Assembly: GCA_022361155.1 (NCBI GenBank)
Contig: JAKSBK010000095.1
Span: forward strand, 27,462-91,461
Length of the DNA stretch: 64,000 nucleotides
Source: Pseudomonadota bacterium
GTDB lineage: Bacteria > Myxococcota_A > Polyangia > Polyangiales > JAKSBK01
Reading direction: 5' to 3'
In this document: positions 1 through 64,000 of the stretch, piece by piece
How the letters are laid out: every line of letters starts with the position of its first letter
Numbering within the stretch: the first letter of the stretch is position 1
Program-made: the position numbers and the translations under genes
Notes under the pieces: model-generated
Database searches by the model: none
Told to the model about the DNA's origin: nothing
Seen by the model: only the letters and a program-made list of their open reading frames with translations

Positions 1-90
1 TTTTGACTATCTCCTTGAAATAGCGCTGCTATTCCGGGATCGATTCGCCGGCCCGAGCGACGCCAATCGCTCGCAGACTTAGGTACGAAA

Positions 91-567
91 TCATGGACGC
101 AGGACACTAGTGAACAACAAGTGAGCGATCAGGCCCATGCTTGTCGTAACGCAAAGCAGGATCAGCGATGCGGCGTAGCGGTCGTTTCGTCGCTTCATGC
201 GCGCCGAGGCTGTGGCGAAAGCGAGCAGGCACGATAGCAGGCCCATGATCATCAAGGGAAAGGCGAGCTCGACTCGACCGGTGTCCCAGTGCGCCGGGGG
301 GTCGTTTCCCAGGAAACGATCGAACATGGTCGGCTCATCCGGTCTTGCGCTGAGCCAGAGCAGGATGCCGGCCAGGGTGAACAGCCAGCCTGTGGCCACA
401 CACCAGCTGCCGAACCTGCTCATGAAGTCGGGCCCGTTGCGCCGTTCACTCCGAGCCCGGGGCAATGGGCGGTGCCGGTCGATCAGGTTGCTCACCCACG
501 CGCACAACGGTCGCGGCACGCACCCCTTGAATCGGGCCATTGACCCACATATAGGCTGTTGCCGCAC
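91..567 (-). CDS. hypothetical small integral membrane protein
   Basis: 158-codon ORF. The C-terminal two thirds carries three hydrophobic helices (WCVATGWLFTLAGILLWL, LAFPLMIMGLLSCLLAFA, LILLCVTTSMGLIAHLLF). The real start may be the internal Met at 423. Confidence 0.4.
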   Translation of the reverse strand: MRQQPICGSMARFKGCVPRPLCAWVSNLIDRHRPLPRARSERRNGPDFMSRFGSWCVATGWLFTLAGILLWLSARPDEPTMFDRFLGNDPPAHWDTGRVELAFPLMIMGLLSCLLAFATASARMKRRNDRYAASLILLCVTTSMGLIAHLLFTSVLRP

Positions 568-701
568 AGCTAGCCTGTAGACCTACCCCGCGTGCGGGCT
601 CGAGCACACCGAGCTAACCTGCGGCGGTCACCAGCTTCGAGCCCGAGCAGCTTCACCGCTGCTTGACAGCCAGGCTAGCGCGAGATTGGATGCCCTCCCC
701 T

Positions 702-790
702 GGAGGAGTGGCCGAGCGGTCGAAGGCGGCGGACTTGAAATCCGTTGTGCCCGCAAGGGTACCGGGGGTTCGAATCCCTCCTCCTCCGCC
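702..790 (+). tRNA. tRNA-Ser (anticodon UGA), class II with long variable arm
   Basis: GGAGGAG acceptor pairs with CTCCTCC at the 3' end. Anticodon stem GCGGA/TCCGT has loop CTTGAAA (anticodon TGA). Variable arm is TGTGCCCGCAAGGGTAC. T-loop is GGTTCGAATCC. Confidence 0.9.
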
Positions 791-1159
791 CATTCCGCTC
801 CGATGACCGTGGGGCGAACGAGACAGGCAGCGCCAGGAAACGAGTCTTGTGCCAACGCTGGGTTTACGTGTACAAGGACAAGCTGGTGCGCCTGTCTGGA
901 GGCCCAAGTGGACCGCATTGCGCATCGGGCGGGACCTGCGCAGCGTGGAGGCATGAAGCGGACCCCTGTTGAACGACTGCAAGGGATGGAGGCAGGGATG
1001 GAAGCCGTGCGGCGAACCGGCTGTGAAGGACTCCGACCAAAGTGCGCCGGCCGAGTCTCTTAATAGGGAAGCGGCAGGTAGCGGCGCAGATAGACCCGAC
1101 CAGCACAGCAGACAGACCAACAAAGACCCATAGACCCAACTAGGGACCCAATAATAGGT

Positions 1160-3187
1160 GTGGACATGCGATTGAGCTTTTCTTTGCTTCGGGGGGTTGG
1201 AGCAGCGCTCATCCTGCCGCTGGCGGCATGCAGCGGCGACACGCCCGTACGGACGGCCGGGACCGGAGGGCAGGCCGGTACGGTTGGTGTGGGCGGCCGG
1301 GCCGGCACGATCGGTGTGGGCGGCCGGGCCGGCACGATCGGTGTGGGCGGCCAAGGCGGCACGATTGGTGTAGGCGGCCGGGCCGGCACGATCGGTCTGG
1401 GTGGCCAGGGCGGCACGATCGGTCTGGGTGGCCAGGGCGGTGGCTTTGGCGGCATGGGTGTAGCCGGAGTAGGCGCCGGTGTGGGCGGTACTGTCGTTGG
1501 CCCGGGTGGCTTCGGCGGCATCGGCGGCCCTGCGGGCATGGGCACGCCGCCCGATCCATTGACCGGGGCATGTTTGGTTCCAGGCACCTTGCAGTGCTTT
1601 GGCCAGTGCGTGGACTACAACCAGGACATCTTCAACTGCGGCGGCTGCGGTGTGATATGCGAGCCGGGCGCGGGATGCATAGCAGGCGCATGCCTGTGTC
1701 CACCGGGGAGCGTCGACTGCGTCGACGCTTGCGCGAATCTGCTGACATCGCCTACGGACTGCGGCGCGTGCGGCATCAATTGCGGTCCGGGCGGCGTTTG
1801 CGTCAACGGGCAGTGCCAGTGCCCTCCCGGCACCCAGCAGTGCAACCCACCCGGCCCTGCGACCCAGGCCTGCTTCACGAACTTCGAGTCGGATCCCTTC
1901 AACTGCGGCGGCTGCGGGGACTCCTGCGCGGTGGGCGAAATCTGCGTCGGCGGCCAGTGCCAGTGCGCGATTCCAGGCCAACAGGTCTGCGATGGTCAGT
2001 GCACGGACTTCCTGAACAACCCCTTTGACTGCGGTGGCTGCAACCAGCCCTGTGGGCCGGGAGGGTTTTGTGCCAACGGCCAGTGCCAGTGCGCGCCCGG
2101 GCAGCAGTACTGCCCGAATACTGGCTGCGCAAACCTCAACATGGATCCGCTCAGCTGCGGTGGATGCGACAACCAGTGCGATCCAGGCGCGCTGTGCATC
2201 GGCGGCACCTGCACCTGCTCCGGACAGACCTGCAACTTCAATCCGCCGGGCCCCGGAGGCTCACAGCAGCGCTGCGTAAACGGCGGATTCAACATCGACC
2301 CCATGAACTGCGGCAGCTGCGGCAACGAGTGCGGTCCCGGCAGCATGTGCCTGAACGGCCAGTGCTTGTGCCCGCCTCCAACCGTTGCGTGCACCCCGGG
2401 CGGTCCCGGCACGGTGGGCCTGAACACCTGCGCCAACCTGCTCACCGATCCGCTCAACTGTGGAACCTGCGGCACGGCGTGCGCATCGGGCGCCACCTGC
2501 GCCGGCGGTGTCTGCCAGTGTCCGCCCGGCCTGACCGCTTGCCCTCACGGCTGCGTCAATACGATGACGAACCCGCAGGACTGCGGCATCTGCAACAACG
2601 CCTGCCCGTCCGGTGGCGACTGCCTCAACGGCCAGTGCCTACCTTGCCCGCCAGGGCGCCAATTCTGCGGCGGCGGCTCGGTGCAGACGGCAGAGGGCTG
2701 CCGCCTGAGCACACCCAACTGGGAAGACACCGACCCGTTTAACTGCGGTATGTGCGGATTCCGGTGTCCGCGGGGCGCACACTGCGAGGGTGGCCAGTGC
2801 ATTTGCCCGCCTGGCGAGATCAACTGCGGTCGTTTCTGTGCGCTCCCCGGGCACTGCCCAGAGTACGCCCAGTGCACGCGGAATCCCAACATGGGAGGCG
2901 GCTTCTGCCGGCCCAACGGCCAATGCCGGGACAACGACGTGTGCTGCCGGCGTAGCGCTAGCACGGGTTCGTGGTGCGCCGACCCATGCAGCAGCAACGC
3001 GGAGTGTCCGCCAGCACCCTTTGCACTTCCGGTCCCGAATCCCGCCGTTCCGGTTTGTCAGGACATCGGTGGTGGGCGCTGTGCCCTGGATTGCACGTTC
3101 GGCCGCCAGTGTCCTTTGGGCATGCGCTGCCGCTCGGTGCCGTTCGGCGGCGGTGGAAATAACCCCTCCCAGATCTGTACCTGGTAG
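1160..3187 (+). CDS. secreted lipoprotein with Gly-rich nonapeptide repeats and nine Cys-rich (Stig1-like) repeats
   Basis: Signal peptide with lipobox LAAC (Cys24). Six to seven GG[RQ][AG]GT[IV]G[VL] repeats. Nine copies of [DN]P.[ND]CG.CG..C..G..C..G.C.C. A further Cys-rich tail follows. Confidence 0.85.
   Translation: MDMRLSFSLLRGVGAALILPLAACSGDTPVRTAGTGGQAGTVGVGGRAGTIGVGGRAGTIGVGGQGGTIGVGGRAGTIGLGGQGGTIGLGGQGGGFGGMGVAGVGAGVGGTVVGPGGFGGIGGPAGMGTPPDPLTGACLVPGTLQCFGQCVDYNQDIFNCGGCGVICEPGAGCIAGACLCPPGSVDCVDACANLLTSPTDCGACGINCGPGGVCVNGQCQCPPGTQQCNPPGPATQACFTNFESDPFNCGGCGDSCAVGEICVGGQCQCAIPGQQVCDGQCTDFLNNPFDCGGCNQPCGPGGFCANGQCQCAPGQQYCPNTGCANLNMDPLSCGGCDNQCDPGALCIGGTCTCSGQTCNFNPPGPGGSQQRCVNGGFNIDPMNCGSCGNECGPGSMCLNGQCLCPPPTVACTPGGPGTVGLNTCANLLTDPLNCGTCGTACASGATCAGGVCQCPPGLTACPHGCVNTMTNPQDCGICNNACPSGGDCLNGQCLPCPPGRQFCGGGSVQTAEGCRLSTPNWEDTDPFNCGMCGFRCPRGAHCEGGQCICPPGEINCGRFCALPGHCPEYAQCTRNPNMGGGFCRPNGQCRDNDVCCRRSASTGSWCADPCSSNAECPPAPFALPVPNPAVPVCQDIGGGRCALDCTFGRQCPLGMRCRSVPFGGGGNNPSQICTW
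1265..1426 (+). repeat. 27-bp in-frame tandem repeat (6 units plus a degenerate 7th) encoding GGRAGTIGV
   Basis: Units start at 1265, 1292, 1319, 1346, 1373 and 1400. Units 2 and 3 are identical (ggcggccgggccggcacgatcggtgtg). Confidence 0.9.
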
Positions 3188-3245
3188 TCGCATCCACAGG
3201 CGCCGGCGCTCGGGACCCTCAGGTCTGGCCGCCGGCGCCAAAACC

Positions 3246-5489
3246 CTAACGGTTGGCTTCGTCGAGACGCCGCATGCCTTCCAGGAGCAGGCTCTCTGGA
3301 GGCAGCTGGATTATGCGTTGATCGGGCTGAGCGTGGGGATCGAGCTCGAACTCGCCGCTCGTGAGCACGAGCATGGCGTAGAACGCCTCCTCTCCGGTGA
3401 GCTCGCCGAAGCACGCGCCAAAGATCTGCCCCTCGCTGAAGTCGATGCTGCCTTTCTGGCGGTTGGCCGAGATCGAGAGCCGTCCGCTCTTGCGTCCGTG
3501 AAACAGGATTTGGACCACGTCGGGCAACGACATCTCGCTGAGCGAGCCACTGACGCCGCGTTTGCCCTTGCGGTCTTTGGGCTTCGCGAGCACCTGCTGA
3601 ATCTTCAGCGCTACTACGTCCGCAGCCGAGGGTTTTGTGATGTAGTCGGCGGCCCCGAGCTCGAAGCCCTTTTGCACACTCGCGCTGGATGCGTGCCGCG
3701 TCAAGAAGATGAACGGTACCTCCGCAGTCCCTTTCGTCTCACGGATCTTGCGTAGCAGATCGAAGCCGTCTCGAGGCGAGAGCTCCACTTCACTGACGAT
3801 GACATCGAAGTCGGTGCCAGCCATTTCCTGAAGCGCCCTTTGCGAGTCGCGCACAGCGGTGACGTCGAAGCCGCGTTCGATCAGCCTCAGCTCGAGCACG
3901 GTAGCCTCTTCCGGATCCGGCTCCACGAGCAGCGCGCTGCCGCTGCCGGAAAGGAGCTTCGCGCGCAGATCGTCGCCCAACACGACGTAACGGAACAGAT
4001 CGATCAGATTGGGATCGAACAGCACGCCCCCGTGCTCGGCCAGCTGCTCCCACGCTTCCTGCGCCGAGAGCTTCCTGCCGGCGGGGTTGCGTGCACGGCT
4101 CGTGAGGTCGGTGTAACTCTCCACGATGGCGAGCACTCGAGACCCAAGGGGAATCCCGGAGCCGCTCAGCCGATCCGGAAAGCCCGTGCCGTTGTAGCGC
4201 TCATACAGGTGCATGAGCGACTTGATCGCGCTCTTGGGCAGACGCACGGACTCGAACAGCTTGATCGGCGTGAGGTAGCTCTTGCGAGCGCGCGCGTTGT
4301 GGCTGTCGTACTGGGCGACGTTGAACGCAGTCAGGTGAGGACTGGCGCTCTTGCCAACGTCGTGCAGGTAGGCGGCAGTCAGAAGAGCGTCCGCTTCCTC
4401 GCCGGACAAACCGAGCCGCTCACCCATGCGCCTGCAGATCCTGCAGACCTGCGCGGAGTGGCCCCGGAGCTCGTCCCGGTCCTGCTCGAGCAACGTCACC
4501 AGCACATTGAGCGTCTCGAGGTAGTCGTGGCGTGGGACCGCCCGCGTCGCTGCCGCGTCGTGGGTGGCAACCGCGCTATCGATGCGGGCGGGCTCGGCTG
4601 CTGCTGCCTCGGGAGGAGCCGCGGCTTCAGGGGCTACCCCGGCAGGTGGCAGCGGCGCCAAGCCTTGAGCTCGGCGATCGAGGACGGAGACCGGAACCGT
4701 CGCCTCTTGACCACCGAGCAAGACGGCGACGGGCGCTGGAAGTCCCGCCGGCGCCTGCGCAGCCGTGTCCAGGCCCGGACCAGCCACCGGTGCGATGGGC
4801 ACGGCGCGCGGCAGCTCCCGGGGGGGCTCCGAGGACGGCCCGCGATCCGTGTCGGCGGCTGGGATAGGATGGTCCGGGCCCTTGGTGGGCGTCGAGACCC
4901 AGGGAGCGGCCGGGAGCGACAAGGACGCCGAACTGTCCATCGAGCCCGCGTACCGCTCCAGGTTGCGGAAGGCCGCTCGGTCGCCGTCGTAATGCAGTGC
5001 AATCGCCGCGCGGATGGCGCCCGTGCGAGCAAGCAGGAGCTTGACGCGCCTGACGCGACTCGCGAACTGAAGATGCTTGCTGAGCTCCAGGTCCGTTGGG
5101 TCGTTCACCAGTACGAACAAGGTGTGCTGGCCGCCGTCGTAGCGCACCGGAAACGCCCCGAGCTCGTGCGCGACCTTCGCAGGTAGCAGCTTGAGCAGGG
5201 CCGGGCTCAGACGAAGCCGCTCGAGCTTGGAGGTCGACAGAAACTGGGTCCGGCATAGCTTGCCCAGGATCTTGAGCAGCTCGAGCTCGGGAAGGATCCC
5301 CAAATCTACGATGGCGTCGTCCAACCCGCACCCGAAGTTGTAGGCATGCTGCTCGCAAGCGTTTGCTTGCGCCTGTGTCAGCTGTCCTTGGCTAACGAGT
5401 CGCCGCAGGGTACGGGCGCCGGCACTGGAGGAACCTGATCGACCCACAGATTTGACTAGTGTAGCGCACGCGCGGGCGAACCGAAGCAT
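3246..5489 (-). CDS. multidomain c-di-GMP signalling protein: T2SSE_N/MshEN-like, Pro/Ala linker, HD-GYP, response-regulator receiver, DUF4388
   Basis: N-terminus LVSQGQLTQAQANACEQ...LVNDPTDLELSKHLQF resembles the GspE N-terminal domain. HD-GYP motifs are GHSAQV..AAYLHDVGK and ERYNGTGFPDRLSG..IPLGSR. The REC domain has ALLVEPD..DVIVSEVEL..DYITKP. The C-terminal segment is GSLSEMSLPDVVQILFHGRKSGRL (DUF4388). Confidence 0.85.
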   Translation of the reverse strand: MLRFARACATLVKSVGRSGSSSAGARTLRRLVSQGQLTQAQANACEQHAYNFGCGLDDAIVDLGILPELELLKILGKLCRTQFLSTSKLERLRLSPALLKLLPAKVAHELGAFPVRYDGGQHTLFVLVNDPTDLELSKHLQFASRVRRVKLLLARTGAIRAAIALHYDGDRAAFRNLERYAGSMDSSASLSLPAAPWVSTPTKGPDHPIPAADTDRGPSSEPPRELPRAVPIAPVAGPGLDTAAQAPAGLPAPVAVLLGGQEATVPVSVLDRRAQGLAPLPPAGVAPEAAAPPEAAAAEPARIDSAVATHDAAATRAVPRHDYLETLNVLVTLLEQDRDELRGHSAQVCRICRRMGERLGLSGEEADALLTAAYLHDVGKSASPHLTAFNVAQYDSHNARARKSYLTPIKLFESVRLPKSAIKSLMHLYERYNGTGFPDRLSGSGIPLGSRVLAIVESYTDLTSRARNPAGRKLSAQEAWEQLAEHGGVLFDPNLIDLFRYVVLGDDLRAKLLSGSGSALLVEPDPEEATVLELRLIERGFDVTAVRDSQRALQEMAGTDFDVIVSEVELSPRDGFDLLRKIRETKGTAEVPFIFLTRHASSASVQKGFELGAADYITKPSAADVVALKIQQVLAKPKDRKGKRGVSGSLSEMSLPDVVQILFHGRKSGRLSISANRQKGSIDFSEGQIFGACFGELTGEEAFYAMLVLTSGEFELDPHAQPDQRIIQLPPESLLLEGMRRLDEANR

Positions 5490-5555
5490 CTATGGGCCCA
5501 CCCGGGAGCGAACTTTGCCGCTTCGTCGCCTCCGGCTACCTCGGGGTGCGACCGG

Positions 5556-6080
5556 ATGATGCATGTATGCCATGCTGGGCAGCGTGGCATGAACCGAGGG
5601 ATTGCCAGGTATCCCATCGTGGCGGCAGGCAGCGACCGCCTTGGCGGTCTTTTTGCCCGGCTCGCGTCATGGGCCCGCTCCGTGTGGAATTTCGCTACCT
5701 GCGTAGCCCTAATCACGTTGCCGATGCCGGCGCGCTCGCAGGATGCTCCGCAAGCGACCACCCCTCGGCCCTGCTCTTTGCTCTGGCGGCGCGTCAACAG
5801 CCCTGCGCACGCCAGAGCGGACGTGCTCGTCGCTCAAGCCCGGGCTCACCTGAAGGCGTTCTCGCGCGCGAGGCAGCAGCACGCTGGCTGGGTCACGCGG
5901 TGCCGGATCGCCCACGCTCATCCACCGAGTGGAGATTCACGACCGGCGCGCCGTGGTCGCGCGCGTGCCCTGCAGCGCTGGTTGGCGCGGGAGATGCGGG
6001 ATCGGGTGCACCTCGACAACGCGCTGGCCCGGCTGGAGCAGGCTCGACGACTCGCGCCGTCGGATCCCGCCATACTCTAG
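5556..6080 (+). CDS. hypothetical protein (possible signal peptide; weak call)
   Basis: 174-codon ORF with high third-position GC. It has a hydrophobic stretch WNFATCVALITLPMPARSQD. I recognise no family. It is convergent with the AOS gene. Confidence 0.3.
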   Translation: MMHVCHAGQRGMNRGIARYPIVAAGSDRLGGLFARLASWARSVWNFATCVALITLPMPARSQDAPQATTPRPCSLLWRRVNSPAHARADVLVAQARAHLKAFSRARQQHAGWVTRCRIAHAHPPSGDSRPARRGRARALQRWLAREMRDRVHLDNALARLEQARRLAPSDPAIL

Positions 6081-6102
6081 CTGCCTTGGCTCACGTAAAG
6101 GA

Positions 6103-7332
6103 CTAGGGCTCCATCGGTCCGAGATCCTCTCCCGACAACACATAGAAGGCTTCACCGTAGGCCGCCAGGAGCTCGAGCGCCTTGTCCATGTCCTCGCGGC
6201 TGTGTCCGCGTGTGACATTGAGCCTGAGCCGTTCTTCGCCTTGCTTGACCCCCGGATAGGTGATGGGCACCATCATCACACCGTTTTCGAGCAGGGCCAT
6301 GTGCATGAACAGCGCCTTGCGCTCGTCCCGGCACATGACGGGCATGATGTGGGTGTCGCTGATGCCGAGGTCGAAGCCAATCTGTAGCAGCCTGCTGCGC
6401 ATGTAGCGCGCGTTTTCGTGCAACTCCTGCACCAAGGCCTCCCCCTCTGCCTCCAACATGTCCAAGATCACGGACGCCGTGGCTACGAGCGGCACGGGCA
6501 ACGACGCGCTGAACAGAAAGGAGCGAGCGTAGTGTTGCACGTGCTCGACGACATCGATCGTGCCGAGCAACACGCCCCCGATTGCGCCGAAGGTCTTCGA
6601 AAACGTGGTTACGCTGATCGGAACGCGCCCGCGCAAGCCCAGATGCTCGATCACACCGGTTGCCCGCCTTCCCAGCGTCCCGGTCCCGTGGGCGTCATCG
6701 CAGATCAACACGGCGTCGTGGCGTTCACAAACCTCCACCAGCTCGGCGAGTCGGGCCATGTCCCCGTCGAGGGAATAGATGCCCTCCACGAGAACCAAAG
6801 CGTTGGGGCGATCGCTGGTCCTCAGGCAGCGTTCAAGCGAGCGAGCGGAGTTGTGATTGAAGAAGCGTACTTCCGGTTGCCGGCCGGGAGTACCTGCCGC
6901 CAGAAAGGTACCGTCCAAGATGCAGGCATGGCTCAGATTGTCGAGGACGATCGTCGTGTCCTTGTCAGCCAGCGACATGATCGTCCCGACCATGGCCTGG
7001 TAGCCGGTTGTGAAGATCAGCGCCCTGTCGTAACCGAACCAGGCCGCGAGGCGTTCTTCGAGCTCCACATGCGCTGTAGTCGTGGCCTGGACACGCGACG
7101 AGCTGAGCCCGCACGCGAACCGATCTACCGCGGCTCTGGCAGCCTGCTTCACCAGAGGATGCGTGGTTAGGCCCAAGTAGTCGTTGGAGCTGAAGTTGAC
7201 GATCGGTTTGCCCTGGATCGTGGTATGCAATCCCCCGCTTTCGAAGGGCCTGAAGAACGGGTAGACTTGACGGCTTTGTGCGTCGCGCACGCGCGACAGC
7301 TGCGAACGTGCCTTGTCGTCAGCCCAGCTCAT
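6103..7332 (-). CDS. alpha-oxoamine synthase family PLP enzyme (serine palmitoyltransferase / 8-amino-7-oxononanoate synthase-like)
   Basis: Motifs VNFSSNDYLGL, DDAHGTG and the PLP-lysine context TFSKTFGAIGG. Start taken at ATG 7332 (MSWADDK), which overlaps the upstream gene stop by 14 nt. The longer track ORF (to 7572) runs into the upstream gene. Confidence 0.9.
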   Translation of the reverse strand: MSWADDKARSQLSRVRDAQSRQVYPFFRPFESGGLHTTIQGKPIVNFSSNDYLGLTTHPLVKQAARAAVDRFACGLSSSRVQATTTAHVELEERLAAWFGYDRALIFTTGYQAMVGTIMSLADKDTTIVLDNLSHACILDGTFLAAGTPGRQPEVRFFNHNSARSLERCLRTSDRPNALVLVEGIYSLDGDMARLAELVEVCERHDAVLICDDAHGTGTLGRRATGVIEHLGLRGRVPISVTTFSKTFGAIGGVLLGTIDVVEHVQHYARSFLFSASLPVPLVATASVILDMLEAEGEALVQELHENARYMRSRLLQIGFDLGISDTHIMPVMCRDERKALFMHMALLENGVMMVPITYPGVKQGEERLRLNVTRGHSREDMDKALELLAAYGEAFYVLSGEDLGPMEP

Positions 7333-8533
7333 GACCCTCTTGCTCGCAGCGTCGTACGACCACGACCGAGACGTTGCCATAGTAGCCGAGCGTGATGACG
7401 ACCGCGGTGCGCGGGCGCGAGCGCAGCGCGCGTCCGACGAGCGGCACCACGGGTGCGCCCGCGAACCAGGCCAGCACCGTGGCAAGCGCAAACGCCCCGC
7501 TCGCGCCCAGGGTCTCTCCCAACAGGGCCTTTGGCAGCGCGGTGCTGATGTCGGCTCCGAAAAACTCCTCAACGGCGTTCAGCTCGGTGGAGTCGAAATG
7601 CGGAATGCCGCAAGCCGCGCTGCAAACGACGTCCACGTCCTGCGGGCTCAGACAGGCGTCTGCGAGCGCGTTGCGAAGCGCCCGCAAGATCGCCGACTTC
7701 GACACGTGCACGAGCGAGGCCTCCGAAGGAGGCGGCTCGAAGCCGGCGCCATAGCCCACTATCTCGGCGCGGATGCAGGCGCCTCTGGCTTTGGCGGCCT
7801 CTGGAGGCTCGATGCACAAGTAGACGGCGCCCTCACCCAGCCGCATACCCTTGCTGGCCGGTGAGCCGGGCGCGAAACCGGACGGTTGCTCCGCCAGTGC
7901 CCCCAGCTTGCGGAAGGCCAGGTACAACGGCTCGCTCAGCACTTCGCCGCCGCCCACAAGGAACATGTCGGCTCGATGGTGAGCCAGGTGGTTTTGACTG
8001 CTCAGGACGCCGTCGAGCGCCCCGCAGTTGCCGTCTACGATCGTCACATTCGGCCCACGCAGGTTCTCCCAGATACCCACGTAGGCGGAAGGCGAATTGA
8101 TCACCGTGTTCGGGAATCGATTGGGATTCAGAAAACGAGGATCTTCGAACTCGGCTACCAGATTCAGCTCGGTGATCGCGTCAAGCGAACCGTACGCCGT
8201 GGCCGAGCATACGCCCACGCGTTCGGGTGAGCCCGTGAGGTGCGAACCGTTGCGCTTGATGCGGGCGTCTTCGAGTGCGAGCTTGGCGGCGACGATGAGG
8301 AATTTCGTCAGCCGATCGAAATTACGCAAGCCTTTGCGTCCCAGGTAGGAGCCCGCGTCGAAGTCGCGCACCTGCGCCGCAAGCGTGTTGCCGGCGTGCT
8401 GCGGCGACAACACGTCCAGTGGAGGTCCAAACGCATGTTCGGCCGCGGCCCCGCCTCGCAGCAGCTCGAAAAACCGCCTTCGGCCCACGCCCAAGGGGCC
8501 AACGACGCCCAGTCCGGTGACGGATAGCTTCAC
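7319..8533 (-). CDS. ketosynthase-like partner protein lacking the Cys-His-His triad (CLF/KS-beta-like)
   Basis: Thiolase-fold KS homology begins at KLSVTGLGVVGPLG. The active-site position aligns as DGNCGAL against AACAAGN in the neighbouring KS. The two His positions read AACGIP and LGETLG. Start proposed at GTG 8533. Confidence 0.8.
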   Translation of the reverse strand: MKLSVTGLGVVGPLGVGRRRFFELLRGGAAAEHAFGPPLDVLSPQHAGNTLAAQVRDFDAGSYLGRKGLRNFDRLTKFLIVAAKLALEDARIKRNGSHLTGSPERVGVCSATAYGSLDAITELNLVAEFEDPRFLNPNRFPNTVINSPSAYVGIWENLRGPNVTIVDGNCGALDGVLSSQNHLAHHRADMFLVGGGEVLSEPLYLAFRKLGALAEQPSGFAPGSPASKGMRLGEGAVYLCIEPPEAAKARGACIRAEIVGYGAGFEPPPSEASLVHVSKSAILRALRNALADACLSPQDVDVVCSAACGIPHFDSTELNAVEEFFGADISTALPKALLGETLGASGAFALATVLAWFAGAPVVPLVGRALRSRPRTAVVITLGYYGNVSVVVVRRCEQEGHELG

Positions 8534-8547
8534 CAGGGCACCCGGTG

Positions 8548-8594
8548 CGTCAAGGGCCCGCGGAAGAATAGCTCGTGTGTTTCGGCGAGGACCG
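8548..8594 (-). repeat. copy 1 of a ~50-nt intergenic repeat family (in the KS / KS-like spacer)
   Basis: The minus-strand sequence is cggtcctcgccgaaacacacgagctattcttccgcgggcccttgacg. It matches copy 2 at 34/39 positions and copy 3 at 38/51 positions (hand alignment, no gaps). Confidence 0.75.
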
Positions 8595-8702
8595 GGCGCC
8601 GCTGGCGAGGCGCGACGAGGAGTATTGGGGATACTTCGAGGAGGAGCAACATGGCCAGCGGTGGTCGGAACCGGCGAAGTGGATGGGTTATTCTTCCGGG
8701 CC

Positions 8703-9935
8703 CTAGGACAACGCCGTTTCGGGCAGGCGACCCGCGCGGGCGAACGCGAGCACCGCATCGTAGCCACCAAAGGCAAGGGCGTTGTTCAAGACCACACCGC
8801 TCGGTCCCCGAGTAGCCTGGTTCGCCACCAGGTTGATGTCGCATTCGGGGTCCGGCGTTTCGTAGCCGACCGTGGGGGGGTAGACGCCAGTTTGCACCGT
8901 CATCACGCAGGAGACGGCTTCGAGCGCGCTAGCGGCACCCATGCAGTGACCCAGCATGCCCTTCATGCTGCTTACGGGAACGGGGCGCTCGCCAAACACT
9001 TCGCGAATCACGCGCGACTCGATGCGATCGTTGGCGTGGGTACCCGTGCCGTGTGCATTGATGAAGTCCACTTCATCCACGGCAAGTCCGCTTTCGTCGA
9101 TGGCGGCTTGCATTGCTGTGCGGATCCCGGCGCCCTCGGGGTGCGGGCGGGTGATGTGATGAGCGTCGCAAGCGAGCCCGCAGCCGCCGATTTCGGCGAG
9201 CGGTGAAGCTCCGCGTGCGGCCGCGTGACGCTCGGATTCCAGAATGAGCATTGCCGCACCCTCACCCAGGATGAGGCCCTTTCTGTTCTTGTCGAACGGC
9301 TGGCAACGCTGCCGTGCCATAGCCCCCAAGCGCACGAAGCCAGCGAACTCGAGACGCTGCAGGATCTCACTGGCTCCGCTGATGGCGACGTCGGCACGGC
9401 CGGCGCGGATGTGGTCCGCTGCAAAACCAATGGCATAATTGCCGGCCGCACATGCCGCGGGCAGTGTTTGAACCATGCCCTGCGCGCCAAACGCCCGAGC
9501 GATGTGAATCGGCAGCAGCGTCGTGCCGTATCGGGGGATCTTGCCTTTGTCCACCGCCTCCACGCCCTCGCGGAACCATGTGCTCTCGAGCTCTCCGATG
9601 ATATCGGCCTCACCCATGGTGGTGCCTACAACGACCGCGGTGCGCTCGCCGGCGAGCAGGCCGCTGTCGAGCTTTGCGTCCTCCACGGCCATGCGCGCCG
9701 CCGCGAGCCCGAAGGCGGAGCAGCGGCCCATCCGGCGTGCCTCGGCCCCGGTCAGGAAGTCACGGGGCCGGAAGCCCTTGACCTCCCCGGCAAAGCACCG
9801 GTCGAGGCCGCGCGTGTCGAAGGTCTCGATCGGGCTGAAGCCGCAGCGTCCCGCCACCATGGAATCCCAGAACGCCGTGCGTCCAAGACCCAGCGAGCTA
9901 ACAACCCCCAGACCGGTAACAAAGACTCGCCCCAT
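8703..9935 (-). CDS. beta-ketoacyl-ACP synthase (FabF/KAS II-like, catalytically complete)
   Basis: MGRVFVTGLGVV N-terminus. Active-site Cys in LPAACAAGNYA. His in NAHGTGTHAND and GMLGHCMGAAS. Start taken at ATG 9935. Confidence 0.9.
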   Translation of the reverse strand: MGRVFVTGLGVVSSLGLGRTAFWDSMVAGRCGFSPIETFDTRGLDRCFAGEVKGFRPRDFLTGAEARRMGRCSAFGLAAARMAVEDAKLDSGLLAGERTAVVVGTTMGEADIIGELESTWFREGVEAVDKGKIPRYGTTLLPIHIARAFGAQGMVQTLPAACAAGNYAIGFAADHIRAGRADVAISGASEILQRLEFAGFVRLGAMARQRCQPFDKNRKGLILGEGAAMLILESERHAAARGASPLAEIGGCGLACDAHHITRPHPEGAGIRTAMQAAIDESGLAVDEVDFINAHGTGTHANDRIESRVIREVFGERPVPVSSMKGMLGHCMGAASALEAVSCVMTVQTGVYPPTVGYETPDPECDINLVANQATRGPSGVVLNNALAFGGYDAVLAFARAGRLPETALS

Positions 9936-9971
9936 GCGAGTGGACCTATGAGCGCACGTGACAGCTTCTAG

Positions 9972-10015
9972 CCAATCGTGACACCTTGCGCAAGCAAGGC
10001 GCATCGGCCGATTGG
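9972..10015. promoter_or_regulatory. nested inverted repeats in the divergent promoter region of the biosynthetic cassette
   Basis: Outer arms are CCAATCG (9972-9978) and CGATTGG (10009-10015). Inner arms are CCTTGC (9984-9989) and GCAAGG (9994-9999). They overlap the palindrome TTGCGCAA (9986-9993). Confidence 0.3.
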
Positions 10016-10040
10016 CCTAAATCCAAGGTGCTTGCCGCGC

Positions 10041-10069
10041 TTGACAGCTCCTGAACCTGCCCATAGATA
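10041..10069 (+). promoter_or_regulatory. candidate sigma-70-type promoter for the FAAL-ACP-ACP-thioesterase operon
   Basis: TTGACA (10041-10046), a 17-nt spacer, then TAGATA (10064-10069), about 75 nt upstream of the FAAL start. Confidence 0.4.
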
Positions 10070-10142
10070 GTGCGCCCACCCGAAACCTGGGACCGAGCAT
10101 GAGGCGCCGCCGCAGGGTCGATGGGCGTTGCTTTGCCGGTCC

Positions 10143-11843
10143 ATGCGACCGCGTTGTGATGGCGTGACCCAGCCCGCAGCACAGACGCTCGTTTCCGCGC
10201 TCGAGCAGCTGCCCAACGACAGCGAGCGAGGCTTCCGCTTCCTCGACCCGCAGGGGCAGGAGCGCAACTACCCCCAACGAGCGATCCGCGCCGAAGCCAA
10301 GCGCCGCGCCGCGCTGTTGCTACAGCACGGCCTGCGCAAGGGTGACCGGGTCGTCGTCGCCGTTGCTCAGGAAGACGAGTTCGTGCTGAGCTTCCTTGGT
10401 GCGGTGGTGGCCGGTCTGGTGCCGGTCCCGGTATCCGCAACCCCTTTGCTCAGAGCGGTCGATGGCCACCTTGGCACGCTGCGCCATGTGAGTCGGGCCT
10501 CCGGAGCGCGGGCTGTCGTCGTGATGGAACGCAACCGCTCGCTCCTTGGGGAGTTGTGGGATGGCCAAGATTTCGCGCCCCGGTTGCTCAGTGTGGAGGC
10601 AGACTTGGCGGGTGCACCGCAAGCGGACGTCGCCCTACCCCGGGTGACCCCCCAAGATCCATGTTTTGTGCAGTTCACCTCGGGCAGCACGGCGCTGCCC
10701 AAAGGCGTGACGATCACGCATGCCAACCTGGTCCGAAATGCCCGAGATTTCCTGGGGCCTTCGGGGCTCGATCGACGCGACGACGATCTTGGGGTGAGCT
10801 GGCTGCCGCTGTTTCACGATATGGGATTGATCGGCTTCATCTTGGGCACGCTGATCTGCGATATCCCGGTGGTTATCCTGCCCACGGCTGCCTTCGCGCG
10901 CAATCCGCGCAGCTGGCTCGAAACGATTCACAGCGTCAGAGGCACGATCACCTATGCCCCGAACTTCGCATACGGGTTGGCTGCCAAGCGCCTGCGCGAG
11001 CGCGATCTGGCTCGTTTGGACCTGAGCTGTCTACGCGTCGCCGGCTGCGGGGCAGAGCCGATCAACCCCGACACGATGCGCGCCTTTGCCCGGCGCCTCC
11101 AGCCGACCGGTTTTCGAGCCGAGGCCTTGCTGCCGTCGTACGGCATGGCGGAGGCAACACTCGCGATCACTTTTCATCCGCATGGCACGCCCCTGGCTAC
11201 CGACCGCGTCGATTCGGTGGCGCTCAGGGCTGGGCGAGCGACGCAAAGCGAGCGTGTCGCGCAAAGCACCGAGCTGGTTTCCTGCGGCCGGCCCTTTCCG
11301 GGCCATGAGCTGCGTACCGTCGACGAGCAGGGCCGGAAGCTTGGGGATCGGCAGGTAGGCGAAATCGTGGTGCGGGGTCCCAGCGTGAGCCCGGGCTACC
11401 ATAACGATCCAGCGGCGAGCGCTGCCAGCTTCAGAAACGGATGGTTGCACACGGGCGACCTCGGCTACCTGGCGGGCGGCAATCTGTACATTTGTGGGCG
11501 CGTCAAAGACCTCATTATCGTCCGCGGAGCGAACTACTACCCGCAGGACATCGAATGGTTGGTGAGCAGTCTTGAGGGCGTTCGGCGTGACAACGCGATC
11601 GCGTTTGGTGTGGTGCAGGACGGCGAGGAGCGGCTCGTCGTGGCGGCGGAGTGTGCCTCTGCGGACGCGCAACGGCTGCGCGAGGCCATCGCCGCCCGGG
11701 TCTCCGAGGCCACCGGGCTGGCTGTTGCTCGCGTCAGCGCCGTGCGGATCGGTGCCCTACCCAAGACGACCAGCGGAAAAGTTCAGCGACGCAAGACCAA
11801 GCAGCTCTTCGAGGAGGGGAAGCTCGAGGAGCACGGTCCCTGA
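10143..11843 (+). CDS. fatty acyl-AMP ligase (FAAL / FadD32-like adenylating enzyme)
   Basis: FVQFTSGSTALPKGV (A3 core), WLPLFHDMGLIGF, GDLGY, the insertion-containing FAAL-style C-terminal half, and LPKTTSGKVQR. The start is ambiguous (TTG 10128, ATG 10143 or GTG 10164). Confidence 0.88.
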   Translation: MRPRCDGVTQPAAQTLVSALEQLPNDSERGFRFLDPQGQERNYPQRAIRAEAKRRAALLLQHGLRKGDRVVVAVAQEDEFVLSFLGAVVAGLVPVPVSATPLLRAVDGHLGTLRHVSRASGARAVVVMERNRSLLGELWDGQDFAPRLLSVEADLAGAPQADVALPRVTPQDPCFVQFTSGSTALPKGVTITHANLVRNARDFLGPSGLDRRDDDLGVSWLPLFHDMGLIGFILGTLICDIPVVILPTAAFARNPRSWLETIHSVRGTITYAPNFAYGLAAKRLRERDLARLDLSCLRVAGCGAEPINPDTMRAFARRLQPTGFRAEALLPSYGMAEATLAITFHPHGTPLATDRVDSVALRAGRATQSERVAQSTELVSCGRPFPGHELRTVDEQGRKLGDRQVGEIVVRGPSVSPGYHNDPAASAASFRNGWLHTGDLGYLAGGNLYICGRVKDLIIVRGANYYPQDIEWLVSSLEGVRRDNAIAFGVVQDGEERLVVAAECASADAQRLREAIAARVSEATGLAVARVSAVRIGALPKTTSGKVQRRKTKQLFEEGKLEEHGP

Positions 11844-12117
11844 TCCGCATCGGTCACCAGCTTCCGGCACGAAGGTGGTGCGCCAAGGTCAGGCCGACCA
11901 GCTCCCGCGAGCTCAGGTGGCGCTGCGGCACGCGCCTGCTATAGCGCGGTGCGGTCCATGGGCGATCGCCCGGCTGCAACCTTGCTGCTGATGGGTCCCA
12001 GGGTACCGAAACGCCGCCAAAGTCAAGTGTCATGAACGAGCCAATCTGCGTGGACGACCGGGGGGGTTTGCGCGTATAAGGCATGCTGCGCGCGCCTCAT
12101 GGAGAGAAGGAGCGGAG

Positions 12118-12372
12118 ATGACTCGGGCTGAGCTGTTGGAGATGTTTCGATCCATGGCGAGCGAGATCGCGGAGAAGGATTTCAGCCATGTGGCCGAGGA
12201 CGCCGCGATCAAGGATCTGGGAATCGACTCCCTGGGTATGCTCGAGCTGGTCGGTGAGATGGAACGTACCCTGGAGGTACGCATTCCCGATGACAACCTG
12301 GTGGGTGTGCAGACCGTCCGGCAGTTGCTCGAACTGGTAGAGCGGCGCTTGCGCCCGATTCGGACGGCGTGA
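12118..12372 (+). CDS. acyl carrier protein
   Basis: 84 aa with phosphopantetheine motif LGIDSLGMLELV. A strong SD (gaaggagcggag) sits before the ATG. Confidence 0.9.
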   Translation: MTRAELLEMFRSMASEIAEKDFSHVAEDAAIKDLGIDSLGMLELVGEMERTLEVRIPDDNLVGVQTVRQLLELVERRLRPIRTA

Positions 12373-12491
12373 TCTTGACCAGCGGCAACTCGGCAAGGGC
12401 AAGGCTGGTGTACGCTGGCTGAGCGGGGCGCGCGCAGGACGCGGACAGGTAGACGGCGGATCCAAGAGCGATGCACGATCCAGGGGAAAGC

Positions 12492-12725
12492 ATGGGCCGG
12501 CAAGAACTGAGGGAGAAGCTACGGGCCATCGTTGCCGAGGTTAGCGAGGTCGACGATGTGCCCGACTCCAAGCCATTCAAAGACCTGGGCATCGACTCGA
12601 TGATGGCGATCGAGATCGTGGCGGAGGTGGAGCGGACCTTCCGGATCAAGATCCCGGAGGAGGAACTGGAGCAGATCACCAACCTGGATAGCGTGGTCGC
12701 GCTGGCTGAGGCCAAGCTGGCGTGA
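12492..12725 (+). CDS. acyl carrier protein (second, divergent copy)
   Basis: Motif LGIDSMMAIEIV. ATG 12492 is preceded by aggggaaagc. ATG 12471 is an alternative start. Confidence 0.88.
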   Translation: MGRQELREKLRAIVAEVSEVDDVPDSKPFKDLGIDSMMAIEIVAEVERTFRIKIPEEELEQITNLDSVVALAEAKLA

Positions 12726-12741
12726 GCGCAGACGCGCACCC

Positions 12742-13155
12742 ATGCAGCCCCCCCCGCAGGCCCGAACCAGCATCTATCGCCGCGTGGTCGACTACGTGGA
12801 CAGCGACCAGAGCGGAGTGGTGCATCATTCTGCGTACTTTCGCTACCTCGAAGCTGCGCGCATCGATCTGCTCGAGGCACGGGGACTGTGCTACGCGCGC
12901 ATGGAACGCGAGCAGCGGCTTGGCCTGCCGGTGGTGGAGGCGCAGCTTTGGTACCGTTCCCCAGCGCGCTGCGGGGATGCCCTGGTCGCGCTGAGCTGGA
13001 TCGGCCTCTTGACCGCAGCGCGCCTGTGCGTAGAGACGAACCTGGAACACGAAGGACGCCTGGTCCTCGAGGCGCGGATCACGCTCGCCTGCGTCGATCT
13101 ACGTACCGGACGAGCCCGCAGGCTGCCGGAGCAGCTACGCACAGCGCTTGGCTAG
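12742..13155 (+). CDS. hotdog-fold acyl-CoA/ACP thioesterase (4HBT / YbgC-like)
   Basis: 137 aa with VDSDQSGVVHHSAYFRYLEAARIDLL, typical of the 4HBT family. It starts 17 nt after the second ACP. Confidence 0.8.
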   Translation: MQPPPQARTSIYRRVVDYVDSDQSGVVHHSAYFRYLEAARIDLLEARGLCYARMEREQRLGLPVVEAQLWYRSPARCGDALVALSWIGLLTAARLCVETNLEHEGRLVLEARITLACVDLRTGRARRLPEQLRTALG

Positions 13156-13166
13156 TCTAGCTACAG

Positions 13167-14396
13167 CTAACGGCAGCGGCGATTGGCCGGATCACAGACA
13201 AAGCGCACGTGGATGTGCTTGTCGTGCCCTTTGGCATGCCGAACCACGGTCGTTTTTGCGAAACGGGGGTACTGCACGATCTCGCGCAAACGTTCGCGGC
13301 TGATGCCCGTGGCCCTGGCGGCTCGGTAGAGCCTACGCTGGCACCTGCGATCGAGGAAGATGTAGCGCACCTGCCCGGTGTCGAGCAACGCCTTGATCAG
13401 GCCCCAGGTCGCTGGCCAATCCACTTCAGAGGCGCGTCGGGCCTGGGTACCCTGCGGCAGGTGCTCTTTCAGTGGCAGCCAGATATCCACGTCGCGGCCA
13501 CTCTGGTGCGACTGATGAGGCCACAAGCGCCCGCCGCGCCGGCGGCTTATGTCGCTGACCACCAAGGCTCCCCGGTAGCTGCTAGCGTTTCGCCAATCGG
13601 CGACCGCCCGCTGCAGGTTACGGACCGTGTGGCTCGAGCCGAAGGCGCGGTCGGGTTGCCTGCGGGTATAAAGGACGTCGTTCTTCGGTAGCCGCACGCC
13701 TCGCCTGAGCCTGCCGCGATCGGGGCGTCCAAGGCTGCGCCCGCGGCTTGCCACCGGCTTGAGCAACTGGTCGCTTCCCAGGGCGACGGGAGGCGCGGGG
13801 GGCAGCCCGGGATTGGGTCCGGTGCGGTCTGCGCTGGTCCAAACCTGCAAGCGCTGGCCTGCACGAAAGCGAAAAGGAACGCGTCGATTCCATTTGCGCA
13901 GCTCTTTGCGGTCTATCCCGTAACGGGCGCTGATGGCATCCCAGGTGTCTCCGAAGCGTACCTTGTAGATCGTGCGCTTGCGTACCGGTGGTACCACCCG
14001 GGCACCCACCCGCAGGAACTGGCCTGCGCGTAGCCGCGGGCGGCGAGCATTCAGGCCGTTCCAGCGGACGATCTCGTCGGCGGTCACGTGGTAGCGTTTG
14101 GCGACGTCCCGGACGTTCTCGCCCGGAAGAATCTCATGTCGCAGCCACGTACGCTCTCGGGTGGCTGCCTCGATGCTGGGTCGTAGACGGTAGCCGTCGA
14201 TGCGAAACGTACCCAGCACAGGGGGGGTCGCCGCAGCCGGCGTGCTCAGCATGAGCAACCCCGACAGCCCACCGAGCGCACAGAGCAACAGCGCGCTCAG
14301 GGCAGTCAGCCTGCGCCCGACGGTTGCGCCAATCCAAGTCCGGCTGCGTGCTCCACGCCAGCCGGACCGTAGCTCTCTTGTCCGATAACGGTGCAA
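13167..14396 (-). CDS. LysM-domain murein endopeptidase (MepA / peptidase M74-like C-terminal domain)
   Basis: LysM repeats HEILPGENVRDVAKRYHVTADEIVRWN and YKVRFGDTWDAISARYGIDRKELRKWN. The C-terminal domain has HQSHQSGRDVDIW and HAKGHDKHIHVRF. Start is uncertain: TTG 14396 gives a signal-peptide-like N-terminus, while the track ORF extends to 14591. Confidence 0.8.
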   Translation of the reverse strand: MHRYRTRELRSGWRGARSRTWIGATVGRRLTALSALLLCALGGLSGLLMLSTPAAATPPVLGTFRIDGYRLRPSIEAATRERTWLRHEILPGENVRDVAKRYHVTADEIVRWNGLNARRPRLRAGQFLRVGARVVPPVRKRTIYKVRFGDTWDAISARYGIDRKELRKWNRRVPFRFRAGQRLQVWTSADRTGPNPGLPPAPPVALGSDQLLKPVASRGRSLGRPDRGRLRRGVRLPKNDVLYTRRQPDRAFGSSHTVRNLQRAVADWRNASSYRGALVVSDISRRRGGRLWPHQSHQSGRDVDIWLPLKEHLPQGTQARRASEVDWPATWGLIKALLDTGQVRYIFLDRRCQRRLYRAARATGISRERLREIVQYPRFAKTTVVRHAKGHDKHIHVRFVCDPANRRCR

Positions 14397-14568
14397 AGCT
14401 AGCTCACAAGGCTGTTCCAGTATACGAGACAATCGAGATGAAGCACTACTGATCCGCCCGCTGGATCGCCCCGTTGGAGAAGATCGTACGGCAGATAGCG
14501 CAGGTTCTTGCGCAATTCTCGCGCTGGAGGGCTTCGCCAACGGGGCAAGCGCGGTCACGCCTCGGACG

Positions 14569-14618
14569 CCGGTGTCCGGGCCGAAACACACGAGTTACTC
14601 TTCGGCGGGCCCTGAACG
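14569..14618 (+). repeat. copy 2 of the ~50-nt intergenic repeat family
   Basis: The sequence is ccggtgtccgggccgaaacacacgagttactcttcggcgggccctgaacg. It shares a 15-nt perfect run (gccgaaacacacgag) with copy 1. Confidence 0.75.
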
Positions 14619-14704
14619 ACGAACTGGCCACTCGGGTTTGAGCCGGGCCGTTGTACTAGGAGTGCACGTGTCGCCGAGCGTCTTCGGTACCGCAGACAAT
14701 GAAC

Positions 14705-14720
14705 AAATATCGAAATATTT
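14705..14720. promoter_or_regulatory. AT-rich inverted repeat upstream of the oxidoreductase operon
   Basis: AAATAT-cgaa-ATATTT lies in an otherwise GC-rich spacer, about 105 nt upstream of ATG 14825. Confidence 0.25.
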
Positions 14721-14824
14721 CAGTGGAGATTAAGTGGCGGCCCAATGGAGATCCGTGGGAGCAACCGCGCGAAAGGCCGGCACGGTAGGCACGTGCTTCC
14801 GATCGCAAGCGCACAGGCGGACCG

Positions 14825-16192
14825 ATGCATATCGTGGTCGTTGGCAACGGCGTAGCGGGAATGGAGGCGGCCCTGTCGCTGCGCTCGGCAGACGAGTCGC
14901 TTGAGCTTACGGTGGTCTCCGAGGAGTCCGACAATTTCTTCTCGCGTACGGCGCTGATGTGGGTGCTGTGCGGGCAGCTCAACCACGCTGACATCGAGCC
15001 CTACGAGCGTGGTCTGTACGAGCGGGCCCGCCTAAGGCGCATCAGGGCGCGCGCCGTGGGACTGGACGCCCGCGGCAAGCGACTGCTGTTGGCGGGCAAT
15101 CGCACCGCATTGAGCTACGATCGGCTCCTGATAGCGTGCGGCTCACGGCCTCGCCGACCTCCTTGGCCCAACGCCGACCTCAGGGGCATCGGTCACTTTG
15201 TCACGATGCAGGATCTGGAGTGGCTGGAGCAGGAGCTGTACGCCGGACCGGGTCAAGGTCGGCCTCCCCGACCCGATCAGCACCTTGGCGCAACAACGGA
15301 TGATTCCCCCTACTTGCCCCGTGCGCCGGCCGCAACCCTGAGGTCGCGCCTTGCCGGCGAGCCGGCCGTGATCGGAGGAGGCCTGATCGGCATCGAAGCG
15401 GTCGAGGTCTTTGTGGCGGCTGGGCGTCGCCCGCGTTTCTTCATCCGAGAGGAGTGGTTCTGGCCGATCGCGCTCGATGCACGCGAAGCCGCTTGGGTCG
15501 CGCAACGGCTCCGCTCGCACGGCGTCGACGTGCTGCTCGATCACGAGATCACCGGGTTCGAAGGCGACGAACAGGGCACGGTGCGCTGCGTCCGCACGGC
15601 CTCGGGCGAGCATGCGTGCGATGTGGTGGTCGTCGCTATCGGTGTGGAGCCCAACACCGGATGGCTTGCCGACTCGGGGCTCGAGCTCGACGAGCTCGGA
15701 GGTATCGTGGTCGGGGACGACTTGAGGACCTGCCTGCCCTCGGTATTCGCTGCGGGCGACTGCGCTTCGGTGCGTTGGGAGGATGGCACGCGGCGTCCGG
15801 AACAGCTCTGGTATACCGCACGCGATCAGGGACGCGTCGCGGCGCGTGCCCTCATGGGAGAGCCGGTTCGCTACGATCGAGGCACCTGGTACAATGCGGC
15901 AAAGCTGATGGACATCGAGTACACGACGGTGGGGCAAGTAAACCGGCGCCTGTCCGGAGAACAAAACTGGTTTCACGAAGAGATGGGTGCTGTGCGGAGC
16001 ACCACGCGGATTGTGAGCATGGCTGACCGCATCGTGGGGTTCAACGCCTTGGGTCGCCGCTGGGATCACGATCTGGTGGCGCGATGGATCGAGGAGCGCC
16101 GTACGCTGCCGTGGGTCATCGCGCATCTAAGCGAAGCGTCCTTTGACAGCGAGCTTGTGCCGCCGCCGCAACTGCCGCACACGAACGTCTAG
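14825..16192 (+). CDS. FAD/NAD(P)-dependent pyridine nucleotide-disulfide family oxidoreductase
   Basis: N-terminal dinucleotide fold MHIVVVGNGVAGMEAA, a second fold PAVIGGGLIGIEAVE, and VFAAGDCA near the C-terminal FAD contact. Confidence 0.85.
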   Translation: MHIVVVGNGVAGMEAALSLRSADESLELTVVSEESDNFFSRTALMWVLCGQLNHADIEPYERGLYERARLRRIRARAVGLDARGKRLLLAGNRTALSYDRLLIACGSRPRRPPWPNADLRGIGHFVTMQDLEWLEQELYAGPGQGRPPRPDQHLGATTDDSPYLPRAPAATLRSRLAGEPAVIGGGLIGIEAVEVFVAAGRRPRFFIREEWFWPIALDAREAAWVAQRLRSHGVDVLLDHEITGFEGDEQGTVRCVRTASGEHACDVVVVAIGVEPNTGWLADSGLELDELGGIVVGDDLRTCLPSVFAAGDCASVRWEDGTRRPEQLWYTARDQGRVAARALMGEPVRYDRGTWYNAAKLMDIEYTTVGQVNRRLSGEQNWFHEEMGAVRSTTRIVSMADRIVGFNALGRRWDHDLVARWIEERRTLPWVIAHLSEASFDSELVPPPQLPHTNV

Positions 16193-16220
16193 TTTCTGGT
16201 ATTTGCCAGGGCCCCTACCC

Positions 16221-17303
16221 ATGGATCTGCAAGGACAAGATGGACTGCTGCACACGTACCGCGAACCGTGGCGGCGACGCGCCCCTGCGGCGTGGCTGCT
16301 TGGCGCGCTGCTTTTCTTGTTTTACCTGACGCTCTACTTCAGCGACTACCTCGATCCGGTTGCGCGGGCTGCGGGCCTGCCAAACCGATGGTTCCTCTAC
16401 GGGGCGCTCTACTCGTTGGCTATGACCGCTGGCGCCGTCTACTACCTCAAGCGTCACGGCAACAGTCGCTACAACCGCGTGCGCATCGCCGTGAACGTCG
16501 CGGTTCAGTACGTGCTCGCGTTTCTCCTGCCCTACGCCATGTTCGCGTTGCAGCAGAAGGACTACTACTTCTCCTATTTGTGGCCGCTGAAGATCGACGC
16601 CCTCTACCCGAGCTCGCTCACCTACTACCCGCTGTATATCGGGCTGTACGCCATCGGCGCCTCCCTGGTCGCCGCCCCCGTGCTGGCGGTCGTGTACGGC
16701 AAGCGCTGGTATTGCTCCTGGATCTGCGGCTGTGGCGGGCTCGCCAATACCTTTGGAGACCCCTTCCGGCATCTGGCCGACAAGTCCACGAAGTCGTGGC
16801 GTTTGGAGCAAGTGTCGGTTCATCTGGTGCTGCTGGTCGCGATCACCACGACGGCCTTGGTAGGCCTCGATTTCTTCATCGGAGACAAGCACCCCGGCTT
16901 TCACGCGATCGTCGGGGACATGCGCTCCGGCTATGGGCTCGTGGCTGGCGCGATCCTGTCCGGAGTCGTGGGCGTGGGCGTGTATCCCGTGCTCGGCCCG
17001 CGGGTGTGGTGCCGCTTCTTCTGCCCCATGGCGGCCATGCTCGGGCTGTTTCAAAAACTCGGGCGCTTTCGCATTCGGGTCAAGCCCAACATGTGCATCT
17101 CGTGCGGCAACTGCAGCGCGTACTGCGAGATGGGCATCGACGTGCGTTCCTACGCCCAGAGCAACACGAGCTTCACCCGCGCCTCGTGCGTTGGCTGCGG
17201 CATGTGTGCGCACGTTTGCCCTCGGGGCGTGCTCAGGCTCGAGAGCTCCTGGCCACGCTCAAAGGACAAGGCACGGCAACAGCTGCGTGTCCTGGATATC
17301 TGA
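16221..17303 (+). CDS. polytopic membrane 4Fe-4S ferredoxin-domain protein (NapH/MauN-like)
   Basis: Multiple TM helices. Cys motifs WYCSWICGCGG and WCRFFCPMAAM. Two ferredoxin motifs, CISCGNCSAYCEMG and CVGCGMCAHVCPRG. Start taken at ATG 16221. Confidence 0.85.
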   Translation: MDLQGQDGLLHTYREPWRRRAPAAWLLGALLFLFYLTLYFSDYLDPVARAAGLPNRWFLYGALYSLAMTAGAVYYLKRHGNSRYNRVRIAVNVAVQYVLAFLLPYAMFALQQKDYYFSYLWPLKIDALYPSSLTYYPLYIGLYAIGASLVAAPVLAVVYGKRWYCSWICGCGGLANTFGDPFRHLADKSTKSWRLEQVSVHLVLLVAITTTALVGLDFFIGDKHPGFHAIVGDMRSGYGLVAGAILSGVVGVGVYPVLGPRVWCRFFCPMAAMLGLFQKLGRFRIRVKPNMCISCGNCSAYCEMGIDVRSYAQSNTSFTRASCVGCGMCAHVCPRGVLRLESSWPRSKDKARQQLRVLDI

Positions 17304-17539
17304 GGATCCACCCCAAAGCGCAGATAATTGCGCACTCCAGGTGTCATGAAGGCTTGCGTCGCGACCGCAATGCTACACGGTTCGCAGAGCGGAAAACGAA
17401 TCGCGGAAGTGCTCGACTCGGGCGCGGCTGTCTCGAAGGGCGCCGGATTCAGGACGCTTGCTTGAACTTCGCTTCGCCCCTGCGCTAAAACCCCAGCATC
17501 CTGAGATTGTCCCGAACTCCCCAACCCGTAGGAACCAAC

Positions 17540-19357
17540 ATGCTCACGGCCAAACGCACCGCTTGCTTGCTGTCCGCGGCGCTAGGTCTCACCCTGCTGC
17601 CGCCCGCCGTCAGCCACGCTCAGAGCGTTCGCGTGGTCGTGCGGCCCTTTTCTGGCAAAGGCCGCGTAGCGCTCAGAAAGGCGGTGGTGGATGTGTTCTC
17701 GGACCGGAGCAGCATTCGCCTGGTGCCCAACGCCGATGCGGAGAAGGCCGCGCGCGAGCTCGGCGTCAGGCTGCATCGCAAGCGCGGAAAGATCGGCGCG
17801 GCTGGTGAGCTGGAACTATCGGCGTGGATCGAGGGAGCGATCGAGGGCGCCAAGCGCAACTGGCAGATCACCGTACGCGTCTACAACGGCCTGGACGGCG
17901 ACAAGCTGGACGAGGCCACCTTCCAGGCCAAAAGCCTGAACGGGCTTTCAAATATCCTTTCCCAGACCCTCTGGAATCGCCTGGGCGCGTCGGTTGAGCT
18001 CAGCAGTCCCCCCCTGCGCAAGCTACGACGGGCACCACCGCCCGCGCCCGCACCGGTGGCGACCCCGGCACCGGCCCCCCCCCGCAAGCGAGCCCGGGCC
18101 GCAGCGGACGACCTCTCGGCGCGGCCAGCGATCGGGTTTGGCACGCGCACCGTGGTGTTGCCGTTTCGGGGCCCAAGCAACAGCGTTGTACACCAGTCGG
18201 TCGTGAGCGCGCTGTTCAGTCAGCCGTCGGTCGTGCTCGTGCCGAGCAAGGCCGTGGCAGCGGCGGCCAAGAGCGCCCGTGCTGACCTGGCATCCGCCAG
18301 CGGGCGCGGAACCGTGGCCCAAAAACTGCGCGTGGCGACCTTCATCGCCGGGGAGGTCGAGAAGGACGGCAAGGACTACCAGGCGCGCATCCGCGTGCTC
18401 AATGCCTCGGACGGCGACCAGCTCGATGACGCGAAGTTCGCGGCGGCCGGCCTCGACAAGGTTGCCCGGCAAGTACAGGGCCGGCTGTGGGCGGAGCTCG
18501 GTGACGCCATCCGCCTGGGGCGCGCGCCCGGGGCAGCTCCCGCTGGCGCCCACGCGGCAGCCGGAGAGCATGGAGGCGGCGATCATGGGGGCGATCACGG
18601 CGGCGGGCACCATGGGATCGGGGTCATCGATACGCTACCGGCCCACGCCACTCGAGATGCTGGCGAATCACCGCTCGAAGTCGTTGGTGGCGAGCGCAAG
18701 GGCATCCGGGCGGAAGGCTATTGGTTCCCGCTTCGCCATCTGGGCAGCAGCTTCCTGGGCAACCTTGGAGCGGACGTGCGCTTGCGCGTGCACATTTCGA
18801 CCGACCAGTTCAGCGGTCCGATCGGCTACCAGCTAGGCGTGCGCTATCGCCTGCCGCTGGGCAAGCACGAGATCGCAGCCGTTGCAGGGCTCCTGTACGA
18901 GCCCACCGAAAAGACCGAGGATCTTCCAGGTGTCACCAACCCCGAGGATATGTTTCCAAGGCAAATCGGAAGCTACAGCTATTTGCGATACGGCGCCGAG
19001 GCGCGCTTTCTGGTTGTTGGGCAGTTGACGCTCGGCCTGCGGGGCCATTTGCTAACGGCCACGACGGCCCAAGAAAACGTGGATCCGGGGCACTGGGCCC
19101 CGAACGGCGGCTTTGATGGGGAGTTTTATCTGGCCCACCCGCTGGGATCCCGGATCGAGCTGCGCTTCGGAGTCGGGCTGCAGCACATCGACTACGGCCG
19201 TGTCTTGCTTCCAGGGCAGGACCCGGACTCGGCCACCGCTGCCGACACCGAGTTTGCCACCATTCTGGCCGCTATGTGGAGCCTCGACGGAATCGCAGGA
19301 ACCGCACGTGAGGGCCAATCGTCGGGCGCAGGCTCGCATGGCGGAGGGCACCACTAG
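17540..19357 (+). CDS. secreted protein with duplicated N-terminal module, His/Gly-rich tracts and a beta-barrel-like C-terminal region
   Basis: Signal peptide MLTAKRTACLLSAALGLTLLPPAVSHAQ. Two homologous ~150-aa modules (VRVVVRPFSG...WNRLG and RTVVLPFRGP...WAELG). HGGGDHGGDHGGGHHG and a terminal GSHGGGHH. The C-terminal part has alternating hydrophobic strands. Confidence 0.7.
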   Translation: MLTAKRTACLLSAALGLTLLPPAVSHAQSVRVVVRPFSGKGRVALRKAVVDVFSDRSSIRLVPNADAEKAARELGVRLHRKRGKIGAAGELELSAWIEGAIEGAKRNWQITVRVYNGLDGDKLDEATFQAKSLNGLSNILSQTLWNRLGASVELSSPPLRKLRRAPPPAPAPVATPAPAPPRKRARAAADDLSARPAIGFGTRTVVLPFRGPSNSVVHQSVVSALFSQPSVVLVPSKAVAAAAKSARADLASASGRGTVAQKLRVATFIAGEVEKDGKDYQARIRVLNASDGDQLDDAKFAAAGLDKVARQVQGRLWAELGDAIRLGRAPGAAPAGAHAAAGEHGGGDHGGDHGGGHHGIGVIDTLPAHATRDAGESPLEVVGGERKGIRAEGYWFPLRHLGSSFLGNLGADVRLRVHISTDQFSGPIGYQLGVRYRLPLGKHEIAAVAGLLYEPTEKTEDLPGVTNPEDMFPRQIGSYSYLRYGAEARFLVVGQLTLGLRGHLLTATTAQENVDPGHWAPNGGFDGEFYLAHPLGSRIELRFGVGLQHIDYGRVLLPGQDPDSATAADTEFATILAAMWSLDGIAGTAREGQSSGAGSHGGGHH

Positions 19358-19455
19358 CCCATATGTAGCCAATTGTAGGCGTGCGCGAGGGGTCCCAGGC
19401 CTCATACTGTTAGTATGGGCACTACTGGGCATATCCCTGAACGTAGAACCCCAAG

Positions 19456-20067
19456 TTGGATCGGTCGCCGGCTGTTCACGGAGGTGGAGAGGCGGAACCC
19501 GGCTTGAGGACGTTGTGGGTTGCGCTGCTGTTGTCCGGTTGCACCGCCGGCTTGCCGCGGGGGGCCACGACACCCGACGGGCCGCAGCGTGCGGCGCTCT
19601 CGGCCGCGATCGAGACCTGGCGCGCAGCCGGCCTTCCGTGGCGGGCTCAGTGTGACGAGGAATACACGCGCCTGCATATCGTAGTGGCGCCTCCCGATAC
19701 CTTCACACACGTTTGCCGTAACCGGCCGCTCAAGGCTGGCGGCAGGCTGTATGCATGCTCGCTCACGCAGCGGGAACACACCTGGCCCTGGTCGGTGCTC
19801 GACAGGGACCGTGTTCCGTTGCTGGTGATCAGCGCGCTCGAGCCTCGGGATCACCGCCGGCGGCTGGTTATCCACGAGGCCATGCACTGGCTCGGCCACT
19901 GCTCGGGCAAGGGCATCGATTACGGCCATGCTGATGTTCGTGTATGGCAGCGAGTCCTGGGCGTTGCCGAGCAGCGAATGAAGTCCAGGCTGGCGGCGGC
20001 GAAGCACGGCTTCGGGCCCCGCCACGCGCTCATGTTCGGAGGGATACCGGCCGAAAACAGAAGGTGA
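19456..20067 (+). CDS. putative lipoprotein with HExxH metallopeptidase-like motif
   Basis: Lipobox LLLSGC. The TTG 19504 start gives MRTLWVALLLSGC. Motif VIHEAMHWLGH. Confidence 0.55.
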   Translation: MDRSPAVHGGGEAEPGLRTLWVALLLSGCTAGLPRGATTPDGPQRAALSAAIETWRAAGLPWRAQCDEEYTRLHIVVAPPDTFTHVCRNRPLKAGGRLYACSLTQREHTWPWSVLDRDRVPLLVISALEPRDHRRRLVIHEAMHWLGHCSGKGIDYGHADVRVWQRVLGVAEQRMKSRLAAAKHGFGPRHALMFGGIPAENRR

Positions 20068-20079
20068 GGCCACCCGCCG

Positions 20080-20310
20080 GTGAGCAGATCCCCAAGAAAA
20101 GCCCGTCGTTGCCGTCCTAGGCCCAGCCCCGACAACGCGGCTGCGGTGACCGGCCCCCGCGAGGGAACGCTGGCGCCTCACGCGCCTGCCGAATCGGAGT
20201 CCATGGCCCATCTACGCAAGGACAAGGTCGCGCGCTTGCGCCGGGCCATCAAGAACGGTTCTTTTCGCGTCGATGTCGATCGCCTGGTGGACGAGATGCT
20301 GGGTCTCTGA
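20080..20310 (+). CDS. FlgM-family (anti-sigma-28-like) small protein
   Basis: The C-terminus KVARLRRAIKNGSFRVDVDRLVDEML closely follows the FlgM C-terminal helix pattern (compare Salmonella [26 protein letters not shown]). The N-terminal half is basic and disordered. Confidence 0.6.
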   Translation: MSRSPRKARRCRPRPSPDNAAAVTGPREGTLAPHAPAESESMAHLRKDKVARLRRAIKNGSFRVDVDRLVDEMLGL

Positions 20311-20355
20311 CACGCGGGCGCTCTGCCGTGCCTCGCGGCGTGCTCAATCGGGCGC

Positions 20356-20832
20356 GTGGACATGGCCGGGCCAGCATGCTTAGTTAGCCCAAAGGGGGGC
20401 GGAGGGTTCCCGATGGGACGCGAGGGTATCGACCCACAGCAAGCCGACCGGGAATTGAGGACGCGGGCTGCCCGTATCCGCTCGGAGGATCTCGAGCGTA
20501 TCCTGGAGCGAAAACAGGAGTTGCAGAACAAGCTGGAGCACGTTCCCGGCAAGTTCGGCCAGCTCGTCAATCAGGTCAAGCTCCTGTTCGAGATGATCAA
20601 GGACTACTGGCAGGGCAACTACAGCACCGTGCCATGGACCTCCATAGCCATGGCGGCCGGAGCGCTTCTGTATTTCCTGGCCCCTATCGACCTCATGCCC
20701 GATTTCTTCCCCGGGGTCGGATACGTGGACGACGCGCTGGTCGTGGCGCTGGCGATCAACGCGCTGCAGGAAGATCTGCGCGCGTATTGCGCGTTCAAGG
20801 GCTACGACTTCGCCAAGTACTTTGGGGGTTAA
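20356..20832 (+). CDS. DUF1232 (YkvA-family) membrane protein
   Basis: Signature LAPIDLMPDFFPGVGYVDDALVVALAINAL. The start could be the internal Met at 20413. Confidence 0.75.
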   Translation: MDMAGPACLVSPKGGGGFPMGREGIDPQQADRELRTRAARIRSEDLERILERKQELQNKLEHVPGKFGQLVNQVKLLFEMIKDYWQGNYSTVPWTSIAMAAGALLYFLAPIDLMPDFFPGVGYVDDALVVALAINALQEDLRAYCAFKGYDFAKYFGG

Positions 20833-20887
20833 GGTACTGGCCACCCTGCGTTGCAAGCTAGCCGGCCGGTGATACACAGCGGCTGCG

Positions 20888-22291
20888 ATGGCCAGCCAGC
20901 CTGCCAGGGGTACCCGGGATTTCTTGCCTGACGACGTGCGCAAGCGCGAGCACGTGACGTCCATCATCCGGCGCGTGTACGAGTCGCACGGTTTCGAGGC
21001 GCTCGAGACGCCGTGCTTCGAGCGCCTCGAGACCCTGCTCGGCAAGTACGGCGAGGAAGGGGACCAGCTGCTGTTCAAGGTGCTGTTGCGGGGTCAGCCC
21101 CTGGTCAGCGGAATCCGACAGGCCGCGGAGCTGCTCGAGCGCTCGGGCACGGTCGTGCATGGACGCAGCGGTGAGACTGCGCCGGCGGCCGAGCAGCGCC
21201 TCTCGGATCTCGGCCTGCGCTACGATCTCACGGTCCCGCTGGCTCGCGTGGTCGCGGCGCATCAGGGCAAGCTTCCTGCCGTGTTCAAGCGCTACCAGAT
21301 TCAGCCGGTGTGGCGCGCGGATACCCCCGGGAAAGGACGCTTCCGCGAGTTCTACCAGTGCGACGTGGATGTGATCGGCTCCTCCTCGCTGCTGGTAGAG
21401 GCAGAGGTGGCGAGCGCGGCCTGCGAGTGCATGCAGCGGCTGGGTTTCGCCTCCTTCCGCGTGCGGCTCAACCATCGCTTGCTGCTCAAGGCCGTGATGC
21501 AGCGTGCCGGCATCGCCGCTCACCAGCAGCTCGCCGCCATCACCGCGCTCGACAAGCTCGACAAGATCGGCCTGCCCGGCGTCGAAAAAGAGCTGCTCGC
21601 TCGCGGCATCGAATCCGCAAGTTGCACGAGGCTACTCGAGATCGTGGGCGAGTCTGCAAGCATGGTCACCATGCGCGAACAGCTGAGTGGTAGCGACCTG
21701 GGCCGGCAGGCGTTGTCCGATGTGGATCGCGTACTCGAGCTGGCCGCGCTGACACCGGCTGCGCGTCATCTGGAGTTCGACGTCTCGTTGGCTCGTGGGC
21801 TCGGCTACTACACGGGCTGCATCTTCGAGATAGCCGTCCCCGATCTTGCAGGCTCGCTGGGGGCCGGCGGGCGCTACGATGGGCTGATCGGCATGTTTCT
21901 AGGCAAGGACATGCCCGCTTGCGGCATCTCGCTTGGGCTCGAGCGTATCCTGGTCGTGATGCAAGAGCGCGGGATGTTCCCTGCTGCCATGGCCCACGCA
22001 GACGTCGTCCTGAGCGCGACGCATGAAGACGACCTTGGAGCAGCCCTGGTGCTCAGCCAGAAGCTGCGCTCTGCGGGCCTGCGAGTGGACCTGCGACCCA
22101 AAGCCACCAAGCCGGGCCCGCTGCGCAAGTATGCCGACGCCCGCGGCGTTGTGTCCGCGGTGTGGTTCGAGCGCGGACAGGCCGATCACCTCAAGATCTG
22201 GCGCAAGGAGCGCGGAGTCCTGGGCGGTGACCTGTCTCCCGAGGCCCTGCTGACCGAGCTGATCCGTCCGAACCAAGCCCCGTCCGGATAG
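20888..22291 (+). CDS. hisS: histidine--tRNA ligase
   Basis: N-terminal PARGTRDFLPDD, class II motifs (FRYERPQ-equivalent WRADTPGKGRFREFYQCD, GGRYDGL), and a C-terminal anticodon-binding domain. Confidence 0.95.
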   Translation: MASQPARGTRDFLPDDVRKREHVTSIIRRVYESHGFEALETPCFERLETLLGKYGEEGDQLLFKVLLRGQPLVSGIRQAAELLERSGTVVHGRSGETAPAAEQRLSDLGLRYDLTVPLARVVAAHQGKLPAVFKRYQIQPVWRADTPGKGRFREFYQCDVDVIGSSSLLVEAEVASAACECMQRLGFASFRVRLNHRLLLKAVMQRAGIAAHQQLAAITALDKLDKIGLPGVEKELLARGIESASCTRLLEIVGESASMVTMREQLSGSDLGRQALSDVDRVLELAALTPAARHLEFDVSLARGLGYYTGCIFEIAVPDLAGSLGAGGRYDGLIGMFLGKDMPACGISLGLERILVVMQERGMFPAAMAHADVVLSATHEDDLGAALVLSQKLRSAGLRVDLRPKATKPGPLRKYADARGVVSAVWFERGQADHLKIWRKERGVLGGDLSPEALLTELIRPNQAPSG

Positions 22292-22478
22292 GACTGTCCG
22301 AAGACCTGGACACAGCACCGCGCGGCTCACCGTTGCCACTCGAGGACGCGGCGGCCGGCACGGTTGGATCGGCCGGAGGACGGTGACCGATGAGGGCCGA
22401 TTCTCCCGTCTCGAAGCAGGCTACGTGCGCAGAGCGACCGTGCCCGGAGCACTCGATTGGAATCGGCAATCCCCGGAA

Positions 22479-23624
22479 CTACCCCAGCGCCCAGAAGGCG
22501 GCGGCCACAGCCCCAGCCACGCTGAGGCCGAGCGCAAAGCCCACGAGGACCAGGGGCACGGGCGAGCGCGCGCTCGGCGGTGGTGTGGGCGTGGCCGCGG
22601 CCGAGCTGCCGACTCCCACGTGCGCGTCGTTGGATGGAGCCGACACCGGCCCAGTCGGCTCGGTGGCAGCGGCCCGCGCGGACCGGGTCTTCGTGCTTGG
22701 GACGGCCGCGCCCGCTATCGCATGGCGCGCGCTACTGACGGCGGCGCCTGTTAGGCAGCCCTTGAGCGCGAGCCCGAATTCCGCGGCAGTAGGATAGCGC
22801 TTGCCCGCGTCCTTCTCGAGCGCCTTCATGATTGCGGTCTCGAGCTGGGCCGAGAATTGCTTGCTCTTGCTGCGATCGTTGAGTCGAATGGGCTCGCTGG
22901 TCACCTGGGCCTTCATGAACTCGAGCGCGTTGCGCGCGTCAAAGGGCAACCTGCCGGTGAGCAGCTCGTACAAGATCATGCCGAGCGCGTAGATGTCCGA
23001 GCGTGCGTCGAGCTCCTTGCCCTGGGCTTGTTCCGGGCTCATGAACTCCGGCGTCCCAAACACCATGCCCTGCTTGGTCAAGATGATCGAGTCGGGCCGC
23101 ATCTGCTTTTGGGTGACCTTGGCCAGTCCGAAATCGAGCACCTTCGGGTAGTCGCGGATGCCACCCTGCTGGGTCAGGAAGATGTTCTCCGGCTTCAGAT
23201 CGCGGTGAATGATGCCCAGCTTGTGGGCCTCGTCGAGTGCGCCGCAAACCTGTACCATGATGTTGAGCGCTCGCTCCGGCCCCATGGGGCCTTCGGCGCG
23301 CACGACCTGGGCCAGATTCCGCCCCTTCAGGTACTCCATTACGAAGTAGGCGCAACCGTTGTCGAGCTCGCCGAAAAGGAATACCCGGGCGGTATGGGGA
23401 TGAGACAGCTGACTCATGGCGCGCGCCTCACGCCGGAAGCGCGCGCTCACGTCGGCTCGCGCAGCGTACTTGGAATGCAGCACCTTGATAGCCACTTCGC
23501 GGTTCATGCTGGGCTGCTGGGCCAGATAAACCGAGCCCATGCCTCCGGTGCCGATCCTCGACGTGATGCGAAACTGCCCTGCAACCTCTTTGCCCAGGAG
23601 GGAGTCAGCCACAGCACTCAGCAT
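22479..23624 (-). CDS. Ser/Thr protein kinase with C-terminal membrane anchor
   Basis: GTGGMGSVYLA, AIKVL, HRDLKPENIFL, DFGLAK, and GTPEFMSPEQ. The C-terminal TM helix is PLVLVGFALGLSVAGAVAAAFWAL. Confidence 0.92.
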   Translation of the reverse strand: MLSAVADSLLGKEVAGQFRITSRIGTGGMGSVYLAQQPSMNREVAIKVLHSKYAARADVSARFRREARAMSQLSHPHTARVFLFGELDNGCAYFVMEYLKGRNLAQVVRAEGPMGPERALNIMVQVCGALDEAHKLGIIHRDLKPENIFLTQQGGIRDYPKVLDFGLAKVTQKQMRPDSIILTKQGMVFGTPEFMSPEQAQGKELDARSDIYALGMILYELLTGRLPFDARNALEFMKAQVTSEPIRLNDRSKSKQFSAQLETAIMKALEKDAGKRYPTAAEFGLALKGCLTGAAVSSARHAIAGAAVPSTKTRSARAAATEPTGPVSAPSNDAHVGVGSSAAATPTPPPSARSPVPLVLVGFALGLSVAGAVAAAFWALG

Positions 23625-23715
23625 ACCATTGTTAGCGCGTTTCCGTGGGCCATGACAGACTCGACCCCGAACCCAACATCGACTCTTTCGCCCGCTTCTT
23701 GACGGTGCAGCGCCG

Positions 23716-24882
23716 GTGACAACGAGCCGCCCACCAGCGAGGCACGCCTCGCCTTACCCGTACGGGCGCTGGCCCAAGCTGAGCCGCGGCCAGGTGGAGC
23801 TGCTCCGTCGCTGCGTGCACCGATTCGCTGGTATCGAACTGGGTATGGCTCTCGATACCGCCAGCAAGCTGCTCGGCGCGCCCGTACGGTTCCGACTCAC
23901 CGGGGCTCGGCCGGGGCCGCCCGAAGATGCCTTGCCGCCGGATGGCCGGCCCGTGGTGGTCGCGGTGATCGACGACGCCGCAGGCCATTTGTGGGTCGCT
24001 GAGATCGACCAGCTGCTGGCGGCCGTGGTGGTGGACCGTGCGCTCGGGGGCGACGGCAACTCGGGCATCGGGCGCGGGGTGTTCCCAGCGGACGAGTTCT
24101 CCAAGGGGGTGCTGGCCTACGTGCTGGCACGTTTACTGGCTCCCAGCGGGCAATGCTTGTGCGCGATCGATGTCCGACCCGAACGGATCAGCTCCCTGAA
24201 GCGGTCAGCGCCCTGCGATGCCGGCGCGTGCTTCGAGGTCTGGGTCGAGCCCGTCCGCGGCCATGTGCAGCTGTGGACCAGCGCGTCCGCGTGGTCCTCT
24301 TGCGGCGCGCCGCAGCTGCCCCCGGCCCGACTGCCGGACACGCTTGCGCGCACACTGCCGTTTGCGCTAGCCGCCGACGCGGGCCAGGCCCAGCTCGAGC
24401 TTTCGGAGCTGCGGTCGCTGCTCCCTGGCGACATACTGGTGCCTGACGCCTGCGCGCTGTGCAGGGTCGAAGACGGCTGGCGGGGCCGAGCAGAGCTATC
24501 GCTCGGGGGCACAAAGCACACGCACTGCTCCTGCCATGTGCACGATGAGGCTCTGGTGATCGAGCGTGTTCTTCGAGTACAAGACGGGGCCATGGGCGAC
24601 AGCAAGTCTCACGAAGCGGAACAGGAGCCTTTTGACCCGCTCGTCCCCGCAGGCGACACACCGATCGAGCTTCGAGTGGAGCTCGCTCGCTTCCATCTGA
24701 CCCTGGCGGAGCTCGCAGCCCTACAGCCCGGTCAGGTCCTGAGCACGGGACGGCGGATAGGGGAGCACGTGGTGTTGCGAGCCGGCCCGGCGGCCATGGC
24801 CACGGGCGAGCTCGTGGACATCGAAGGCGAGGTCGGCGTGCGCATCGTTCGCGTGGCCGAGGACCCGGCCGCGGCTTCTTGA
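23716..24882 (+). CDS. SctQ/YscQ/FliN-like protein (SpoA domain at C-terminus)
   Basis: The C-terminal ~70 aa, IELRVELARFHLTLAELAALQPGQVLSTGRRIGEHVVLRAGPAAMATGELVDIEGEVGVRIVRV, fits the FliN/SpoA pattern. GTG start. Confidence 0.7.
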   Translation: MTTSRPPARHASPYPYGRWPKLSRGQVELLRRCVHRFAGIELGMALDTASKLLGAPVRFRLTGARPGPPEDALPPDGRPVVVAVIDDAAGHLWVAEIDQLLAAVVVDRALGGDGNSGIGRGVFPADEFSKGVLAYVLARLLAPSGQCLCAIDVRPERISSLKRSAPCDAGACFEVWVEPVRGHVQLWTSASAWSSCGAPQLPPARLPDTLARTLPFALAADAGQAQLELSELRSLLPGDILVPDACALCRVEDGWRGRAELSLGGTKHTHCSCHVHDEALVIERVLRVQDGAMGDSKSHEAEQEPFDPLVPAGDTPIELRVELARFHLTLAELAALQPGQVLSTGRRIGEHVVLRAGPAAMATGELVDIEGEVGVRIVRVAEDPAAAS

Positions 24883-25895
24883 CTGGACCCGCCTCGCGCG
24901 GGTGCTCGGGCAGGCCGCGGCAAAGCCGAGCAGACCGTGGTTCGGACCCTCGGGCTCACGGCGGCCTCTTGTTGGGTGCGCGCGGCAGGGCGAGGTAGAG
25001 AGCGTCGCTGCGGGCAAGCTTTGCGGGGGCGTCGCTGGGCGCGGGACGCGGGCGGCGATCGTCGGGGATGGCTCGTGATGCGCCGGGGATGGCTCGTGAT
25101 GCGCCGGGGCGGTGCCACGTCGCGGCCCGAAGGGGCGGCCACCGACGGTAGTGCGCCCATCGGTTCAGGCTCCACGGCCTGCAGAGCTTGGCTGCTCGGG
25201 CTCGATCCCCCTGACCCGGCAGCTCCCGCGCCGCTCCGGAACAGGCGCTGCCACAAGCGGGCCCCTGGTCGCACGGCCCAGGCAAGTGCGACCGCGAGCA
25301 AAACGCAGGCGACGGCATAAAACCCGACGCACGCGCTCAGGCCCCTGCGCAGCGCCAGCATGAGCCGGCGAATCCCGGATGCGCTCGCTCGAGCGGCACC
25401 GGGCACGAGCTCGCTACGCGCACCCTTGGTGTCCGTGGCGGTCACGCTTCGATCGTTGCGCCGCGAAGGTAGCGGTGGGGGCATCGCGGGCGCGTAGGGT
25501 AGGGTGAGGCGTGCGCCGGTCGAGCTGCGCGCTGCAAGCAGGGCCTGCTCGCTGCCGCGGGACTCACCCTGGTGGGAGTCGTGCACCGCGGATCGCCCGG
25601 CTGCGGTGTCGCTGGCGCGCTGCTCCAGGAAGGGCGACTCGTAGCCCAAACGCATCACCAGTCGCGGCACCTCGTCTTCGATCACGATGCCCACCGACTC
25701 GATGAGGCAGCGACGTCGGGACTCGTCGCGTACCCCGGTCCGCAGCTTCAGGAATGGAAGAACCTGCTCGACCGTCATCCCGCGCCCGTCGCGCCGGGTG
25801 ACGCGCGCGTTGATCGCCGCCGTCACGGTTTCCAAAAGGAGCCGCTCGTTCGTTTCTTGGTCGAGCTCGATCGACGGTGCTTGTGCCATGCTCAT
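24732..25895 (-). CDS. hypothetical single-pass membrane protein (weak call, low-complexity C-terminal half)
   Basis: 387-codon ORF. The N-terminal ~95 aa look globular. One TM helix (VGFYAVACVLLAVALAWAV). The Pro/Arg/Ser-rich tail overlaps the convergent SctQ-like gene by 151 nt. Confidence 0.4.
   Translation of the reverse strand: MSMAQAPSIELDQETNERLLLETVTAAINARVTRRDGRGMTVEQVLPFLKLRTGVRDESRRRCLIESVGIVIEDEVPRLVMRLGYESPFLEQRASDTAAGRSAVHDSHQGESRGSEQALLAARSSTGARLTLPYAPAMPPPLPSRRNDRSVTATDTKGARSELVPGAARASASGIRRLMLALRRGLSACVGFYAVACVLLAVALAWAVRPGARLWQRLFRSGAGAAGSGGSSPSSQALQAVEPEPMGALPSVAAPSGRDVAPPRRITSHPRRITSHPRRSPPASRAQRRPRKACPQRRSLPRPAARTQQEAAVSPRVRTTVCSALPRPARAPARGGSSQEAAAGSSATRTMRTPTSPSMSTSSPVAMAAGPARNTTCSPIRRPVLRT
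25064..25105. repeat. perfect 21-bp tandem duplication
   Basis: ggggatggctcgtgatgcgcc occurs twice head to tail (encodes PRRITSH x2 on the minus strand). Confidence 0.9.
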
Positions 25896-26030
25896 CGCCT
25901 CCGCGCACTGCCCACGGTCTCAACGTCACCGAAGCCCGCGCGCGCGTCCACTTACTGCATCAAATAGGTACGATCTCGGTACCGGCAGTACGCGGCTGTC
26001 TTACAGTGTTGCTGGCCGCACGCTGGCCTC

Positions 26031-27932
26031 GTGCTAAAGCGTCGGCGAACGGTTGAGATGACACGCCAATCCCAGCAGGCGCGGAGCGGGGTCGAGGCGG
26101 CGGATAACCGGCCGCTGGGCAGCCGCTCGCTGCGAAACGTCGCGATCGTGGCGCATGTCGATCACGGCAAGACGACGTTGGTCGACGCGATGCTGCATCA
26201 AACCGGCGTTTTCCGGCGCAACGAGCAGGTGCCTGAGCGGGCGCTGGATTCGCACGACCTCGAGCGCGAGCGCGGTATCACGATTCTGGCCAAGCACACG
26301 TCGGTCCAGTATCGCGGCACGCGCATCAACATCATCGACACGCCCGGTCATGCCGATTTCGGCGGTGAGGTAGAGCGAACCCTGATGCTCGCAGACGGGG
26401 CGCTTCTGATAGTGGACGCGGCAGAGGGACCCTTGCCGCAGACCCGCTTCGTGTTGCAGCACGCGCTCGGGCTGGGGCTGCCGATCGTAGTCGCCATCAA
26501 CAAGATCGACCGGCACGATGCCCGTCCGGACGAGGTCTTGAGCGAAGTCTTCGATCTGTTCTGCGAGCTCGAGGCCAGCGACGAGCAGGCCGATTTTGCG
26601 ACGCTCTATACGATTGGAAAGCTCGGTCAATGCAAACGGGCCATGAGCGACGATCTCGGCGATCTGGGACCGTTGTTTGAAACCCTCATCGCGCGCATAC
26701 CGCCTCCCGAAGACGGCTCGGGCAAGCCCTTGCAGATGCTTGTGGCCAACATTCAACACGACGACTACGTCGGGCGGCTCGGCATGGGACGCGTCGTGCA
26801 GGGCAGCCTGCGCCCTGGGCAGCTGGTGATGCACCTGCACAAAGACGGCGAGCGGCGTGCGAGCGTCGGAAAGCTCTACCGCTATGAGGGCTTGCGAAGG
26901 GTCGACGTCGAGGATGCCTGCGCCGGCGACATCGTGTCGTTCTCGGGGATCGAGGAGCTGCAGATCGGCGACACCGTCACGGCCCTGGATACGCCTGTGC
27001 CCCTGCCGCGCATCGAGATCAGCGACCCGACCATCAAGATGCGCTTCCAGGTGAACAGCTCCCCCTTTGCGGGCCAGAGCGGACAGTTCATCACCTCGAG
27101 ACATCTGCGAGACCGCCTGCAGCGCGAGGCGCGACGCAATTTGGCTATGCGCTGCAAGCCGACCGATCAGCCCGATGCCTTCACGGTCTACGGCCGAGGC
27201 GAGCTCATGCTTGCCGTGCTCGTCGAGAACATGCGCCGCGAGGGCTACGAGCTTTCGCTGGGCACGCCCGAGGCGGTGCAAAGAGACCGCGGCGGCGTCA
27301 TCGAGGAGCCCTTCGAACGGGCGGTCGTGGACGTTCCAGAGGAGCACGTCGGCGTGGTCACGTCCAAGCTCGGTCAGCGTGGCGCGCATATGATCGCCAT
27401 GTCGAGTCCCTTGAGCGGTCGCGTACGCTCCGAGTTCCGGATTTCGTCCCGCAACCTCATAGGCTACCGTTCCGAGTTTCTCACCGACACCCGCGGCACG
27501 GGACTGCTCACCACGCTATTTGACGGCTGGGCCGCACCCTCCTGCGTGAAGGTATGTCGCAAGCGAGGTGCCATGGTTGCCGACCGCAAGGGCAACACCA
27601 CCCCTTATGCGTTGTTTCAGCTGCAACCGCGCGGCCGCTTGTTCGTGGGTCCAGGCCGCCGGGTTTATGAAGGCATGATCGTGGGTGAGCACAACCGCGC
27701 CAACGACCTCGATGTCAATGTGACCCGGGAGAAGAAGCTCACCAACATCCGAGCAGCAGGTCGCGACGAAAACGTGGTCCTGAGCCCACCTTTGGAGCTT
27801 GACGTGGAAACCGCGATGGAGTTCATCGACAGCGACGAGCTGGTGGAGGTCACGCCCGATGCGGTCCGGGTGCGCAAGAAGATCCTCTCCTGCAACCGCC
27901 GCCCCAAACGTACCGCCTTGCTGGCGGGGTGA
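26031..27932 (+). CDS. typA: translational GTPase TypA/BipA
   Basis: [39 protein letters not shown]-like domain order. The start may be the Met at 26058. Confidence 0.95.
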
Positions 27933-28214
27933 TTGCCGGCGCGAGTGTCACGAAGCTCTTTGCGCGGGCATGGGGCTTGCTGCCGCTTGGCTGCCCGGAG
28001 CCTGTTCGCCGGCTTTCCAAACCGGGACGTCGCAAGCGCTGCCTCCCGATGCTGGCCGAACGACCGGTGCTTCGGGCAGCGGTGCTTCGGGAAACGGCAG
28101 CCCAGGCGTGCCTGGCGCCGGTGTAGTCGCCGAGCATCAAGCCAAGCTGCAGGGCGTCGAGCTTGCAGGCAGTTCCTAGCCCGCTTCGGTCGCCGAGGTT
28201 TGGGACGCAGGACA

Positions 28215-29537
28215 CTACATGCGGAGCGGAGGATCCGAGCGCACACCGAGCAGGAGCTCGCGTGCCACGGCTACCATGAAAATGGAGCCGGCAACCACGA
28301 GCAGGCCGCGCTCTCCCGCGTCCCCTTGCGCTCGCTCCAGGCCTGCCCTGGGATCGGGGCAGCACGTACCGGGCACGACTTGGTGCAGTGTCTCCGGTGG
28401 GGCGGCACGAGGCAGCGGTGGGGCCGCGTACACGACGCTGTCCACGTGGGGGCGCAGGCTATGGAGCATGCCCGCGTAATCCTTGTCCGCCATCGTGCCA
28501 AAGAGCAGCGCCACCTTGCGGCCGTTCCGGTGGGCGGTGACGAAACTGGCTAGCGCCCGGCAGCCATCGAGGTTGTGCGCTGCATCCAGCAGGCAGGCCG
28601 GCTTTCCGGGCAGCCACTCGTTGCGACCCGGCCAGCGGGTGCGCTCGAGGCCTTGTCGGATGGCGGCCTCTGCAACGGGAAAGCCGATCCGCTCGAGCTG
28701 CAGCGCCGCCACGACCGCGCAGCTCGCATTGTGAACCTGGTGAGTTCCCTCGAGCCCGCAACGCAGCCCCTGCAGCCGCTGCTCGCCCAGCGCCAGGTCG
28801 AACGAGCCGCTCGCTTGCCATGGACGGGGCTCGAAGTCACGGCCGGCGCACAACGTCGGCACACCCAGCTCCCGGGCGCGGCCGGCGATCACGCTGAGCG
28901 CGCTCGGCTCACGCACGCCCACGATCGCAGGAACCGCGCACTTGAGAATGCCCGCCTTCTCGCGCGCGATGCTCGCCAGATCCGTGCCCAGGATGCGGCC
29001 GTGATCGTGACCGATATGCGTGATGACCGATAACACCGACGGCGCTGCATTCGTCGCATCGAGGCGCCCGCCCAGACCGACCTCGAGTATGGCGATGTCG
29101 CAGCGCCGGTCACGGAAGTGCTGGAACGCCATCAGGGTGGTGAGCTCGAAAAAGGTCAGGCGTGGCGCACCCGGCTGCGCGAGCGCCCGACTGAGGGCCT
29201 GGTGGCGCCCAGCCACTTCGCGCTGCGTGATCGCGCGCCCGTTCACACGTATCCGCTCCACGAAGCGATGCAAGTGCGGCGAGGTGTACAGGCCTGTACG
29301 GTATCCCGCAGCCTGCAGCGTTTCGGCGAGCATGACCGAAACGCTTCCCTTGCCGTTGGTTCCAGCCACGTGCACGAAGGGCGTGGCGAGCTCGGGCGAG
29401 TCGAGCAGGGCGAGCGCCTCGTGCATGCGCTCGAGGTCGAGTTTGACGCCGCGGGCCTGAAGTGCGTAAAGACCCCTGAGGGCTTCGCGGTAGCTCGCAC
29501 GCACAGTCCTTGGGTACGGCGAAGGCAGCGGCTGCAT
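28215..29537 (-). CDS. folC: bifunctional folylpolyglutamate synthase / dihydrofolate synthase
   Basis: HVAGTNGKGSVS P-loop, Mur-ligase middle and C-terminal domains. Start taken at ATG 29537, just after the accD stop. Confidence 0.9.
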   Translation of the reverse strand: MQPLPSPYPRTVRASYREALRGLYALQARGVKLDLERMHEALALLDSPELATPFVHVAGTNGKGSVSVMLAETLQAAGYRTGLYTSPHLHRFVERIRVNGRAITQREVAGRHQALSRALAQPGAPRLTFFELTTLMAFQHFRDRRCDIAILEVGLGGRLDATNAAPSVLSVITHIGHDHGRILGTDLASIAREKAGILKCAVPAIVGVREPSALSVIAGRARELGVPTLCAGRDFEPRPWQASGSFDLALGEQRLQGLRCGLEGTHQVHNASCAVVAALQLERIGFPVAEAAIRQGLERTRWPGRNEWLPGKPACLLDAAHNLDGCRALASFVTAHRNGRKVALLFGTMADKDYAGMLHSLRPHVDSVVYAAPPLPRAAPPETLHQVVPGTCCPDPRAGLERAQGDAGERGLLVVAGSIFMVAVARELLLGVRSDPPLRM

Positions 29538-29544
29538 GCGGCTT

Positions 29545-30381
29545 TCAGCCCACGAGATGCGACAAGACCCTGGCGATCGTGGCACGCATCTCGCGGCGCT
29601 CGGCGATCATGTCCAGCATGCCGTGCTCGAGCAGAAACTCCGAGCGCTGGAAGCCTTCCGGCAGCTTCTGACGGATGGTGTTTTCGATCACGCGGGCGCC
29701 TGCAAAGCCAATGCGTGCCCGCGGCTCCGCGATGTTGACGTCGCCGAGCAGCGCGTAGCTCGCTGCAACGCCGCCTGTTGTGGGGTCCAGGAGCACGCTC
29801 ACGAAAGGCACCCCCTCGTCTCGCATCCTGCCCAAGGCGGCGGCCGTCTTCGCCATCTGCATGAGCGAGAGCACGCCTTCCTGCATGCGCGCGCCGCCCG
29901 AGGAGCTGAGCACGACAGCGGGGTGCCGGCGCTCTGCTGCCCGCTCGAAGGTCGTGGTGATCTTCTCCCCGACGACCGAGCCCATGGAGCCGCCCAGAAA
30001 TCGAAACAGGAGCAGGCTCATTTCCACCGGCCGGCCCTCGATCGCGCCCGTGCCGGTCAGGACGGCATCGTTTACGCCTGTCTTCTTGATCGCTGCCTTG
30101 ATCCGGTCCGGATAGCGCTTGCTGTCCTTGAACCCCAGGGGATCCATGGAAACCAGCGCCTGCTCGGCCTCGGTCCAGGATCCGGGGTCGAGCAACAAGT
30201 CGAGCCAGGCTTCTCCGCTGAGCCGGTAGTGGAAACCGCAGCCCGGGCAGACCTCGATGTTGGCGTTGAACTCTTCGGCTGTGCGGGTTTCGCCGCAATT
30301 CTCGCAGCGACGGAAGATACCCTCACCGAGCGTGCGCTTCTTCTCGTTGCGGGCCGCCCTGTTTTTGGTGAACCAACCCAT
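29545..30381 (-). CDS. accD: acetyl-CoA carboxylase carboxyltransferase beta subunit
   Basis: MGWFTKN start, zinc ribbon CENCGE...CPGCGFH, and GGSMG/GGARMQEG carboxyltransferase motifs. The track ORF extension to 31044 is Arg/Gly-rich junk that overlaps pgeF. Confidence 0.93.
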   Translation of the reverse strand: MGWFTKNRAARNEKKRTLGEGIFRRCENCGETRTAEEFNANIEVCPGCGFHYRLSGEAWLDLLLDPGSWTEAEQALVSMDPLGFKDSKRYPDRIKAAIKKTGVNDAVLTGTGAIEGRPVEMSLLLFRFLGGSMGSVVGEKITTTFERAAERRHPAVVLSSSGGARMQEGVLSLMQMAKTAAALGRMRDEGVPFVSVLLDPTTGGVAASYALLGDVNIAEPRARIGFAGARVIENTIRQKLPEGFQRSEFLLEHGMLDMIAERREMRATIARVLSHLVG

Positions 30382-30446
30382 CGGCGCGCTGCGCATAGCA
30401 CGAAGTGTCGGGGGCGGGTAGACCTCGCATGCGCGCCCCCAGCCTG

Positions 30447-31259
30447 CTAGCGCTGGCCGGCGCGCCGGCCGACCACGACCGCCAGATGCCGGCCCGAACG
30501 CGGCCCGTCTCGGCGATACGAAAAGAAGCGCTCGGGCTCGCAGCGCGTGCAGCCGTCGATGTCCTCGATGCGCTCGGAGCCCAGGCCACACGCCCGAAGC
30601 TGGGCGCGTGCCACCGCCGAAAGGCTCACCCGCGGGCGCGGCCGGCGACGGTCTACGACGCGCTGGTCCCCGGCCGCGCCGGCGAGCTCGGTCGCCACGT
30701 CTTGACCCACCTCGAAGCAGCAGGCTCGGATGTGGGGGAAGACGGCGGCTAAAACGCGCGCGCCAGCTCCCCGACCGGGCCCGGCCAGGACCGCCACGGC
30801 GGCGGCAATCACCCCGGACACCAGGCCTCGCCAACCCGCGTGAACCGCAGCCGCGCCGCCGGTTGCCGGGTTTGCCAGCAGCAGCGCGATACAATCGGCC
30901 ACACGCACGCCCGCCGCCAGTCCATGATGGCGCACGACGATCGCGTCTCCCTGGCGTTGCCGGAAGCGCTCCGGACTCTGTTCCGGATGCGCGATGTGTA
31001 CCGCGGAGCCATGAACCTGGCTCAGCTCGAACAGTCGCGCGCACGAGTAGCCCAGCGAGGCAGCGAGCCGGCGGTGGTTGTCCTGCACCTGCTCCGGGGC
31101 GTCGCCCAGATCACGCCCGAGGTTGAGCGAATCGAACGGCGCCGAGCTCGAGCCACCTGCGCGTAGCGACATGCCATGCCGGAAACCGGCCGCTAGCAAC
31201 AGAGACGACTGCAGGGCAAGCGCCTGCGTGCCCGAAACCTTGGTGGAGTCCGAAGCCAT
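30447..31259 (-). CDS. pgeF: purine-nucleoside phosphorylase / polyphenol-oxidase family protein YfiH (PgeF, DUF152)
   Basis: SAPFDSLNLG, QVHGSAV, VRVADCIALLL, AAVHAGWRG, and CTRCEPERFFSYRRDG. Start at ATG 31259. Confidence 0.88.
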   Translation of the reverse strand: MASDSTKVSGTQALALQSSLLLAAGFRHGMSLRAGGSSSAPFDSLNLGRDLGDAPEQVQDNHRRLAASLGYSCARLFELSQVHGSAVHIAHPEQSPERFRQRQGDAIVVRHHGLAAGVRVADCIALLLANPATGGAAAVHAGWRGLVSGVIAAAVAVLAGPGRGAGARVLAAVFPHIRACCFEVGQDVATELAGAAGDQRVVDRRRPRPRVSLSAVARAQLRACGLGSERIEDIDGCTRCEPERFFSYRRDGPRSGRHLAVVVGRRAGQR

Positions 31260-31314
31260 GAGCCGGCCTGCGTTGCGTTCGATCGCCACGTCCCCTATCT
31301 TCCCTGCCTCCTCT

Positions 31315-31328
31315 TGCTTGTACAAGCA
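31315..31328. promoter_or_regulatory. 14-bp perfect palindrome TGCTTGTACAAGCA followed by AAGCAGCAG direct repeats
   Basis: It lies in the 146-nt divergent spacer between pgeF (31259) and the first SCP2 gene (31405). AAGCAGCAG occurs at 31324-31332 and 31337-31345, with a degenerate copy (aagcaagcg) downstream. Confidence 0.3.
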
Positions 31329-31404
31329 GCAGACACAAGCAGCAGGCACGAGAAGCAAGCGCACAGCGTAACCGCAACCCGCGATGCGGAGCTCAGCTCG
31401 CAGC

Positions 31405-31836
31405 ATGCACAGATTTCCATCGGCCGAGTGGACGGCAGCGTTCAAGGACGCGGTCAACGAGAACCCCGATTATGCTCGCGCGGGCGCCGACTGGACCCAC
31501 GGCGCCGTGCTGATGGTGGTCGCAGCCGACTCGAACCTGGGCATCGATCGGGACATGGGGATGCTGCTCGATGTGCATGCTGGCCGCTGCAACGCCGCTA
31601 GCTTCGTCGACGCGGACACCGGCCGGGGCAAGGCGCCGTTCGTGATCGAGGGCAGCTACGCCCGCTGGCGCTCGGTGATCGAGGGAGAGCTCGACCCCAT
31701 CAAGGCCATGATGCAGGGCAAGCTGAAGCTGACCAAAGGCCACCTGCCTACGATAATCCGCTACGTGGAGTCGTCGCGTCAGCTTGTCAGCAGCGCACAA
31801 AGAGTGCCCACCGAGTTCGTACAATCCCATGAGTAG
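31405..31836 (+). CDS. SCP2 sterol/lipid-binding domain protein
   Basis: EWTAAFKDAVNENPDY...DPIKAMMQGKLKLTKGHLPTIIRY is the typical SCP2 C-terminal signature. Confidence 0.8.
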   Translation: MHRFPSAEWTAAFKDAVNENPDYARAGADWTHGAVLMVVAADSNLGIDRDMGMLLDVHAGRCNAASFVDADTGRGKAPFVIEGSYARWRSVIEGELDPIKAMMQGKLKLTKGHLPTIIRYVESSRQLVSSAQRVPTEFVQSHE

Positions 31837-32275
31837 CGACGATTCGCCCGAGCAGTCCCAGGTAGCCCTTGCTCCAGGCAGCGAGAAAAACGGTCTGGCC
31901 TGCATGCTGGCGGACCTGCTGCGACAAAACCTGCGTGACAAGCCGGCCAAGCGAGCCGACTTCGGGCGCATTTCCGGCCGCGTGACGTTGGTGGCGGAGG
32001 ACGCAGAGGTCTCGCTCACGTTGGAGTTCTGCGCGGGACGCGTCGTTGTCCACCACGGCGTCGTAGGGCTTCCCGATGTCACGCTTCGTGCCGACAGCGA
32101 GACCGTCATCAACCTCTCCCTGCTCGAAGTTGGACGGCTCGGGCTGCCGAGCCCGCGGGGGAAAGCCGTGCGGACCATGGCCGAGGCGCTGCGCCAAGGC
32201 CGGCTGCGGGTCTACGGCGCCCTCGCGAACCTGCCCATGCTGCTGCGGCTGATACGCCTCATGTCGGTCAACTGA
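31829..32275 (+). CDS. SCP2 domain protein (second, divergent copy)
   Basis: LADLLRQNL...VTLRADSETVINL...GRLRVYGALANLPMLLRL. The ATG overlaps the preceding stop region by 8 nt. Confidence 0.7.
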   Translation: MSSDDSPEQSQVALAPGSEKNGLACMLADLLRQNLRDKPAKRADFGRISGRVTLVAEDAEVSLTLEFCAGRVVVHHGVVGLPDVTLRADSETVINLSLLEVGRLGLPSPRGKAVRTMAEALRQGRLRVYGALANLPMLLRLIRLMSVN

Positions 32276-32334
32276 GGGGCGGAAGAGCCGCGATCGCGCG
32301 CAGCGAAGCGCTTGCCATCGCCGGCGCAAACCCG

Positions 32335-32706
32335 TCCCGCAACACCGGACCGAGCAGCTCAACCGGAGCTGACGCCCGCGGCAGCGCTGACTTCAACGCT
32401 GACCTCGACCTGCACTTGAACCGACGCCTGCAGGGCGGAAAGCCTGCTCGCGGCGGCCGAGATCCCGATCTGCCCCTGGTCATAGTGTCCGGCGCGATCG
32501 GTGAAACGTCGGCCGTCGAGATGATGAAGGCCGGGGCGCATGACTACCTGCGCAAGGACCAATTGTCACGACTCGTGCCCGTCGTCGAGCGGGAACTGCG
32601 CGAAGCGAAGATGCGGCGTGAGGCACGTCAAGTCGGCCGCCCGATTAGCTGCTCTATCGTGCCCGCATGCGCGGCGAGTAGCAGCCGGCGGGATCGTGGC
32701 CTATGA
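32335..32706 (+). pseudogene. remnant of a response-regulator receiver domain (C-terminal half only)
   Basis: DPDLPLVIVSGAIGETSAVEMMKAGAHDYLRKDQLSRLVPVVERELREA is a good alpha3-to-alpha5 REC segment. The upstream in-frame sequence (ADFNADLDLHLNRRLQGG) only faintly recalls the phospho-acceptor region. There is no N-terminal DD pocket and no credible start. Confidence 0.5.
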
Positions 32707-33496
32707 GGGACCCGTGAGCTTGTTCACCCAATATGCCCGCGCCACCCAGGAACGACTGAGGCAGCGGGGCTCGCGTCCGACGCTGATTGAAGCGCACCTG
32801 TCCCGCCTGCCCCCACCTGTGCGGCGCTACCTGCGAAAGGCGGGAGTCCTCGGCCGGCCGCGAGTGCACCACTTCAAGGCCAGCTGGCAGGGACGGATTC
32901 GCGCCGGCGCTGACGAGCCATGGATGGAGTTCACCGCCGAGCAGCATAATTGGCCGAACGAGCCGGCCCGCTTCTTCTTCATGAAGGCCAAGCGCAGCGG
33001 CGTGCCGCTCGATGTGTACCACGCGTTTGCCGGCGGGACGGCCAGTATGCGCGTGCGGCTGCTGTCGCTTTTTCCGCTGGTTGACGCACGCGGCCCCGAG
33101 ATGACTCGCGCGGAAACCGTCACGCTGTTCAACGACATATGCGTGCTGGCCCCAGCCGAGCTTGTCGACCCGGAGATCCACTGGCAGCCCCTGAACGACC
33201 GGTCGGCGCGGGGGCACTACACGGTCGGTTCGAACACGGTCAGCGCCGTGCTGTGGTTCGGTGAGACCGGCGATCTCGTCGACTTCGTTTCGGACGACCG
33301 CCTCGCTGCTTCACGTGACGGCAAACACTTCGTCCAGCAGCGCTGGTCGACCCCCGTCGGGCAGTACAGAAACTTCGGCCCCGTGCGCGTGCCCGGCCGC
33401 GGTGAAGGTCGCTGGCATCCGCCCGAGGGCGAATACGCGTACTTGGAAATCGAGCTACTCGATCTGCAGCTCAACCCAGGCGTCCAACCCAGCTAG
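32696..33496 (+). CDS. conserved hypothetical protein
   Basis: High-GC3 ORF with globular composition (EFTAEQHNWPNEPARFFFMKAKRSGVPLDVYHAF...). I cannot name a family with confidence. Start guessed at GTG 32696 or 32714. Confidence 0.6.
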   Translation: MAYEGPVSLFTQYARATQERLRQRGSRPTLIEAHLSRLPPPVRRYLRKAGVLGRPRVHHFKASWQGRIRAGADEPWMEFTAEQHNWPNEPARFFFMKAKRSGVPLDVYHAFAGGTASMRVRLLSLFPLVDARGPEMTRAETVTLFNDICVLAPAELVDPEIHWQPLNDRSARGHYTVGSNTVSAVLWFGETGDLVDFVSDDRLAASRDGKHFVQQRWSTPVGQYRNFGPVRVPGRGEGRWHPPEGEYAYLEIELLDLQLNPGVQPS

Positions 33497-33502
33497 AACC
33501 CC

Positions 33503-34309
33503 ATGACGCGAACGATGAACGACATGGATTTCCTGCACCGTCAACTCCCGGTCGTGAACAAACGCGTGCACCGGCTGGGGCTTGCATTCAACTACGGGGT
33601 GGACGCTCAGGGTGTGCAGGCAGCGCTCGACAAGGGGGTGAACTACCTGTTCTGGACCAAATTCCGTACGGGCGAGTGCCACGAAGCGATCAAGGCGGCG
33701 CTCCAGCGCGATCGCGAGCGCTATGTGCTCGCAAGCGGGCCGGCGCTGGCATTCCTGGGTGGCAGCGTGCGACGTTCCGCCGAGAAGCTGCTGCGCTTGT
33801 TCGGGGTCGACTACATCGATGTGTTTCAGGTGTTTTGGCTCGGCAAGATGTCCGCCTTCACCCAATCCGTACAGCGAGAGCTCGTGAGGTTGCGCGAACA
33901 GGGGTTGGCGCGGGCCATCGGGGTATCCATCCACGATCGGCCGCGCGCGGCTCGGCTGGCCGTTGACTCGCCCCTCGATTTGCTGATGCTGCGCTACAAC
34001 GCCGCGCACCCCGGCGCCGAGACCGATATCTTCCCCAGCTACGCGCAGCGCCGTCCGCTGACGGTCGCCTACACCGCAACCTCATGGCGCAAGCTGCTCA
34101 AGCCACCCAAGGGCTGGGACGGAGAGGCCATGTCTGCCGGCGACTGCTACCGCTTCTGCCTCTCGAGCCCCCACGTAGACCTCGTCCTGTGCGGTGCGGG
34201 CAGCGGCCAGCAGCTGCAGGAGAACCTGCGCGCCTTGGGCAGGGGCTCGCTGTCACCCGAGGAGGACGAGCGGATCCGTCGCTTCGGCCGCGCCGTGCGG
34301 GGTGCGTGA
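33503..34309 (+). CDS. aldo/keto reductase family oxidoreductase
   Basis: VDYIDVFQVFW, GLARAIGVSIHD, and LLMLRYNAAH, with overall TIM-barrel AKR-like length and order. Confidence 0.75.
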   Translation: MTRTMNDMDFLHRQLPVVNKRVHRLGLAFNYGVDAQGVQAALDKGVNYLFWTKFRTGECHEAIKAALQRDRERYVLASGPALAFLGGSVRRSAEKLLRLFGVDYIDVFQVFWLGKMSAFTQSVQRELVRLREQGLARAIGVSIHDRPRAARLAVDSPLDLLMLRYNAAHPGAETDIFPSYAQRRPLTVAYTATSWRKLLKPPKGWDGEAMSAGDCYRFCLSSPHVDLVLCGAGSGQQLQENLRALGRGSLSPEEDERIRRFGRAVRGA

Positions 34310-34403
34310 GACGATCCGCCTCCGATTCGAGCCGGTATCCGACCCCGTTCGGCGCCGGGGTCGGATCCAGACAGCCGCTGCGCAAGACCCCCGCGATCAC
34401 CGG

Positions 34404-34487
34404 TGCGGACGAGAGGATTTGAACCTCCACGGGGTTTCCCCCACCAGATCCTTAGTCTGGCGCGTATGCCAATTCCGCCACGTCCGC
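34404..34487 (-). tRNA. tRNA-Leu with anticodon AAG (class II)
   Basis: The minus strand reads GCGGACG TG GCGGAATTGGCATACGCG CCAGA CTAAGGA TCTGG TGGGGGAAACCCCGT GGAGG TTCAAAT CCTCT CGTCCGC A. It is colinear with E. coli tRNA-Leu. Loop CTAAGGA places AAG at positions 34-36. Confidence 0.85.
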
Positions 34488-34709
34488 GCTTGCTAGGACC
34501 CGTCCAACAATGACCTTTCGGGATCGACGACGGCCGGTGGTCAGGGCCGGCGAAAACGGGAAAGTCATGTTGGGACGGGCCTGCAGTTGGCACATGTAGC
34601 CACGCGGACCGGCTCGGTCAAGCAGTGGGTTGCCGTGGCGAACGGACTACCTGTTCAAGACTGCGCGCTATCCGCCGAATTGGGTCGACGCTGCGGCGAG
34701 GCTTGGACT

Positions 34710-35081
34710 ATGGTCCGCTTCGTCATGTTCCAACAAGTGCTCAAAGAATGCGTGACAAAGACCGAAGGGGCGATAGCCGGCGTCCTGATGGGCTTCGACG
34801 GCATCGCGGTGGACCAGTACGTCGGGGCCGAAGAGGAGGTGGGCGTCGAGAGCGTGGGCATGGAATACAGCGTGGTGCTGTCGCAGATCAAGCAGGCCGC
34901 CCAAATGCTGGGCATCGGTCCAGCTCGTGAGGTCGCCATCAAGGCGGAGCACATGACCGCCGTGGTACGCATGCTCAGCGACGAGTATTTCGTGGCATTG
35001 GCACTCAAGCCCGAGGGCAACGTGGGCAAGGCCCGCTATCTGCTGCGCGTGGGTGCACCCAGACTCGCGGCGGGGCTGTAG
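34710..35081 (+). CDS. Roadblock/LC7 (MglB-like) domain protein
   Basis: 123 aa with GAIAGVLMGFDGIAVDQY...TAVVRMLSDEYFVALALKPEGNVGKARY, typical of Roadblock/LC7. Confidence 0.8.
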   Translation: MVRFVMFQQVLKECVTKTEGAIAGVLMGFDGIAVDQYVGAEEEVGVESVGMEYSVVLSQIKQAAQMLGIGPAREVAIKAEHMTAVVRMLSDEYFVALALKPEGNVGKARYLLRVGAPRLAAGL

Positions 35082-35096
35082 GTGTGTCCCTAGCTC

Positions 35097-35573
35097 ATGG
35101 CCGCGCTCGAGCCAACCCTGCGCGTGCTGGTGCTGCATGGACCGAACCTGAACCTGTTGGGCACGCGCGAGCCCGAGCACTACGGCAACCGCTCGCTGGC
35201 GGAGATTGACGGAAGGCTCGCCGAGCTGGGCGCTGCCCTCGGCTGCCACGTCGACTGCCGCCAGAGCAACCACGAGGGTCAACTGATCGACTGGATTCAG
35301 CAGGCCCGCGGCCAGCATAGCGGACTGGTTATCAATCCAGGTGGCTTCACCCATACCTCGGTGGCCCTGCGGGATGCGATCAGCGCTTGCGGCCTGCCGA
35401 GCGTGGAGGTGCACATCTCGAATACGCAGCGCCGGGAGCGGTTCCGTCAGCGCTCGCTTACCGCTCCGGTTTGCGTGGGCAGCGTCGTCGGTTTCGGACC
35501 CGGCGCCTACAGCCTTGGCTTGCGGGGCTTGATCGACTATCTGAAGGCACTCCCAGCGGGCTCCTCCCCGTAG
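35097..35573 (+). CDS. aroQ: type II 3-dehydroquinate dehydratase
   Basis: VLVLHGPNLNLLGTREPEHYG, QSNHEG, INPGGFTHTSVALRDA, and VEVHISN. Confidence 0.95.
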   Translation: MAALEPTLRVLVLHGPNLNLLGTREPEHYGNRSLAEIDGRLAELGAALGCHVDCRQSNHEGQLIDWIQQARGQHSGLVINPGGFTHTSVALRDAISACGLPSVEVHISNTQRRERFRQRSLTAPVCVGSVVGFGPGAYSLGLRGLIDYLKALPAGSSP

Positions 35574-35612
35574 CACGCGGGGGCGAGCCCTCCCGTCCGC
35601 GCAGGCCGCACC

Positions 35613-36086
35613 ATGGATATCGATCTCAAGCAGCTTCGCGAGCTCATGCGAGCGATCAAGGAATTCGGGCTGTCGCAGCTCGTCGTCGAAAAGGGCGACG
35701 AACGGATCGAACTGCACCGCGTCGCCAAGGTCTCGAGCGAGGCGCCCGCCTTGGCGGGCCCGGCGACCCAGTCGGAGTTGCCGCCCTCGATGCGGGCCGA
35801 GAGTACGCCGGCGGTGGTTGCGCCCAAGGTGACCGAAGACCCCAACACGGCCTACGTCACGTCGCCGTTCGTGGGCACCTTCTACCGTGCTCCGTCTCCG
35901 GGCGAAAAACCCTACGTCGAAGTCAACCAGCACCTGGCACCCGGACAAGTGCTCTGCATCGTGGAAGCGATGAAGCTAATGAACGAAATCGAGGCGGAGT
36001 ACGAATGCACCGTACTCGAGATCCTGATTCAAGACGCGCAGCCCGTGGAATATGGTGAGCGCCTGTTCAAGGTTCAGAAAGTATAG
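35613..36086 (+). CDS. accB: acetyl-CoA carboxylase biotin carboxyl carrier protein
   Basis: Biotinyl-lysine motif CIVEAMKLMNEIEAE and a Pro/Ala linker. Confidence 0.95.
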   Translation: MDIDLKQLRELMRAIKEFGLSQLVVEKGDERIELHRVAKVSSEAPALAGPATQSELPPSMRAESTPAVVAPKVTEDPNTAYVTSPFVGTFYRAPSPGEKPYVEVNQHLAPGQVLCIVEAMKLMNEIEAEYECTVLEILIQDAQPVEYGERLFKVQKV

Positions 36087-36146
36087 ACCCCGCGGGCCCT
36101 TAGCAGGCGCCCGGCTTGGCGGGCGCCCCCGGACCGGCCGCAGCCC

Positions 36147-37499
<1,353 letters not shown>

Positions 37500-37556
37500 C
37501 CGCGTAGTTGGGAGGACCGTAGACTTCGGGGTCGGTGGCCGACGAGGCACCGTTCT

Positions 37557-40478
37557 GTGAGTATCGACCGCTCCAAAGTCCTTGCCGCCGCTCAGAAACA
37601 TCTGCAACGCGGCAATTACGACCGGGCCCTTGAGGAGTACCAGCGCCTGGTGCGCGCCGACCCCAACGACGTCCGCACCCTCCTCAAGATCGGCGACTTG
37701 CGAGCGCGGCAGGGGAACGGCGCCCAGGCCATCGAAGCCTACGACATGGTCGCGAAGCACTACGCCGAACAGGGCTTCTTCCTGAAAGCGGTCGCAGTCT
37801 ACAAGCAGATCCTCAAGCTGGAGCCACAACGGCTCGAGGCGCGCACGAAGCTCGCCGAGATGTACGAGATGCTCTCTCTCGTCAGCGACGCGCTCAACAC
37901 CTACGAGCAAGTCGCAAACAGCTACGCGGAGCGCGGTGACACGGCGTCCGCCATCACTTCGCTCCGCCGCATGGTCGACCTGGATCCGGAAAACGTGGCG
38001 TCGCAGATCAAGCTGGCCGAGGCTCTATCCAAGGCCAAGCTGAACCAGGAAGCCGTGGCAGCGTTTCGGGTGGCCGCCGGTCTGTTGCGACAGCAAGACC
38101 GAGAGGATGACTACGTCAAAGTCGCGGAGCGGCTGCTATTTCACCGGCCGGACGAGGCTCCTCTGGCTCAAGAGCTGGCCCGTGTGTACTTGAACCGCGG
38201 CGAGGCCAAACATGCGCTCGCCAAGCTGCAACCTTGCTTCCGGGCCGATCCCAGAGATTGCGACACGCTCGAATTGCTCGCGCAGGCCTTTCGTGCTTTG
38301 GGTCAGGTCCAAAAGGCTGTCGCCGTTTACCGTGAGATCGCCAAGTTACACCACGAATCGGGGCGGTTGACGGAACGGGCGGCCGCGCTCGAACGTATCG
38401 TCGAGATCGATCCCGGTGATGTGGAAGCGCGAACCACCTTGGCGAGCATGCGGCCGGCCAACGCGCTCGTGACGAGCGGCGCCCACCGTGTTCCGAGTGC
38501 TGGCGAGGGGGAGGAAGAGATCGTCGAGATCGACGACGACGCCCTCGAGCTCCTGGAGAGCGAGGCGCCACCTTCGGGCGCCCCGCGACCGCTGTCGCTT
38601 CCCCCGACCGCCGCGGCCCCGCTGGCCGCGTCGCTCCGGCCCCACGCTGCCGCCCTTTCCGGGACGAATGCCCCACCCGTCGGGCCGGGTGAGGGGCAGA
38701 TCGAGAGGCTCCTCGAAGAGTGCGAGGTCTTTACCCGGTACGCACTCCACGACAAGGTAATCAGCCGCCTCGAAAGCATCCTCGTGCTCGATCCCTCGCA
38801 CGTGACCGCCCACGAAAAGCTCAAGGAAACGTTCCTCAGCATCGGCGACACACGAAGAGCCGCCGCACAGGCGGCACGGCTCGCCGACGTGGTGAGAGGC
38901 GACGACCCGGAAGCGTCCGACAGGTACTTGGCGGAGGCACGCGAGCTGGCTCCCGATGCCCTGCAAGAGCCGGTAGAGCAAGCAGGGCCGCGGACTGCCG
39001 CTCCCGAAGCGCCGGACTCGGCCTCGGACGAAGACGACAGCGTCATCTTCATTGATGAGGAGCAGCGGCTCAGCCGGATCACCAAAGGGGTCGAGGCGGG
39101 GACCGGCAGCTCGCAGCGCTCCTCGACCGCCGGCACGGGCTCGGGCGAGCTCCGTCCCACCAATCCTCTGCCAGCATCGGATCCGATGCTGCAGGACCAG
39201 GTTGCACGGGAGGCCGAGGCGCTGGCAGAGGCCTCGCCGCAAGAGCTGGCCGCGTCGTCCCCGCTTCGGGTCGTTTCTGGGGCGGCGGAAGAAGGCGACG
39301 GGGGCAGGATTCAGGCAAGTGAGCCGCCCGCGTCCGAGTCGGCCTCTAGCGCGCGCCAAGCTTCGCACGCGTCGAGCGATGTCTCGGACGCCGGCGCGGC
39401 CGAGCTTGCCCAAGAGATCGAGGAGACTCTCGAGGAGGCCGACTTCTACGTTGCACAGGGATGGTTGTCCGAAGCTCGAAGCCTGTTGCTCGACGCCCTC
39501 GGGGAGCATCCAGGCGCCCACGTCATCGAGGACAAGCTGAGGGAGCTCGGAGGCAACGCTGCCGCTCAGCCGCTGGACGGGGCAATGGACAACGACGCTC
39601 CAGGGTCTGTGGTCGCCGACGATCAACGGGCCGACGAGCGAGCGTCGTCCCCTGAGCCGGGCAACGACGACAGCAGCGGCGAACGAGCCACCCAGCTGGC
39701 GGTCACCACGATCCCAGGGCCGGCGATCGCCGGCGAGGACGAACAGGCCACCACGGACACCAGCGCGAGCCTGCCCGAGGTGGAAACGACCCTCACCAGC
39801 GATGACCTCATCGAGATCGACGAGGACGACAGCGCTGTGCTCGAAGCGGTCAGCCTCGCGCCCCCCGCCTCCAGCGGCGAGCGGTCTACGAGCCCAGCCG
39901 CCGATGAGCGTTCGCCAACCGAGTCGGAGGCCCCGACGGCAGCCCAAACGAAAGAGGCCCTGGATGAGCCCCCGGCATCCGAGCCGGCCATGGAAGAGGT
40001 CCTCAGCCAATTCAAAGAAGGCGTTCGAAGAGAGGTCGGCCAGGGCGATTCGCAGACGCACTACGATCTCGGAATTGCTTACATGGAAATGGGATTGCAT
40101 GACGACGCGATTCAGGAATTCGAGCTGTGTCTCGACAGCGACGAGCACCGCTGCATAGCCGAGACGATGATAGGCCTCAGCAACGTCGCCAAGGGCGACT
40201 TTGCCAATGCCGTTCACCACTTCACCGAGGGGCTCAGGGCTCCGCGCCGCGATCACGCAAACGAGCTCGCGTTGTACTTCGAGCTCGGCAACGCTCATGA
40301 GCTGCTGGGCAACGCCGCCCTTGCCCTCGACAATTACAGGCACGCCCATCGACTCGATCCCGGGTTCCGTGATGTCAAGACACGCCTCGAACGCCTGACC
40401 AGCCGGCTCGAGGCGACAGCCGAGGAAGCCGACGAGGTCGACCGCCTCTTCGACAACATCCTGATCAAAGGTGACTAG
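37557..40478 (+). CDS. TPR-repeat protein with long acidic low-complexity central region
   Basis: N-terminal TPRs (GNYDRALEEYQRLVRADPND...), a roughly 480-aa Asp/Glu/Ala/Ser/Pro-rich middle, and C-terminal TPRs (HYDLGIAYMEMGLHDDAIQEF). GTG start. Confidence 0.85.
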   Translation: MSIDRSKVLAAAQKHLQRGNYDRALEEYQRLVRADPNDVRTLLKIGDLRARQGNGAQAIEAYDMVAKHYAEQGFFLKAVAVYKQILKLEPQRLEARTKLAEMYEMLSLVSDALNTYEQVANSYAERGDTASAITSLRRMVDLDPENVASQIKLAEALSKAKLNQEAVAAFRVAAGLLRQQDREDDYVKVAERLLFHRPDEAPLAQELARVYLNRGEAKHALAKLQPCFRADPRDCDTLELLAQAFRALGQVQKAVAVYREIAKLHHESGRLTERAAALERIVEIDPGDVEARTTLASMRPANALVTSGAHRVPSAGEGEEEIVEIDDDALELLESEAPPSGAPRPLSLPPTAAAPLAASLRPHAAALSGTNAPPVGPGEGQIERLLEECEVFTRYALHDKVISRLESILVLDPSHVTAHEKLKETFLSIGDTRRAAAQAARLADVVRGDDPEASDRYLAEARELAPDALQEPVEQAGPRTAAPEAPDSASDEDDSVIFIDEEQRLSRITKGVEAGTGSSQRSSTAGTGSGELRPTNPLPASDPMLQDQVAREAEALAEASPQELAASSPLRVVSGAAEEGDGGRIQASEPPASESASSARQASHASSDVSDAGAAELAQEIEETLEEADFYVAQGWLSEARSLLLDALGEHPGAHVIEDKLRELGGNAAAQPLDGAMDNDAPGSVVADDQRADERASSPEPGNDDSSGERATQLAVTTIPGPAIAGEDEQATTDTSASLPEVETTLTSDDLIEIDEDDSAVLEAVSLAPPASSGERSTSPAADERSPTESEAPTAAQTKEALDEPPASEPAMEEVLSQFKEGVRREVGQGDSQTHYDLGIAYMEMGLHDDAIQEFELCLDSDEHRCIAETMIGLSNVAKGDFANAVHHFTEGLRAPRRDHANELALYFELGNAHELLGNAALALDNYRHAHRLDPGFRDVKTRLERLTSRLEATAEEADEVDRLFDNILIKGD

Positions 40479-40505
40479 TACTGGGACTAGGACTAGGACC
40501 TGCCC

Positions 40506-41354
40506 TTGAGAATCGAAGCGTCCTTTCTAGAAATCGCCTCGGCGTATCGGTTCGTGTTCCTTGACGCTTACGGCGTGCTCAAGAACTCCACGGGCATGAT
40601 CCAGGGCGCCGCGGAGACCCTGCTCAAACTGGGGGAACAGGGTAGCGACTGCTACGTGATTACAAACGACGCGTCCCGCTCTCCAGGCCAAATGGCGCGC
40701 AGCTACTGCCACCCGCGCTACGGCGAGCTGGTCCCCGTCGAGCACATCATCTCCTCGGGTATGCTGGCCAGTGACTTTCTTGCCTCCAAGGTCCGCCCCG
40801 GTCGTGTAGCCTACGTCGGCAAGCCGTCGTCCGCCTACTACATCGAGTCCGCGGGACACACGCCGCTGCCGGTCGCTCAGTGCGCCGACGACCACGCCAT
40901 AGATGCTCTCGTGCTGCTCGATGACGAAGGTTTCGACTGGTTTTCAGATATCAACCGCTGCGTCAACCTACTGCGGCGTCAGAATGTACCCGTCGTCGTG
41001 GCCAACACCGACCTGTCCTATCCGGCCAGCGAAACCGATGTCTCGATCGCAGTAGGAAGCCTGGCCAATATGATCGAAGGAATCATCCAGAAAACCTTCA
41101 TTCGTTTTGGCAAGCCGGACACTCAGATATTTGATTTCGCATACGACCTAGTGCTGACTCGCGATCCGCTCACAAGCAAGAAGCAAGTCTTGATGGTCGG
41201 TGACACACTACATACAGATATCCTGGGCGGAAACAAATTTGGAATAGACACGCTGCTGGTTCTCTCGGGAAATACACAGGAACGCGATGCCGAGGTTCGA
41301 ATCCACGCTACGGGTATCCTGCCAAACTTCGTTTGCGCATCGATCGCGACCTGA
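40506..41354 (+). CDS. HAD-superfamily subfamily IIA hydrolase (NagD-like phosphatase)
   Basis: Motif I FVFLDAYGVL, motif II VITNDAS, and motif IV MVGDTLHTDILGG. TTG start. GC content is visibly lower than the flanks. Confidence 0.8.
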   Translation: MRIEASFLEIASAYRFVFLDAYGVLKNSTGMIQGAAETLLKLGEQGSDCYVITNDASRSPGQMARSYCHPRYGELVPVEHIISSGMLASDFLASKVRPGRVAYVGKPSSAYYIESAGHTPLPVAQCADDHAIDALVLLDDEGFDWFSDINRCVNLLRRQNVPVVVANTDLSYPASETDVSIAVGSLANMIEGIIQKTFIRFGKPDTQIFDFAYDLVLTRDPLTSKKQVLMVGDTLHTDILGGNKFGIDTLLVLSGNTQERDAEVRIHATGILPNFVCASIAT

Positions 41355-41363
41355 GGTCCCGTC

Positions 41364-42419
41364 CTAAGACACGCACCGGCGCAGCATCCGAAGATCCATG
41401 GCGTCCAGCGCCGGCAAGTGCAGCTTGACCACTTTTTTGCGCAACCTGCGGCAAATTCGGGGGCGGAAGAAATGCTCTCCATCCTTCACAACATAGTTGA
41501 GCACGAAGAAACGATAAAGCTCTGGCAAGAGCAGAAGCTCTTCTGGAGCCAAAGGGCGCACCCGAGAATAGGTTCTCAGGAATAGGCAAAAGCGTGGATC
41601 CAGCAACGTGTTGGGAGCGTAGGAGAATTCGCTCCGATCGCCCATCGAGCTCACGACGCGACTCGCGAAGTAGAAATCAAGAAGCGGCGAGCCCAAGCGG
41701 AACCAATCGTAGTCCCACCGGCTGAAGAAACGGAAGTGACCCGATTGGAAGATCACGGAAAAATTGCCCGTGTTCCAGTCAATCAGCACAGGAATCTTCA
41801 GAGTCTGATGGTATTCGAGGCGCTCCAGATTCGACGACAGCACGTCGATCTGGCCTCGGAGGAAATCGGCTTCCACGACCGAAAGCGGAAACTCGAAGAC
41901 CCAGCGCTCGTTCGAGAGACGGTGAGCGAGATCCGCCAGATCCGACTCGATGCTTTTGGCTGTCCCCGGAACCTGCTCGCGTACTTCCCAGCTCTGGACG
42001 TGAAACCGTGCCAACGCCTCGGCGAGGTCCACGATCTGGGACCCGGACAGGATCCTGGGCAAGCGGTCCTTGACCACGACGTCCACGTAAAAGACGACCC
42101 AATGACGACCCTCGTTGTACACGTACACCTTGTCGTCCTTGCAGACCGCCCGCGCCAAGAAACTTGCGTAAGGCCCATGCGACAGCGCCTCGGTCCAGCC
42201 TCGGATACTCTCGTGGTCGTCGTAGAAATCGCGAAAGCGACCGTAGGAGGAGACCTTCGTCACCAACGTGGTCCCGTCGTCGAGCGTTACTCGAAACACC
42301 TGGTTCGTGGATACGCTGGTGCTTACCTCGACGGCATCGACGAGGCACCGGCCGTCGGCGAGCTCGAGCCAAGCCCTCTGCACGATGCCGGGAGGGGGCC
42401 ATGATGGGCGAGATGGCAT
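41364..42419 (-). CDS. aminoglycoside-phosphotransferase (APH/CotS/choline-kinase) fold kinase
   Basis: Catalytic-loop equivalent VLIDWNTGNFSV and Mg-binding region SRWDYDWFRLGSPLLDF. Start taken at ATG 42419. Lower GC than the flanks. Confidence 0.75.
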   Translation of the reverse strand: MPSRPSWPPPGIVQRAWLELADGRCLVDAVEVSTSVSTNQVFRVTLDDGTTLVTKVSSYGRFRDFYDDHESIRGWTEALSHGPYASFLARAVCKDDKVYVYNEGRHWVVFYVDVVVKDRLPRILSGSQIVDLAEALARFHVQSWEVREQVPGTAKSIESDLADLAHRLSNERWVFEFPLSVVEADFLRGQIDVLSSNLERLEYHQTLKIPVLIDWNTGNFSVIFQSGHFRFFSRWDYDWFRLGSPLLDFYFASRVVSSMGDRSEFSYAPNTLLDPRFCLFLRTYSRVRPLAPEELLLLPELYRFFVLNYVVKDGEHFFRPRICRRLRKKVVKLHLPALDAMDLRMLRRCVS

Positions 42420-42543
42420 GCACCGGTAGTGTAGCCGGCTGGCCCCGCCATTGCAGGACCGGCTGGTAGGCGGGACGTGCCGGCCGCCAGCTCGTCGCCG
42501 GGGGGTCTTGCGTCGCAATCATGCGACCGCTAGTACCCGACAC

Positions 42544-43428
42544 GTGCGCTGGGATGTCGACCCGATCATTGTTGAGCTCGGTCCGCTGGAGCTGCGCTGG
42601 TATGGACTCTTCTTCGCCTTTGGGCTGCTGTTGGCGGCCCGAGCGTATCCGCGCATCTTCGCCCGCCGGGGGTTGGCCGAGGAACACGCGCAGCGGCTCA
42701 CCCTGTGGCTGCCGGTCGGAATGATCCTCGGGGCGCACCTCGTTCACCTCATCTTCTATGAGCCACGCTCGTTCATCGAGCAGCCGCAACGCATCATCGA
42801 GATCGGAAAGGGCCTCTCGAGCCACGGCGGCGCGCTGGGCGCTGTTGTCGCACTACTTATCTACGTTCGGCGCCGTGGCCTCGATCTGCATCGGTACCTC
42901 GACGCTTCGCTCATCGGAGCCATCTGGATCTTTCCATGGGTTCGGATTGGCAACTTCTTCAACTCCGAGATCTACGGAAAACCCACGGACCTACCCTGGG
43001 GGGTTGTCTTTGCGCTCCGGCAGCCGGAAGCTCGTCACCCAACTCAGCTCTACGAGGCCTTGGGGGGGTTTGCCCTGTTGTGGTTCGCCTACTGGCTCGA
43101 CCGCAACTACCGAGCCCGACTGCGCGACGGCGCGACTTTTTATCTGCTGACCGGCACCTACTTCGTTGGCCGCTTTCTTGTCGAGTACTTGAAGGCCTAT
43201 CAAGTACTGGACCCCGGCCTTCCACTAACCATGGGCCAATGCCTGAGTTTACCGGTGGTCGCTCTGTCAGCGTACATGCTGCTAGCTTCCAAGGATCACA
43301 ACATCAGGACAGCCAGACCCAAAGAGTCGCGCGACACGACCCTGGAGCTGAAGTCAGGACGAAACGGCAAGGGCAGGAAGAAACGCAAGGGCGGCGGCAA
43401 GAACCGGAGACGCCTGAAATCTGCCTAG
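42544..43428 (+). CDS. lgt: prolipoprotein diacylglyceryl transferase
   Basis: LRWYGLFFAFGLL, GLSSHGGALG, NFFNSEIYGKPTDLPWGVVF, HPTQLYEA, and FYLLTGTYFVGRFLVEY. GTG 42544 start. Lys/Arg-rich C-terminal tail. Confidence 0.92.
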   Translation: MRWDVDPIIVELGPLELRWYGLFFAFGLLLAARAYPRIFARRGLAEEHAQRLTLWLPVGMILGAHLVHLIFYEPRSFIEQPQRIIEIGKGLSSHGGALGAVVALLIYVRRRGLDLHRYLDASLIGAIWIFPWVRIGNFFNSEIYGKPTDLPWGVVFALRQPEARHPTQLYEALGGFALLWFAYWLDRNYRARLRDGATFYLLTGTYFVGRFLVEYLKAYQVLDPGLPLTMGQCLSLPVVALSAYMLLASKDHNIRTARPKESRDTTLELKSGRNGKGRKKRKGGGKNRRRLKSA

Positions 43429-43430
43429 TC

Positions 43431-43459
43431 AGACAGGCTTGACCGAGCCAAGCCTGTCT
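43431..43459. terminator. bidirectional hairpin between convergent lgt and SDR genes
   Basis: Perfect 11-bp stem AGACAGGCTTG / CAAGCCTGTCT with a 7-nt loop, lying between the two stop codons. Confidence 0.55.
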
Positions 43460-44297
43460 AGTCGTTGCGCTGCTCCCGGACGCGCTGCAACGCCCTGCGA
43501 AACTGGGAAGCAAGCTGCGAACCGAGAAAAGCGCGTGGCAGCAGCGGCGCGAGGGCAAGCTGCAAGCGGTTGAACCTGCGCGGCACGTACATGTAACGGC
43601 GCGCGGCAAAGGCCTCGACAGCCTCGCGAGCACAGGCGTCGGCAGCCTGAACCATGATGCTCTTTGGGCTCCACGTGTGGACCGTTCCGGATAGATGTAT
43701 CATCTCGGTGTCGATCGCAGCGGGCACAAAAGTCGTCACCGATACGTCTTTGTTGTGCAGCTCGTGGTGCAGACCTCGTCCCAGCGTCGTGATGAAGGCC
43801 TTGGTGCTGGAGTAAGCCGTCTGGTAGGGCACCGGTATGAGAGCAGTGAGGCTCGTGACGAGCATCAGCCCTCCGCCGCTGCCGTTCTCGATCAGATGGG
43901 GCACGGCGAGATGCACGAGCCGCGCAACGCTGGTCACATTGGTCGCCATGAGTTTTTCGAAGGCGGACCAGTCCAGCTCGAGATGCTCGCCGAAGTGGGT
44001 TACGCCCGCGTTGAGAATGGCCCCGTAGAGCACCCGACCCTGCACTGCCTGCCGAAACAGGCGGTCGGGCTCTCCGTTCCGTGAAAGGTCGGCAGGGACG
44101 ATTTCTACCTGTACACCCGCACCTTTCGTAAGCTCCCCACGCAAGGCGTCCAGCCGATCCCTGCGGCGTGCCGTGAGTACCAAGTTGGCACCATGTCGAA
44201 GCGCGAGCTCGCGAGCGATCTCCCGGCCCAGCCCGGACGAGGCGCCGGTCACGAGAACCCACCGCGACCGAAATTCCATTCTCCCCATAATTGGCAT
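43458..44297 (-). CDS. short-chain dehydrogenase/reductase (SDR)
   Basis: WVLVTGASSGLGREIA (TGxxxGxG), NAG, and YSSTKAF (YxxxK). Candidate starts at 44297, 44288 or 44279. Confidence 0.88.
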   Translation of the reverse strand: MPIMGRMEFRSRWVLVTGASSGLGREIARELALRHGANLVLTARRRDRLDALRGELTKGAGVQVEIVPADLSRNGEPDRLFRQAVQGRVLYGAILNAGVTHFGEHLELDWSAFEKLMATNVTSVARLVHLAVPHLIENGSGGGLMLVTSLTALIPVPYQTAYSSTKAFITTLGRGLHHELHNKDVSVTTFVPAAIDTEMIHLSGTVHTWSPKSIMVQAADACAREAVEAFAARRYMYVPRRFNRLQLALAPLLPRAFLGSQLASQFRRALQRVREQRND

Positions 44298-44597
44298 CCA
44301 AGCGCCCCTCCTGTTTGCGGTCTCACCGACTGCCCGCCCCGCCACAGGTCCACGTTCGCGCCCATCGCCTGCCGTCGCTGGGCACCTGGCTGTGTGACGC
44401 AAGCCCTCGCAAAGTCAAGCCAACGCCACAGCTGCTGCCAGCGCCGGCGACGCTGTACCCCAAGGGTAGCCTGAACGTTCGGATCGGTTGACCGAGAACA
44501 CGCTCCCCGGTACTCACTGGTTTGCACCTGGTTCCCTTCCACAAACCGCCGATCGCACGACCCGGGCGCCGCTGGAACCCGACACCGGGCCGTTTCT

Positions 44598-45317
44598 TTG
44601 ACTCGATCGGTGCTTGGAGGCATCTTCAGAAAGGAGCGCATGCAGGCCATCGCACAAGCCCGCGAGCAAGCTGATCCCACGCCGGACTCCGGACCGCTGT
44701 CGGTAGTCTTCGCCGACGCGGCGGCTATCAAAAAGCTCGCGACACTCGGTGAAGGGGAGCTCTCGCTCGTACCCCCGTTCCATATCTCCGACGAGGACTC
44801 GTACCTCATAGTCCCCGACGACATCGGCATGGAAATCGTGGATATCCTGCGTGATGCGGATGGCGAGCTGCTCCACGAGACTTTGAGGGACAGCCTGGTC
44901 GCAGTAGGCAATATCGAGCGCCGTGGGCGAGGACAGCTCAAGCTCGATGTGGAGTCTTGCCACGTACCGCAGGTCTTACTACGTGGGGGCCTGCCCTACA
45001 TGCGCAGCGTGCTCGTATCGCGCGCGGACGATCCCGTGCGTACGCTCAACACGCTGGACCACACCCAGTGCACGATGTTGAGCGCACTCGTCGACGAGGA
45101 AGGACTCGATAGGGTCCTGCGACGCAGCGAGTACATCGGCGTCTCATGGAAGGCACCGGCGTGCGCGTCCGAACCGCTTCAGCACCTCGACCCCACGTAC
45201 GTCTGGTCCAGGCGACTAAACGCCTCGAGCATCGGAATAGAGCTCGCCTTGTTCCAGGAATACGACGAGCTGATCGCCTTGTTGCGTCCCGCCAAGCTGC
45301 TGCTCGAGTCGGGCTAG
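44598..45317 (+). CDS. hypothetical protein
   Basis: 239-codon ORF with coding-like composition and no family I recognise. Possible start at the Met at 44640. It lies directly upstream of the sigma-factor gene. Confidence 0.5.
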   Translation: MTRSVLGGIFRKERMQAIAQAREQADPTPDSGPLSVVFADAAAIKKLATLGEGELSLVPPFHISDEDSYLIVPDDIGMEIVDILRDADGELLHETLRDSLVAVGNIERRGRGQLKLDVESCHVPQVLLRGGLPYMRSVLVSRADDPVRTLNTLDHTQCTMLSALVDEEGLDRVLRRSEYIGVSWKAPACASEPLQHLDPTYVWSRRLNASSIGIELALFQEYDELIALLRPAKLLLESG

Positions 45318-45369
45318 CGGTTTGCGCACGGCCCCAGCTTGTGGGAGAACGCCTGCGGGCCTGGGAGCA

Positions 45370-46443
45370 ATGGACGACCCGAAAAAAGAGGATAAAACGG
45401 GCGCTTCGAAGCATACGCAAGACGACGACCACAATCGCGACCCCATCGAGGCAGGGCGCGACCCCATCGAGGCAGAGATCGTGGAGAGCTCGACTGTCGA
45501 GCCGCTCCAGGCGGAGGTTGCCGGCGTCCCAGCCTCGGACGCTGACGAGACCAAATCGGCCGCTTCGAGCCTCGCCAGCCGGAACCTTGGAGGCGTGAGG
45601 CTTGCTCGCTACGACGCGCTCCAGGTCTATATGCGCGACGTGCAGCGCTACGCGCTGCTCGAGCCCGACGAGGAGCGGCGACTCGCTGCGCGCTATCGCA
45701 AGACGGGTGACGTGGACGCGGCCGCACAGCTGGTCACGGCCAATTTGCGGCTCGTGGTGAAGATCGCCTACGACTACCGTCGTGCCTATCGCAACCTGCT
45801 TGATTTGATACAGGAAGGCAACATCGGGCTCATGCAGGCGGTGAAGAAGTACGACCCTTATCGAGGCGTCAAGCTGTCAACCTACGCCGCCTGGTGGATT
45901 CGCGCCTACATCCTGCGATTCATCCTGAACAACGCCCGCCTGGTGAAGCTGGGGACGACCCAGGCGCAACGCAAGCTCTTCTTCAATCTCCGAAAGGAGA
46001 AGGCCAAGCTAAGCGCGTTAGGCATCGATGCGACACCCGAGGTCGTGGCCAAACGCTTGAAGGTGCCCACCGAGGAGGTCGTGCAGATGGACCGGCGGCT
46101 CGCCTCGGGCGATCTATCCCTCGATGCGCCCTCCGGCCGTGAGGGGTCGTCGAGCACGCGAGTAGAACTGCTTCCTGCAGAGTCCAAACGCATCGATGAG
46201 CTGCTCGCCGACGAGGAGTACGGTACGCTGCTCAAGAGCAGAATCCACCAGTTTGGCAACACCCTGTCCGGCAAGGAGGCCCGAATCTTCGATGAACGGC
46301 TGCTCGCCGAAACCCCACGGACCCTGGCCGAGCTGGGCAAGGAGTTTGGAGTAAGCAGAGAGCGAGTCCGGCAATTGGAGAAGCGTCTGCAGGGAAAGCT
46401 CAGAGCCTATTTGGATGACGAGCTACGCAGCGCGGCAACGTAG
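45370..46443 (+). CDS. RNA polymerase sigma factor, sigma-32 (RpoH) family
   Basis: Region 2 has LVKIAYDYRRAYRNLLDLIQEGNIGLMQAVKKYDP..STYAAWWIRA. RpoH-box-like QAQRKLFFNLRKEK. Region 4 has LAELGKEFGVSRERVRQLE. Acidic N-terminal extension. Confidence 0.9.
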   Translation: MDDPKKEDKTGASKHTQDDDHNRDPIEAGRDPIEAEIVESSTVEPLQAEVAGVPASDADETKSAASSLASRNLGGVRLARYDALQVYMRDVQRYALLEPDEERRLAARYRKTGDVDAAAQLVTANLRLVVKIAYDYRRAYRNLLDLIQEGNIGLMQAVKKYDPYRGVKLSTYAAWWIRAYILRFILNNARLVKLGTTQAQRKLFFNLRKEKAKLSALGIDATPEVVAKRLKVPTEEVVQMDRRLASGDLSLDAPSGREGSSSTRVELLPAESKRIDELLADEEYGTLLKSRIHQFGNTLSGKEARIFDERLLAETPRTLAELGKEFGVSRERVRQLEKRLQGKLRAYLDDELRSAAT

Positions 46444-46445
46444 CG

Positions 46446-47345
46446 GTGACCTCGGCCCAGTCGCGTTCCAGGAGAAAGGCCGTTCCTGCCGGACGGGGGC
46501 GTCTGTCCATCGTAGCGACACCCATCGGCAACCTCGAAGACATCACGCTACGCGCGCTAAGCGTCCTGCGTTCGGCGGACCTGATTCTTGCCGAAGATAC
46601 GCGTCGAACTCGAGCCCTGTGTGCGCGGCATCACATCGTGCGGCGCGTCCACAGCTTTCACGCCTACTCGGGAAGGCGCGAGCTCGAGCGACGGGTCGAG
46701 GATCTACGGGCGGGCGCGCACATCGCGCTGGTCAGCGACGCCGGGACCCCCTTGCTCAGCGACCCAGGCGCGGATTTGGTGCGGGCGGCGCACGAAACGG
46801 GTGCCAGGGTAGAGTCGCTGCCCGGCCCAAGCGCCATTACCTGCGCGCTGGCGGGAGCTGGGCTTGGAACCGACGATTTCCGCTTTGTTGGGTTCCTACC
46901 GCGCAAGGGTCGGGGCCGACGCCAACGGTTGGAGGAGATCGCTCGCGCTGACTACGCGACCGTGTTGTTCGAAGCACCGTCCCGGCTGGGCGCAACGCTG
47001 GACGAGCTCGCGAGGCTGTCACCGAGGCGCGCCGCCGCGGTGTGTCGTGAGCTCACGAAGATCCACGAGGAGTTTGTCCATGGCACGCTGACCGAGCTCG
47101 CAGCACACTTCGCCGGGAAGGCCCGCGGAGAGACCACCGTTGTCGTGGGGCCGGCACAGACGACCAGGGAAGCACGAATTGCCGAGGGACCCCTGCAAGC
47201 GCTCGTCAGCGATGCACTACAGCAAGGTCAGAGCCCGCGGGACGCTGCGCGTTGGGTCGCACGCAGCGCGGCTGTGGGCAGGCGCGATGCGTACGCGCGC
47301 GTACTGGCCGAGTTGAGGCGGCGCACGCGAAACTCCCAGCTATAG
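46446..47345 (+). CDS. rsmI: 16S rRNA (cytidine1402-2'-O)-methyltransferase
   Basis: LSIVATPIGNLEDITLRALSVLRSADLILAEDTR, SDAGTPLLSDPG, and the tetrapyrrole-methylase fold. Confidence 0.92.
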   Translation: MTSAQSRSRRKAVPAGRGRLSIVATPIGNLEDITLRALSVLRSADLILAEDTRRTRALCARHHIVRRVHSFHAYSGRRELERRVEDLRAGAHIALVSDAGTPLLSDPGADLVRAAHETGARVESLPGPSAITCALAGAGLGTDDFRFVGFLPRKGRGRRQRLEEIARADYATVLFEAPSRLGATLDELARLSPRRAAAVCRELTKIHEEFVHGTLTELAAHFAGKARGETTVVVGPAQTTREARIAEGPLQALVSDALQQGQSPRDAARWVARSAAVGRRDAYARVLAELRRRTRNSQL

Positions 47346-47366
47346 CTAGCTTTGGCCGAGCTAGCT
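47344..47366. terminator. hairpin formed by two self-complementary AGCTAGCT octamers
   Basis: AGCTAGCT (47344-47351), a 7-nt spacer, then AGCTAGCT (47359-47366), in the 30-nt gap between convergent genes. Confidence 0.35.
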
Positions 47367-47375
47367 GAGCCAGAG

Positions 47376-48731
47376 CTAGAAATGCCCTGTTGCGTGCGTG
47401 TAGACCTCGACGAGAACCTGCCCCTCGAGCCGAAAGCGCTGCCCTGGTTGGTCGATCACGGCCCTGTGCTGCGGATTCGGGGTGCCTGCACCGCATGCGA
47501 GACTGCCGGTCGCTGCGATCGTGTTGTCGAAACAACGGTTGCCGCCCGTGATCCAATGCGGCGTATCGCGAGCCAGCCGAACACCGGCGGTGAATCCCAC
47601 GTAGCGTGCCGCGCGAATGACTACACCGGCCTGAGCTGCCATACGCGCGTACGAGTCGGTATCTGTGAGGCCGGCGAAGCGCGGCATCGGACCGGGGGTA
47701 GGATCACGGGCGGTAGGATCCATCAGCGTGAGAAAGGGACTGCTCGAGGTGCCTAGTGCATCAAACAGGGGGCCATAGTCGCGGCCGCGAGACAAGCGGC
47801 TGCACAGCAATCGAAGGTCCACGGTAACTCGCTGGAAGCGGGCACGGCTCTCCCAGGGTACGATTGCGACGCCCACAACCGCTTCGACGCTGCGTGGAGG
47901 GCGGGTCAGTGCCCCGCGCGGCAGCCCCTGGCCAACACCAAACACGGCACGGTTGGCGACCGGCCATTCCGCCTGAAACGCTACTCCAGCCAAGGGCTCC
48001 AGGTAACGGTAACGGCGCGACGTTCGCGTCTCGAAGCGCAAGGCATGGGTACCACGGCTGACTGCCCGCGCCTTTCCGGCGCGCATGGGTTCACCCAGCC
48101 CGAAGCGCCCCTCCACCATCGCCACCCAATTGGGAAGGCCTGGACGGCGGAACTGGTTCGTCAGGCCCCAGGCAAGTCCGAACCCCACCCAATCGAAACC
48201 CGAACGCGCTGGTCCCTGGTAGTGAGCTCGGTCCCCGAGAGCAAACAAGCGATCGTATTGCAGACGGTCCCGGGGCGCGGGCGGCCTGCTATAGAACGAG
48301 CTGGGGACGGGCGCGAGCAACGCGCTATCGATCTCGCTCGCAGTGCGTCCTGCGGGGACACGAAGCAGCCTTTCGTCGCTTAGTACCAAAGGGAGGGTCG
48401 AGTAGAGCATGAGATCCCGATAGAGGCCCACCCTAAGCCCCACGACGAGGTTGTTGGTGCTGTGGACGTGGTCAAGCATATGAATGTGGTGCGCTCGGCC
48501 GGCTGGCGAGCCTGCCCCTTCGCGTACGACCCGGCCGGCCACACGCCGTCGAACGAAGCCTATCCGCACGTCCATGTCGAACCCCTTCTGTTCGTCAAAC
48601 GCGTCGATGACGTCCGTGTAGCTGGCGGGTTCTGCCATCAGGCGCACCTCGTTCTGCTGGGCGTTGACAGATTCAGCACCCAGGCCGAACAACGCGAGGG
48701 CGAAGGGCAACCTCGAGCTGCACCCGTTCAC
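47376..48731 (-). CDS. secreted hypothetical protein (outer-membrane-like composition)
   Basis: GTG start and signal peptide NGCSSRLPFALALFGLGAESVNAQQ. Rich in Arg/Gly/aromatic alternating segments. Ends in an aromatic residue (...VYTHATGHF). Confidence 0.65.
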   Translation of the reverse strand: MNGCSSRLPFALALFGLGAESVNAQQNEVRLMAEPASYTDVIDAFDEQKGFDMDVRIGFVRRRVAGRVVREGAGSPAGRAHHIHMLDHVHSTNNLVVGLRVGLYRDLMLYSTLPLVLSDERLLRVPAGRTASEIDSALLAPVPSSFYSRPPAPRDRLQYDRLFALGDRAHYQGPARSGFDWVGFGLAWGLTNQFRRPGLPNWVAMVEGRFGLGEPMRAGKARAVSRGTHALRFETRTSRRYRYLEPLAGVAFQAEWPVANRAVFGVGQGLPRGALTRPPRSVEAVVGVAIVPWESRARFQRVTVDLRLLCSRLSRGRDYGPLFDALGTSSSPFLTLMDPTARDPTPGPMPRFAGLTDTDSYARMAAQAGVVIRAARYVGFTAGVRLARDTPHWITGGNRCFDNTIAATGSLACGAGTPNPQHRAVIDQPGQRFRLEGQVLVEVYTHATGHF

Positions 48732-48898
48732 ACTAGTCCTTCAACCGCGTGACCTCGATCGCCCTCACGGCCGGTCTGGCGCCGTCTTCCGCGTCCTCCT
48801 CCTTGAAATGGGACCTGCCATTCCTGTGTCGTCGTCCTTGCATCCGGCACCAGCTCCACCGCGATCATCGATCAATGTCACGCGTTTGAAGGACTAGT
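48732..48898 (-). promoter_or_regulatory. long-range 20-nt inverted repeat (19/20) bracketing the intercistronic spacer
   Basis: The arms are 48732-48751 (actagtccttcaaccgcgtg) and 48879-48898 (cacgcgtttgaaggactagt). The upstream arm contains the PP2C stop codon. The downstream arm contains the GAAGGA Shine-Dalgarno 5 nt before GTG 48731. Confidence 0.5.
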
Positions 48899-50180
48899 CC
48901 TGTACGGCCTCGCTCACGAGCGGATCCACTTCTTCCATGGACAGTCTTCCCCGCGCGTCGCCCAGCTCCTTCGAGGTACTGCGCAGACGCTTTGCAAGGA
49001 CACCCAGAAAGCTCCACAGCAGTTTCACAGCAACGTCGTGGTCCTCCCTCACGATGTCGAAGAACTGCTTGCGACGCAGCACGATGAGCTTGGACTCCAA
49101 GATGCTCGTAACGCTCGCGCTGCGAGGTGCCCTGTCGATCAGCGCCATTTCTCCAAAATGCTGGCCAGCACCAAGAACCACGATCTCGTTGTCTCCCGAG
49201 TGCACACGAACCTCACCCGAGAGCACGATGTAGAGCTCTTCACCGTCGTCGCCCTCCTTGACGATGACCTCGTCGGGTCCGAAGCACTTGCTTTCGGTAA
49301 AACCCATCACCCGTACGAGCTCCTGATAGGTCAGGTAGCGGAAGACCGGCATCTTGTGCAGGACCTCCAACTTGAGATTGACCTCTCGAGCAAGCGGATC
49401 CGGGCCAGCTTCCTCGGGCGCCTCGAGCACGATCGCGCTAACGTGGTCGGCACCTCCTCGCTGTCGAACCGCATTGATGAAGAGCTGGGCGACTTGATCG
49501 GACGGGCCTTCCTCGAAGGTCTTGCGAATGTCGCTTGGCTCGAGATGCCCACTCAAGGCATCCGTGCACATTAGAAGACGATCGCCCGGCAGCAGGTCGA
49601 GATCGAACGTGTCCGCCTCGACGCTTTGGTGAAAGCCCACGGCTCGCGTAACGACGTTCTTGTATTCCAGCTTCTCGGCCTGTCGCTGCGTCAATCGGCC
49701 ACGCTTGAGCAGCTCGTTTATCAGAAGATGGTCTTCCGTGAGCTGGTGCACCGAACCCTCGCGGACGAGGTACACTCGCGAGTTGCCCACATGCGCCAGG
49801 TAGCCCCGCGAGCCAACGACCAGCAGCGCGTCCAGCGTCGTGCCGGCGCCCCGCTTCGAGGGCTCGGCTTCGGCCCGGGCAAACACGGCCGCGCACGCCT
49901 GCTGCAATGCCTTTTCCATCAGGCGCAGCAAGTCTTCGCGGGCCCTTGGCGACAGCCCGTTCTTCACGCCGTCGATGACCGCGGTTTCGGCGAGCAGGAC
50001 TTGGCGAAAAGTTTGTACCGCCAAACCGCTCGCTTCCGCGCTCGCCTCGTGCGATCCGACGCCGTCAGCCACCAGAAACAAGCCGAGGTCGCCATCCACA
50101 AGCACGCTGTCCGCGCCAGCACGTGAGGCGTTGCCGGAGTCGGCCGAGGACCAGAAACGCAGGGCCTTTCCTTCACTCAT
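48894..50180 (-). CDS. PP2C-family Ser/Thr phosphatase fused to a cyclic-nucleotide-binding domain
   Basis: The PP2C part has LFLVADGVGSH, TTLDALLV, and LLMCTDAL. The cNMP-binding part has GDDGEELYIVLSGEV...FGEMALIDRAPRSASV. Confidence 0.9.
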   Translation of the reverse strand: MSEGKALRFWSSADSGNASRAGADSVLVDGDLGLFLVADGVGSHEASAEASGLAVQTFRQVLLAETAVIDGVKNGLSPRAREDLLRLMEKALQQACAAVFARAEAEPSKRGAGTTLDALLVVGSRGYLAHVGNSRVYLVREGSVHQLTEDHLLINELLKRGRLTQRQAEKLEYKNVVTRAVGFHQSVEADTFDLDLLPGDRLLMCTDALSGHLEPSDIRKTFEEGPSDQVAQLFINAVRQRGGADHVSAIVLEAPEEAGPDPLAREVNLKLEVLHKMPVFRYLTYQELVRVMGFTESKCFGPDEVIVKEGDDGEELYIVLSGEVRVHSGDNEIVVLGAGQHFGEMALIDRAPRSASVTSILESKLIVLRRKQFFDIVREDHDVAVKLLWSFLGVLAKRLRSTSKELGDARGRLSMEEVDPLVSEAVQD

Positions 50181-50235
50181 GGCGTGATTTAACTATGCCC
50201 GCCGGGCACGCGTCAATATCGACCGGCCGGAGCAG

Positions 50236-51180
50236 CTACCGGTTTGGGCCCATACGCCGGCCCCAACGGCGCGAGCGCAGGCCCAGCCAAACGACCGGCA
50301 ACACCCACAGCAACCCAGCCGGCGGGCGCCCGCCCGCACCGGGGGGACCGCTTAGGCTGCAAAGCGGTGCGAAGAAACTCCCCGACAGGGGATCGAAGCA
50401 TGTCCGCAACTCGTTGCCTGACAGGTTGCCCATACCATCGACCGCGACGATCGCCACGCACACCGGGCTGCCAAGCTCGTCGGGCCCAAGGACGAATCCG
50501 GTGTTCACGCTGCCGCCGGCAAGGTGACGTTCCCTCCTGCGGAGCACCGGCGCCTGCAGGTCCTCGGCGTTCGTCAGAAAGACCAGATACTCCAGGCTAC
50601 CCTCGGATCCCGAAGTCACCGCGGGCGGAAAGATCAGCGAAACAAGCCGGCTGCCGTCCGGTCCACCACAACTTGCAGCGGGATCGGTGGACACCTCCAG
50701 AGGTCTGGCTCCAGGGGGAAACATGGGGGGATCGACGCCCAACGTCTCACCCGTCTTGAAGCAGGTCTGAGCTCTCGCGAGCGTGCTGGGCGAACCCTGG
50801 GCCGTGACGACGTCGGCCCAGTACCAGGTACTGTTCCTGAAGCTGCGATCAGGCGTGAAGGCCAGCGTATGGGAGTCGAGTTGCCGGAGGGCTCCCGCGA
50901 TGCGGCGGACCGCGTCCTTCGGCGTACAGGTCGTGGCGTCGAGCTCGAGCAGCGTAAAGGGGTTGGCGTTGAGCTTCGATACCTCGATCGAGTGGCGAAA
51001 GCGCATTATGATGTGCGCGTCGAGCGTCACTCCCTGGGCGCCGCTGGCCGGAATCCACTCGACGCGCTGCTGGGACGCCGGCATAGCGCCGCAGCCCACG
51101 TCCTGGCCATGGGCCGTCCCCTGCATTGCCAGCGCGGCCCATGCGGCCACAGCGATCAACGCCGGCGTGCGAGCAGACAT
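50236..51180 (-). CDS. secreted protein with MYXO-CTERM-like C-terminal sorting signal
   Basis: Signal peptide MSARTPALIAVAAWAALAMQGTAHG. The C-terminus is Cys-containing (LCSLSGPPGAGG), then a hydrophobic helix (LLWVLPVVWLGL), then RSRRW. Start at ATG 51180. Confidence 0.75.
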   Translation of the reverse strand: MSARTPALIAVAAWAALAMQGTAHGQDVGCGAMPASQQRVEWIPASGAQGVTLDAHIIMRFRHSIEVSKLNANPFTLLELDATTCTPKDAVRRIAGALRQLDSHTLAFTPDRSFRNSTWYWADVVTAQGSPSTLARAQTCFKTGETLGVDPPMFPPGARPLEVSTDPAASCGGPDGSRLVSLIFPPAVTSGSEGSLEYLVFLTNAEDLQAPVLRRRERHLAGGSVNTGFVLGPDELGSPVCVAIVAVDGMGNLSGNELRTCFDPLSGSFFAPLCSLSGPPGAGGRPPAGLLWVLPVVWLGLRSRRWGRRMGPNR

Positions 51181-51248
51181 GACTTGCCAGTATAGCCGGA
51201 GCGGCATGCATCGGCAGCGTCCACGCCGACATGCTATGAAACGCTGCC

Positions 51249-51740
51249 GTGAGTGAGCATCACGATATACCGTTCGCCCCCACCCATGGCGAGGCTGACT
51301 ACTTCGCACGGCAGGCTAGCGAAGGCGTAGCCCTTGCAGCGACGGTGGCCGGTGATCCCGGCGCCGGCCTCGCGGCTGCGGGCTTGTCGCCGGCCTTGCG
51401 TGAGGTCGCGTGCGCTGTCGCCCGAGAGCTTTCGCTGCTGAATCAGATGGGTCGCAGGCAGGAAGTAGCCCGCCTCGCCCATAGCTACGCCGGGCCACTG
51501 TCGCTGACCGACGCCGCACGACTCGGCGGGTTGCCGCACCGGGCACGGGCCCTTGTACGCAGCCAGCGGCTCATCGCGGGGGCGGCCGAGGAGCCCTCGG
51601 ACGTGCCTGGCCGCCCTGCGCTGCGCGAGGGCTTCGCGGCGGACCCCGGTCTTCGCAGCGCCCTTCGACGCGCTCTGGAGATGCCGCTTCAACCCGACGG
51701 CCCTCCTGCGCGAGGGGAAGCATTGAGCAGGGTCGATTGA
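51249..51740 (+). CDS. hypothetical protein, translationally coupled to the SctL/FliH-like gene
   Basis: 163-codon Ala/Arg-rich ORF with a GTG start. Its stop overlaps the next start by 4 nt. Confidence 0.45.
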   Translation: MSEHHDIPFAPTHGEADYFARQASEGVALAATVAGDPGAGLAAAGLSPALREVACAVARELSLLNQMGRRQEVARLAHSYAGPLSLTDAARLGGLPHRARALVRSQRLIAGAAEEPSDVPGRPALREGFAADPGLRSALRRALEMPLQPDGPPARGEALSRVD

Positions 51741-52324
51741 GCAGGATCATACGTGCGAGGCCTCAGGCGGGGACGCCTTCGGACCGAGCCGAACCTCGGG
51801 CACCGGATGGGCCCAACGAGCTGCGGGCGCTGCTGGAGTCGATGCACTACCGCAGCGCTCTCGTAGACGGCGCACGCGAGGAGCTGATCGAGCTCGCGAC
51901 CGAACTGGCGCGGCTTGTGATCGGCAACGAGCCGAGCACCCGACCCGATGTGATTGCACGCTGGGCAAGCGACCTGCTTGACCGCACCCGCAGAGCACGC
52001 ACGGCTGTTTTGACGGTCAACCCACGGGACGAACCCTCGGCACGGCAGGCCCTCGAACAGCTCGAGGCGACACGTCCATGGCTGCAGTCGCTCAGCGTGC
52101 GGGCGGATCCCGAGGTGGGCCGTGGGGGTTGCGTTGTCCATACGGACCTCGGCCGGCTCGATGCGCGCGTGGAGGTAAGGCTCGCTGCCCTGGCCGGTGC
52201 TCTGACCTCTGTCACCGGGGATTGCACACGGCTCCCAGCGCGCCCGCGACAACCCAGCGACCACAGGCTAAACACGAGCGGTGAGCGAGAACCGGATTCG
52301 GAGCCCCCACACACGGTCACCTGA
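51737..52324 (+). CDS. FliH/SctL (YscL/HrpE)-family protein
   Basis: The C-terminal block LTVNPRDEPSARQALEQL...SVRADPEVGRGGCVVHTDLGRLDARVEVRLAAL follows the FliH/SctL signature (ADP..GGC..ET..G..DA....L). Confidence 0.65.
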   Translation: MSRIIRARPQAGTPSDRAEPRAPDGPNELRALLESMHYRSALVDGAREELIELATELARLVIGNEPSTRPDVIARWASDLLDRTRRARTAVLTVNPRDEPSARQALEQLEATRPWLQSLSVRADPEVGRGGCVVHTDLGRLDARVEVRLAALAGALTSVTGDCTRLPARPRQPSDHRLNTSGEREPDSEPPHTVT

Positions 52325-53279
52325 AGCGGCAGGCTCTGGCGCCGGCGCCGGGCGGGCCGGTCCGCGCTGGGGATTGGCGCTTGTCCTTTTTGCAATGACC
52401 CTGGTATCCACCACGTACGTGGGCGCGGCGGCGATGGCGGGCGAGGACCCGCTGGCGGGTGGGCGCTGGTCCGCCGGCTTCGCCTTCTCGATCCCTCTGA
52501 TGACGATCTTGCTGTCGCACGAGCTGGGTCACTTCTTCGCGGGCCGCTACCACGGGATCGACGTGTCCGCGCCCTATTTCATTCCGATGCCGGTTTTTCT
52601 GCTCGGCACCATGGGCGCCGTCATCGTCATCCGCGGCCCGATTCGTACACGCAACGCGCTGCTGGATGTCGGAGCGTCGGGACCGCTGATCGGGCTGCTC
52701 GTGGCGCTGCCCGTGCTGGTGTACGGACTGCTGGAATCGCCGGTACAGCCTATCCCGGACGCTCCGGTGCTGATCGAAGGCCGCTCCATACTCTACGTGG
52801 CGCTGCTCTATCTCACCAAGGGCCCGATAGCCGATGGCTACGACGTGTTTCTGACTCCGACCGCGCTGGCGGGATGGGCCGGGCTATGGGTCACCATGCT
52901 CAATCTGATTCCGGTGGGACAGCTGGATGGAGGGCACGTCGCGTACGCGCTGTTCGGTGAACGGCAGCAATCGCTGTCGCGGCGCTTTCGCGCGGCGCTG
53001 CCGTGGCTGGCCGCGGGCGTGGGGTTGGCGTACGCGGCGAGCGCGTATGCTCGAGGCAAACAGGGCGATGCGCTCGTAGGAGAATTGCAGGCCGGTTTGC
53101 CATGGCTCGTATGGTGGGTCGTGCTCGGCCTCATGCGTAGAATGTCACCCGAGGAGCACCCACCAACCGATGCGGGGCCCTTATCGGCACCTCGCAAGGT
53201 GGTCGCGCAGGTCACACTCGGCCTCTTTCTCCTGCTGTTCATGCCGGCCTGGCTCCGAGTGAGCTCGGGTGCGCCGTAG
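52281..53279 (+). CDS. site-2 protease family (peptidase M50) intramembrane metalloprotease
   Basis: HELGHFFAGRYHG (HExxH in a TM helix) and NLIPVGQLDGGHV (second zinc-ligand motif). Multiple TM helices. It overlaps the preceding gene by 44 nt if GTG 52281 is used. Confidence 0.88.
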   Translation: MSENRIRSPHTRSPEAAGSGAGAGRAGPRWGLALVLFAMTLVSTTYVGAAAMAGEDPLAGGRWSAGFAFSIPLMTILLSHELGHFFAGRYHGIDVSAPYFIPMPVFLLGTMGAVIVIRGPIRTRNALLDVGASGPLIGLLVALPVLVYGLLESPVQPIPDAPVLIEGRSILYVALLYLTKGPIADGYDVFLTPTALAGWAGLWVTMLNLIPVGQLDGGHVAYALFGERQQSLSRRFRAALPWLAAGVGLAYAASAYARGKQGDALVGELQAGLPWLVWWVVLGLMRRMSPEEHPPTDAGPLSAPRKVVAQVTLGLFLLLFMPAWLRVSSGAP

Positions 53280-53365
53280 GGCCGTTGGGGCGGCCACGCG
53301 GCTCGGGTTGCTCGCCGCGTCGAATTCTCGGCTCCCTGCCTCCAAACTGGTAGGTTGCAAGCCTA

Positions 53366-55123
53366 GTGCCCCCGCGGACTCACCGCTGCGGATTCAACAC
53401 CGCCGTTCCATCACTCGACCGTGATGGCTCGACCAACGCCCCCCATGCTGGCGCGAACGGCCTCGGTGCGCGGTCGCCATGGGTGCTGGTGTGCCTGCTG
53501 GCCGTGGCGGTCTGGAGTCAGCCGGCCCGGGCCTGGACCAGGGCGTACATCACCAGCGCCAAGAGTCACGTTCAACTGCTGAGCCCAGCTCGAGTGCGGG
53601 TTGTCCTCGTGCTCACGTTGCAGGTACGTGGTGGCTGGCTCACGCACCTGGACATCGCAGGACTGGACCGCAGCCTGCTGCTCGACCCGCTCAAGCCGCC
53701 CTGGATCGAGGGGGCCAAGGGAGACAAGTACCGGCCGCTCGCAAGGCTGATGCGTGACGGCACCTTGCGTTTGAGCTTCCCCAACAAGCGGCAGGCCCCC
53801 TGGCGCGGGCGCTACCACGTGGTGGTGATGTACACGAGCGCTATCGCGGGCTCCGTCGCTGGGGACCACACCCGCTACGAGTGGACGCTCCCTGCCTGGC
53901 GAGGCGGCTTGACCGATGTGCGCATTTCGGTCGCGGCTCCGGCGGGCTCTTACGCAGAGCGCTACCCAGAAGGACACGACCAGGTCAGCCGGCGAGAGCT
54001 CCCCTCCCTGACCCTGCTGAGTTGGCGCAAGGTCCATCTGCCGCGTACGCTGCCCTGGACGGTGCGCTTCGCCGTGCCGAGCGGCGGCGCTGTGACCGGT
54101 CAGGTTGATCAAGCCGGCCGACCTCCCCCGGTCGCATTGGAGGTCAAGGCGCCAGCATGGTGGGTCTCGGGGCTAATCGCACTGCTGACGCTCCTCAAGC
54201 TGCACACAGTGCGGGTTGTCGTGCTGCGCCGCCGCCTGCGGCGACGTCCCCTGCTGCAGCTGCGCTCCGGGCGGGTTCGATGCTTTTTGGCGGTGACGCT
54301 GGCTGCAGCGTCGCCCGCAGCCTTCGGCTTCGCCCCGTGGGCAGGCGTGGCGCTGCTGGCCCTTTGCGTGGCTCTTGGGCTCGATCGAAGCTTCGTGCGC
54401 CTACCCGAGGCCGCGACCGCCTCGTGGCGCCCGCTCGAGGCCGGCGATCGCAACCGCGTCCGTGCCGGGCGCTGGCTGGACGTGCTCGGCGGAGCAGCTT
54501 GGTTTGATGCCACGACGCCCCTCGGGGCCGCGCTCTTGCTGCTCGCGATGGCCCTGACCGCCACGCTCCATGCGTCCGGTCACCGGGAGGCGCAGTGGGC
54601 CGCGCTGTCGTGGGCACTGGCCACACCGCTGTGGCTGTCGGCCACCCGAAAGCAGTTGCCCCCCGCCCTGGCCGATCGCGTCGCGCTGCTCGATCGTTAC
54701 GCCCACTCGCTGCCTGGACAACCGCGAAGCGCGGTCGAAGTGAGTCTCGAGGTGTTGGCATCCGAGCTTTGGCGCCTCGGCGACGCGCGGCTTGCGCTGC
54801 GGATGACCCCCCAGGCAGCCGCAGAGGCACGGCTGCATCTATGCATTCAGGAACACTGGCGCGGGGGAAGCTACGGCTTGCGCGCGTGCTGGGTGTGCGA
54901 CGCCGGCGCCGGTTCGACCTTCGCCGGCTCGGCCTTCGCGAATGCGCTCGAAGCCGCGCTCCCCGGCGGCACATGGACACGCGGTCAATACGTTCGGCCG
55001 GTTCTGGACGGGACAGCAGAGCTCGACGCCCTCAAAGCCGCGCTGCGCCAGGCGGCGAGCCATCCTGCCAAGGCGCCACCTACCCCTACGATCACTTCGA
55101 TAGTCGCTGACGCAGCGGCATAA
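53366..55123 (+). CDS. hypothetical membrane protein
   Basis: 585-codon ORF. Signal/anchor WVLVCLLAVAVWSQPARA, an extracytoplasmic domain of about 200 aa, then several TM helices. No family recognised. Confidence 0.6.
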   Translation: MPPRTHRCGFNTAVPSLDRDGSTNAPHAGANGLGARSPWVLVCLLAVAVWSQPARAWTRAYITSAKSHVQLLSPARVRVVLVLTLQVRGGWLTHLDIAGLDRSLLLDPLKPPWIEGAKGDKYRPLARLMRDGTLRLSFPNKRQAPWRGRYHVVVMYTSAIAGSVAGDHTRYEWTLPAWRGGLTDVRISVAAPAGSYAERYPEGHDQVSRRELPSLTLLSWRKVHLPRTLPWTVRFAVPSGGAVTGQVDQAGRPPPVALEVKAPAWWVSGLIALLTLLKLHTVRVVVLRRRLRRRPLLQLRSGRVRCFLAVTLAAASPAAFGFAPWAGVALLALCVALGLDRSFVRLPEAATASWRPLEAGDRNRVRAGRWLDVLGGAAWFDATTPLGAALLLLAMALTATLHASGHREAQWAALSWALATPLWLSATRKQLPPALADRVALLDRYAHSLPGQPRSAVEVSLEVLASELWRLGDARLALRMTPQAAAEARLHLCIQEHWRGGSYGLRACWVCDAGAGSTFAGSAFANALEAALPGGTWTRGQYVRPVLDGTAELDALKAALRQAASHPAKAPPTPTITSIVADAAA

Positions 55124-55652
55124 TAATGCTGTCGATACCTCGTACCGCGCGCACGACCTCGTCCTCTTCGACGTCGAAATCGACCAGAGCGCTCTGGATC
55201 TCGTCGTAGAGCCAGGTGCTGCCCTCGTCGTGCAGAGCGCACGACCTCGCCGTGTGCCCCTTGAGCTTGAGCTTGTGGGCGCTTGCGGCCGCTTTCTCCA
55301 AGACGAACACCGCTTCCCCAAGATACGAACGACTCGCGCTGAGACGATCCTCGAGCCCGACAAACAGCTCCGGCGAGAACCGCCGGTGCGCCGACATCGC
55401 GTCGGGTGCGGTCTGCTGCAGCTGCTCCAGGACGAGGTTCATCACGAGCACGTCATCGACGTACTGCAGCACGCCACGTGCACCGGGAATCACATTGGCG
55501 CTCGAGAGCCAATGCAGCAATACGCCGGCCGCTGCCACGCGGCCATCGTCGGGAACATCGGGGTCCTCCACGATCCTCAGCATCGCCTTGAGGCTATGAG
55601 GCAGCCCGATGATGGCCTCCCGGATGAACTCTATGAACCGCTCTCGCGACAT
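55092..55652 (-). CDS. hypothetical protein with DUF1232-like core motif
   Basis: 186 aa. VIPGARGVLQYVDDVLVMNLVLEQL resembles the YkvA/DUF1232 core. Convergent 32-nt overlap with the preceding gene. Confidence 0.55.
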   Translation of the reverse strand: MSRERFIEFIREAIIGLPHSLKAMLRIVEDPDVPDDGRVAAAGVLLHWLSSANVIPGARGVLQYVDDVLVMNLVLEQLQQTAPDAMSAHRRFSPELFVGLEDRLSASRSYLGEAVFVLEKAAASAHKLKLKGHTARSCALHDEGSTWLYDEIQSALVDFDVEEDEVVRAVRGIDSIIMPLRQRLSK

Positions 55653-55661
55653 GGGTCACGC

Positions 55662-57740
55662 CTACTCAGGTATCAAGTCTCGTCCCGCAGGGCAAGCGAT
55701 CTCAACACCCGTCTCTCCCATGTCGGTACGCAGTATCTTGAACTCCACGCGCCGGTTCTTCTCCCAAGCCGCGGGATCGTGGCCGGCATCTACAGGACAG
55801 CGCTCGCCGTAACCCGCGCTTCGCAAACGATCGGGCATGATCCTGCGTGACAGCAGGGCGTCCACCACCGATGCCGCACGGGCCCGCGTCAGCTTGATGT
55901 TGTACGCATCGCTCGCGCGCTCGTCCGCGTGGCCCTGAACCTCCACCAGGCGCAGCTGCGGGTTGCCTTGCAGCGTTGCCGCTACCGCATCGAGGATGGG
56001 GAAGCTGCGTGGCAAGATTTCGGCGCTGTTCGTGGCGAAGTAGATCTTGTCGAGAACGACGATTTGATCCTCCTCTACGATGACCGAGCCCTCATCCGGG
56101 CAGCCGTCCTCATCCGCGGTCCCGTTGTAGGTTTCGGGATCGTTGGGACACTCGTCGTCGCGATCCAGAATCCGATCTTGGTCGTTATCCAGATCGGGAC
56201 AACCGTTGTCGTCCTCGAACTGGTCGATGTCCTCCGGATCCTCCGGGCACATGTCGTCGGAGTCCAGAATCCCATCCTTGTCGTTGTCCGGATCGGGGCA
56301 GCCGTTTTCGTCCTCGAAGCCGTCTCGATCCTCCGGGTCATCAGGACACTCGTCCGCGTTATCGAGAATTCCGTCGCCGTCACGATCCCCGAGCGACTCC
56401 TCCGGGCAGCCGTCGTGGTCTGCGTCGCCGTCGTGGTCCTCGGGGATCAGTGGGCACTCGTCGTCCACATCGAGGAGCCCGTCTCGGTCGTTGTCCGGAT
56501 CGGGGCAACCCTCGGCGTCCTCGAAACCGTCGAAATCTTCCGGCTCATCCGGACACTGGTCGACGTCATCCTTGTAGCCATCGCCGTCCCGGTCGCCGAT
56601 CGAAGGCTCGAACACGAAACCCAGCACCGCCCGAAGCTCCGCGGTATTGACGCCCTGCTGGACCTCGGCCCCCCCGGCCAGGGTCAAGTAGCTGTTGCGC
56701 TCCACGAAGACCTTTATCCCTCCAAGCGCCTCGACTCCGAGGCCCCCGCGCTGCCCGAACGCACCCATGACCTGGGCGCCGTAGGCTTCCCCAACAAGCT
56801 CGAGCGGTCCACCGATGCGCAGGCTCGTGGCCAAGCCGAACGTGATCAGGTCGTCGTACCGAATCTCGTCGCCTCCCATGGGCAGGGACGGACAGGTGGC
56901 GTTGGTGACCACACCGGTCGCGGGCTGCGCCTGGCAGTATGGTGGTGGCGGCGAAACGGGCGGCACCAGCGCAAGAGGATCCGAGCGGGCATTCAACCGG
57001 ACCGTGGCGCCTGGCGACGCGTTGAAACGGTAGCCCGCGTTCAGGCCAACCCGAAACCGAGACACGGGCATCCACTCGACGGCCAGGCTTGGCCAGACCG
57101 AGATCCCCGGCTCCCCGCTGAACGCCGCCGTATTGCCGGTTGGCAGCCCCAGCTGCAGCGTCAATGCGACGCCCAGCGGATCGTATTCGGCCCGCAACAG
57201 ACGTGCCTTGGCGTGCAACACCAGATCGCCAATGCCCTGAGCGTTGAGACCCGAAGGAAGCGCGACGTCGTTGTACAGGTTCGGGATCACGGTCTTCGGA
57301 CCGCTGAGCACCTGAATCGGAAGCTGGCCGCCCAGCACGAAGCGATTGAGCAAACCGTAGTTGAAGCTGAGCGTTCCGGTGAACGCTCGCGCGACCAGGT
57401 GCTTGTTACGCTCGAGCATCTCAGGCGAGGACGCCAAACCTCCCCCGATAGAGACGTCCGGATTGTACGTGAAGCCCTGATACGGAAGGATGTCCGAGCC
57501 GAGGTCCAGAATGAGACCGAAGCTGTAGTCCTTGTGGCCAAGCACGTCGGTGCCGTTGAGCGCGAGGTAGCCCTTGGAGTCGATGGGCTGTCTGAACAGG
57601 CGCACGTCAAGACCCCCACCGCTCGTCAGCTCGGCGGTCTGAGCGACGGCATCCACGCTGGGCGTCAGGGCAAGTGCAAGGACACACCCAATACGGCCAA
57701 TCCAGGAGTGCGGTACCCACCCACTCAGGTGGTGCAGCAT
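55662..57740 (-). CDS. OmpA-family outer membrane protein with thrombospondin type 3 (calcium-binding) repeats
   Basis: Signal peptide and an N-terminal beta-barrel-like region. Seven or more D.D.DG..D..D.CP repeats. The C-terminal OmpA domain has IYFATNSAEI...GHADERASDAYNIKLTRARA. Confidence 0.92.
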   Translation of the reverse strand: MLHHLSGWVPHSWIGRIGCVLALALTPSVDAVAQTAELTSGGGLDVRLFRQPIDSKGYLALNGTDVLGHKDYSFGLILDLGSDILPYQGFTYNPDVSIGGGLASSPEMLERNKHLVARAFTGTLSFNYGLLNRFVLGGQLPIQVLSGPKTVIPNLYNDVALPSGLNAQGIGDLVLHAKARLLRAEYDPLGVALTLQLGLPTGNTAAFSGEPGISVWPSLAVEWMPVSRFRVGLNAGYRFNASPGATVRLNARSDPLALVPPVSPPPPYCQAQPATGVVTNATCPSLPMGGDEIRYDDLITFGLATSLRIGGPLELVGEAYGAQVMGAFGQRGGLGVEALGGIKVFVERNSYLTLAGGAEVQQGVNTAELRAVLGFVFEPSIGDRDGDGYKDDVDQCPDEPEDFDGFEDAEGCPDPDNDRDGLLDVDDECPLIPEDHDGDADHDGCPEESLGDRDGDGILDNADECPDDPEDRDGFEDENGCPDPDNDKDGILDSDDMCPEDPEDIDQFEDDNGCPDLDNDQDRILDRDDECPNDPETYNGTADEDGCPDEGSVIVEEDQIVVLDKIYFATNSAEILPRSFPILDAVAATLQGNPQLRLVEVQGHADERASDAYNIKLTRARAASVVDALLSRRIMPDRLRSAGYGERCPVDAGHDPAAWEKNRRVEFKILRTDMGETGVEIACPAGRDLIPE

Positions 57741-57929
57741 TTACACTGACCCCTCGACCTCTCGCTCACATCCCAGACCTTCGGCGTGGGAGGCGAACTA
57801 TCACGTAACGTTTAATCGTGTCAAACTCACGAGACCGCCGAACTGCCAGTGTAACAGGCGACGTAACCGTTCAGGCCCCTGGAAGTCGGTTTTTCGGCCA
57901 AAACGCTGCCGGCCGCGCAGGCGACCGGT

Positions 57930-59633
57930 CTATTTCTCCGAGTAGGTTTCGAGGATTCGCAAGTACCCCGCGGTGCGCCTTGATCCCGGATAACGCTCGC
58001 TATAGCTCTTCATCGCCCTAAGGGCGTCGTCCATCAGACCTGCCGCCCTGTAGGTCTCTATGAGAATCGCCCACTGCTGCGCGGTACGCGCCTGACCGTT
58101 GCCTAGGGCCTGGATCACACAGGCTTGATCGCCTCGCACCAGGCAGTCGTTGACGACCTTGTCGAGGTCGGCTGGATCGGCTTCCGGCGCTGGCTCCTGA
58201 TTGGCGGCCCGGACCTCCTTGACGGCCGCCGGTTGTGGGCTCCTTGCGGCTCGTCGACGCGGGCGACGACGCCGAGGCGCCGGCGCCCGCACGACCTTGG
58301 CGGGCGCGGGTTGCTTCAAGGCGTCAAGCCGCGTCTCCAAGGTCTCAAGCTCCTGAAGTACCTGCTGTGGCAGATCGGACAGCTTGCGCACCGCACGCAA
58401 CTCGGCGTCCGCCCCCGTCGTGTCCTTGGCCTCGATCATCCGGCGCAGCTGCTCGAGGCGCTCGCCGGCATACCGTCGCGCGGCCTCCGCAAGCTCCGGC
58501 TTCGCAGCAAAAGCGCCATCAGGCGAAAGCTGCGAGAAGTGCAAGTAGGCGCCCTTGGCGTCCCCCTGCTCGAGCGCGTGCTTGCCGGCGGCGTAGGCCT
58601 GCTGATCGTCGAGCTGAAGGCGTGCCCTGTCCCTGCAGGCCCTGGCTGCGCGGTCGCGAGGCTCCCGTTTCAGAGCGCGCTTCGCATGCCTTACGGCGAG
58701 CGCATAGTCGCCCGCGGCCACGGCCGCCTCGCACCGCGCCCGTAACTCGGCGACGCTCTCCCGCTTGTCGATCCTCGTGACACCTCGAGTCACCGGCGGA
58801 TTGTCGGGCGCCGGTTCGACCTTGGCGCTCCCGCCGGACCCGGGTGTGGTTCCCTGGCTAGTCGCAAACCAAATGGCCCCGGCCAGGCAGGCCAGAGCGA
58901 CGCTTGCGAAGACCGCCGGAGCCAGCCGGCGTTGCGCGACGGGGACATCGATGATGTATTGCGCTGCCTCCTCGGGATCGAAGAGGAAATCGAGTCCAGC
59001 CGGCACATACCGCAACACGGCGCGCCCGACCTGGATGACATCGCCCGGACCGAGCGTCGCCTCGGTCACGGGAGCGCCGTTGAGGTAGGTCGTTAGCGGT
59101 GTTCCCGAGTCGATGAGACGGAACACTCCGTTTTGCCCGTGAATCTGGGCGTGCTCGCGGGCCACCGTGCGATCGTTGAGCTGGATATCCATGTTGGTGG
59201 CGCGGCCCATCCGGTAGACCCCGTCCGACAGCGAGAACTCGGCACCCGGCGTGGCTCCACCTATCATCACCACGCGCGGCGGTAACTGAGCGGGCTGGGT
59301 TGGGATCGCTGCCGCCACGGGGGCAGGAGGACTGTCGGTGTCCCGGTCAAGCTCGATAGCGAGGACGTAGTCACCGATCGAGAACTTGTCGCCGGCCTGA
59401 AGCTCCGGCTCGCCCTCCACCCGCTGGCCGTTCAGGTAGACCCCGTTGTACGATTGTAGATCCCGCAGATGGTAGGCGCCGTTGTACCGCCGCAGCTCGG
59501 CATGCTGCCTCGAGACGTTGCGCTCGGTCAGGCGAATGGTGTTTCCTTCCGTTCGGCCGATCGCGATTTCGTCACGCACCAGCGGCACCACGGTCGTCCG
59601 ACCTTCATCATCGGAGATGACAAGCTTGTACAT
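57930..59633 (-). CDS. dual-FHA-domain membrane protein with TPR-like C-terminal region
   Basis: FHA1 has IAIGRTEGNTIRLTERNVSRQHAEL...NGVYLNG. FHA2 has YRMGRATNMDIQLNDRTVAREHAQI...TYLNG. TM helix VFASVALACLAGAIWFA. Helical repeat tail. Confidence 0.9.
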   Translation of the reverse strand: MYKLVISDDEGRTTVVPLVRDEIAIGRTEGNTIRLTERNVSRQHAELRRYNGAYHLRDLQSYNGVYLNGQRVEGEPELQAGDKFSIGDYVLAIELDRDTDSPPAPVAAAIPTQPAQLPPRVVMIGGATPGAEFSLSDGVYRMGRATNMDIQLNDRTVAREHAQIHGQNGVFRLIDSGTPLTTYLNGAPVTEATLGPGDVIQVGRAVLRYVPAGLDFLFDPEEAAQYIIDVPVAQRRLAPAVFASVALACLAGAIWFATSQGTTPGSGGSAKVEPAPDNPPVTRGVTRIDKRESVAELRARCEAAVAAGDYALAVRHAKRALKREPRDRAARACRDRARLQLDDQQAYAAGKHALEQGDAKGAYLHFSQLSPDGAFAAKPELAEAARRYAGERLEQLRRMIEAKDTTGADAELRAVRKLSDLPQQVLQELETLETRLDALKQPAPAKVVRAPAPRRRRPRRRAARSPQPAAVKEVRAANQEPAPEADPADLDKVVNDCLVRGDQACVIQALGNGQARTAQQWAILIETYRAAGLMDDALRAMKSYSERYPGSRRTAGYLRILETYSEK

Positions 59634-59805
59634 CCGTCCAGTGTGTTAGCTTATCCCATCGTCAGTGTTGGCCCGATTCCCGCGGCGGAAGGTATTGTAC
59701 CATGTCACGGGCAGCGCGAAGGCGACCCTGGAAAGTATACCAAAGTCCGAACTGTCCGGTAAGACCCGGACGCGGGGCAGCGCTGGGCGGCCCCTTGGAG
59801 CACGG

Positions 59806-59852
59806 CGGTCCTCGCCCAAATGCGTAAGTTGTTCTTTCGCGGGCCCTTGGCG
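59806..59852 (+). repeat. copy 3 of the ~50-nt intergenic repeat family
   Basis: The sequence is cggtcctcgcccaaatgcgtaagttgttctttcgcgggcccttggcg. It ends 18 nt upstream of the mtnP GTG. Confidence 0.75.
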
Positions 59853-59870
59853 TGCTAGCTTCCTCGCCCC

Positions 59871-60755
59871 GTGAGCCAGACCATGTCGCCAGCAACCTTG
59901 GGAGTTATCGGAGGCAGCGGCCTGTATCGGATGGAAGGCTTGGCTGACGTCGACGAGATCGAGGTCAGCACCGCGTTCGGCAATCCGTCCGACCGCATCG
60001 TGCAGGCCAGGCTCGGGCAGGTGCGCTTTTTGTTTCTGCCTCGTCACGGCCGGGAACATCACCTGCCGCCGCATCGGATCAACTACCGGGCCAACATCCT
60101 CGCCCTCAAGCAGCTCGGCGCTCAACAAATCGTCAGCGTGTCGGCGGTGGGCTCGCTCGACGAGCAGCTGCGGCCGGGAGAGCTCGTGCTCGTGGACCAG
60201 TTCCTCGACCGCACGACCAAGAGGGCCAACACCTTCTTCGAGGATCACGGCGTCGTCGTTCACGTGGGGCTTGCGGACCCGATCGACCCGGCCTTGGCCG
60301 ACGCCATCACCGAGTCCGCCGAGCGGGTGGGCGTGCACGTGCACCGGGGCGGGACGTACGTGTGCATCGAAGGGCCCCAGTTTTCGACACGCGCAGAGTC
60401 GCACCTCTACCGGGCCTGGGGCGCCGCGGTAGTGGGCATGACCAACCTGCCGGAAGCCCGCCTGGCAAGAGAAGCCCAGCTTCCCTACGCGAGCATGGCG
60501 TGGGTGACGGACTACGATTGCTGGCACCAGACCGAGGCGCCCGTCAGCGTGGAGGCCGTGCTCGCCGTGCTGCAAGCGAACGCACGCAACTCACAGCGAA
60601 TACTGTCCGAGCTGACCTCGCGCCTGCCGGACCCGGCCAAGAGCCCAGCCTCGAAGGCTCTCGAGGATGCCGTCTTGACAGACTTGGCGGGCCTTCCCCC
60701 CGCAACGTTGGCCGACCTGGGGCCGCTCCTTGCTCGACCGAAAGGTAACGCATGA
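59871..60755 (+). CDS. mtnP: S-methyl-5'-thioadenosine phosphorylase
   Basis: LGVIGGSGLY, FLPRHGREH..PPHRINYRANI, VGMTNLPEARLAREA, and WVTDYDCW. The start is GTG 59871 or ATG 59883. Confidence 0.92.
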   Translation: MSQTMSPATLGVIGGSGLYRMEGLADVDEIEVSTAFGNPSDRIVQARLGQVRFLFLPRHGREHHLPPHRINYRANILALKQLGAQQIVSVSAVGSLDEQLRPGELVLVDQFLDRTTKRANTFFEDHGVVVHVGLADPIDPALADAITESAERVGVHVHRGGTYVCIEGPQFSTRAESHLYRAWGAAVVGMTNLPEARLAREAQLPYASMAWVTDYDCWHQTEAPVSVEAVLAVLQANARNSQRILSELTSRLPDPAKSPASKALEDAVLTDLAGLPPATLADLGPLLARPKGNA

Positions 60756-61663
60756 CCTCGATGCTCGTCGTCGGCTCGGTCGCCTTCGACACGCTCCACA
60801 TCGCGCAGCAGGTGTATCCGCGGGTGCTGGGCGGCTCTGCCACCTACGCTTCGCTCGCCGGCTCGATGTTCACGGGCGTGCGCCTGGTAGCCGTCGTGGG
60901 ACGGGATTTTCCTCGGGATGCCAAGCACACACTGAGCGAGCGGGGCGTCGATCTGGCGGGACTCGAGCAGCGCGATGGCAAGACCTTCCACTGGGAGGGC
61001 CGCTACTCCGATGATTTCGGCGCTCGCACCACGCTGCGCACGGACCTCAACGTCTTCGCGGATTTTCGCCCCGAAATCCCGGACTCGTGGCGCCAAACGC
61101 CTTTCCTCATGTTGGGCAACATCGATCCGTCCCTGCAGCTGCTGGTCTTGGATCAGGTGACCGCACCGCGCTTGGTGGTGGCCGACACCATGAATTACTG
61201 GATCGAAGGCAAGCCTGCAGAGCTGAAGCGAGTGCTCGAGCGCGTGCATGTGTTGGTCATCAACGACGAGGAAGCTCGACAGCTGGCTCGCGTGCCCAAT
61301 CTCGTTCGGGCAGGCCGCGCCCTGCAAAAAATGGGCCCCTCGGCGGTGATCGTAAAGAAGGGAGAGCATGGAGCTCTCCTGTTCGATCGCGAGGAGATCT
61401 TCACGGCACCGGCGCTACCCCTCGACCAGATCTCGGACCCGACGGGAGCCGGCGACTGCTTCGCTGGAGGTCTGCTCGGCTTTCTCGCCAGCCGCGGAGA
61501 CGTGAGCCCCGCTTTGTTGCGGCGCGGCGTCGTCTACGGCTCGGTCGTGGCTTCCCTGTGCGTGGAGGGAATCGGTCCCGAACGCCTGATCAGCGCATCA
61601 AACACGGACCTGCGCCGGCGCTTTGCCCATTTTCGGCAGCTTGTGGCTTTTGGTGAGGGGTAA
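60752..61663 (+). CDS. PfkB-family carbohydrate/nucleoside kinase
   Basis: GGSATYASL and the C-terminal DPTGAGDCFAGG signature. The ATG overlaps the mtnP stop by 4 nt. Confidence 0.88.
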   Translation: MTSMLVVGSVAFDTLHIAQQVYPRVLGGSATYASLAGSMFTGVRLVAVVGRDFPRDAKHTLSERGVDLAGLEQRDGKTFHWEGRYSDDFGARTTLRTDLNVFADFRPEIPDSWRQTPFLMLGNIDPSLQLLVLDQVTAPRLVVADTMNYWIEGKPAELKRVLERVHVLVINDEEARQLARVPNLVRAGRALQKMGPSAVIVKKGEHGALLFDREEIFTAPALPLDQISDPTGAGDCFAGGLLGFLASRGDVSPALLRRGVVYGSVVASLCVEGIGPERLISASNTDLRRRFAHFRQLVAFGEG

Positions 61664-61799
61664 GACCCCGTTCCAGAGCTCGCTCCAGTCGCCCGGCTTG
61701 CGGCGTGGAACCGGGCAGTACCGGCGGGGTCGCCGACGCAAGCGCCGACACATCGGCTGCAGGCGACGCCAACGTGCCGGTATCACACAAGTTACGGAG

Positions 61800-61881
61800 T
61801 GCCGGGGGCGGGACTCGAACCCGCACACCACTGGGGTCGGCGATTTTAAGTCGCCTGCGTCTGCCATTCCGCCACCCCGGC
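61800..61881 (-). tRNA. tRNA-Leu (anticodon UAA), class II
   Basis: The minus strand reads GCCGGGG TG GCGGAATGGCAGACGCA GGCGA CTTAAAA TCGCC GACCCCAGTGGTGT GCGGG TTCGAGT CCCGC CCCCGGC A. Confidence 0.9.
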
Positions 61882-61892
61882 GTTTCCAGGGA

Positions 61893-62306
61893 TCACAACG
61901 TCCTCGGTGCCGGCGAATCCGAAGGGCGCCGGCCGGGACCAGGCACCTCGGGCTCGATGCCGCATGGACGATTCTGTCTATCGACACGCACGACGCGGGG
62001 TTGGTGGCGCCTTGCCTCTTCCTCGGTTAGCTCGCCAAAAACCGCCAGAATCACCATGTCACCCGGTCGGTTGTGGTGCGCCGCAGCCCCGTTTACGCAC
62101 ACCACGCCGGACTGTCGCGGGCCGGGCAGCAGGTAGGTGGCGAGACGTGAGCCGCGTGTGATGTTCCACACGTGGACCTCCTCGTGGGCAAGCATACCGG
62201 CCGCGTCCATGAGGTCGGCATCCACGGTCAGGCTCCCCTCGTAGTCGAGATCCGCGTGCGTGATGACGGCCCGATGAATCTTGCCCAAGAACATGCGACG
62301 ACGCAT
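61893..62306 (-). CDS. panD: aspartate 1-decarboxylase
   Basis: [29 protein letters not shown], including the self-processing G-S site, and [13 protein letters not shown]. Confidence 0.95.
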
Positions 62307-62323
62307 CTGTACCCTAATGGATT

Positions 62324-62414
62324 GTGCCCTGCGATGGTGCCCTGCGATGGTGCCCTGCGATTGTACCCTGCGATGGTGCCCTGCGCTTGCAGCCCGCGAT
62401 CGTAGCCTGCGATG
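62324..62414. repeat. 13-bp tandem repeat, 7 head-to-tail copies (consensus GTGCCCTGCGATG)
   Basis: Units start at 62324, 62337, 62350, 62363, 62376, 62389 and 62402. The first two are identical and later ones diverge progressively. A degenerate unit lies at 62309-62321. The panD ATG is at 62306. Confidence 0.9.
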
Positions 62415-62567
62415 ATCGCCGTGAAGACAGCCCCCTTGAGCCCCTCCCGAGAGAGCCCTGCGCCCGGTGTAGCGTCGCCGCCTGAGGGTCGCAAGGGCGC
62501 GTCCTCGGCCGTTGAAGGCATGCGTCTAATTGCGAGCGCAGCCTGAATCGTGGTAGCGCGTGCCGTT

Positions 62568-64000
62568 GTGACCACCAGCTATCCACGCCCATCGTCCCGC
62601 ACCATCGCCTGGCAGGGCGGCATTCTGCTGCTTGTGTTGTTGATGTTCTCGCTTCCAGCGTTGGCGCACTTTTACATCGACTACCAGTGGTTTCGTTCGG
62701 TCGGGCACGAGGATGTCTTCGTCACGCTGCTATCGACGAAGGCCTGGTTGGGCGCGGGGGTGGGACTGGTGACGCTGGCCTTGCTCCTGGCCAACCTACA
62801 GTTCGCTCTGCGTGCCTCGGCTGGACTGACCTCGGCCAAGCTCACCGATCCCGATGGCATCCCGCGAGTCGATCTGGGGCAGGCGGCCAAGCGGCTCGTG
62901 CTGCCCATGAGCATCGCCATCGGGCTGGTGTCGATGCTCAGCAACCTGGCGAAATGGGACCTGTGGCTGAAGTTCTCCCACGCGATGGAGTTCGGAACCG
63001 CGGACCCCATCTTCGACCGAGACGTGGGCTTCTACCTATTCCGACTCCCGCTGCTCGAGACGCTGACGGGGCTGTTCCTGTGGACCGTGGGCTTCATCGC
63101 GCTGACGTCCGGCGCCGTCTACTTGATGCGGGGCGCCATTGCGAGCTCGGTCGGGCAAATCAGCGTTCATCCCAGAGCCCGTCATCATCTCGCTGTGCTC
63201 GCGGGGCTTTTCTTCCTCGGTCTGGCCTGTGACACCTACTTGGACGCATACGGTCTGCTCTACTCGGAGCTCGGGCCCATGACCGGTGCGAGCTACGCGG
63301 ACGTGAACGCGCGCCTGCCGGCGCTGAGAGTAAAGGCTGCCGTCGCGTTGCTGGCCGGGGGCGTCCTCGTGTACGCCATCCTGCAGACGCGCCCGGCCTA
63401 CTTTGCGGCGGCTTTTGCGGGCTACATCGCCACACACGTATTGGGCGTGGGCCTCTACCCCTATCTCGTGCACCGCTTCAATGTCGTTCCCAACGAATTC
63501 GAGAAGGAGAGCCCGTACCTTCAACACAACATCACGGCCACTCGCGCCGCCTATGGTCTCGAAAACGTCCTCGAGCGTGAGCTCAGTGGCGAGATCGCGC
63601 TGACCCGGCAGGACATCGAGCGAAACGAGCCCACGGTGGCCAATATCCGGCTATGGGATCATCAGCCGCTGCTGGACACGTTCGCTCAGATCCAAGAGAT
63701 CCGCACCTATTACGAGTTCGCGTCGGTGGACAACGATCGCTACGAAATCGAGGGCCGGCTGCGGCAGACCATGCTCTCGCCACGCGAGCTGTCGACTCAG
63801 AGCCTTCCCAACCGCACATGGATCAACGAGCGCTTTACCTTCACACACGGCTACGGCCTCACACTCGGTCCAGTCAACGAGGCAACGAACGAAGGGCTGC
63901 CGGTCCTGATGATCAAGGACATCCCACCTGGTGCAACGCAAGCATCGGTGACAGTGACGCGTCCATCCATCTATTACGGCGAACTGTCCAACGACCACGT
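62568..64000 (+). CDS. UPF0182-family large membrane protein (5' part; continues beyond the window)
   Basis: Not in the ORF track because it is open-ended. GTG 62568 (or 62550) start. Reads IAWQGGILLLVLLMFSLPALAHFYIDYQWFRSVGHEDVF, multiple TM helices, then RLWDHQPLLDTFAQIQEIRTYYEFASVDNDRY, which is characteristic of UPF0182. Confidence 0.85.
   Translation, partial: MTTSYPRPSSRTIAWQGGILLLVLLMFSLPALAHFYIDYQWFRSVGHEDVFVTLLSTKAWLGAGVGLVTLALLLANLQFALRASAGLTSAKLTDPDGIPRVDLGQAAKRLVLPMSIAIGLVSMLSNLAKWDLWLKFSHAMEFGTADPIFDRDVGFYLFRLPLLETLTGLFLWTVGFIALTSGAVYLMRGAIASSVGQISVHPRARHHLAVLAGLFFLGLACDTYLDAYGLLYSELGPMTGASYADVNARLPALRVKAAVALLAGGVLVYAILQTRPAYFAAAFAGYIATHVLGVGLYPYLVHRFNVVPNEFEKESPYLQHNITATRAAYGLENVLERELSGEIALTRQDIERNEPTVANIRLWDHQPLLDTFAQIQEIRTYYEFASVDNDRYEIEGRLRQTMLSPRELSTQSLPNRTWINERFTFTHGYGLTLGPVNEATNEGLPVLMIKDIPPGATQASVTVTRPSIYYGELSNDH

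Follow-up and report, generated by a model that had tools for sequence, protein, structure and literature searches.

Proteins of the FliH/SctL family bind FliN/SctQ through their N terminus and the N terminus of the FliI/SctN ATPase through their C-terminal domain (FliH-FliI complex, PDB 5B0O), and they tether and restrain this ATPase. To our knowledge, they are known solely as partners of FliI/SctN ATPases and, distantly, as relatives of ATP-synthase stalks. Site-2 proteases (S2Ps) classically act on anti-sigma factors, and in Bacillus SpoIVFA and BofA restrain the protease SpoIVFB. Genes coupled in translation typically have overlapping stop and start codons, and their products often form complexes. 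Myxobacteria possess a needle-less type III secretion system (T3SS*) with SctN and SctL (PMC10433427).

Here, we analysed a locus from a Polyangia-lineage myxobacterium in which a FliH/SctL-family gene is followed by a gene for an M50 S2P instead of an ATPase gene. The window, i.e. the whole 64-kb stretch of DNA analysed, contains three chained genes, here referred to as ORF1, SctL' and M50 (Table 1). An earlier note, made from the sequence alone, had described these three ORFs and their overlaps of 4 nt (ORF1/SctL'; TTGA, 51737-51740) and 44 nt (SctL'/M50; 52281-52324), and we found both as described.

Table 1. Features of the window referred to in the text
Feature	Position	Strand	Properties
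ORF1	51249-51740	+	GTG start; 163 aa; no known family
SctL' (FliH/SctL family)	51737-52324	+	TTG start; 195 aa; PF02108
C-terminal FliH/SctL signature in SctL'	52100-52192	+	residues 122-152; RADPEVGRGGCVVHTDLGRLDARVEVRLAAL
M50 site-2 protease	52281-53279	+	GTG start; 332 aa; PF02163
P585 multi-pass membrane protein	53366-55123	+	3' of M50; syntenic homologs
P357 secreted Big_5 (Ig-like) protein	50236-51180	-	PF13205; divergent from ORF1
SctQ-family gene, stand-alone	23716-24882	+	388 aa; TIGR02551; PF01052
FlgM-like gene	20080-20310		76 aa; PF04316

The three genes of the triad and their neighbours

Public gene callers run on identical DNA reported an antisense 152-aa ORF instead of ORF1, and started the FliH-like gene at Met36 and M50 at Met39; because of these differences, we re-examined the start sites. 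In tblastn, ORF1 on the + strand matched the syntenic position of a relative with E=5.5e-11, as opposed to 0.32 for the antisense translation. Moreover, the ORF1 profile recovered a + strand ORF at the same position in every related locus (E 1e-27 to 1e-47), and the identical 163-aa protein has been annotated by NCBI (P0131). Codon-position GC gave a slight preference to the antisense ORF over ORF1; nevertheless, the homology of ORF1 and the NCBI annotation rule out the antisense ORF as the true gene. Judged by these homologs, we conclude that ORF1 is a real gene. The TTG at 51737 is backed by the invariant N terminus M-x-R-[IV]-I-R common to the relatives of SctL', and the GTG at 52281 is the sole in-frame start 5' of the conserved first transmembrane helix of M50. 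In the closest pair, dN/dS was 0.13 for ORF1, 0.18 for SctL' and 0.19 for M50; by this measure, purifying selection acts on each of the three genes. Four near-identical contigs (L001-L004) had zero polymorphism within the triad, and a scan for promoters and terminators gave no informative sites, the terminator-like matches falling inside coding sequence.

The earlier note assigned the middle ORF to the FliH/SctL family, an assignment that the lack of a profile hit would have refuted. SctL' matched PF02108 (FliH) clearly (E=6.5e-18, 65.3 bits, cutoff 24.1) over positions 7-127 of the 128 in the profile, and the SctL' family profile matched FliH of PDB 5B0O (E=4.8e-12). The C-terminal signature quoted in the note, RADPEVGRGGCVVHTDLGRLDARVEVRLAAL, likewise proved correct, and its counterpart in Salmonella FliH lies in the C-terminal domain (residues ~100-133 of 5b0o_E); columns D124, G130, C132, V133, G139, D142, A143, R144 and E146 of the signature are invariant in the SctL' alignment. 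AF2 monomer models of ORF1 and SctL' were of low confidence (pLDDT 56-58); with the SctL' model, Foldseek returned the FliH chains of 5B0O best, followed by V/A-ATPase subunit E, and the SctL' profile gave weak matches to subunit b of ATP synthase (E=0.003) and to V-type subunit E. SctL' remained under every NCBIfam equivalog cutoff for FliH and SctL, scoring best with PRK05687.2-1 (FliH, 57.3 vs 180) and TIGR02499 (SctL, 38.2 vs 78.7).

SctL' proteins are on average ~40% identical to one another, and the orthologs keep the N-terminal motif, a full coiled coil and the C-terminal globular domain. Compared to these, SctL' of the window is atypical: ~40 aa of the coiled coil are missing, with a Pro-rich stretch in their place, and an extra low-complexity tail of 37 aa is present at the C terminus; a helix is still found at residues 26-64 in the low-confidence AF2 model. 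The GC3 of the SctL' gene is 0.72 and that of its neighbours 0.78. The N-terminal motif, which is invariant in SctL', is common to canonical, ATPase-linked myxobacterial SctL, and 33 core positions, including the whole C-terminal motif, are conserved in both groups. Altogether, constraint has shifted at ~45 positions: 32 positions conserved in canonical myxobacterial SctL are relaxed in SctL', including E171, T172 and T183 next to the core motif, while R121, A125 and G166 are newly invariant. The canonical sample was less diverse, which inflates this asymmetry. In a crude NJ tree built from C-terminal domains, the nearest relatives of SctL' were myxobacterial SctL proteins. As a test of SctL' monophyly, this tree was too poorly resolved for use: most SctL' proteins clustered, but two fell elsewhere and Anaeromyxobacter SctL was nested inside.

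M50 matched PF02163 (Peptidase_M50) with E=5.3e-19 and 68.9 bits (cutoff 27.2). It contains HELGH at residues 80-84 (nt 52518-52532), a second motif, NLIPVGQLDGGH, of the NxxPxxxxDG/LDG zinc-ligand type at residues 208-219 (nt 52902-52937) and at least four hydrophobic segments; the catalytic columns H80, E81, H84 and N208...D216 are invariant among orthologs. More than 3300 homologs were found, the best of them ~55-65% identical and the named ones from Myxococcota MAGs. The earlier note had taken M50 to be of the kind that cleaves anti-sigma factors. M50 is not an RseP-type enzyme of this kind: no PDZ or CBS domain was matched in M50, and the RseP equivalog TIGR00054 reached 16.4 bits (cutoff 147.55), covering residues 73-96 only. 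Similarity to solved S2Ps is at the level of motifs only (short matches to 7W6X and 7W6Y), and therefore no substrates can be assigned.

ORF1 matched no Pfam family and no PDB sequence. It is predicted to be cytoplasmic and all-helical; its AF2 model is helical but of low confidence (pLDDT 58), and with this model Foldseek found nothing (best E=2.7). A structure-based function for ORF1 was dropped on these grounds. Among 1.84 billion proteins, 136 representatives of the ORF1 family were found. ORF1 is the founding member of this small family, which is specific to the module. Canonical myxobacterial sctL is preceded by a gene for a ~300-aa protein, here UpX, which itself has no known family and no PDB match; its identity as FliG or SctK remained unresolved, with only a faint FliG_C match (E=0.24) and none in PDB. 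Between ORF1 and UpX, hmmsearch gave one cross-match (E=3.4e-6), and hhalign aligned 62-64 N-terminal columns with a probability of 67-74% and E ~3-5e-5, at a score of 40.0 vs 11-12 for shuffled or reversed controls. The alignment covers merely the N-terminal third of UpX. From these profile comparisons, the N-terminal half of ORF1 is probably related to UpX. ORF1 is confined to M50-type loci and UpX to ATPase-type loci, giving the parallel gene orders UpX-SctL-SctN and ORF1-SctL'-M50.

Downstream of M50, P585 has a putative signal peptide, a ~230-aa N-terminal domain and hydrophobic segments. P585 of the window had no Pfam, NCBIfam or PDB match, and an ortholog weakly matched DUF2207. The P585 gene comes after M50 in genomes with and without the SctL' link and directly after SctL' where M50 is absent; P585 is a candidate partner or substrate. 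Upstream, P357 matched PF13205 just above the cutoff (23.7 vs 23.6 bits) and probably starts at Met44 of the longest ORF (ATG 51180-51178); NCBIfam gave no support for a MYXO-CTERM tail. P357 accompanies the ORF1-SctL' cassette at most loci: in 12 of 16 genome module loci, as well as in L091, L094, L097, L104 and L158, a homolog is the next gene upstream of ORF1.

Conservation of the module and the ATPase slot

The earlier note would have been refuted had the triad been without synteny in any relative. We found the order ORF1-SctL'-M50 in ~26 loci from Polyangia-lineage Myxococcota, comprising loci in genome MAGs (L011, L013, L015, L020, L027, L028, L029, L032, L034, L051, L069, L078 and L089), four further loci (L010, L091, L094 and L095) and eight metagenome loci, the metagenome loci being found by a scan with the SctL' alignment. 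At 12 of the 15 readable junctions, the SctL' stop and the M50 start overlap by exactly 4 nt (NTGA). Both the gene order and this overlap have been kept across deep divergence. Comparison of these junctions indicates that the 4-nt overlap is the ancestral form and that the 44-nt form is peculiar to the window genome. In none of ~28 instances was the ORF1-SctL' cassette located elsewhere in the genome, and in L091, where the upstream context differs, the ORF1-SctL'-M50-P585 core is intact. By contrast, a well-sampled clade with a 306-aa M50 has the same genomic backbone without the cassette, and L016 and L040 have ORF1-SctL' without M50. Because M50 and the cassette each occur alone, the link between SctL' and M50 is conserved and not obligate. 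Moreover, the backbone (RpoH-like sigma factor, RsmI, PP2C-cNMP, P585, P186, OmpA and FHA) is syntenic with and without the cassette; therefore, the adjacency could partly reflect an inherited backbone order. The earlier note knew of no described coupling of such a stator to an S2P, and our literature search found no paper on FliH/SctL-S2P coupling.

In ~160 FliH/SctL loci, the next gene downstream was either FliI/SctN or M50 (twice P585), never both, and in every locus without M50 and with enough downstream sequence, an ATPase gene directly follows the FliH/SctL gene. M50 thus occupies the slot of the FliI/SctN ATPase in canonical loci. No FliI/SctN gene was present within +-6-10 kb of the module at any locus, and tblastn of the 64-kb window detected neither FliI/SctN nor FliG. 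A Pfam survey of 43.4-64 kb and 17.5-29.6 kb found housekeeping and signalling genes and no export-apparatus or ring cluster; the FlgM-like, SctQ and SctL' genes were the sole exceptions, each standing alone at distances of 27-31 kb. Outside these two stretches, the window was covered solely by that tblastn search. A SctN ATPase encoded elsewhere in these genomes may be the true partner of SctL' and is not excluded.

Both distant genes pointed to by the earlier note are present. The SctQ gene matched TIGR02551 (109.2 bits, cutoff 100.8) and PF01052 (67 bits), encodes a C-terminal FliN/SpoA domain, and lies outside any T3SS cluster, with a Ser/Thr kinase gene and BipA as its neighbours. The FlgM-like protein matched PF04316 with 33.2 bits (cutoff 25) and remained under the NCBIfam FlgM cutoff (32.3 vs 40.75). 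The sigma factor nearest the module, 6 kb upstream, is RpoH-like and not sigma-28.

Possible roles of the SctL'-ORF1 pair

Altogether, these observations suggest that parts of a secretion machine have been reused for the control of a protease. Specifically, we give an even chance to the explanation that the cytoplasmic T3SS pair represented by SctL' and ORF1 was duplicated and placed before M50, in the SctN/FliI slot, to give a conserved and co-translated module, and that the resulting scaffold controls the protease. SctL', as a cytoplasmic dimeric rod, would form this scaffold together with ORF1 on the cytoplasmic face of M50, with P585, and we infer by analogy that the scaffold would gate M50 or bring as yet unidentified substrates to it. 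The restraint of the ATPase by FliH/SctL and that of SpoIVFB by SpoIVFA/BofA serve as models. The conserved N terminus of SctL' may still dock onto a SctQ-type protein, for which the stand-alone SctQ of the window may be a candidate; its membership in the module has not been shown and there are no binding data. A more specific version, in which a sorting-platform-like assembly of a SctL' dimer, a UpX-derived ORF1 and possibly SctQ was exapted in Polyangia to dock onto an S2P and control it, is possible, and we put it forward only tentatively.

Against the explanation by protease control stand the lack of data on a physical interaction of SctL', ORF1 and M50, with monomer models at pLDDT 56-58 only; the absence of a conserved sequence handle on linked M50s, together with the separability of cassette and M50; and the truncated coiled coil and added tail of SctL' in the window. 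With respect to such a handle, a conserved FliI-like N-terminal extension of linked M50s was considered and rejected: their N-terminal tails are longer, yet variable and unconserved, and their length depends partly on start-codon calls.

Alternatively, SctL' could with ORF1 be an additional stator that still binds a SctN encoded elsewhere in the genome, in which case the adjacency of M50 would reflect co-regulation or an ATPase tethered to an M50/P585 complex rather than direct regulation of the protease. The 33 shared core positions and the N-terminal motif, the occurrence of SctN and SctL in the myxobacterial T3SS*, and the fact that the window holds only 64 kb of the genome all speak for this. 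However, canonical SctL/FliH genes always directly precede the ATPase gene and no ATPase gene is found near the modules, and relaxation at 32 canonical positions is accompanied by new invariant ones, even if the less diverse canonical sample inflates this asymmetry. We therefore regard an additional stator as unlikely. That the cassette merely sits beside M50 in a conserved backbone, without functional coupling, would agree with the synteny of the surrounding genes irrespective of the cassette and with the separate occurrence of both parts; it is hard to reconcile with an exact 4-nt overlap kept in 12 of 15 loci despite ~40% SctL' identity, with the absence of any other cassette location and with the unbroken core in L091, where the upstream context varies, and seems to us quite improbable.

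Two narrower possibilities concern the window itself. The SctL' gene could be a decaying, non-functional remnant in this genome, having lost part of its coiled coil to a Pro-rich stretch as well as its normal stop, hence the 37-aa extension and the 44-nt overlap, and having a GC3 below that of its neighbours. Yet its 195 codons form an intact frame without frameshifts or internal stops, neither the N-terminal motif nor any of the invariant C-terminal residues has been lost, the Pfam score is strong and the orthologs are clearly under purifying selection, so that decay appears very unlikely. Finally, the earlier note had proposed the FlgM-like protein as a candidate substrate, i.e. an SctL'-guided M50 would cleave an anti-sigma factor encoded 31 kb away. 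A FlgM-domain protein does exist in the window, and anti-sigma factors are classical S2P targets; nevertheless, it is a small soluble protein that lacks the hydrophobic segment an S2P substrate should have, it does not reach the NCBIfam cutoff, and at none of the loci examined is it syntenic with the module. Moreover, the conserved backbone encodes an RpoH-like sigma factor, not sigma-28. We give this proposal hardly any credence.

If the sorting-platform version is true, SctL' would be the first FliH/SctL-family stator to function without a rotary-type ATPase, and intramembrane proteolysis would be controlled in a new mode, from the cytoplasmic side. A conserved paralog, kept by purifying selection and with a membrane protease in the ATPase slot, would demonstrate that the stator scaffold lends itself to use in other membrane machines, and the module would add a case study of the exaptation of secretion-system parts. 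Moreover, an uncharacterised, widespread M50 subfamily would gain its first candidate regulators. The myxobacterial T3SS* is tied to predation, and a module controlling regulated proteolysis could link envelope signalling to the predatory lifestyle. The operon is testable, with ORF1 as a module-specific marker family and a lineage that includes a named genus (Sandaracinus).

Comparison with known systems

M50 shares with the RseP-type S2Ps of the sigma-E pathway the peptidase family (M50) and the zinc-binding motifs HExxH and LDG, which lie in transmembrane segments. RseP-type enzymes, however, have ~450 aa and one or two PDZ domains placed between their catalytic motifs, whereas M50 of the module has 332 aa and no PDZ domain, and unlike in the RseP pathway, no gene for an RseA-like anti-sigma factor or for sigma-E adjoins it. 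The resemblance to SpoIVFA/BofA-SpoIVFB is functional only and lies in a PDZ-less M50 encoded directly downstream of a co-expressed non-enzymatic protein that could position the protease or keep it inactive. SpoIVFA and BofA, which have no sequence relationship to SctL' or ORF1, reside in the membrane, in contrast to the predicted soluble, cytoplasmic nature of SctL' and ORF1, and M50 of the module is without a CBS domain. The peripheral stalks of rotary ATPases (F-type b/delta, V/A-type E) are distant homologs of FliH/SctL; their subunits always work with a hexameric ATPase, whereas none is encoded near SctL'.

SctL (YscL/HrpE/OrgB) of non-flagellar T3SS and flagellar FliH belong to the same PF02108 family as SctL', and the closest system is that of SctL in the myxobacterial T3SS* (M. 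xanthus MXAN_2434-2464 cluster). Unlike canonical sctL, the SctL' gene has no SctN/FliI or export-apparatus gene nearby and is followed by an overlapping M50 gene, and it is preceded by ORF1, not by the ~300-aa UpX. Similarly to SctL, SctL' orthologs have a coiled coil, of which the window protein lacks ~40 aa, and then an alpha/beta domain at the C terminus that bears the GGC..x..G.LDAR.E motif; with 178-204 aa, the orthologs are similar to SctL in length, and the N-terminal M-x-[RK]-[IVL]-[IV]-[RK]-G is shared by SctL' and canonical SctL of Polyangia and Anaeromyxobacter.

Gene structure of the ORF1-SctL′-M50 module

The earlier note had described three ORFs chained by overlaps of 4 nt (ORF1/SctL′) and 44 nt (SctL′/M50), the middle one with a FliH/SctL signature and the third encoding a site-2 protease (S2P) of the kind that cleaves anti-sigma factors. 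Coordinates and overlaps were reproduced; SctL′ matched the FliH profile PF02108 (E=6.5e-18; score 65.3 bits, cutoff 24.1), and the third protein matched Peptidase_M50, PF02163 (E=5.3e-19). Membership of the M50 family was thereby borne out, but the protease is not an RseP-type S2P. The signature peptide corresponds to SctL′ residues 122-152; in the crystal structure of the FliH-FliI complex (5B0O), these align to the C-terminal domain of FliH from Salmonella. The AF2 model of SctL′ is of low confidence (pLDDT 56 overall, 73-86 in the C-domain), and its best structural matches were the 5B0O FliH chains, followed by V/A-ATPase subunit E. SctL′ passed none of the NCBIfam equivalog cutoffs of FliH/SctL. 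Judged by profile and architecture, SctL′ is a member of the FliH/SctL family.

Features of the window discussed in the text
Feature	Coordinates	Strand	Remarks
FlgM-like gene	20080-20310	+	above Pfam cutoff, below NCBIfam cutoff
Stand-alone SctQ-family gene	23716-24882	+	NCBIfam TIGR02551 SctQ equivalog, 109.2 bits vs cutoff 100.8
387-aa ORF	24732-25895	-	overlaps SctQ gene 3′ end by about 150 nt
RpoH-like sigma factor, then RsmI	45322-47345	+	NF005143, 280.6 bits vs 241
PP2C phosphatase fused to cyclic-nucleotide-binding domain (PP2C-cNMP)	48894-50180	-	
P357, secreted Big_5 (Ig-like) protein	50236-51180	-	divergent from ORF1
Antisense ORF called instead of ORF1	51234-51692	-	automatic calls, identical metagenome contigs
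ORF1	51249-51740	+	163 aa
SctL′	51737-52324	+	195 aa; TTG start at 51737
M50	52281-53279	+	332 aa; GTG start at 52281
OmpA-family outer-membrane protein	55662-57740	-	

Public gene calls on identical metagenome contigs (L001-L004) replace ORF1 by an antisense ORF of 152 aa (or 82 aa) and place the starts of SctL′ and M50 later, at internal Met codons, so that SctL′ loses its conserved N-terminal motif and M50 its first transmembrane helix. Codon-position GC was ambiguous on the ORF1 strand, and the strand was decided by homology: the + frame matched the syntenic ORF of a relative with E=5.5e-11 compared with 0.32 for the antisense frame, and the 152-aa ORF was rejected. Moreover, most related loci have a + strand ORF at the corresponding position that an ORF1 profile detected (E 1e-27 to 1e-47), a few copies being too divergent to reach the threshold, and NCBI annotates the identical ORF1 protein. 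The TTG start of SctL′ is backed by its N-terminal sequence M-x-R-[IV]-I-R, which is invariant; in M50, no in-frame start other than the GTG lies 5′ of the first transmembrane helix, which is conserved. The miscalls of the three genes are systematic and lie in high-GC DNA. The ORF1 family is small, with 136 representatives in a set of 1.84 billion proteins, and falls into two length classes; no Pfam family or structural match was found for it.

Conservation of the gene order and the ATPase slot

Starting from M50 orthologs (>3300 matches; the best with 55-65% identity, the named ones being Myxococcota MAGs), we found a small ORF, a FliH-domain gene and M50, in this order, in five of seven sampled M50 contexts; the other two contexts, in which M50 is of the 306-aa class, have the same flanking backbone without the small ORF and the FliH-domain gene. 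A scan of reference genomes with an SctL′ alignment gave 80 loci. Of these, 16 carry the module, and all 16 come from Myxococcota MAGs (Sandaracinaceae, Sandaracinus, Polyangiales and 'Myxococcales'). The gene directly after SctL′ is M50 in 13 of these and P585, a membrane protein otherwise encoded after M50, in two (L016 and L040); one ends at a contig edge. Metagenomes added eight SctL′-M50 loci, and an ORF1-based look-up added one module locus on a 3.1-Mb contig. The order of the triad is, accordingly, kept in relatives. Of 15 junctions that could be read, 12 have an overlap of exactly 4 nt (NTGA) between the SctL′ stop and an in-frame M50 start; the 44-nt overlap in the window is a derived exception, arising from a 37-aa C-terminal tail on SctL′.

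All other FliH/SctL loci whose downstream sequence is long enough have the gene for the FliI/SctN ATPase immediately next; the following gene is either the ATPase or M50, never both together. No ATPase was found in 6-10 kb of flank on each side of module loci, and tblastn detected no FliI/SctN in the 64-kb window. These data show a conserved operon, bearing a signature of translational coupling, in which M50 occupies the usual ATPase slot and is preceded by an SctL paralog together with its upstream partner. The families are known and the conserved partnership is new; the earlier note knew of no described coupling of a stator to an S2P, and full-text literature searches likewise turned up no account of one between FliH/SctL and an S2P.

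In L016 (8001-9810) and L040 (8001-8973), a P585 homolog begins ~80-90 nt after the SctL′ stop and M50 is cleanly absent. Because P585 directly follows the ORF1-SctL′ cassette in both, its association with the cassette may be as constant as that of M50.

Genomic surroundings

The window contains no T3SS or flagellar cluster. The triad is neighboured by genes for the RpoH-like sigma factor, RsmI, the PP2C-cNMP phosphatase, P357, P585, a 186-aa protein, the OmpA-family protein and a double-FHA protein. The sigma factor has an unusually long N-terminal extension (~95 aa), and the sigma factor-RsmI pair lies upstream of M50 even in cassette-less genomes (L009, L093). The PP2C-cNMP gene, a possible signalling input, is conserved a short distance upstream of the module in many relatives (L007, L008, L010, L095 and others). 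P357 is gained or lost with ORF1-SctL′ in most loci; its C-terminus (Cys, Gly/Pro-rich stretch, hydrophobic helix, Arg-rich end) resembles a MYXO-CTERM-type sorting signal, for which there was no NCBIfam match. The OmpA-family gene adjoins the 186-aa gene in all relatives. Its product has a beta-barrel-like N-terminal region, separated from the OmpA domain by a long run of Asp-rich DxDxDG-type repeats, which are thrombospondin-3-like according to faint Pfam matches in orthologs.

The SctQ-like and FlgM-like genes reported previously are both present. The SctQ-family protein has a C-terminal FliN/SpoA domain, and its gene lies between those for a Ser/Thr kinase and BipA without other T3SS genes around. 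Because the N-terminus of SctL is established to dock on SctQ, this protein is a candidate partner of SctL′; its co-occurrence with the module was not determined. The overlapping 387-aa ORF has atypically high codon-position-2 GC (0.65) and no Pfam match, and is possibly not a real gene. The FlgM-domain protein has 76 aa, and its gene is immediately upstream of those for a DUF1232 protein and HisRS (20080-20832, +), with no flagellar genes in view.

Origin and possible function of the cassette

SctL′ keeps the whole architecture of canonical SctL. With the ATPase-linked SctL proteins of Polyangia and Anaeromyxobacter it has the N-terminal motif and 33 conserved positions in common; those proteins belong to the needle-less T3SS* lineage known from myxobacteria (PMC10433427). 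In canonical Polyangia loci, a gene for a conserved ~300-aa protein, UpX, adjoins sctL, usually directly upstream (L033, L050, L063, L074, L082; also L061, L086, L068; and 13 metagenome loci). UpX had no Pfam or PDB match beyond a faint one to FliG_C (E=0.24), and may be an undescribed cytoplasmic T3SS* component, perhaps an analogue of SctK or FliG. ORF1 is restricted to M50-type loci and UpX to ATPase-type loci. In hhalign, the two align over 62-64 N-terminal columns (probability 67-74%, E about 3-5e-5). The score was 40.0; the controls scored 12.0 (reversed profile), 11.0 ± 1.4 (column shuffles) and 10-13 (unrelated families). Because the orders UpX-SctL-SctN and ORF1-SctL′-M50 run parallel, we infer, with moderate strength, that UpX and SctL were duplicated as a pair and the copy was placed upstream of M50.

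Sequence-based prediction gives both SctL′ and ORF1 as soluble proteins. They could form a cytoplasmic scaffold on M50/P585 that would restrain the protease or feed substrates to it; this is inferred without interaction data, and the occurrence of cassette and M50 each alone in some loci counts against it. Alternatively, the adjacency of SctL′ and M50 may be merely inherited gene order, or SctL′ may still serve an SctN encoded elsewhere. SctL′ differs from canonical SctL in having gained near-invariant residues (R6, R121, A125, G166) and in being relaxed beside the core motif at E171, T172 and T183; this apparent shift in constraint, inflated by uneven sampling and without interface mapping, fits a changed partner. 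The window's copy of SctL′ might also be decaying; dN/dS in the closest pair of loci was 0.13 for ORF1, 0.18 for SctL′ and 0.19 for M50, and M50 retains HELGH and NxxPxxxLDGG. Least likely is the FlgM-like protein as M50 substrate: it is small and soluble, its gene shows no synteny with the module, and the sigma factor in the conserved backbone is RpoH-like.

SctL′ differs from the rest of the FliH/SctL family in lacking its functional hallmark, linkage to the ATPase. FliH restrains FliI, and SpoIVFA/BofA restrain SpoIVFB; the proposed SctL′/ORF1 scaffold would resemble both systems in logic.

Follow-up and report, generated by a model that had tools for sequence, protein, structure and literature searches.

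The panD gene in the 64,000-nt stretch of bacterial DNA analysed here (referred to as the window, whose source is a metagenome-assembled genome from short reads) is preceded by a run of short head-to-tail repeats that reaches its start codon. This raises the question of whether the repeats are a regulatory element of panD, of the divergently oriented UPF0182 family gene on their other side, or a product of local amplification with little effect on either gene.

A 13-nt tandem array adjoins the panD start codon

The genes and repeats concerned are the following.

61799–61881, reverse strand: tRNA-Leu(UAA), just downstream of panD
61893–62306, reverse strand: panD (aspartate 1-decarboxylase), 137 aa, Pfam Asp_decarbox, 4e-44
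62307–62413, reverse strand (the panD sense strand): the whole array, seven 13-nt units and one degenerate 16-nt unit, ending at the panD ATG
62323–62413, reverse strand: the seven 13-nt units, head-to-tail
62307–62322, reverse strand: the degenerate 16-nt proximal unit ATCCATTAGGGTACAG, which abuts the panD ATG and holds a weak SD-like AGGG
62568–64000, forward strand: 5' part of the UPF0182 family gene (8e-132), with its start GTG at 62568, running off the window

The head-to-tail 13-bp repeat described upstream of panD in the original prediction is real, as Tandem Repeats Finder, matching of the 13-mer and a repeat search agree. Tandem Repeats Finder reported period 13 at 62320–62385 (5.1 copies, 90% matches, score 111) and at 62327–62414 (6.8 copies, 80% matches), as well as a period-39 higher-order row (score 132), and the repeat search gave seven in-register copies at a spacing of 13 nt. 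The 13-mer GTGCCCTGCGATG is exact at 62324 and 62337, has one mismatch at 62350 and 62363 and two at 62376 and 62402, and the unit at 62389 differs from it at five positions by manual count from the sequence. The degenerate copy, CTGTACCCTAATGGAT on the forward strand (62307–62322), adjoins the CAT of the panD start codon (62304–62306). On the panD sense strand the array unit is ATCGCAGGGCACC, and the successive units read, from distal to proximal, ATCGCAGGCTACG, ATCGCGGGCTGCA, AGCGCAGGGCACC, ATCGCAGGGTACA, ATCGCAGGGCACC, ATCGCAGGGCACC and ATCGCAGGGCACA, followed by ATCCATTAGGGTACAG-ATG. The sense-strand reading given previously (CATCGCAGGGCAC, with a proximal UAGGGUACAG-AUG) was right on both counts; that the array fills most of the divergent spacer was an overstatement, as it takes up 107 of the 261 bp between panD and UPF0182 (41%).

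Each unit holds CAGGG. Degeneracy is greatest in the three distal units, the middle units are identical or nearly so, and only about three units are perfect. With a period of 13, about eight units and a location between panD and UPF0182, the array is a minisatellite in the usual sense of non-coding, head-to-tail units of at least about 10 bp.

The repeat unit outside the array

Elsewhere in the 64-kb window the 13-mer occurs at chance level (47 matches with up to three mismatches, compared to 41.8 expected). On the forward strand at 62589–62614, within the 5' coding region of UPF0182, 20 of 26 nt (77%) are complementary to two array units; one of 155 control blocks taken from the window had a match at least as good, and we regard this inverted match as probably due to chance.

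A wider scan for three ATCGCRGG cores at period 13, covering one genome per species in 185,579 species, found 72 arrays (L004–L075) in many phyla, among them Actinomycetota, Alphaproteobacteria, Gemmatimonadota and Planctomycetota. These arrays have unrelated 5-nt spacers, assorted intergenic positions and orientations, and no common neighbour gene; the longest one seen, with at least 12 units, is located where a Kuenenia contig ends (L046). In the DNA examined, period-13 arrays number, by a rough estimate, between one and a few per Mb, a density at which tens to hundreds of chance matches would be expected for each 8-mer core. A widespread 13-nt repeat family was at first suggested by 72 arrays against a naive expectation of about 0.03; the units and their contexts gave no sign of one, and the count is compatible with chance by this rough period-13 background.

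Most related panD genes are preceded by a hairpin, and none by the array

The array is absent upstream of panD in all 83 related loci examined (66–77% PanD identity). Among non-identical PanD proteins the best identity to that of the window is only 77%, some of the related proteins are labelled Myxococcota or Sandaracinaceae, and the N-terminal start of PanD is conserved among them. The pairing of panD with tRNA-Leu is also present in loci L076, L081 and L003.

In 71 of the 83 loci, panD is directly preceded by a conserved hairpin in which two A residues are bulged and which overlaps a GGAGG ribosome-binding site (for example, L097 1457–1495 and L076 1949–1991), and a covariance model of this hairpin scores 24–54 bits at these loci. 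The hairpin consists of a 3-bp outer stem, a 5-bp middle stem, a bulged A in the 5' arm, an inner stem of at least 3 bp and a bulged A in the 3' arm, with compensatory changes at 6 of its 12 pairs (e.g., A-U to G-C in 12 of 31 sequences). In most relatives a promoter-like block is followed, about 10 nt on, by CUGAGCGUACCC-loop-GGGACGCUACGGAGG and, a few nt further, by the ATG.

In its architecture this hairpin matches the published pan RNA motif, a stem broken by two conserved bulged A residues and found upstream of panB, panC or panD (PMC2864571), which according to its authors is typically single in delta-proteobacteria (PMC2864571). In an unfiltered search of 121 nt, a model of the published hairpin matched that of one relative over its full length at 16.3 bits, both bulged A residues being in register; the match is lost under default filters. 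A search of the relatives' loci with Rfam returned tRNAs only, its pan model not detecting the hairpin.

In the window spacer, the best scores were 4.4 bits with the model of the relatives' hairpin and 3.9 bits with that of the published one, and Rfam returned only tRNAs from the panD region, with no match to the array or spacer at E up to 10. The window lineage has neither an intact pan-type hairpin nor the adjacent GGAGG site. Two hairpin-model matches elsewhere in the window, at 28612 and 29154, were dismissed, both being inside a 456-aa ORF. A by-product of this comparison, more useful than the array itself, is that most relatives presumably control panD via a single hairpin of the pan-motif type overlapping the SD, which is missed by the Rfam model and has been dispensed with in the window lineage.

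Five relatives whose PanD starts with MKRRMF (L111, L119, L128, L131 and L150) have a different conserved leader about 70 nt upstream of panD, in which a long hairpin (CCTTTCCTCGAA...TTCGAGGAAAG) replaces the pan-type hairpin.

The array is most likely located in the panD 5'UTR

The relatives' promoter-like block (TTGCGR-N17-TAAGTT/TAGATT) is located about 45 nt upstream of the hairpin. A promoter PWM built from the blocks of 40 relatives, all with 17-nt spacing, was applied to the spacer, in which we distinguish the following additional features.

62414–62459, reverse strand: non-repeated part of the inferred panD 5'UTR, containing CGGGAGGGG
62466–62494, reverse strand: panD promoter-like TTGCGA-N17-TACACC, a PWM match with its −35 at 62494–62489 and its −10 at 62471–62466
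62530–62559, forward strand: predicted UPF0182-facing promoter-like TTGCGA-N18-TAGCGC, score 6.3, ending 8 nt before the GTG

With the relatives' PWM the panD promoter-like block scores 7.5, a value attained by 5.9% of randomly drawn 261-nt segments of the window; the next best site in the spacer is at −0.6. A scan of the region with the sigma-70 consensus found no promoter at its threshold. With the panD promoter-like block upstream of it, the array most likely belongs to a transcribed panD 5'UTR of about 153 nt. Together with the block facing UPF0182, we infer two promoters placed back to back within 62466–62559, and since the array is on the panD-transcribed side of the inferred promoter block, it probably does not serve UPF0182. 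Alternatively, the window sequence GCGACCC...GACGCTAC could be a degenerate hairpin instead of a promoter block, in which case the array would still be downstream of it, in the leader. The segment CGGGAGGGG is possibly a remnant of the 3' end of the ancestral hairpin and its SD, scoring 3.9 bits only.

The UPF0182-facing block has a TG just upstream of its −10, and the UPF0182 mRNA would be leaderless or nearly so. In the relatives, the N17 spacer of the panD block almost always has a short GC-rich inverted repeat in varying register (CCCCGG..CCGGGG, CCCCAG..CTGGGG), which may be an operator, an RNA stem or mere base composition.

Leaders with one and with eight units upstream of the same panD

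The exact PanD protein of the window was found on three other contigs. Two of them (L001 and L002), from independent assemblies of other samples, are 99.8–99.9% identical to the window, from which they differ by 2–4 SNPs over 3–5 kb, and contain an identical array, so that three assemblies agree in copy number and in unit variants. The third (L003) is a contig of 580 bp that shows no difference from the window in panD and tRNA-Leu (487 aligned nt). The 71 nt upstream have diverged, with a single unit at their end (...CATCGCAGGGTGTAG-ATG). At identical panD, copy number is one in L003 and eight in the window, and it is the same among the three near-identical assemblies; L003 is the sole variant contig found, and a short one. 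A search with the UPF0182 protein gained no further strain alleles of the array, since its closest match is only 54% identical.

The 5' junction of L003 (GATC|ATCGCAGG) is kept in the distal unit of the window, and the 3' junction (GGGTRYAG|ATG) is common to L003 and the proximal unit of the window. First and last units that keep the junctions of the single-unit leader are as expected if a single ancestral unit had been duplicated internally in tandem. The leaders, L003 1–71 and window 62307–62480, are about 75% identical, compared to 100% for panD, and the break falls at the start codon and the array. As simple slippage does not explain so abrupt a drop, the break suggests either recombination in or close to the array or an assembly that followed a mixed path.

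The array as RNA and the panD translation start

The array RNA in the sense orientation folds no better than its shuffles (z = −0.15), folding of both strands gave no significant structure, and the array RNA contains no ATG, GTG or TTG start codon. Its composition is G 34, C 33, A 27 and U 13. The predicted unpaired probability of positions −15 to +12 is 0.30–0.36 across 0 to 7 units, and the number of units leaves the predicted accessibility of the ribosome site unchanged. The proximal AGGG would pair with the anti-SD at −4.0 kcal/mol, which is weak and typical for genes of the window, most of which are without strong SD sequences.

The first 15 nt of panD itself (AUGCGUCGUCGCAUG, 62292–62306, reverse strand) are self-complementary (AUGCG/CGCAU), and could enclose the start codon in a small hairpin of 5 bp. 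In relatives the MRRRM is spelled with different codons, and the palindrome is absent.

Origin of the array

The explanation that we favour, with moderate confidence, is that the array is a lineage-specific minisatellite, amplified in situ within a transcribed and remodelled leader, with a small effect on panD and without a role as a conserved operator. A segment of about 13 nt with a weak ribosome-binding site, located just upstream of the panD start, would have been amplified in tandem by replication slippage or unequal exchange. This would have taken place in the transcribed leader of panD, beyond a promoter block that the relatives have as well, in a lineage that appears to have lost the pan-type hairpin used by those relatives beside the GGAGG ribosome-binding site. 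The amplification would have added about 91 nt of unstructured, start-codon-free RNA in which a weak SD-like CAGGG is repeated. The effect on panD would be small: either neutral, or a mild tuning of translation via leader length or extra low-affinity landing sites for the 30S subunit.

Some of the observations stand against this explanation. The array is identical in the three assemblies despite their SNPs, so no instability is visible, and the divergence of the distal units indicates that the array has been kept for some time. Moreover, it abuts the start codon at the place where the ancestral hairpin was lost, and a replacement function would fit this position as well. A functional reading stays alive, at a low probability, because of the identical array in three strains, the old, diverged distal units and the place of the lost regulatory element.

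The functional alternative would be an iterated RNA element, in which repeated weak SD or standby sites, or sites for an RNA regulator, took over after the loss of the pan-type hairpin. Consistent with this, the array is located in the putative 5'UTR and abuts the ATG, each of its units contains CAGGG, its RNA has neither predicted structure nor start codons, the window lineage lacks the ancestral hairpin, and the array is conserved among three near-identical strains. However, it is absent from 83 of 83 relatives, with the closest variant having a single unit; the units have no GGA or (G/U)AG spacing as in CsrA or TRAP sites; and the SD-like pairing is weak and ordinary for the genome, with a predicted accessibility independent of unit number. 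We consider this element unlikely. Its more specific form, in which about eight CAGGG units act as a platform for the 30S subunit or an unknown RNA-binding regulator, setting panD translation after hairpin loss with unit number as the means of tuning, appears improbable to us. The original proposal of iterated protein- or RNA-binding sites is unsupported, given 83 related panD loci without the array, no Rfam match and no predicted structure. A decoy-SD leader, also proposed originally, would have to act in a genome in which most genes have no strong SD, and at a start site with the same predicted accessibility at any unit number.

Frequent gain and loss of units could also make the array a phase-variable contingency tract that switches panD expression. 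Contigs with identical panD do have one or eight units, and gene-proximal repeats of M. tuberculosis vary in copy number and have been proposed to alter expression (PMC12817950). In the panD array, however, copy number and unit variants are the same in three independent assemblies, only about three units are perfect, and the array is located neither between the inferred −35 and −10 (62494–62466) nor in a reading frame. Further, panD is a housekeeping gene, and the L003 leader differs by many substitutions rather than by unit number alone. Phase variation is thus doubtful to a high degree. The original suggestion of a slippage-prone tract that changes leader length, alone among the three roles proposed, has some support, from the one-unit and eight-unit leaders with their junctions kept; the array shared by three assemblies and the few perfect units speak against a fast-switching tract.

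Seven to eight direct repeats within a divergent spacer might otherwise be iteron-like DNA sites for a regulator of both the panD and the UPF0182 promoters, to which the weak inverted match of two units (20 of 26 nt) in the UPF0182 5' coding region could be added. The array is outside and downstream of the inferred promoter block (62466–62559), though, and is not conserved in relatives, including L076, which has the same UPF0182-panD arrangement. The DNA helix makes one turn per about 10.5 bp, and a period of 13 bp does not hold one helix face. Such a role is very unlikely.

A long-loop G-quadruplex formed by GGG every 13 nt, or a Rho-utilisation site, would make use of the seven sense-strand GGG runs, 10 nt apart, in an unstructured leader segment of about 107 nt. 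The G4Hunter peak in 25-nt windows is 0.64, compared to a usual threshold of about 1.2 or more, and the nearly equal C and G counts of the array show no rut-type skew of C over G, which makes modulation of panD by either means highly improbable. An assembly artefact in the copy number, conceivable for a genome assembled from short metagenomic reads, is hardly credible given that three assemblies, which differ in sample and assembler, have the identical array and that most of it is, owing to its unit variants, unique over the length of a read.

Comparison with known repeat and leader elements

The closest known kind of element is the gene-proximal VNTR or minisatellite of bacteria, such as the promoter tandem repeats of M. 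tuberculosis (VNTR3690 upstream of lpdA and QUB15 upstream of cysG; PMC12817950). Both these VNTRs and the panD array consist of imperfect head-to-tail repeats a few to tens of bp from a start codon in a GC-rich genome, with unit numbers that differ between close lineages and, for the panD array presumably, an origin by slippage or recombination. Unlike the M. tuberculosis repeats, the panD array has units of 13 bp instead of 54–58 bp, contains no whole promoter, is inferred to lie in a 5'UTR and has no copy-number variation among three assemblies.

The pan RNA motif (Weinberg et al., 2010, PMC2864571; Rfam pan family) shares with the array its position in the leader of aspartate decarboxylase, beside the ribosome-binding site, and its presumed role. 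The array has no stem or bulged A, and occupies the place of the missing motif instead of being a version of it.

Repeated short motifs in leaders are also known as protein-binding sites: TRAP binds eleven (G/U)AG triplets, 2–3 nt apart, in the trp leader, and CsrA binds GGA sites that overlap the SD. The panD array resembles these in repeating a short purine motif along an unstructured leader up to the ribosome-binding site. It differs from them in its period (13 nt instead of 5–6), its core (CAGGG instead of GAG/UAG or GGA), its lack of conservation across species and its having no known partner protein. The contingency loci of Neisseria and Haemophilus consist of perfect 1–7-nt repeats, between promoter elements or in ORFs, with high-frequency switching. 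As in those loci, the repeat tract is near a gene start and its length could set expression; the array has neither their perfect short repeats nor their placement, nor has high-frequency switching been seen.

As a minisatellite born, in our reading, from the ribosome-binding-site segment of a housekeeping gene, and caught as one-unit and eight-unit alleles, the array is a documented example of how quickly bacterial leaders get remodelled. If it does tune translation, such alleles would be a natural series for the effects of leader length and repeated weak SD sequences on initiation.

Two other tandem repeats are present in the window, at 1271–1440 (27 bp, 6.3 copies, also seen as 81 bp in two copies) and at 56146–56354 (99 bp, 2.1 copies). 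As the periods of both are multiples of 3, they are probably coding repeats.
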